NCBI GenBank assembly: GCA_964508365.1
Contig: CAZDTP010000066.1
Span: 1-18,444 of the forward strand
Source of the DNA: an uncultured archaeon
Lineage (GTDB): Archaea > Asgardarchaeota > Lokiarchaeia > Sigyniarchaeales > SOKP01
DNA: 18,444 nucleotides
Direction of reading: 5' to 3'
In this document: piece after piece, positions 1-18,444 of the stretch
Numbering within the stretch: the first letter of the stretch is position 1
Layout of the letters: each line of letters begins with the position of its first letter
Program-made: the position numbers and the translations under genes
Notes under the pieces: generated by a model
Seen by the model: the letters and a program-made list of their open reading frames with translations, nothing else
The model's database searches: none
Told to the model about the DNA's origin: nothing

Positions 1-281
1 TGGCGACAGGAGTCATCTTTTCTAAAAGAAAGAAGTTTAATTTTGGAAATACAATTTATTTTAAAAATTTCATCAAGAATAACCTTTTTTCGTTAAGGAT
101 TAGAATTATGATTATTAATTATATGCCTATAATATCCCTATTTATATATTTCAGATAATCTAGACCTTATTACATAAAAGATGTATTTATACTATGTTAT
201 ACAGCAATTTTATCCACAAAACTAAACTCACCTTTAAAATAAAAAGATATATATTGCCAATTATGGTATTTTTAATTAATT

Positions 282-746
282 ATGTCTCGATCCTATAAAG
301 ATTTTCTAGACAAATACAAAATCGACGACTTTAAAACGAATCTAAAGCTAAGCGGAAGCACAAAAATAGATTTTTATAACGATATTGATAAATTATTGAA
401 AACGATGAGTACAATATTTGATAAACTCGCAATGATTTCACCTATGAGAGGAGCGCAAGTACTATTGGCTGTTGCAAAATTAACAGGTCCAGATAATGTC
501 GTAAACAAGACGGATATTATGAGATGTTTAAATATTGATAGATTAGAGAAGATCCTATCAGCAATTGATTACTTAGAGAATGCGAAGTATATTACGATTG
601 AGAAAAAAACAGAAAAGTTCCATATTATAAAGTTAAACGAAGAAGATAACCCAGATTTAACAATCTTTAGGGAAATCGTTCAAAAATACTGGAAATCACC
701 TCAAGAAGAAATTGAACAGACAAAAAAATGGAGGGATGAAAAATGA
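282..746 (+). CDS. Hypothetical winged helix-turn-helix protein (154 aa), probable DNA-binding protein
   Basis: The segment GAQVLLAVAKL..VNKTDIMRCLNIDRLEKILSAIDYLENAKYITIEKKTEKFHIIKL has a helix-helix-helix-beta-hairpin pattern typical of wHTH domains. Its stop overlaps the next start (ATGA, 743-746). Confidence 0.6.
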   Translation: MSRSYKDFLDKYKIDDFKTNLKLSGSTKIDFYNDIDKLLKTMSTIFDKLAMISPMRGAQVLLAVAKLTGPDNVVNKTDIMRCLNIDRLEKILSAIDYLENAKYITIEKKTEKFHIIKLNEEDNPDLTIFREIVQKYWKSPQEEIEQTKKWRDEK

Positions 747-1744
747 GAAATTCGCTGAAAACAATAACAGAATTAAATTTTGAAAACGAAAAAGATCTAA
801 AAGAGTCAGCTCAAATAATAAAATCAGAGTATTATAAGAAAGCCCTTAAGTCAAGTTTATATATTGCTATAGTTTTAATAGTTGCGTTTAGTTATCTCGT
901 GTTTGGTTATTTACCTTACTTGGATAACACTTCTTTCCCATATTTTCTCGTCACTGAAAGTTCCGCTCTTGTAAGTAGTGGATTTTCTTTAGACTTAACT
1001 TTGGGATGGAGTTTCTTTAGTACTTCAACCTTCTTGATAATTTATTTCATACGATTAATCCATATCAAATTTACGCCCTCGTTGATTAGGTTTATTGAGA
1101 AAGAGACTAAATATGCAGGTTTTGAATTTAAAAGAATATTTGATAGTATAGGATTATTTGTAATCTTGAATGCTATGTCTATCTCTTTACTTTTTTACCT
1201 AGAGAGCAATCTTATCAGATTTGATAATAGTCCTTGGAGCAATGTATTTAAACACTTTCTTTTAATTTACTTATTAACTAGTCTAATCATACCTATTGTA
1301 TGGGTTTTTAGAAACGATAAATTCGTTATCAAATTAAAGAATAATGTTTTTGTTCAATGCGATTTGTACTATAATATCAAGAAGAATAAGAACTACGACT
1401 CAAATTTAATTGGTATTATTTTAACATCAAACCGATTATGCTCGAAATTTGATAGATCTGGAAAATTTATATATTCAAAAATATCAGAAGGTAGATGGTT
1501 AGTAAGGAATGAATCTTCAGCGATATCGCCATACCTCCATTTTGAAGAATATTCTGTTCCGTTCAATTTCCAAAAACAGTTTTTAAATATCGTATTAGCC
1601 TTAAATGAGTGGGAAAACAATTACGCGTCAAATCTCGATTCCCTTAACTATTATTTCTCAAAAAATCTTTATGGCTATAATTACAGAACTAAAAAACCCA
1701 ATGATAAAAACGAATTAATTTACTTTAAATTTCTAAACATTTAA
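743..1744 (+). CDS. Hypothetical membrane protein (333 aa), about 4 TM helices plus a C-terminal soluble domain of about 140 aa
   Basis: Long ORF with four hydrophobic stretches (LYIAIVLIVAFSYLVFGYL, LGWSFFSTSTFLIIYFI, IGLFVILNAMSISLLFYL, FLLIYLLTSLIIPIVWVF). ATGA overlap with the upstream gene. Confidence 0.75.
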   Translation: MRNSLKTITELNFENEKDLKESAQIIKSEYYKKALKSSLYIAIVLIVAFSYLVFGYLPYLDNTSFPYFLVTESSALVSSGFSLDLTLGWSFFSTSTFLIIYFIRLIHIKFTPSLIRFIEKETKYAGFEFKRIFDSIGLFVILNAMSISLLFYLESNLIRFDNSPWSNVFKHFLLIYLLTSLIIPIVWVFRNDKFVIKLKNNVFVQCDLYYNIKKNKNYDSNLIGIILTSNRLCSKFDRSGKFIYSKISEGRWLVRNESSAISPYLHFEEYSVPFNFQKQFLNIVLALNEWENNYASNLDSLNYYFSKNLYGYNYRTKKPNDKNELIYFKFLNI

Positions 1745-1832
1745 AAATACATTACGCTCTTTTTCTTAAAGAAATAGATGATGCATAATTCATATAGGAG
1801 CTTTAATATCAAAAATAGGAATTTAGAAGGAT

Positions 1833-2483
1833 TTAAATAAAATATTTTTGCTGAAGCATAATATATTCGTTATGGTCAGTAAATTCCTCTTCGACAAGGT
1901 TAGAAACAATATCGTACAACTGTCGAAATAGTTCTTCAGGGAATGCTTTGTGCTCAAAAACTATATCGCTTACTAATTCTTCTGTTAATATTTGGGAATT
2001 GATCGATTTGTCATACAGTAAGAATTTCATCATAGCAGCGTCTATTTTCGATTTTACAATTTTCTTTATGATTTCTAAACTTAAATCTCGCTCTGGATCA
2101 ATAAAGTATGGGAAATTCATATCATCTAAAATTTTAACATATCCAAAACGAGAAGTTATTTTGTCAACGCAATATTCTAGCGAGCTAATTTCTAAACTAA
2201 ACTTTTTACAGAAATCTTTTTTACTTTCGTGAGCAGGAAACGCAAAGGGATGCCTTTTTACAATATAATACGCAGCAATGAAAAACTTGTAAAGATTATG
2301 CGGAATTTTACTATTAACTCTCAAATACCTATATACTAACGAAACAGTATCTAAAACAAAATCTTTATCTATGTCAAATTGAGTTAAAAAATCTTCTCCA
2401 TCTTTAATTAGATCGATTGTGATCCGATCTTTAGTATTTAAAACTTCGAGTTCAGGGGAATATAATTCTAACATTTCACACAC
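1833..2483 (-). CDS. Hypothetical protein with a predicted single TFB/TFIIB cyclin-fold repeat (GTG start at 2483 or ATG at 2474)
   Basis: Clean 216-aa ORF. Residues about 19-116 can be aligned by eye to an archaeal TFB core repeat as I recall it (IAAYYIVKR vs AACVYAACR). No N-terminal Zn ribbon. The CDS is likely; the fold call is inference. Confidence 0.65.
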   Translation of the reverse strand: MCEMLELYSPELEVLNTKDRITIDLIKDGEDFLTQFDIDKDFVLDTVSLVYRYLRVNSKIPHNLYKFFIAAYYIVKRHPFAFPAHESKKDFCKKFSLEISSLEYCVDKITSRFGYVKILDDMNFPYFIDPERDLSLEIIKKIVKSKIDAAMMKFLLYDKSINSQILTEELVSDIVFEHKAFPEELFRQLYDIVSNLVEEEFTDHNEYIMLQQKYFI

Positions 2484-2558
2484 GCAACCTTAACTTTTAT
2501 GTTTTTTTCAAAGAAATATCGATATACCACTTTGATAATATATGAATAACATTAATAT

Positions 2559-2617
2559 TATATAAATGTGATGCAGTGCAGTTGCAGATCATGTGCTGGA
2601 AAGCAATTATTTAAATA
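2559..2617. promoter_or_regulatory. Divergent promoter region: TATA-like boxes on both strands flanking a TGCAG-repeat element
   Basis: TTTATATA on the minus strand (2566-2559). TTTAAATA on the plus strand (2610-2617), preceded by purine-rich GGAAAGCAA. TGCAG occurs at 2572, 2577 and 2583 between them. Confidence 0.45.
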
Positions 2618-2674
2618 GTACTTTTTTTTATTTTAATTTAGTTAAAATAATTTTGTCGAAATTAGTCGTAAAAA

Positions 2675-3121
2675 ATGTCATCTACTCCTAATAAAGAATT
2701 GGAAAAAGAAAGGAGAAAACCAAAGTTACCAAGAACTACAGTTAGTCTTGATAAATTTGACGACTCAATTATCGAAAAATTAGTAGGGTATGAAGGTCAA
2801 AATAAATCAGAAGTAATAAGAAGTATAGTTAAAAAATGGATTGGGGAAAACGCTGATACGATTCAGAGCGTCTATGGAATAATTTTCGGAGATGTAAGAA
2901 GAGAAATAAATCTCATTGATGATAAAGAAGAATTAGAAGAAAAGATTGATAAATTACCTCAATTTTTCAAGCGGATCAATAAAATCGAGATAGATCGTTT
3001 AGCTGGACAGTTGGATATTAACTCCTCTGTCTTAATCAATTTAATTCTAGAAAAAGGAGATAAATTAGAAGAAAAAGGATTAAATCTTCTTATTGATGGC
3101 GTTTATATATTAAAAAGCTAG
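2675..3121 (+). CDS. Ribbon-helix-helix (CopG/NikR-like) protein with a C-terminal winged-helix/PCI-like domain (148 aa)
   Basis: RTTVSLDKFDDSIIEKLVGYEGQNKSEVIRSIVKKWI fits the RHH pattern (beta strand with alternating hydrophobics, helix, G-x-x-K/R-S-E-x-I-R). The C-terminal INKIEIDRLAGQLDINSSVLINLIL...LIDGVYI resembles the PCI-type winged helix. Confidence 0.7.
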   Translation: MSSTPNKELEKERRKPKLPRTTVSLDKFDDSIIEKLVGYEGQNKSEVIRSIVKKWIGENADTIQSVYGIIFGDVRREINLIDDKEELEEKIDKLPQFFKRINKIEIDRLAGQLDINSSVLINLILEKGDKLEEKGLNLLIDGVYILKS

Positions 3122-3145
3122 AATCTAAAGAAAAACTGAATACAC

Positions 3146-3322
3146 ATGATAAAAATTAAAGAATTTATTGAGAATCCCGAAAATAAGAAAAAATTATTTG
3201 ATATATATTCTGGTGAAGAAACTATACGATTTAATAACCGACATCCTACGTATAAATCTTTAATGAAAATCGAATTTGAAGAAGTTCTTCGAAAATATCA
3301 TAAATTATTTTTAATTGAATGA
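3146..3322 (+). CDS. Small hypothetical protein (58 aa), not in the ORF track
   Basis: ATG at 3146 to TGA at 3320-3322: MIKIKEFIENPENKKKLFDIYSGEETIRFNNRHPTYKSLMKIEFEEVLRKYHKLFLIE. It fills the gap between two co-oriented genes and has protein-like composition. Confidence 0.5.
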   Translation: MIKIKEFIENPENKKKLFDIYSGEETIRFNNRHPTYKSLMKIEFEEVLRKYHKLFLIE

Positions 3323-3339
3323 AAAAAAACGAATAGAGC

Positions 3340-3564
3340 GTGTTTACGATGGCCATTGAGAAAGTTAGAGAAGCAATTCGGCTAAGATTAGAAGAATTAC
3401 ACGAAGTAGAGATAGAATTTCAAGATATTTTGTCTCAAATCGTAATTCCATTCTCAGAAATCTTTACATCATCAAGATCTTCTAAATTAATTTCAAAAAA
3501 TAACGATATACTCTTTAGTAAATGGGAAAAGAAATATAAAGAAATACTGCTGAAGGAATTGTAA
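3340..3564 (+). CDS. Small helical hypothetical protein (74 aa; ATG at 3349 is the more likely start)
   Basis: ORF track. Amphipathic E/K/L/I-rich composition. Followed by a T-rich tract. Confidence 0.55.
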   Translation: MFTMAIEKVREAIRLRLEELHEVEIEFQDILSQIVIPFSEIFTSSRSSKLISKNNDILFSKWEKKYKEILLKEL

Positions 3565-3675
3565 TAACTACGAACTAAGCGATTTCGCTATAATATCTAA
3601 ATTCTTTTTTATCAAATCTAAAAATATAAAAATCCATCTTTTACATATTACTTAATATTGATTAATTAATTTTAG

Positions 3676-4059
3676 TTGAAACCTTTGGCAGAAGAAGAAG
3701 AAGAAGAAGAAGAAGATGGGTTTGCATTAGGTCCGGAGGAATTAAACATATTCTACGAGGTCCTTTTTAGAAGAATTATGGATATAATGGAAAATCCTAA
3801 TGTTAATGTTAATCCTTTCGAGGATATGGTAAAAATTTTAAGCCGGTTAAGCGAAATATTTAGTTTCAAAAGCATGATAACAATCATTCCTGAATTAATA
3901 GGTTATGCTATAAAGTACGGTATGATGGTAGAAAAAGCTTACGATGAAGAAGTAGCAAACTTAGAAGAAGACGAACAGGGTTTTGGTCCAGAAGAGGAAA
4001 AAGAAAAGAAAAGATCGGTAATTAAGAAAGATATAGACAAGCTTAACATGTTTTTATGA
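3676..4059 (+). CDS. Acidic hypothetical protein (127 aa; TTG start at 3676 or 3685)
   Basis: N-terminal poly-Glu, helical hydrophobic core and a second acidic patch. Followed by a poly-T tract. Confidence 0.7.
   Translation: MKPLAEEEEEEEEDGFALGPEELNIFYEVLFRRIMDIMENPNVNVNPFEDMVKILSRLSEIFSFKSMITIIPELIGYAIKYGMMVEKAYDEEVANLEEDEQGFGPEEEKEKKRSVIKKDIDKLNMFL
3691..3714 (+). repeat. (GAA)8 trinucleotide microsatellite encoding Glu8
   Basis: Read directly from the sequence. Confidence 0.9.
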
Positions 4060-4090
4060 TTAATCTTTATTTTTTTATAATTTTTTGAAT
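4060..4090 (+). terminator. Putative archaeal oligo-T terminator between convergent genes
   Basis: TCTTTATTTTTTTATAATTTTTTG immediately after the stop codon. Confidence 0.4.
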
Positions 4091-4120
4091 TGATGTAAAT
4101 TATTTAGCTAGTTATCAAAC

Positions 4121-5302
4121 TTATTCCGATTGATCTGATAATCTCTGCTCAATTATTTTAAGTATGATATAGGCGAGAAACCCTACAAGAAATCCAAGAG
4201 TAATATTAAAAATGAAGCAGAAGATTGCTGAAATAAGGATTATCGGAAGATTCTTACTTTTAAAGTCTTTAAATGATATTTTCCCCAATAAGAAAGCGGT
4301 GTAAAGCAACATTGCCCCTAAAATGGCTTTAGGGAAATTGTTAAACAATAAAAATAATGTTTCAGAAAAGAATAATCCGAGTAAAAGTTCCATTATACCT
4401 TCTAAAATCATCGAGCCACCAGTTCTAGCACCAAAAGCATATTGCGCTGCTAATCCGCCAGATCCGTGGCATAAAGGGATACCTCCTAAAAAAGGACTAA
4501 TTAAATTCATTATCCCCATATTAACTGCTAACTCGCTGGCTGTTATAGCATTTTCTTTTTCAGGAAATAAATCTTTAATAAGACTTACAGTAGCAATCAT
4601 AACATTTGTAAGCGTTAATAATAACTGTGCGATCCCAGCTATTATCATACCAACTAAAATCTCATCCCATTGAGGAACATAGAAATCAAATTGTGGTAGT
4701 CCAAATTGGATGTTTGACAATGTGATTGATTGATTTAAAAAAAGTAGGACTATACCGAGAGCGACCAAAATAATAGATGAGGGCATCCATTTAAATCTTA
4801 AAATTAAAATTATAATAAAAACAGATATAATCCCAAGAAATATATTGGATATCAGTAATAGATAAGCAGTCCACCCTAAAATTAACCCTAACCCTAGCTG
4901 AATTCCTCGAACCAAAACAACAGGGACCTTTCTCACTATTTTTTCTAGGAATTTTGTTAACCCCAATATCGTCCATATAATACCCGTGCCAAATCCCGTT
5001 GATATAACTAAACCAGGATTCCAAGCTTGAGATATTGCTATCGTACCAATTGTTTTCTGTGGTTGGACAGGCAACGGTAGGTTAAATCTGATTCCTAATA
5101 TGATATTGGTAAAACCTAGGCAGAGAAACACACCTGCGGGATTTAAACCTACAATCGAGATGTAACCAATAATAAAAGGAATTAAAGTTCCCCAATCTCC
5201 CAGAGCTCCAGCAAATTCACTTAATGAAAATTTAGTTGGATAGCTCCTCCGGATCGGTTGTTTTTTAGTTTTTATAGTTCTTGTACTTTTCTTAATGTTC
5301 AT
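4121..5302 (-). CDS. MOT1-family molybdate (or sulfate) anion transporter
   Basis: Motifs EFAGALGDWGTLIP, PLPVQPQKTIG and PLCHGSGGLAAQYAFGARTGG match the two MOT1 signature regions (GDLGT..P.PVQPMK and P.CHG.GGLA.QY.FG.R.G). Many TM helices. Confidence 0.85.
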   Translation of the reverse strand: MNIKKSTRTIKTKKQPIRRSYPTKFSLSEFAGALGDWGTLIPFIIGYISIVGLNPAGVFLCLGFTNIILGIRFNLPLPVQPQKTIGTIAISQAWNPGLVISTGFGTGIIWTILGLTKFLEKIVRKVPVVLVRGIQLGLGLILGWTAYLLLISNIFLGIISVFIIILILRFKWMPSSIILVALGIVLLFLNQSITLSNIQFGLPQFDFYVPQWDEILVGMIIAGIAQLLLTLTNVMIATVSLIKDLFPEKENAITASELAVNMGIMNLISPFLGGIPLCHGSGGLAAQYAFGARTGGSMILEGIMELLLGLFFSETLFLLFNNFPKAILGAMLLYTAFLLGKISFKDFKSKNLPIILISAIFCFIFNITLGFLVGFLAYIILKIIEQRLSDQSE

Positions 5303-5436
5303 CAGATTTTCTTTAATATATTAAACCTAAGTATACCATATTTTTGATAAAATTTATTATTAAATGTAGCCTAAAAGAATATTAAAACTTAGTAAAATTT
5401 TAAAAGACTATTAATAATTTATAAACTAAGAAATTA

Positions 5437-6339
5437 GTGATATTTACCATGAATGAATTAAAATCTGAAGGTATTCCTTTCTATATTGTTGATGTATTCG
5501 CAGAAGGAAAATACTCTGGCAACCAACTCGCCGTCGTAATAAGTAGAAATAAGCTTAACGGCGAAGAGATGCAACGTATAGCAAAAGAAATGAATTATTC
5601 TGAAACCACCTTTATTACTTCCGTTGAGAATTACGATGTTAGAATCTTTACTCCTGAAGTAGAGTTACCTTTTGCAGGACATCCTTTAATTGGAACAGCT
5701 TACATATTTCAGCAAGAATTCATGAGAGAAAAAGCTAAAACCATGGCACTAAACTTAAAAATTGGCCATATTGCAATTTTATTCAAATATAAAGGTGAAA
5801 TACTTTCAGAAACATGGATGGAACATAAACAACCAACATTCAGCGGATTTTTAGCGCCTGACGTGATAGCCGATGTTCTAGGTATAGACGAAAACGATAT
5901 CGATGATAGATTTAAAATTCAAGAGGTTTCCACTGGTATTCCTACTATCATTGTGCCTTTAAAATCCTTAAATATCGTAAAAAAAGTGTCTATAAATAAT
6001 GAAAAGTATACACATCTAATTCAAAATACCCAAGCTAAAACCATATTAGTCTTTTGTCCTGAAACCTACGATAAAAGAAACGATTTAAATGTGCGATTTT
6101 TTGCTAATTACTATGGCGTACCAGAAGATCCCGCAACTGGTTCTGCAAATGGTTGTTTAGCGGCTTACTTGGTGAAGTATGATTATTTTGGTAAAAAAAA
6201 CATTGAGATTCGAGTTGAGCAAGGCTATGAAATTGGGAGGAAATCTCTACTTCTTTTAAAGGCTGAAGAAAAAGCCGGTAAATTCTATATCACTGTTGGT
6301 GGTAAGGTTATACTAGTAGCTAAAGGAACATTGCTCTAA
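5437..6339 (+). CDS. PhzF-family (DAP epimerase-like) isomerase/epimerase; ATG at 5450 region (MNELK) may be the true start
   Basis: VDVF..GNQLAV, EMNYSETTF (catalytic Glu), RIFTPEVELPFAGHP, EDPATGSA and EQG..GRKS are the canonical PhzF motifs. Confidence 0.92.
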   Translation: MIFTMNELKSEGIPFYIVDVFAEGKYSGNQLAVVISRNKLNGEEMQRIAKEMNYSETTFITSVENYDVRIFTPEVELPFAGHPLIGTAYIFQQEFMREKAKTMALNLKIGHIAILFKYKGEILSETWMEHKQPTFSGFLAPDVIADVLGIDENDIDDRFKIQEVSTGIPTIIVPLKSLNIVKKVSINNEKYTHLIQNTQAKTILVFCPETYDKRNDLNVRFFANYYGVPEDPATGSANGCLAAYLVKYDYFGKKNIEIRVEQGYEIGRKSLLLLKAEEKAGKFYITVGGKVILVAKGTLL

Positions 6340-6423
6340 TACTAAAATGCCCAACATCCGGTAAGTCAATTAACCAATAAATTAGAAAAAAACTATTTCT
6401 TTTAATATTTTAGTTTAAAATTA

Positions 6424-6768
6424 TTGATAAATTGTTTTATCGTATTAGCATTGGAAATAAAGATTTTTGATAATTGGAGAAAAGATCATCAGATTATTCT
6501 CGAGAAAATCATTACTTTAGCGGATTTTCCTGACAATGGAGATATCCAGAAAAAAAAATTCTCACTATTGACGGAACTATTCTTAAAACTTTGTTCAGTT
6601 AAGAATAACAAAGGCAATTTTAGAAACTTTTCAAGCTTAATTTTACTCCTTCTCAACTTATACAAAAAGAATTATCCTATTGATATTTTTACCAAAGAAA
6701 AGAACCGAAATCTTGAAACTGAGAAAGAATTTTCAGAATTAAATCGCCTCTTAAAACAAGAATTGTAA
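6424..6768 (+). CDS. Hypothetical helical protein (up to 114 aa; start uncertain)
   Basis: ORF track. Fills the gap in the same orientation as its neighbours. No recognisable motif. Confidence 0.55.
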   Translation: MINCFIVLALEIKIFDNWRKDHQIILEKIITLADFPDNGDIQKKKFSLLTELFLKLCSVKNNKGNFRNFSSLILLLLNLYKKNYPIDIFTKEKNRNLETEKEFSELNRLLKQEL

Positions 6769-6891
6769 AGCACTGACCCAATACATTGATTCACAATAAA
6801 CCAAAAGACCATCAAATCACTAATTTAGTTGAGTCTATTTGCTTAAAATTTAATAAGGATATAATGAGATAAAAAGAAGAGAGATTATATA

Positions 6892-7092
6892 ATGAGTTCT
6901 AAAATATCTGATCGGAAATTTCATAACAACTACTTCATACTTGAATTAGAGTTATCCGATACCATCGTTTCGTTTAAAGAATTGCTCGGTTATATTGGAG
7001 CAGAATATATCTACACTGGAAAAGAAGAAATACCTTTTCAAGAAAAAGATATCGAATTTCAGAAGATAATGTTAAGTGAATTCATTGCTTAA
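6892..7092 (+). CDS. Small hypothetical protein (66 aa)
   Basis: ATG start with a purine-rich upstream sequence (AAGAAGAGAG), followed by T-rich and A-rich tracts. Confidence 0.55.
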   Translation: MSSKISDRKFHNNYFILELELSDTIVSFKELLGYIGAEYIYTGKEEIPFQEKDIEFQKIMLSEFIA

Positions 7093-7172
7093 ATCTTTTT
7101 TATCTAAAGTTTTTTAAAAAGAAAAAAAGAGTTAGAGAATTTTAAATCCTCTTTGAAAAACCTAACTTGAAT

Positions 7173-8549
7173 TTACAAATTTAATTCTATGATTTTTTTC
7201 TGGTTTTCTGCCACTCTGTCAGGCGTTAGATCATAATATCTCCAAAATACGAATGTACCAACCAATATGCAGATCATCGGTACTACAGCTAAGTGGATAT
7301 GTACTCCAAATTTCGCAGAAGCGCTATATGGATCTGCAACCAAACCAGTAAAAACATGGGCTAAAGCAAAACTTGTTGCTTGAAAAAAGATCGCTAATCG
7401 GCCAAAAAATTGTTGAAATCCGGCAAATACTCCCTCTTGGCGCCTTTTCTGTGTAACCACAGATTCATCTACAACATCAGCTAAGATAGGAGCAATCATA
7501 GCCCAATAGCCTCCAATCGATAATCCCCAAACTACCATTGCGATAATTATACCCACAAGATCTTCGAGAAAAATCAAGGGGATTGTAAAAACACCCATTA
7601 ATAACCCACAAAGCACCATTATTTTTTTATTATTATTTGTTTTGTGAGCAGCCTTGACCCAAATTGGTGTTGAAACTAAGGCTCCTACGAGAAACCCCGC
7701 AAAAATTGGAATAGACGCTGTTGCAGGCCATTCTAATAAAGTATCTACAACAAATGGTACGGATGCAGTCATCGATTGTACTAAAGTTCGATAAAGAGTA
7801 TACGATACAATAAAAGCGACAAAACTTTTTTGCTTCAATGCAGTACCTAAAGATTTAAAAAACGAAGGTCCTTTTTCTCTCGTCTTATGCGTTTCCAAAT
7901 ATCTATCAACAGCGTCCTGATCGTCTCTTAGGCCTGGGATTGCTAAACCTATAGCAATTAGGCCAACGATAATAACAATTCCTGATTGAATTACATATGT
8001 AGAAGGTATTCCAAATTTAACGACAATCGGAGGTAGAATAGCTCCGAGGGCAATACCTACAAGTCCAATCGGGATTTGTAACCCCGTGGCAGTTCTCCGT
8101 TCTTTAACTGAACGGAACTTATCAGGGAATAGCGACGAGAAATTAACCCAGAAAACCGAAGCAAATGTGTCGAATAAACATGTAGCAAAAACTAACCAGC
8201 CAAAAAGTAACCATTGATCTAAAGAGGGTGGCGTAAATATAAACAAATAACTTATTACAAAGGGAACGCCTCCTATTAAAATCCAAGGAAATCTTCTTCC
8301 CCATTTTTTAGTAAACTTGAACGGCCTATTTGTTAAATATCCTACAATCGGGTCATTAATTGCGTTGTAAATCGCATAGATGAAGAATCCAATCATAACG
8401 ATGATTGGATTTAAACCGAGTTCCCTTTCGTAAAAATAGAATGCGTAAGTACCAAAAGCCATGGCAACGAATTCGTTCGTAAAGTTACCAAAACCATAAG
8501 AAGCCATGTTTTTCTTTGAATGTCTTACTTCGCCTACTTCATTTGACAT
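7173..8549 (-). CDS. MFS transporter, glycoside-pentoside-hexuronide (MelB/GPH) family
   Basis: About 12 TM helices. Motifs ASYGFG, NAINDPIVGYLTNR, KKWGRRFPWIL, ILADVVDE and RRQEGVFAG. Confidence 0.92.
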   Translation of the reverse strand: MSNEVGEVRHSKKNMASYGFGNFTNEFVAMAFGTYAFYFYERELGLNPIIVMIGFFIYAIYNAINDPIVGYLTNRPFKFTKKWGRRFPWILIGGVPFVISYLFIFTPPSLDQWLLFGWLVFATCLFDTFASVFWVNFSSLFPDKFRSVKERRTATGLQIPIGLVGIALGAILPPIVVKFGIPSTYVIQSGIVIIVGLIAIGLAIPGLRDDQDAVDRYLETHKTREKGPSFFKSLGTALKQKSFVAFIVSYTLYRTLVQSMTASVPFVVDTLLEWPATASIPIFAGFLVGALVSTPIWVKAAHKTNNNKKIMVLCGLLMGVFTIPLIFLEDLVGIIIAMVVWGLSIGGYWAMIAPILADVVDESVVTQKRRQEGVFAGFQQFFGRLAIFFQATSFALAHVFTGLVADPYSASAKFGVHIHLAVVPMICILVGTFVFWRYYDLTPDRVAENQKKIIELNL

Positions 8550-8608
8550 AATTTATCATTTTAGTTTAAATTTTTTTTAATTAGTTTTACTATTTGACGA
8601 AGTTATTT

Positions 8609-8626
8609 AAAAAACTATAGTTTTTT
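8609..8626. promoter_or_regulatory. Perfect 18-bp palindrome AAAAAACTATAGTTTTTT overlapping the putative BRE/TATA of the MFS gene
   Basis: Palindrome read directly. Minus-strand TTTAAATA at 8611-8604, about 55 nt upstream of the ATG at 8549. Confidence 0.4.
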
Positions 8627-8708
8627 CGAATAAGAAACTAAACTATGACTAATTAGCGCATTAAAAGAAAAAAAGGAGAAGAATTTAATGAAACTTTTAA
8701 TTTACCTT

Positions 8709-9101
8709 TTAGTTTGCCATTTCCTGGTCGTAGTAAAACCAAGAAAATGCCACTAAGAAAAATACAAAGATAGCAGCTTGGAACCACATAATTATCAGAA
8801 CTGGATACAAAAATGCTGCCCACATTTGAACAACTGTACCTATAACGAGCCATACTATTTCCATTTGAACTATGATTTTAACTTGCGCCCATTTGGTTTC
8901 CCTCCACGCTAATAAAGAAGCCACCGCTAGTCCTATAAATAGAGCTCCTAATATGCGCCCAGTTACTGGGTCTAAATAAGGCCAACTTGTTATAGCTACA
9001 TAGGACTCAACAACGACCAAGAAAATTAGCCCAAAAATTGCAGACACCAAAAAATGCACTAAAAATCCAATTTTTAGTAGTTTTGAAATTTCTTCCTTCA
9101 T
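8709..9101 (-). CDS. Hypothetical 4-TM membrane protein (130 aa)
   Basis: Four hydrophobic helices and a WPYLDPVTGRILGA loop. ATG start with a GAGG-like upstream motif. Confidence 0.8.
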   Translation of the reverse strand: MKEEISKLLKIGFLVHFLVSAIFGLIFLVVVESYVAITSWPYLDPVTGRILGALFIGLAVASLLAWRETKWAQVKIIVQMEIVWLVIGTVVQMWAAFLYPVLIIMWFQAAIFVFFLVAFSWFYYDQEMAN

Positions 9102-9249
9102 AAGTTTTAATCCCTCACTATTATAATATAAACTATTACCAATTTCAATTTACATTTTTATTTTACGATTTTTATTAAAGTAAGCTATTTGCTTTTCTTT
9201 ATAAATCTTTCTCGATCAAAAACTCGATTAACTGTAAGCAATAACATCT

Positions 9250-10038
9250 TTATCTATATTTTTGAACGAAATCCAATAATGGTAAAAAATAATCCTGTTT
9301 AAACGAGAGGATATCATTGTGTCCGGCTTCATGAATTAAAACTAATTTTTTCTCAACATTATTAGGCAAATTTTGATATAATAATTGCGATTCAGAATAG
9401 GGAATAATCCAGTCTGTCGTTCCGTGAATTATCAAAGTCGGAACTTTAAATTTTTGAACTCTAGTATCGTTTGAGTATTCTTTTAGCGAATCTGGTGTTA
9501 AATATGGGCTCTTAACTCGAAACAAATTAGTCATCATGTTGAAGAAGCTAGCGAAACCACTCTCAAATATAACACCTCTTAACTTGGGAGGATTATTTGC
9601 CCCAATTTCTGCCGCACAAACGCTTCCAAGTGATCTGCCTTGAACGAAGAGGGAATCGAGATAATTCATTTCAGCCAAATAATGTCTAAAAGCGTCGTAG
9701 ATAGGCATCGCATCGGAGATCAAACTGGTAAAATATGGTTCGCCTGAGCTGAATCCATAGCCTCTGAAATCAACAACTGCCAGATTTACATTACAGTCTA
9801 AAAATAAATGAGATATATATTGATAATCAGAAGCAATTTCCCCGTTCCCGTGAAATAATAGAATTGTAGGATTTTCTGGCTTAGCTCCAAAAAAAAAACA
9901 TCCAATTGAGATATTATTATAGATATCAAATTTAAGGACTTTAATATTTGATTCTAACTTTTCAGGTATTTTCGTTTTTCGTGGATAAAAGACTACATTT
10001 GAAATTGTAGGATTGTCAAGTAATTGATTTTTTTTCAT
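9250..10038 (-). CDS. Alpha/beta hydrolase, ABHD17/BEM46-like
   Basis: LLFHGNGE oxyanion loop, VDFRGYGFS, nucleophile GRSLG, acid in IIHGTTD, catalytic His in AGHNDI. Confidence 0.9.
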   Translation of the reverse strand: MKKNQLLDNPTISNVVFYPRKTKIPEKLESNIKVLKFDIYNNISIGCFFFGAKPENPTILLFHGNGEIASDYQYISHLFLDCNVNLAVVDFRGYGFSSGEPYFTSLISDAMPIYDAFRHYLAEMNYLDSLFVQGRSLGSVCAAEIGANNPPKLRGVIFESGFASFFNMMTNLFRVKSPYLTPDSLKEYSNDTRVQKFKVPTLIIHGTTDWIIPYSESQLLYQNLPNNVEKKLVLIHEAGHNDILSFKQDYFLPLLDFVQKYR

Positions 10039-10266
10039 AATTAGTTAAATATTCCAGTAACTTATTAAACTCTTTTTTACCTTTTTTACTTTTTTGATAA
10101 ATTAACCTTTTAAGCAACAAAAAGACTTATTTAAGAGGTTTATTTTTAGTAGATCATATTAGAATTTCAGTAAGCGATGTGAACAATAATTTTCTTTGAA
10201 AGATACGAAATCCTCTTTGATAAATTTAATCGGAGCTACTTAACTTTTATAGGTGTTTTCATCCCC

Positions 10267-10848
10267 TTGTTTACAATCGCATTTTCTGTATTTTTATATA
10301 TTTTAGGTGACTCATCATTTAGTGTTTTTACGCATTATTTGAGCCATCTAGGAATAGGACCGAATGGAGCTAATTTTGTTTTTAACTTTGGAAGTATGAT
10401 ATCCGGCATTGTTTTGGTGTTTTTTTTTCTAAACCTAAGTGCTTATCTAATTAAAAAGGAAGTACCAAAAATTCTTGTGAATTTATCGTTTATTGCCGGT
10501 TTTATGGCATCTATAGGCATTTTTATGGTAGGGGTGTTTCCTAGTGATGAATCGCAATTTTTACACAACTTCGCAGCAAGTTTTTTCTTTCTAGGAGGTT
10601 TATCTTCTTGTATACTTTACGGAATTTCAGAGTGGAGGGCTAGAGGTATTTCTAAGCTTCAAGCGCTATCAGGATTCGTAGTGGCTTTTTCTTTTTTAGT
10701 GTTCCTCTTTTTTACTACTATAAATTTTTATAATCCCGAATTAGCATTGGAAATTTCTCATTTTTCAGAGTGGATTCTTGTTACACTTCTAATGTTTTGG
10801 ATTATAGGACATGAAGTTTCTATGATAAAGAATAAAAAATTAACATAA
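10267..10848 (+). CDS. DUF998-like multi-pass membrane protein; true start probably upstream (frame open from 10183)
   Basis: YLSHLG..GANFVFN, GIFMVGVFP and LHNFAASFFF match DUF998-type motifs. The upstream in-frame sequence extends the first TM helix. Confidence 0.7.
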   Translation: MFTIAFSVFLYILGDSSFSVFTHYLSHLGIGPNGANFVFNFGSMISGIVLVFFFLNLSAYLIKKEVPKILVNLSFIAGFMASIGIFMVGVFPSDESQFLHNFAASFFFLGGLSSCILYGISEWRARGISKLQALSGFVVAFSFLVFLFFTTINFYNPELALEISHFSEWILVTLLMFWIIGHEVSMIKNKKLT

Positions 10849-10883
10849 AAAATTGTTTTTATAAATATTATCTTAATGTACAA

Positions 10884-11627
10884 CTATGCCTTTCCCTGAT
10901 TTGCGACGGCATCAGTTGCTTTTTTAACAGCTTCCGGATCGCCTAAGTAGTAATGTTGAATAGGTTTTAGATCGTCATCAAGTTCATATATTAATGGGAT
11001 ACCTGTTGGAATATTTAACGATACTATTTCGTCTTCAGAAATATTGTCCAAATACTTAACTAGAGCTCTTAAACTATTACCATGAGCTGAGATCAGAACT
11101 TTTTGACTTGACTTTATAGTGGGAACAATAGTTTCATGCCAATAGGGCAGCACCCTTGCTACAGTATCTTTCAAACACTCACTTAAAGGAAGATCTGCCG
11201 CTGTTAAGGTTTTGTATTTGTCTTCATTTCCGGGATATCTTGGATCACTCGTTTTAAGAGCAGGGGGAGGTACATCGTAGCTCCGTCTCCATATGAGCAC
11301 TTGTTCTTCTCCTACTTCAGCAGCCATTTTTGATTTAAATTTTCCCTGCAATGCACCATAGTGTCGTTCATTTAATCGCCAGGAGCGATATACGGGAATC
11401 CACATTAAGTCCATCTCATCTAGTACAATCCAAAGGGTTTGAATCCCTCTTCTTAGTACGGATGTAAAAGCAATATCAAATGTGAAACCACCTTCTTTTA
11501 ACATATTTGCTGCTTCTTTTGCTTCTTGAATTCCTTTTTCTGAGAGTCCCACATCCGTCCAACCTGTAAATCGGTTCTCTTTATTCCAAATACTTTCTCC
11601 ATGTCTTAAAAGCACTACTTTATACAT
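10884..11627 (-). CDS. gpmA: 2,3-bisphosphoglycerate-dependent phosphoglycerate mutase (bacterial-type dPGM)
   Basis: [48 protein letters not shown]-like [23 protein letters not shown] and LNIPTGIPL. Confidence 0.97.
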
Positions 11628-11881
11628 TTCTCATCAAATTCTTAAAATGTGGTAGCTATATTAAATAATTATTTCAATACTTCATATTTATCTCTTTACT
11701 TTTTATCTCATTTTTGACTTTTCTCCAAAAAATGAATTCTAGATTTGAATAAGCTCTTTATTAAATTTTATAATCTTTCTCATTACATCTCAATTTTTAG
11801 AGATTACACAAAGCACAACTTTAAGTAGTATTCTTTTGTATCATGTTTTAATATGTTTTATAATTATAGGAGAGATCATAA

Positions 11882-12547
11882 TTGAAAAAACATGGCATCC
11901 TAAAAGGAGCAAATCGTCAAGAGCAAAATTGGAGTAATATTAAATTTGGTGAACCGTTTAAAGAAGCTTTGAATCGATTCAGAAAGGAAGTTCAAGGTCG
12001 TGAAGATTTTGACCCAACCTCTTTATTACAATTTGGCTTGTTTATGTCTATGGCTATTATCAATATATTACAAGAAGTTGAAAAAAAGTTAGGTGAAGAG
12101 GGTCAAAAAGTAGTTACTGATGCTTTAATCAAAACGGGATATACCATGGGAAATCAAATTCTTGAAAACATAGAAATACCCGCAGAAATTTCCGATATAG
12201 AATTAATGAGTTTTTTAGCAACGATTGTAAATACTCAAGCTTGGACTTCGATTGAAGATCCAAGAATTGATAACGAAGACCAATGTTCTTTTGACATAAT
12301 TTGGTGCCCTCTGCAGGATGTTTACAAAGCTTTTGATTGTAGAGTTCAAAGATATTTAGTTCAAGGAATAATCAATGCTTTTAGAGATTCTGGCCTATTA
12401 CAATATGAATATCATGTAGAATTTAAAACAACCATCCCCGCGGGTGCAGAGACTTGTTTGTTCCAAATAACAAAGAAGAACCCAAATGAAAAAGATAAAT
12501 GGGAAGAATACTCAAAAGCTCTCGAAAAGAAAGCTTTAGAAAAATAA
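11882..12547 (+). CDS. ATC-hydrolase/V4R-like protein (L-2-amino-thiazoline-4-carboxylic acid hydrolase-like family); function unknown
   Basis: FDIIWCPL..DC and TTIPAGAETCLFQI fit the family's CP..C..G...C.F pattern. AGGAG Shine-Dalgarno-like motif upstream of the TTG start. Confidence 0.65.
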   Translation: MKKHGILKGANRQEQNWSNIKFGEPFKEALNRFRKEVQGREDFDPTSLLQFGLFMSMAIINILQEVEKKLGEEGQKVVTDALIKTGYTMGNQILENIEIPAEISDIELMSFLATIVNTQAWTSIEDPRIDNEDQCSFDIIWCPLQDVYKAFDCRVQRYLVQGIINAFRDSGLLQYEYHVEFKTTIPAGAETCLFQITKKNPNEKDKWEEYSKALEKKALEK

Positions 12548-12623
12548 CATGTAATTAAAGATTCAATATCAAACAAGTTCGATAATTAATTGCCTATACT
12601 TAAATATTTGAAAAAAGTATAAA

Positions 12624-12650
12624 GAATTATCTATTCACGAATTATCTATT
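12624..12650 (+). repeat. Direct repeat GAATTATCTATT x2 (15-nt period) upstream of the secreted-protein gene
   Basis: Units at 12624-12635 and 12639-12650, read directly. Confidence 0.7.
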
Positions 12651-12687
12651 ATTTACAATCCTTCAGTTCTTAATAAAATTAAATAAA

Positions 12688-13392
12688 ATGACTCATAAAA
12701 GTTCGATAGCATCTGCTGCATGTCTTTGCTTAGTTCTAATACTAATTTTCCCTCCTTATATACTTGGCAGCACGACTTTAGGAGAGTCTACATTTCCTGT
12801 TGAAGAAGGAAATGTGTTCACCTGGGAAAAGGTAAATGCGACTGAATCGTGGTATATGGATGTTCCACTTGTGCGAGTCACTGTTTCAAAAATTTATAAC
12901 GAGACTTTCAACGGAGAGAATTATCTTTATATGAATTACACATTAGAGTATTATTACAAAATCGATTGGGTGCCACGCTATACAAATTCCTTTTACTTAG
13001 CTTATAATAAAACTCTTAATTTCTTAAATTGGTCTGAGGAAGGATTTCTGAACGGCAATTTATTTATATTTCCTACTCCAATTAATCTAATGCTCATAGG
13101 TGAAGCGGTCAAAAAAGAAGGTTTCCTAAATTATACGATAATTGGTCAAAAAATCGTTTTAGACTACTATGGAAATAGTACTAAAATTGAATTAACTATT
13201 AATTCTTCTGGATTCTCTACGATTATAGAAAAAATTACAAACGGAACAACAATCTACAGGTGGGAATTGAACGAAAAAGAAATCATTATAATAATTCCTT
13301 TTGGGAGCAACTTTTTAATAATTACATTCGCTTGTATAATTCCTCTTGTTGTCATTACGAAAAAAAAGATAGCGAACTCTAAAAAGCATTAA
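12688..13392 (+). CDS. Secreted/surface protein with signal peptide and Loki-CTERM-like C-terminal anchor (IPFG + TM + basic tail)
   Basis: N-terminal hydrophobic helix. Beta-rich ectodomain with many N-x-S/T sequons (NAT, NET, NYT, NKT, NWS, NST, NSS, NGT). C-terminal IPFGSNFLIITFACIIPLVVITKKK. Confidence 0.75.
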   Translation: MTHKSSIASAACLCLVLILIFPPYILGSTTLGESTFPVEEGNVFTWEKVNATESWYMDVPLVRVTVSKIYNETFNGENYLYMNYTLEYYYKIDWVPRYTNSFYLAYNKTLNFLNWSEEGFLNGNLFIFPTPINLMLIGEAVKKEGFLNYTIIGQKIVLDYYGNSTKIELTINSSGFSTIIEKITNGTTIYRWELNEKEIIIIIPFGSNFLIITFACIIPLVVITKKKIANSKKH

Positions 13393-13405
13393 AATTTAAT
13401 GCTTT
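13383..13405. promoter_or_regulatory. 23-bp inverted repeat AAAGCATTAAA-A-TTTAATGCTTT (operator or terminator hairpin)
   Basis: Perfect 11-bp arms read directly. It overlaps the stop of the upstream gene and lies about 80 nt before the acyl-CoA dehydrogenase start. Confidence 0.45.
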
Positions 13406-13486
13406 ACGAAAATTTATGTATAGCTTAATTTTTTCTATATCACTAATACGATTATTATAGATTAAATTAATAAAAGATGAAAAAAC

Positions 13487-15016
13487 TTGAGTGAAGAATT
13501 TTTTTGGTGGAATGATGAACAGAAAGCTGTTTATAAAGAAGTGAGGCAGTTTGTAGAAGAAAACTTCGAAGAAGCTGAAGAATACTTTTGGAATAAAAAA
13601 TTTCCGTGGCCTCTCGTAAAAAAAGTGGCACAAAAAGGTTATTTCGGGGTAGGTGTTCCAAAAGAATACGGGGGATTAGAATTAGGTGCTACGGGAAGTT
13701 GTATAGTGGCTGCACAACTTGGGAGACTTTACGCTGTAGGACACGTATTTACCGTAAGCATGTTAGCTGGATTGGAACAAATATTAAGGTTCGGAACAGA
13801 AGAACAAAAAAAAATGTGGCTTCCTAAAATCGCAAGTGGGGAAGAATTAGGAGCTCTTTGTATTACTGAACCGTTTGCAGGGTCAGATGCCGCAAATGTT
13901 TTTACTTCTGCGATCAAAGATGGAGATGAATGGGTACTAAATGGTAAAAAGCGATTCATTACAGGAGCAGGTGTTTCTGATAGGTATTTTATTTACGCTA
14001 AAACTAGCGATGATAAAGCTATTCGGAAGCAATATGGGCATATTACTGCTTTCATGGTGGAAAAAGGTAGGCAAGGTTTTAGTTTAGAAAAGATTAATCC
14101 ATTGATTGGATTTGATAATGTTCCAAACGGATACATAGATTTCGATCACGTCAGAATCCCTGATTTTAATCGGATTGGAGCTGTTGGCAACGGTTGGAAC
14201 GTAATGATGGCAGGTCTAAACTTCGAACGTTTAATTGGGGCAGCAGTTTTCAGTGGGTTATTTGAAGATGTTATTAATTTATTATTTCATTTCACAAAAA
14301 GGCGCGTTCAATTTAACAGAACTACGAATCAACTTCCTGGAGTACAAGATGGAATTGCTGAAATTATAACTAAATCAAAGGTCTCAAGGTTATATTCTTA
14401 TTACTGTGCTAAATTACTAGATGACGGAAAAGAGCCTATGGTTGAAGCATCTATCGCTAAATTGATTAATACGGAGTATGCTAGAGATATTGGACTTAAT
14501 GCCATCCAGATTTTAGGAGGAGATGGTCTTACTAAATTTCTACCAGCTGAAAGAATTTTACGTGAGGCTAAAATCGGAGAAATTGTAGCGGGCACGAATG
14601 AAATTCAAAAAATGATCATTTTCCGTTTTAGTGCTATGCTTCCTTTCTATAACAAACATATGAGATTGAGATGGAACGATAAAGTTAATGCTCCTATTAT
14701 TTCAAGCAAAGAATCTCAATTCAAAGGACTTGATCTCACAGAAGAAAATGTGTTAAAAGTTATCTCCCACGATTATAAAGTAAACCCGGGTTTGTATATG
14801 ACTCCCGACGAAGTACGCGAGGATATAGGAGGTAGTAGATCAGATTTGCGAAAAATTTTTGAGCAATTAGAAGAACAAGGATTAATCGTTATTCATCGCG
14901 ATCGCTCTGGAAAAACTGCTTTAGTTAAAGCTACTTACGATGGATTGCAAAAAGCGTTTCCAAAAGAATATTATCAGTGGTTTCCAGACTGGTATGAAAA
15001 TGCTGATAAGTTTTAG
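13487..15016 (+). CDS. Acyl-CoA dehydrogenase (IVD/LCAD-type catalytic Glu) with a C-terminal winged-helix extension
   Basis: ALCITEPFAGSDA, LNGKKRFITG, LNFERL (Glu247), RRVQF, AIQILGGDG and EIVAGTNEIQK (Ala368 at the MCAD Glu position). About 128 extra residues follow the ACAD core. Confidence 0.93.
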   Translation: MSEEFFWWNDEQKAVYKEVRQFVEENFEEAEEYFWNKKFPWPLVKKVAQKGYFGVGVPKEYGGLELGATGSCIVAAQLGRLYAVGHVFTVSMLAGLEQILRFGTEEQKKMWLPKIASGEELGALCITEPFAGSDAANVFTSAIKDGDEWVLNGKKRFITGAGVSDRYFIYAKTSDDKAIRKQYGHITAFMVEKGRQGFSLEKINPLIGFDNVPNGYIDFDHVRIPDFNRIGAVGNGWNVMMAGLNFERLIGAAVFSGLFEDVINLLFHFTKRRVQFNRTTNQLPGVQDGIAEIITKSKVSRLYSYYCAKLLDDGKEPMVEASIAKLINTEYARDIGLNAIQILGGDGLTKFLPAERILREAKIGEIVAGTNEIQKMIIFRFSAMLPFYNKHMRLRWNDKVNAPIISSKESQFKGLDLTEENVLKVISHDYKVNPGLYMTPDEVREDIGGSRSDLRKIFEQLEEQGLIVIHRDRSGKTALVKATYDGLQKAFPKEYYQWFPDWYENADKF

Positions 15017-15018
15017 GA

Positions 15019-15047
15019 TTATTCCTTTTTTTTTCTTTTCTTTTAGA
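15019..15047 (+). terminator. Putative oligo-T terminator
   Basis: TTATTCCTTTTTTTTTCTTTTCTTTTAG directly after the stop, between convergent genes. Confidence 0.5.
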
Positions 15048-15049
15048 TT

Positions 15050-15400
15050 CTAGTCTTCTATTTTAAAGTTTTTAATAGTACTAACTTTGTTATTAACATC
15101 TATAGTTACGGCTAATAGTATTATCTCGTCGTCGTCCTCAAACTCGGGATCTACCATTACAAAGTAAAAAATTTCATCCCTCGTATTGTATCCCATCTCT
15201 AATTCGCCGCATTCTTCCGGTAAGATCCTTAATAGATCATCAGAAGCATAATTCTTCAATACCTCGTATATCGAATTTTCGATTTTCGTTTGACTCTTTC
15301 GTATTTCTTTTACATTTGAAAAATCAAATTGACCCATTGATTCTCCAGCTTTAATATTTAGCTCGTTCCATTCTAGAAATAAGTCATTTAATTTTGGCAT
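15050..15400 (-). CDS. Acidic hypothetical protein (about 116 aa, from MPKLNDLF)
   Basis: The ORF track gives 15050-15460. The first 20 codons look like low-complexity AT-rich intergenic sequence, so ATG at 15400 is preferred. Confidence 0.7.
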   Translation of the reverse strand: MPKLNDLFLEWNELNIKAGESMGQFDFSNVKEIRKSQTKIENSIYEVLKNYASDDLLRILPEECGELEMGYNTRDEIFYFVMVDPEFEDDDEIILLAVTIDVNNKVSTIKNFKIED

Positions 15401-15617
15401 AATTTCTTTGTCTCCTAAAACCAAGATAAATATTATTATTATCCTAAGAATAAAACTCAACTACGATTACAAGTAAAATGGAACTAAAAGAATTAATTTT
15501 GTTCACAATTCAAAATTTTTAAAGGATTAAAATGTTACAATTCAATAATAATAATGTTTATTGAACTGCATTCTTATAAATTATGTAAGAAAAATAACGA
15601 ATAAAGGTTCTCAAAAA

Positions 15618-16559
15618 ATGAAAAAAAATAAATCTTATTTTAGAGGGAGCAATATTGCTCACACATATTCTATCGTGGCAAGAGATACTAAAACCGGGGA
15701 GATGGGAGTTGGCGTCCAAAGTCACTATTTCTCGGTTGGGAGCATCGTCTCTTGGGGTGAATCTGGAGTTGGAGTCGTGGCTACTCAATCGCTCGTGAAT
15801 GCATCATTTGGTTTACGAGGTTTAGAACTTCTAAAGCAAGGTAAAACACCAAAAGCAGCTTTAGATTTTTTAATATCTGAAGATGAAGGCAGAGATGTAA
15901 GACAAGTAGCAATATTAGACGCTCAAGGTAGAGTTGCTGCCTATACTGGTTCGAAATGCATTATTCACGCTGGTCACATTGAAGGTGATAATTTTTCAGT
16001 TCAAGCTAATATGATGCTTACCGATAAAGTCTGGTCAACAATGGCTAAAAGTTTTGAATTGAATAGCAATTTACCCTTAGCTGAAAGAATCATAAAAACG
16101 ATGGAAGCAGCAGAAACTGTAGGAGGCGATATCAGAGGAAAACAATCTGCAGCGATTTTAATTGTAGGCGGTAAAGAAGCCGAAAATAAGTGGGAAGATA
16201 AAATCATCGATTTAAGAGTCGAAGATCACGAGGAACCAGTGAAGGAAATTGGAAGGTTATTAAAACTTTATAGAGCTTATAAACACATGGACAAAGGAGA
16301 TTTAGCAATGGAACACGATGATATGGAGTCTGCACTTAATGAATATGATTCTGCTCTAAATATGTTTCCTGATAATCTTGAAATGAAATTCTGGACAGCT
16401 GTCACCTTGGCTAATAACCAAAAAATTAAAGAAGCATCAAAAATCTTTAAAAAAGTCTTTAATAAAGACAATAATTGGCGATTGCTGGCAGAAAGACTAC
16501 CCGAGAGCGATTTATTAACAGTTTCTAAAGATGATTTAAAAAAAATCTTGTCATTATAG
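15618..16559 (+). CDS. DUF1028 family Ntn-hydrolase with C-terminal TPR domain (ATG at 15618 preferred over TTG at 15561)
   Basis: HTYSIVARD..TGEMGVGVQS, VATQS, RQVAILD, QANMM and GGDIRGKQSAA, then DLRVEDH. The C-terminus has a TPR-like A/G pattern (KGDLAM..ALNEYDSALNMFPDN). Confidence 0.9.
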   Translation: MKKNKSYFRGSNIAHTYSIVARDTKTGEMGVGVQSHYFSVGSIVSWGESGVGVVATQSLVNASFGLRGLELLKQGKTPKAALDFLISEDEGRDVRQVAILDAQGRVAAYTGSKCIIHAGHIEGDNFSVQANMMLTDKVWSTMAKSFELNSNLPLAERIIKTMEAAETVGGDIRGKQSAAILIVGGKEAENKWEDKIIDLRVEDHEEPVKEIGRLLKLYRAYKHMDKGDLAMEHDDMESALNEYDSALNMFPDNLEMKFWTAVTLANNQKIKEASKIFKKVFNKDNNWRLLAERLPESDLLTVSKDDLKKILSL

Positions 16560-16561
16560 CA

Positions 16562-17065
16562 TTAAAGAAGATATATATTATCGAAATCATTTTTATTCAT
16601 CGAAAATTTCATAACCTTCTTATTTTTTTGTTCAATGATTATATCCCCCAAGTATTTCATCCCAGAACGTTCTGCTACTAACCATCCTCCCCTGTTATCT
16701 TGATTGACATAAGCAAACAGTGTATCTATTTTTAAGGTTGAAAATGCGAATTCAATAGATTTTTTAAGAGCCTCTATTGCGTAACCACTCCCGCGGTATT
16801 GAGGAAATAATATAAAATAGCATTCCATTTCGCTACTGATATTTAAGGGTTTCAAAAAAATAAGACCTAAAAGTTGGTCATTGACTTTGTGAGTAATTGA
16901 AAAAATCAGTGTGTTCTTACGAATATCTGTAGAGAATATACTCTGGTCGGTATAACCCTCAAACATTTGATGTAATTCTTTATCACTTTCATAAAAATCC
17001 ATCTGATTAATTTGCTGGATAAAGAGTCTTTTTGTTTCTAGCGTATTAAGGATTTCAGGATTCAA
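16562..17065 (-). CDS. GNAT family N-acetyltransferase, RimJ/RimL-like
   Basis: LETKRL N-terminus, acetyl-CoA binding motif PQYRGSGYAIEAL, and N..G..VAERSGM. Confidence 0.88.
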   Translation of the reverse strand: MNPEILNTLETKRLFIQQINQMDFYESDKELHQMFEGYTDQSIFSTDIRKNTLIFSITHKVNDQLLGLIFLKPLNISSEMECYFILFPQYRGSGYAIEALKKSIEFAFSTLKIDTLFAYVNQDNRGGWLVAERSGMKYLGDIIIEQKNKKVMKFSMNKNDFDNIYLL

Positions 17066-17146
17066 TTAAAGCATACTAATTAAGTGGTTTTTACTTTATT
17101 TATAAATAAAACATGAACTAATAAATATTTCCTTCTAACGAATGAG

Positions 17147-17533
17147 TCAATCAACTAATAGCTTTAATCCTTTTACGAGCTGTTGTGGGCTAATTCCGAA
17201 CAGAAATGCAGAATGAAGTGTTTTAATGTCGTTTCCGATATTCTTAATGTCTTTATTTCGTTCTTTATAATCCTTCGCAATCTCCTCAAGTCTTGAATAT
17301 GATAACTCTTTAGAATTACTCATTTTCCCAAAATACCCTCCGAATGCTGTAAACATATTATGCATTAGCTCGATTTCTTCATCATTAAATGTTTTCGCGC
17401 ATTCTTCGCATATAACTCCAAAGGAATTACCAATTTTTTTAATCCTTACATCCAAGCGGGTATTATTTTGGCAAAGAACACATTTAACAAAGCTAAAAGT
17501 ATTTTTCTTTTTCGTAAGTTCTGAAACAATCAT
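17147..17533 (-). CDS. Hypothetical zinc-finger protein (CxxC...CxxC) with a helical C-terminal domain
   Basis: CVLC and CEEC pairs near the N-terminus. ATG start. Confidence 0.7.
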   Translation of the reverse strand: MIVSELTKKKNTFSFVKCVLCQNNTRLDVRIKKIGNSFGVICEECAKTFNDEEIELMHNMFTAFGGYFGKMSNSKELSYSRLEEIAKDYKERNKDIKNIGNDIKTLHSAFLFGISPQQLVKGLKLLVD

Positions 17534-17692
17534 GAATTACTGATTTTTTCGGTATATTTAAACAAAAAAAAAATCCGTTTATGGGTAAAATAATTTTTCT
17601 TTATAGGAGCAGTTTGTTAATTGCGTATTAGGAAAATACTAGGGTTTAAAAATATAGTTGTTAATTATTTGGTGATTCTAAGTGTTAAAATT

Positions 17693-18444
17693 ATGATAGA
17701 ACCAAAACCTAAAAAAAACGAAGCGGAATCATTTGAACATCTTAAAATAAAAGACCATTTCTACACATTCCTTCCGCTTGATAATAAAGTTGAGTTTTTA
17801 AAGAAAGAATATCCTATCGGTGATAGAATTGCAGATATTTATTGTAAATTAAGTACTGGTAAAAAAATAGTAGTAGAAATACAACATTCAATGATACTTG
17901 TTAAGGATTTAATACAACGGACTAGAGAATACAACGAGAATAATTGTTTTGTGTTATGGGTATTCAATGGTAGTTCGTTTGAACGCTACCCTAAAAATGA
18001 AGAGAATGTAAGGATATTAGCTTTTGAAAAATGGTGTCACTTGTTATATCGTGGGCGTGTATATTACATTAATATGACTAAATCTGGTATCCATAGCCCG
18101 GTTTATCCTGCTCATTTTGCGAATTATTACGAACTAAAATACTCTAAATTGGGATTCCAGTTCTATCAGAGGTCTTTAATTAAAAAAAGTTTTATACACT
18201 CTTTTATTCCCTCTCTAAAAATTAAAACATTTAAAAATATGGGATTTAACCTAGCTGGGTTCTATGATGATAACATAAGAAATTCATGCTTAGATGAAAT
18301 TACACAATTCTTAAAAAATTATAATGCTATTGAAAAAGAAGTAAAAAAAATAAAAAAAATGAGTCCAAATCAAAAGATGCTTTACCTAATTATTGGGATT
18401 TACGGTAATAAGTATGGATTAAATTTATTATTTAATATATTAAA
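17693..18444 (+). CDS. CoiA-like PD-(D/E)xK nuclease-domain protein, 3'-partial (not in the ORF track)
   Basis: The frame is open from ATG 17693 to the window end: MIEPKPKKNEAESFEHLKIK...EYPIGDRIADI...VVEIQHS...LIQRTREY...VLWVF. GGTGA Shine-Dalgarno-like motif at 17671-17675. Confidence 0.75.
   Translation, partial: MIEPKPKKNEAESFEHLKIKDHFYTFLPLDNKVEFLKKEYPIGDRIADIYCKLSTGKKIVVEIQHSMILVKDLIQRTREYNENNCFVLWVFNGSSFERYPKNEENVRILAFEKWCHLLYRGRVYYINMTKSGIHSPVYPAHFANYYELKYSKLGFQFYQRSLIKKSFIHSFIPSLKIKTFKNMGFNLAGFYDDNIRNSCLDEITQFLKNYNAIEKEVKKIKKMSPNQKMLYLIIGIYGNKYGLNLLFNIL

Follow-up and report, generated by a model that had tools for sequence, protein, structure and literature searches.

A predicted TFIIB/cyclin-type cyclin box in an acidic 213-residue protein of Asgard archaea

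The gene for the protein described here, protein T, lies on the reverse strand of the window (the whole 18,444-nucleotide stretch of archaeal DNA that was analysed) at positions 1833–2474 (−), stop codon included, and encodes 213 amino acids. Its limits were taken from the list of open reading frames and the translation. The listed frame, 1833–2483 (−), is present and its translation contains the residues quoted in the earlier note letter for letter. The gene is real, and only the GTG start of the listed frame at 2483 was replaced: more than 100 homologues are exactly 213 residues long and begin with MLELY or MIEL, so translation must begin at the ATG at 2474, which lies three codons downstream of this GTG. 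With a cut-off of E ≤ 0.01, 467 homologues of T were found, most with 78–92% identity. T and its orthologue from the same genus are 86% identical, compared with 32% for the RHH gene next to it and 61–89% for the other neighbours. The gene is under strong constraint and is among the best conserved of its neighbourhood.

A gene for an RHH (CopG-type) regulator is located divergently from T at 2675–3121 (+) and was assigned by a match to Pfam RHH_1 above the cut-off (E = 3.8 × 10−5). Neighbourhoods were compared using 39 T loci from across the phylum; in the taxonomic family of the window the RHH gene is divergent from T in ten of ten loci, covering seven genera. The intergenic region shared by the two genes (2475–2674) was delineated using an alignment of seven orthologous spacers and inverted repeats. 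It contains two conserved A/T-rich TATA-like boxes, one at 2555–2568 facing T and one at about 2609–2617 facing the RHH gene, and between them a TGCA-rich stretch (2569–2604), which in the orthologous spacers takes the form of palindromes or of direct repeats. The spacer sequences suggest a candidate common operator with promoters for both genes. The word GATGCA was also considered as an enriched operator element, which was not supported (five matches in the window, 5.1 expected).

The named homologues of T are all annotated as 'hypothetical protein' and come from Lokiarchaeota/Promethearchaeota or Hermodarchaeota metagenome-assembled genomes (MAGs). Scans of T against Pfam and NCBIfam gave nothing significant. 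A PDB search with the single sequence returned noise only (Nsp15, HicB), and in the ESM Atlas only the cluster of T itself scored above 0.9. The pI of T is 5.0 and those of the family are mostly 5–6.3, with medians of 7.1 for the N-terminal and 5.4 for the C-terminal domain.

A model of T was calculated with AlphaFold2 from a 29-sequence alignment. The mean pLDDT was 88.5 and the pTM 0.81, with all five models at 86.8 or above. The N-terminal domain (residues ~10–128; 2091–2447, −), delimited from this model, the VIA-align superpositions and the profile matches, is composed in the model of helices 7–31, 37–53, 61–73, 85–91 and 96–110 followed by a β-hairpin. The top Foldseek matches to the model comprised only structures of TFIIB, TFB, Brf and cyclins (E = 4 × 10−3 and weaker). 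These matches were realigned using VIA-align, in which residues ~10 to 117/129 of T were superposed. The Z scores were 10.8 for human TFIIB repeat 1 (r.m.s.d. of 3.3 Å over 105 residues), 10.6 for yeast Ccl1, 10.4 for Brf2, 10.2 for cyclin A and 9.6–10.1 for Pyrococcus TFB. A structure search independent of Foldseek against 48,161 representative chains agreed, the first 30 rows being all cyclin-fold proteins (ORC6 among them with a Z of 7.7, and Rb just below these rows with 7.0–7.1). The five-helix cyclin-box fold is thus present in the model, as its matches to TFIIB, Ccl1 and cyclin A indicate, and the N-terminal half of T is modelled as a single cyclin box of the TFIIB/cyclin type. The Z scores for TFIIB and the cyclins are tied, so that structure alone does not distinguish between the two for T.

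Sequence comparisons were carried out at the profile level. The profile of the T family searched against all PDB sequences matched TFIIB, TFB and cyclin B1; with 49 sequences in the profile the E values were 0.0056–0.017 for TFIIB, 0.044 for cyclin B1 and 0.056–0.06 for Pyrococcus TFB. The remaining matches were one marginal entry with an E value of about 2 and a designed helical repeat protein, which was rejected as spurious since its score sums repeated partial matches. When the N-terminal half was compared by hhalign with the TFBs of its own genome, repeat 2 was matched in register with an E of 4.9 × 10−5 and a probability of 68%, and repeat 1, also in register, with an E of 1.4 × 10−3 over 101 columns. 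T and TFB have a common signature around helix 3, consisting of AAxYI..R, a loop and then P-[R/N]-..-[E/K]-[I/F]. Against the PDB the sequence similarity between T and TFB is borderline (E = 0.006–0.06). The nearly gap-free alignment with a TFB repeat that had been made by eye from the sequence was upheld by the PDB profile search, by the profile–profile comparison and by superposition of the AlphaFold2 model. The insertion of about three residues noted in it measures two or three residues in the HMM alignment and falls in the loop between helices 3 and 4, and the proposal of a single cyclin box is borne out by the Z of 10.8 to TFIIB repeat 1. The AlphaFold and Foldseek check recommended in the earlier note likewise gave a predicted five-helix cyclin fold.

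By column conservation, the most conserved motif of the family is this helix 3–4 loop, R74-H-P-x-[S/A]-x-P80-[N/H] (2232–2255, −), in which R74, P76 and P80 are conserved in 94, 92 and 90% of the 49 aligned sequences, respectively. In the HMM alignment the R74–P80 loop corresponds to the 'CR....PRT' segment of TFIIB with the insertion of two or three residues. The β-hairpin after helix 5, D117...P122-Y-F-x-D126-P (2094–2138, −; DSSP strands 113–116 and 122–125), is conserved at D117 (98%), P122 (86%) and D126 (82%), and in the alignments it is an addition absent from the TFIIB repeats. L110 is conserved in 96%; the protein of the window has F110 here.

The C-terminal domain (residues 129–213; 1836–2090, −) is composed in the AlphaFold2 model of helices 131–154, 160–174, 180–200 and 202–211, with a conserved P179. 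Among the 48,161 chains its matches by fold were generic helical bundles only, with Z scores of 7.3 or less; the DP2 winged helix is one of them (Z = 6.8) and does not stand out. Folded alone, the domain reached a pLDDT of 68.8 and gave no Foldseek match; the lower confidence of the isolated domain is consistent with a single unit in which it packs against the cyclin box. The possibility of a second, degenerate cyclin repeat was considered and dropped (hhalign against the N-terminal half, E = 0.026 over 11 columns), as was a relationship to TFB (E = 0.35), a comparison that served as an internal negative control for the match of the N-terminal half. With hhalign negative and no fold match found, the view that the C-terminal half is unrelated to the cyclin box stands.

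Several parts of a TFB are missing from T. The Zn ribbon (PF08271, with two CxxC pairs) is absent: T contains two Cys residues and no CxxC, and has no Pfam match. There is no space for a B-reader or B-linker, as only ~10 residues, disordered in the model, precede helix 1. The earlier note had asserted the lack of both the ribbon and the reader, and a cyclin box that begins at about residue 10, the two Cys residues and the negative Pfam scan agree with it. A second cyclin repeat is also lacking (the C-terminal half against TFB giving the E of 0.35 above), and the pI of 5.0 is far from the basic values of the TFB cores of the same genome (9.7–10.1). PF00382 was not matched by T and was reached at E = 0.1 by one of 29 family members; a genome-wide search with PF00382 at E ≤ 1 found nine TFB loci, the T locus not being among them. 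T is not a TFB general transcription factor. Since the ribbon, reader and linker are missing, it cannot recruit RNA polymerase, and with one repeat only and an acidic character it is unlikely to bind promoter DNA. Cyclin_N (PF00134) was not matched by T either, three of 29 family members matching it at E ≥ 0.014, below the gathering score, and no kinase gene was seen near T in the 39 neighbourhoods. The two-box pocket of Rb is not found in T, which has a single box and matches Rb/p107 only with Z scores of 6.7–7.1. T lacks the tested defining features of TFBs and of the cyclin and Rb families as curated and belongs to the fold superfamily only. It represents a new family with a new architecture, in which a cyclin box is followed by a hairpin and a helical domain without a known relative.

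The distribution of the family was determined by several searches. Among 1.84 billion cluster representatives, searched exhaustively, only 41 clusters were found, about 20 of which are full-length proteins of roughly 200 residues with 20–50% identity. The survey of homologues across Asgard genomes that had been called for was made with a profile derived from these clusters and gave T in 179 of 300 genomes sampled across the phylum (E ≤ 1 × 10−12), nearly always as one copy in an open frame of 200–260 residues. T is near-universal in some families (60/68, 72/76, 15/19, 11/11, 6/6, 5/5 and 4/4), and in others the profile search found none (0/28, 0/21, 0/11, 0/7 and 0/6). The carriers, named according to MAG labels of which some are clearly wrong ('Bathyarchaeia', 'Deferrimicrobium'), are Lokiarchaeota/Promethearchaeota, Helarchaeales, Thorarchaeota, Jordarchaeales, Freyarchaeia, Odinarchaeum yellowstonii LCB_4 (OdinLCB4_005340), an 'Asgardarchaeia' MAG and some Heimdallarchaeota-labelled MAGs. 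The taxa of the T homologues agree with the attribution of the host genome to the Asgard archaea. At E ≤ 1 × 10−3, T was not found in a sister family of the same order that includes Promethearchaeum syntrophicum MK-D1 and Ca. Harpocratesius repetitus; absence from a genome here means that T was not found with the profile used. The family is Asgard-wide yet dispensable in some lineages.

Outside the taxonomic family of the window the gene context is different. In 19 of 29 loci from the other lineages T directly follows a co-directional gene, c1, and in one further locus c1 is nearby. The product of c1 is conserved and acidic, combines a coiled coil with an α/β domain and belongs to no known family; proteins that resemble it occur widely in Thaumarchaeota and Bathyarchaeota. 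Beside c1–T a third gene, c2, encodes a DUF1922 Zn ribbon with a C-terminal winged helix, and the surroundings often include c3, which encodes a wHTH-like protein of about 130 residues. Further neighbours are genes for a ferredoxin and a DUF211 protein, and the L22-S3-L29-S17-L14-L24 ribosomal operon; in one lineage c1–T–c2–c3 run into the L22-S3-L29 operon with genes overlapping or separated by 6 bp gaps. In Heimdall-labelled genomes T is situated between the gene of a 580-residue Ras-family GTPase and truA. A c1-like gene is present in genomes of the MK-D1 family in which T was not found, and the genome of the window carries it on a separate contig, where it has another partner gene at its side; the link between T and c1 is not obligate. 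The idea that c2 and T form a split TFB was not supported (against the ribbon of TFIIB, that of c2 reaches no better than E = 0.04–0.07, and c2 has a winged helix in place of a linker).

The earlier description of T as a stand-alone protein holds for T itself and does not hold for the T module, which is also embedded in hundreds of proteins of wHTH–wHTH–X–TPR design. In the genus of the window the complete two-domain module occurs inside proteins of 440–1015 residues, with two to nine matches per genome. In a 637-residue protein of the same genome two wHTH domains precede the T module (residues 187–373; hhalign probability 95%, E = 1.8 × 10−8), which is followed by TPR repeats, and a 988-residue protein of this genome has the same wHTH–wHTH–T–TPR design. 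A region search yielded 663 such proteins, annotated only as TPR or wHTH, in none of which was a TFIIB or TFIIB-ribbon domain found. An alignment search for longer fused forms gave none, which is weak evidence, as the genome and region searches did find fusions. The wHTH domains of the fused paralogues were also compared with c3, on the Rosetta-stone idea that the two correspond, and this was not supported (hhalign E = 0.12).

A TFB cyclin repeat is the most likely ancestor of T. The reading that we favour, and hold with about as much belief as doubt, is that T works as a co-regulator or adaptor, docking on DNA-binding proteins without itself binding DNA, under the control of the RHH regulator in Lokiarchaeia-type genomes. 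It is drawn from the cyclin box, the absence of the TFB parts named above, the acidity, the conservation and the persistent tie, through neighbourhood and fusion, to small DNA-binding proteins. One TFB-type cyclin box with its hairpin would pack against the family-specific four-helix domain, and the cyclin box would serve as a protein-docking surface, on which partners would most likely be bound at the RHP..P loop and the D..PYF.DP hairpin. T may act in trans with the neighbouring RHH, wHTH or Zn-ribbon–winged-helix proteins, and in the paralogues the module may act in cis, behind two wHTH domains and ahead of the TPR repeats. In Lokiarchaeia-type genomes the adjacent RHH regulator probably controls T via the shared divergent promoter. 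Against the co-regulator reading, the gene context is not uniform across lineages, and the adjacency to the ribosomal operon in several of them could equally point to translation or ribosome biogenesis.

The latter observation leads to an alternative in which T is a subunit of a housekeeping complex with c1 (perhaps also c2 or c3) in translation or ribosome biogenesis and not in transcription. The direct, co-directional position of c1 upstream of T in 19 of 29 non-Loki loci, the continuity of c1–T–c2–c3 with the L22-S3-L29 operon in one lineage and the wide occurrence of c1-like proteins in Thaumarchaeota and Bathyarchaeota speak for such a complex; nevertheless c1 without T and T without an adjacent c1 both occur, T resembles no RNA-binding or ribosome-binding domain and c2 and c3 look like DNA-binding proteins, and we regard this alternative as rather unlikely. 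The same degree of doubt applies to a role as a TFB decoy or TBP antagonist, in which T would use its TFB-like cyclin box to occupy the TFB-binding face of TBP or of TBP–DNA and, being unable to recruit RNA polymerase, would damp or re-programme initiation. The best structural and sequence matches of T are to TFIIB repeat 1, which is the repeat that contacts TBP. The genome itself, with nine TFB loci and two or three TBP paralogues, leaves scope for competition, and in Sulfolobus an N-terminally truncated TFB2 is dominant negative (bioRxiv 10.64898/2026.09.06.749720). A decoy of this type, however, is difficult to reconcile with the absence from T of the second repeat and of the BRE-reading HTH, with the acidity of T against a pI of about 10 for TFB cores and with the location of its most conserved residues in the family-specific loop and hairpin, which are not common to TFB. 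Moreover, there are entire Asgard families that keep TBP and TFB and in which T was not found, and fusions of the module with wHTH and TPR would be needless for a simple decoy.

Two further alternatives arise from the fold. The structural ties with cyclins A, B and C and Ccl1 (Z = 8.9–10.6) could mean that T activates a protein kinase or another enzyme in the manner of a cyclin, or serves as its targeting subunit; cyclin B1 was the only natural sequence match besides TFIIB/TFB below an E of 1, and there are the three of 29 family members that touch Cyclin_N at E ≥ 0.014. With kinase genes absent from all 39 neighbourhoods, Cyclin_N below threshold and a sequence that leans to TFIIB, this role is considered very unlikely. 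Least credible is a DNA-binding winged-helix regulator with helices 4–5 and the hairpin as HTH and wing: the H3–H4–H5–hairpin topology does resemble a wHTH, and a Zur wHTH, the best match of this kind, aligns with a Z of 6.2, but this is far weaker than the Z of 10.8 for the cyclin box, the helix that would have to recognise DNA has few basic residues (consensus SSLEWY..I...LG) and T is acidic overall.

Cyclins, Rb and TFIIB have one common fold, and TFB is widely held to be ancestral. The cyclin fold is common to TFB2 and Rb (PMC7617429), and the 2026 preprint on Sulfolobus TFB2 states that resolving the evolution of the cyclin fold requires an analysis of such proteins in Asgard archaea (bioRxiv 10.64898/2026.09.06.749720). 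Asgard MAGs have been stated to contain 'cyclin-like' genes (bioRxiv 10.1101/2021.04.02.438162); the statement is unspecific and probably refers to TFBs. T bears on the origin of cyclin-like regulators as a concrete candidate for a TFB-like cyclin box that came free of the parts for polymerase recruitment and DNA binding and acquired a new domain, and hundreds of wHTH–TPR regulators have taken up its module as well. That T is a surviving archaeal offshoot between TFB and the eukaryotic non-DNA-binding cyclin-fold regulators, a free cyclin box that would control gene expression by docking on winged-helix or RHH factors by an Rb–E2F-like logic or on an enzyme, is a reading to which we attach little probability; if it is true, the 'TFB to cyclin/Rb' transition could be tested directly in Asgard archaea. 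Should the partners of T be transcription factors or enzymes, T would show the domain of a general factor turned into a pure regulatory adaptor. Even otherwise, it defines a new domain family that merits a name and provides an annotation for several hundred 'hypothetical' and 'TPR' proteins.

In its way of working we infer T to be most like cyclins and Rb, which are protein-docking modules, and in sequence it is like a TFB repeat. With the TFB/TFIIB core it has in common the order of the five helices and, at the profile level, a similarity that reaches both TFB repeats. It differs from TFB/TFIIB in having one repeat instead of two, no ribbon, reader or linker, an acidic and not a strongly basic character, an extra hairpin and an unrelated C-terminal four-helix domain, and PF00382 is blind to it. 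The fold of the cyclins (including Ccl1/cyclin H and cyclin C) is the same as that of T, with equal structural scores (Z = 10.0–10.6), and both are proteins without a sign of a DNA-binding role. Unlike cyclins, T has no second box, no significant Cyclin_N match and no neighbouring kinase, and it is closer in sequence to TFIIB. The likeness to the Rb pocket proteins is one of logic only, in that T, too, would be a non-DNA-binding cyclin fold tied to winged-helix or RHH proteins: the tie of T is by fusion or gene neighbourhood, whereas Rb docks on the winged-helix factors E2F/DP. The structural match to Rb is weak (Z = 6.7–7.1), a single box is compared with an A/B pocket, T offers no LxCxE cleft to examine and there is no sequence similarity. 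The Sulfolobus proteins TFB2 and TFB3 are regulators that derive from TFB in a particular lineage and modulate the main TFB without taking its place, and TFB3 and the artificial TFB2ΔN illustrate that partial TFBs can be regulatory. T is far more divergent than these paralogues and is confined to Asgard archaea; compared with TFB3, which is without the core domain, it keeps the opposite part, a cyclin box without the Zn ribbon.

The gene for T, the 213-aa protein with a cyclin box and a C-terminal helical domain, is separated from the divergent CopG-type RHH regulator gene by a spacer at window 2475-2674. Two TATA-like boxes (2555-2568 and ~2609-2617) are kept in this spacer, with a TGCA-rich segment between them. 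The segment is a candidate RHH operator, because in the orthologous spacers it takes the form of GATGCA/TGCATC palindromes or direct repeats. Downstream of the RHH gene lie three small plus-strand ORFs of 58 aa (window 3146-3322), 74 aa (3340-3564) and 127 aa with an acidic N-terminus (3676-4059), whose order is kept in a same-genus genome at 27-83% identity; no significant Pfam family was found in any of them. On the other side of T, genes for a 154-aa protein (window 282-746, plus strand) and a 333-aa multi-pass membrane protein of no known family (743-1744, plus strand) overlap by 4 bp. The pair is conserved beside T in a same-genus genome (82 and 61% identity, respectively).

The entire T module was also found inside two larger paralogues encoded in the window's own genome (G000), of 637 aa (C56:14604-16517, equivalent to L002:598-2511, minus strand) and 988 aa (C41, L023:939-3905, minus strand). 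In both, two N-terminal wHTH domains precede the module and TPR repeats follow it at the C-terminus. A region search returned 663 proteins of this wHTH-wHTH-T module-TPR design, annotated as TPR or wHTH only; their middle domain is a family without a name. The same 4.07-Mb genome has a large set of basal-factor paralogues. TFIIB repeats are present at nine loci (contigs C25, C16, C49, C38, C60, C20, C21, C22 and C23), seven being complete two-repeat genes (~300 aa) and two being cut by contig ends, and TBP is represented by two full genes and a third partial match (contigs C7, C3 and C14).

In Thor, Jord, Frey and other genomes, T belongs to a conserved cluster of unknowns (L025:3528-6609, L033:4842-7119 and 17 more loci) adjoining the L22-S3-L29 ribosomal operon. 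The cluster comprises c3 (~130 aa, wHTH-like), c2 (a DUF1922 Zn ribbon with a winged helix at its C-terminus), a small ferredoxin, c1 (a coiled coil and an alpha/beta domain, with no family), T and DUF211. Heimdall-labelled genomes carry a distinct conserved run (L055:607-4460; also L031, L053, L054, L056 and L057). In it, a ~155-aa unknown separates T from a ~580-aa protein whose N-terminal part is a Ras-family GTPase domain, and T is followed by the tRNA pseudouridine synthase TruA. The 300-genome profile search gave several matches to T, from genomes of Frey/Jord type and others (G077, G086, G108, G309, G095, G119 and G124), that were flagged for one internal in-frame TGA, TAA or TAG. At least some of these flags probably reflect run-through at the gene end, since the annotated 200-aa T protein of G077 is intact.

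G000 itself carries a c1-like gene, after which come genes for a 271-aa unknown, which is conserved, and a GTPase-like protein of 211 aa (whole locus C22:7871-13445, equivalent to L052:4872-10445). The locus adjoins genes that we take to encode ScpB, ScpA and SMC, a putative assignment made by reading the sequences. Look-alikes of c1 are abundant in Thaumarchaeota and Bathyarchaeota.

Follow-up and report, generated by a model that had tools for sequence, protein, structure and literature searches.

Acyl-CoA dehydrogenases (ACADs) are textbook enzymes, and the few accessory domains known from them (those of VLCAD/ACAD9 and AidB) each brought unexpected biology. In VLCAD, ACAD9 and the Bacillus FadE-type enzymes, a C-terminal accessory domain alters quaternary structure or the association with partners or membranes, not catalysis; domain IV of AidB is all-helical rather than a winged helix. 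Transcription factors of the MarR, TrmB, GntR and IdeR types are stand-alone dimeric regulators with dimerisation and ligand domains of their own. E. coli AidB binds DNA through its positively charged C-terminal domain (PMC3546729), and LSD1/KDM1A combines a SWIRM module with an FAD amine oxidase (domain layout, PMC4931117).

Here we describe a gene for an ACAD with a C-terminal winged helix, found in DNA of an Asgard archaeon (Lokiarchaeia; Sigyniarchaeales; SOKP01; assembly GCA_964508365.1, contig CAZDTP010000066.1). It lies in a stretch of 18,444 nt, hereafter called the window, and its features are collected in the table below. A literature search found no paper that describes this fusion subfamily; some orthologues carry the JGI pipeline label 'AidB-like ACAD / DNA-binding MarR family'.

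Table. Coordinates of the fusion gene and of its upstream DNA within the window
Feature	Position	Strand	Remarks
Perfect 8+1+8 palindrome, GCATTAAAaTTTAATGC	13386..13402	.	straddles the stop codon of the upstream ORF (13390-13392)
Likely BRE/TATA core promoter, ACGAAAATTTATGTATAG	13406..13423	+	~80 nt before the start; inferred from orthologue comparison
Whole gene, ACAD-winged-helix fusion, 509 aa	13487..15016	+	TTG start, TAA stop 15014-15016
ACAD catalytic core, residues 1-381	13487..14629	+	Pfam N 9-119, M 123-222, C 234-380
E247 codon, putative catalytic base at IVD/LCAD position	14225..14227	+	alignment to 1ivh_A
Linker with small beta-hairpin (E394-397, E402-405), residues 382-418	14630..14740	+	R393, W396, P403 conserved
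Winged-helix (wH) core, residues 419-483	14741..14935	+	H1, invariant 'DYKVNPGLYM' loop, H2, H3, wing
H3, 'recognition' helix, residues 451-463, RSDLRKIFEQLEE	14837..14875	+	R451, R455, K456
Beta-hairpin wing, residues 467-482, IVIHRDRSGKTALVKA	14885..14932	+	R471, R473, K476, K481
Aromatic C-terminal segment, residues 484-509, YDGLQKAFPKEYYQWFPDWYENADKF	14936..15013	+	Y484, G486, Y496, W498, P500, F509 (near-)invariant

Architecture and distribution of the fusion

The TTG start is supported by 30 orthologues, whose own start codons (ATG, GTG or TTG) line up with it (M/V/L-SE.FFWW); the Trp residues of this N-terminal motif are specific to the fusion family when compared with 13 tail-less paralogues of the same genome. 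All three ACAD domains score above the curated Pfam cut-offs (PF02771, N, 100 bits; PF02770, M, 74 bits; PF00441, C, 117 bits), and the closest solved relative of the core, B. subtilis MmgC (5lnx), aligns over residues 10-381. Compared with solved ACADs, the core reaches a TMt of 0.91 at 31-36% identity. In a gapless alignment, E247 corresponds to position 254 of human IVD (1ivh_A), where Glu254 is the catalytic base of that enzyme. It forms an invariant column in our alignment A1 and is kept in all sampled fusion rows (one in three of the 146 aligned), and the MCAD-type position (E376), which holds Ala/Gly, is Ala368 within 'IVAGTNEIQ' of the window protein. The loop of residues 127-136 (TEPFAGSDAA) is present, modelled with low confidence without the cofactor. 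None of the NCBIfam equivalogs (AcrC, glutaryl-CoA dehydrogenase, FadE and others) was reached: the best score was 272 bits for AcrC, whose cut-off is 640, and the others also fell far short. Judged by these alignments, residues 1-381 are a complete, putatively active ACAD with its glutamate at the IVD-type position.

The tail (residues 382-509) is predicted, with pLDDT values of 88-98, to fold into a beta-hairpin followed by a winged helix and an aromatic C-terminal segment whose last residue is Phe, and two independent models agree on H1 (419-432), H2 (440-447), H3 (451-463) and the wing (467-482). The locus had previously been interpreted from its letters alone, and this sequence-only reading had let the ACAD core end near residue 381, with about 128 residues to follow and a winged helix-turn-helix (wHTH) at about 14741-14950. 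Both boundaries were borne out by the Pfam matches, which end at 380, by the 5lnx alignment, which ends at 381, and by the modelled winged helix. That the extension indeed folds as a wHTH, on which the earlier interpretation depended, is supported by the confident model and by a fold search returning winged-helix proteins, among them 2obp (Z 11.8, 80 residues aligned) as well as MarR, IdeR and HxlR with Z scores of 9-10 (MarR 5h3r, Z 9.9). Succession of H1, H2 and H3, two-stranded wing and structural similarity together place the tail in the winged-helix fold. The fold itself is shared by proteins of different function: RNA-binding or wing-acting wH domains also score well (SelB, Z 8.6), and the protein-docking wH domains of Scc1-C, ScpA-C and Rio2 score as high as regulators.

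Sequence comparisons of the tail gave fainter signals. The window protein (P0001) did not reach the Pfam gathering thresholds (TrmB 12.4 bits, cut-off 25.6; TFIIE_alpha 14.8 bits, cut-off 22.9), and its orthologues gave sub-threshold or marginal matches to DNA-binding families, with TrmB in 15 of 33 members (best E 6.5e-6) and Rrf2 at 4.9e-6. An alignment of the tail with a GntR wHTH in hhalign yielded 82%. Alignments of the protein to solved ACADs, at most 389 columns long, do not extend over the tail; an alignment-profile search against the PDB was dominated by the ACAD columns and found nothing for the tail, and the ESM Atlas returned for it only generic small wHTH clusters. The top PDB sequence match of the tail was the SWIRM domain of RSC8, with an E-value inflated by a duplicated chain; homology to SWIRM was rejected, as hhalign gave 52% compared with 82% for the GntR wHTH, which served as a generic control. 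Pfam SWIRM (PF04433) has no match in the source genome at E <= 10.

The full-length model has a pTM of 0.84, whereas superposing just the core on solved ACADs gives a TMq of ~0.70. The linker is modelled with a pLDDT of 85 in the presence of the core, but of 54 in its absence; this dependence, together with the full-length pTM, suggests that the tail is held in a fixed arrangement relative to the core.

We collected more than 240 fusion sequences. Of 300 Asgard genomes sampled, 60 encode the fusion, always in open frames of ~510-560 aa and some of them in 2-8 paralogous copies; a further 80 loci come from bacteria and other archaea. The survey of its taxonomic distribution, which the sequence-only reading had put forward as a check, finds it in Asgard archaea, Bathyarchaeia, Syntrophoarchaeum, Dehalococcoidia, Syntrophorhabdaceae and Desulfobacterota. 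The ~509-aa architecture is found in ~100 protein clusters, and the subfamily centres on anaerobes that degrade fatty acids, aromatics and hydrocarbons. The winged-helix tail is always joined to one and the same ACAD clade. An exhaustive phmmer search with the tail against 1.84 billion proteins returned only 81 matches, namely ACAD fusions of ~500 aa, fragments starting at conserved internal Met residues, and a small number of long proteins whose similarity was confined to several short stretches; none of the matches represented a stand-alone regulator family. The tail-only matches that we inspected (49-135 aa) begin at a conserved internal Met (M438, KMP motif, MII motif) or are chimeric. Truncation of the gene calls is the most likely explanation, and we rejected them as stand-alone tail proteins. 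The fusion is real and old, and neither a product of chance nor an assembly artefact.

Charge of the winged helix and the upstream DNA

The invariant residues of the tail are aromatic or hydrophobic and all lie off H3 (L423, Y430, P434, Y437, L479, Y484, G486, Y496, W498, P500, F509). On H3 itself, the crown clade to which the window protein belongs (88 sequences) has R451 in 100%, R/K455 in 97% and K456 in 78% of its members, and R471, R473 and K476 of the wing are also conserved there at canonical DNA-contact positions, implying selection for binding some polyanion. In basal lineages, H3 is acidic or neutral (position 451 is D/E in 64%), and the acidic-H3 version of the domain is conserved in basal Asgard, Bathyarchaeia and bacterial lineages. 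On this phylogenetic pattern, the basic H3 is a derived state found only in the crown clade; since H3 is acidic and unconserved in basal and bacterial lineages, DNA recognition via H3 cannot be ancestral or family-wide. The sequence-only reading had named an acidic, unconserved recognition helix as evidence against itself: basal and bacterial lineages have just that, whereas in the crown clade the basic, conserved H3 speaks in its favour.

The wing is basic in every lineage (net charge 0 to +7, mostly +2 to +6), with R471, R473, K476 and K481 basic family-wide. The tail as a whole has a net charge of -1 in the window protein and of -6 to +6 across the family, and the winged helix of the window protein one of -2. 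We also considered a charge swap between core and tail, in which position 29 changes from basic to acidic and 451/455 from acidic to basic, as an internal salt bridge, and rejected it: in an independent-pairs test on a 243-row tree, position 29 showed no co-variation with 451/455 beyond one deep split (p 0.2-1).

Upstream of the gene, the element listed in the table is the positional counterpart of CC[TGC]AAA[GC]TTTTAGAT[AT]TA, which is present in 19 of 30 orthologues (the orthologous promoter L008, for example, carries CCTAAAGTTTTAGATATA). In the orthologues it measures 15-18 nt, contains CTAAA-nn-TTTAG with half-sites ~7 bp apart from centre to centre, and is gene-specific, not a generic word of the genome. 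We treat it as a promoter and rejected its reading as an operator, because its conservation is asymmetric (the right half is fixed, the left half is CTAAA, CGAAA or CCAAA), because it coincides with the genome-wide TATA-box peak (-45 to -90), because analogous AAAG|TTTAAAAA elements lie upstream in acidic-H3 lineages, and because it is diverged or degenerate in the window's own subclade, where H3 is unchanged. It is likely a BRE/TATA core promoter; no strong generic BRE was found in the genome. The palindrome farther upstream is absent from relatives with 97-98% identical tails and hence probably no operator, and no symmetric operator is conserved upstream of the orthologues.

These data bear on the central proposal of the sequence-only reading, a DNA-binding enzyme-regulator. 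As a trigger enzyme, the crown-clade protein would bind specific DNA, for instance its own promoter, through the winged helix, modulated by acyl-CoA occupancy or FAD redox state. The true wHTH fold, nearest to MarR, IdeR and HxlR, the sequence affinity to TrmB, Rrf2 and GntR, the basic residues that the 88 crown-clade sequences conserve at DNA-contact positions, the gene-specific upstream element and the precedent of E. coli AidB, an ACAD-fold protein binding DNA via a positively charged C-terminal domain (PMC3546729), are all consistent with this. However, the basic H3 is derived, the acidic-H3 domain is conserved elsewhere in the family, the residues invariant throughout the family lie off H3, and the upstream element has the marks of a promoter. 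In addition, its half-sites are closely spaced, the winged helix is net negative, no regulon was found (other near-matches of the element fall in coding sequence), and the bacterial copies belong to catabolic operons, some with a TetR regulator alongside. We therefore consider the trigger enzyme unlikely; the structural part of the original proposal, a winged helix joined to a complete ACAD, holds. Its evolutionary form, in which an ancestrally non-DNA-binding accessory winged helix gained a basic H3 in the Promethearchaeati (Loki/Thor/Hod) crown clade and turned the protein into a DNA-binding trigger enzyme sensing acyl-CoA or FAD redox state, seems rather unlikely to us as well.

The basic wing could alternatively, together with H3 in the crown clade, tether the flavoenzyme to DNA or RNA non-specifically, for localisation or protection. 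Such a role would agree with the basic character of the wing in all lineages, with the good scores of RNA-binding or wing-acting wH domains such as SelB and with the AidB precedent (PMC3546729), but the near-neutral tail differs from AidB's positively charged domain, the strongest conservation is aromatic and hydrophobic, not basic, and no link of the fusion to DNA-repair or RNA genes was seen in any context examined, making this reading improbable.

Gene context and the role of the tail

In Asgard genomes the fusion gene is monocistronic with unrelated neighbours, and those examined offered no conserved neighbourhood or functional hint. In bacteria and Bathyarchaeia it resides in catabolic operons with TRAP transporters, acyl-CoA ligase, carboxyltransferase and a second fusion copy, and at 3 of these loci it is adjoined by a TetR regulator. 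No partner protein was identified.

One conceivable partner is the electron-transfer flavoprotein (ETF), which a dedicated docking module might recruit to the fusion ACAD. The source genome encodes EtfB and EtfA (G000:C41:5147-6641) beside a canonical ACAD, and the docking domains Scc1-C, ScpA-C and Rio2 equal the regulators in the fold search. Canonical ACADs, however, interact with ETF although they have no domain of this kind. At none of the loci examined did an ETF gene neighbour the fusion, and ETF is encoded in 250 of 300 Asgard genomes compared with 60 of 300 for the fusion. Being nearly ubiquitous, ETF makes co-occurrence uninformative; two fairly complete, fusion-positive genomes, G008 (99%) and G207 (92%), have no ETF match. 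We regard a dedicated ETF-docking module as a very doubtful candidate. The sequence-only reading had offered protein docking, with ETF as its example, as an alternative to DNA binding; docking as such is viable and lies closer to our preferred interpretation, but neither co-occurrence nor adjacency revealed the specific link to ETF.

We favour the interpretation that the protein is an active ACAD whose winged helix is an integral accessory module working at the protein level, and we give this reading about an even chance of being right. Architecture, fold, conservation pattern, phylogeny and catabolic operon context are shown by the data, while the packing of the tail on the core and its protein- or ligand-level role are predictions. 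The reasons for this preference are that the core is complete with E247 kept, that some Asgard genomes have several paralogous copies, that the N-terminal Trp residues are specific to the family, that the tail occurs only in fused form, that its invariant residues lie off H3, that the basic H3 is derived, that the fusion sits in catabolic operons and that the linker is ordered. The enzyme would be an FAD-dependent, catalytically competent ACAD of the IVD type with its catalytic Glu on helix G. Its 128 C-terminal residues would form an obligate, enzyme-specific accessory domain, consisting of hairpin, winged helix and an aromatic clasp ending in Phe, which probably packs in fixed orientation on the catalytic core and may serve quaternary structure, docking of an electron acceptor or pathway enzyme, or covering of the CoA substrate at its nucleotide end. 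Basic in every lineage, the wing (R471, R473, K481) would be the most likely surface to contact phosphate groups or an anionic partner, and the derived H3 patch of the crown clade (R451, R455, K456) would enlarge this basic surface. The tail is thus predicted not to be a classical sequence-specific transcription factor. Counting against an accessory module are the affinity of the winged helix to TrmB, Rrf2 and GntR and the conserved basic H3 of the crown clade, and likewise the lack of an identified partner protein, the monocistronic Asgard copies and the failed charge-swap test.

Comparison with known systems

The fusion proteins make up a coherent and widespread subfamily of ACADs, apparently unstudied so far, in which the winged-helix tail is obligate. 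The clade-specific charge reversal on its DNA-reading helix offers a testable choice between an accessory docking domain and a newly evolved enzyme-regulator, with R451, R455, R471, R473 and F509 as defined residues of interest. If the protein were a trigger enzyme, no ACAD regulator with a wHTH would have preceded it, and it would be a clear example of an enzyme domain co-opted for the control of transcription, in the archaea most closely related to eukaryotes. If the tail were only structural, this would be a useful annotation correction, the MarR regulator label being unsuitable for the fusion proteins.

With IVD and the short/branched-chain ACADs (human IVD, 1ivh/9jq4; MmgC, 5lnx), the window protein shares the three-domain fold over residues 1-381 and the position of the catalytic Glu, but canonical IVD-type enzymes end at ~380-390, whereas the window protein adds the 128-aa winged-helix tail and the family-specific N-terminal Trp. 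AidB likewise has an additional C-terminal domain behind a flavoprotein core of the ACAD type; this domain, however, is positively charged, while the window protein has a near-neutral winged helix and, with a tail net charge of -1, lacks the positively charged domain IV homologue of the AidB family. A sequence search of the PDB with the tail retrieved no solved AidB chain, even with E-values up to 10 allowed, and unlike AidB, the core groups with IVD and short-chain ACADs. VLCAD, ACAD9 and FadE-type chains, which were among the matches for the core, are also ACADs with a C-terminal accessory domain, but their extension is helical and ~180 aa long, and their alignment with the window protein stops at ~378, before the winged helix with its beta wing. 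LSD1/KDM1A provides an analogy only, an HTH-like module fused to a flavoenzyme, with no specific homology to the tail. MarR-, TrmB-, GntR- and IdeR-type factors share the H1-H2-H3-wing topology with the tail (Z 9-10) and are weakly similar to it at the profile level; the Arg/Lys residues of its wing recall wings that contact DNA, for example in ST1710. Unlike these factors, the window-type winged helix exists only in fusion with one ACAD clade, carries an extra hairpin and an aromatic C-terminal segment, and its H3 is acidic in most lineages.

Domain architecture of the fusion protein

The 509-aa fusion protein, P0001, contains all three acyl-CoA dehydrogenase (ACAD) domains within residues 9-380 (Pfam), followed by a tail of residues 382-509. 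Its TTG start is supported by 30 orthologues, which place ATG, GTG or TTG at the equivalent position ahead of an SE.FFWW motif. The nearest solved relative is B. subtilis MmgC (5lnx, aligned span 10-381), and human isovaleryl-CoA dehydrogenase (IVD) was the top Foldseek match; in these alignments of at most 389 columns, no solved ACAD covered the tail. The 'IVAGTNEIQ' motif is present without the MCAD-type Glu. E247 pairs gaplessly with chain position 254 in human IVD (1ivh_A), where IVD has its catalytic Glu254; it is an invariant column of alignment A1 and is retained in every fusion row of a one-in-three sample of the 146 aligned. With three complete domains and E247 at the IVD catalytic position, the enzyme half looks fully functional by prediction, while its substrate cannot be named, since every NCBIfam equivalog scored far under its cut-off.

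The sequence-only reading had described an ACAD with a C-terminal winged-helix extension, which two AlphaFold2 models and structural comparison confirm almost to the base. The full-length model (33 homologues; pLDDT 89.8, pTM 0.84) and the tail-only model (30 homologues; pLDDT 90.6) agree in tail layout (see table). The sole model stretch with pLDDT <50, residues 127-136 (window 13865-13894), is the conserved 'TEPFAGSDAA' loop; such loops contact FAD and substrate in ACADs, so low values are expected in a cofactor-free prediction. Exhaustive structural comparison of the tail returned winged-helix proteins, 2obp being best (Z 11.8 across 80 residues), with MarR, IdeR and HxlR regulators at Z 9-10 and the protein-docking winged helices of cohesin Scc1-C, ScpA-C and Rio2 at Z 8.6-9.4. 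Pfam gave only sub-threshold winged-helix hints for P0001 itself; TrmB was touched by 15 of 33 orthologues (best E 6.5e-6), TFIIE_alpha by 12 and Rrf2 by two.

Features of the fusion gene, its protein and its surroundings
Feature	Position	Strand	Remarks
ACAD-winged-helix fusion gene	13487-15016	+	509 aa, TTG start; ORF reading
Small beta-hairpin	residues 394-405		both AlphaFold2 models
H1	residues 419-432		both AlphaFold2 models
Short strand	inside invariant 'DYKVNPGLYM' loop		both AlphaFold2 models
H2	residues 440-447		both AlphaFold2 models
H3 (recognition helix)	residues 451-463		both AlphaFold2 models
Beta-hairpin wing	residues 467-482		both AlphaFold2 models
Two short helices and aromatic C-terminus FPKEYYQWFPDWYENADKF	end of tail		both AlphaFold2 models
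Perfect 8+1+8 palindrome (17 nt) GCATTAAAaTTTAATGC	13386-13402		straddles stop codon of upstream ORF 12688-13392
Degenerate upstream element ACGAAAATTTATGTATAG	13406-13423		window's subclade; H3 unchanged
DUF1028+TPR gene	15561-16559		neighbour
GNAT acetyltransferase	16562-17065		neighbour
CoiA-like nuclease	17621-18442		runs off window

Distribution and gene neighbourhood

A search with the tail yielded about 100 protein clusters of 506-516 aa, named Promethearchaeota, Thor-, Hod-, Hermod- and Lokiarchaeota. The fusion occurs in 60 of 300 sampled Asgard genomes, in 39 of 68 genomes of the window's family and in 23 of 27 of its genus; its frames in the sampled Asgard genomes are always open (roughly 510-560 aa), and in one Asgard family there are 2-8 paralogues to a genome. 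Five genomes of family f21, genus g36 (G028, G047, G064, G070, G088) have 4-8 paralogues each, of the acidic-H3 type, a marked lineage-specific expansion. Among 1.84 billion representative proteins, phmmer found 81 matches to the tail, comprising ~500-aa ACAD fusions, short pieces and a few long proteins whose similarity is confined to multiple short stretches, with no stand-alone regulator family among them; those short 'stand-alone' matches that were inspected begin at a conserved internal Met, and most likely they are gene calls cut short. Scanning 185,579 species genomes brought in 80 further loci, from bacteria (Desulfobacterales/Desulfatiglandales, Syntrophorhabdaceae, Dehalococcoidia, Clostridia, Krumholzibacteria) and archaea (Bathyarchaeia, Ca. 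Syntrophoarchaeum butanivorans, Baldr-, Jord-, Atabey-, Hel- and Hermodarchaeota). The tail is an old domain, obligately ACAD-bound and concentrated in strict anaerobes.

About 14 ACAD paralogues are present in the window's genome (G000), the tail on this one only. Outside the window, a 467-aa paralogue (G000:C3:~104960-106360, +) ends in a rubredoxin-like motif (...WFCPICGSNKTKF), which suggests an ACAD-rubredoxin fusion and thus a second unusual C-terminal accessory domain. Others of ~430-440 aa (G000:C43:27391-30125 and contigs C54, C5 and C59) share an N-terminal extension (INDEILEKLSLKNR...) and have 'GGSRQIQ' in place of 'EGTNEIQ'; judged by sequence, they are a distinct divergent subfamily.

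In the window and other Asgard genomes the fusion gene is monocistronic among unrelated genes, and the flanking genes 12688-13392 (+) and 15050-15460 (-) had no Pfam match at E <= 0.01. Bacterial and bathyarchaeial copies lie within catabolic operons. When the genes around 72 loci were clustered, the neighbours included another copy of the fusion (at 10 loci), the DctP (8), DctQ (5) and DctM (4) components of a TRAP transporter, an acyl-CoA ligase of the AMP-forming type and a carboxyltransferase (8 loci for either), genes for a molybdopterin hydroxylase, a glyoxalase-type protein and an FMN reductase (4 for each), and a TetR regulator (3). Six Dehalococcoidia loci (L094, L106, L110, L115, L117, L126) conserve the order ACAD-fusion, carboxyltransferase (PF01039), ACAD-fusion, which hints at a pathway of dehydrogenation and (de)carboxylation, e.g. 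leucine/isovalerate or glutaryl-CoA catabolism. The operon context is that of a pathway enzyme, sometimes with a separate regulator of its own.

The earlier suggestion that the tail docks ETF found no support: ETF is near-ubiquitous (250 of 300 Asgard genomes) and gave no match in two fairly complete fusion-positive genomes. A canonical ACAD-EtfB-EtfA cluster lies elsewhere in the window's genome; a dedicated ETF-docking module seems quite improbable.

The recognition helix and the upstream element

The tail residues invariant across the family all lie outside H3 and are of aromatic or hydrophobic type: L423, Y430, P434, Y437, L479, Y484, G486, Y496, W498, P500 and the terminal F509. In an ACAD-core tree rooted on tail-less paralogues, the N-terminal half of H3 is acidic or neutral in basal lineages (charge -5 to 0), and the basic 'GGSRSxIRK' (+1 to +5) is derived, in a crown clade of 39 representatives that includes the window protein. 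K/R occupies R451 in 100%, position 455 in 97% and position 456 in 78% of 88 crown sequences; in 55 distant ones D/E accounts for 64%, 49% (K/R none) and 56%, respectively. At wing positions R471, R473 and K481, crown and distant sequences alike have basic residues. Since the basal H3 is acidic or neutral and the invariant residues lie elsewhere, DNA recognition through H3 cannot be the family-wide function. The crown lineage, however, has evolved a conserved basic surface exactly at the canonical DNA-contact positions. As this basic H3 is derived and strictly conserved, an ACAD doubling as a DNA-binding trigger enzyme keeps perhaps one chance in a handful or slightly better. Net charge in the window protein is -2 for the winged helix (residues 419-483) and -1 for the tail. 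AidB uses a positively charged C-terminal domain to bind DNA (PMC3546729); comparable non-specific nucleic-acid binding by the tail is, in our estimate, rather remote.

An element CC[TGC]AAA[GC]TTTTAGAT[AT]TA lies 67-85 nt ahead of the start codon in 19 of 30 orthologues (L008-L033). It is gene-specific, spans 15-18 nt including an inverted repeat CTAAA-nn-TTTAG, and was kept while flanking non-coding DNA was randomised. It is no generic word; with one mismatch allowed, a genome has 5-7 copies of it and 5-9 of the reversed control, and its other genomic copies sit in coding sequence and form no coherent regulon. Four observations favour a promoter over an operator: conservation is one-sided, with a fixed TATA-like right half and a variable left half; the element falls at -45 to -90, the stretch in which canonical TATA words are most frequent across the genome; analogous AAAG|TTTAAAAA elements stand about as far ahead of distant copies with an acidic H3; and the element has degenerated in the window's subclade. 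It is probably an unusually well-conserved, strong orthologous BRE/TATA promoter, a call kept at this level since the window's genome has no sharp generic BRE. The palindrome is not conserved even among relatives with 97-98% identity in the tail.

Proposed role and known systems

The best-supported reading, to which we give about even chances, is an active IVD-type ACAD with the tail as an integral accessory domain. Given the high full-length pTM (0.84, against ~0.70 TMq for the core alone), a linker ordered in the AlphaFold2 models only when the core is present, fusion-specific N-terminal Trp residues and an invariant, aromatic C-terminal stretch with Phe as its last residue, we infer that tail and core form a fixed assembly. 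This assembly may act on quaternary structure, partner docking or the nucleotide end of the CoA substrate, and the always-basic wing would be an anion-contacting element.

Our literature search found no published description of this fusion, and automated pipelines label some orthologues 'AidB-like ACAD / DNA-binding MarR family'. LSD1 joins a SWIRM domain to a flavoenzyme (PMC4931117); it offers only an analogy, since a specific SWIRM relationship of the tail was tested and rejected. The fusion is an ACAD carrying an accessory C-terminal domain, with IVD and short-chain ACADs as its closest enzyme relatives and AidB and VLCAD/ACAD9, likewise ACADs with such a domain, as its closest architectural precedents.
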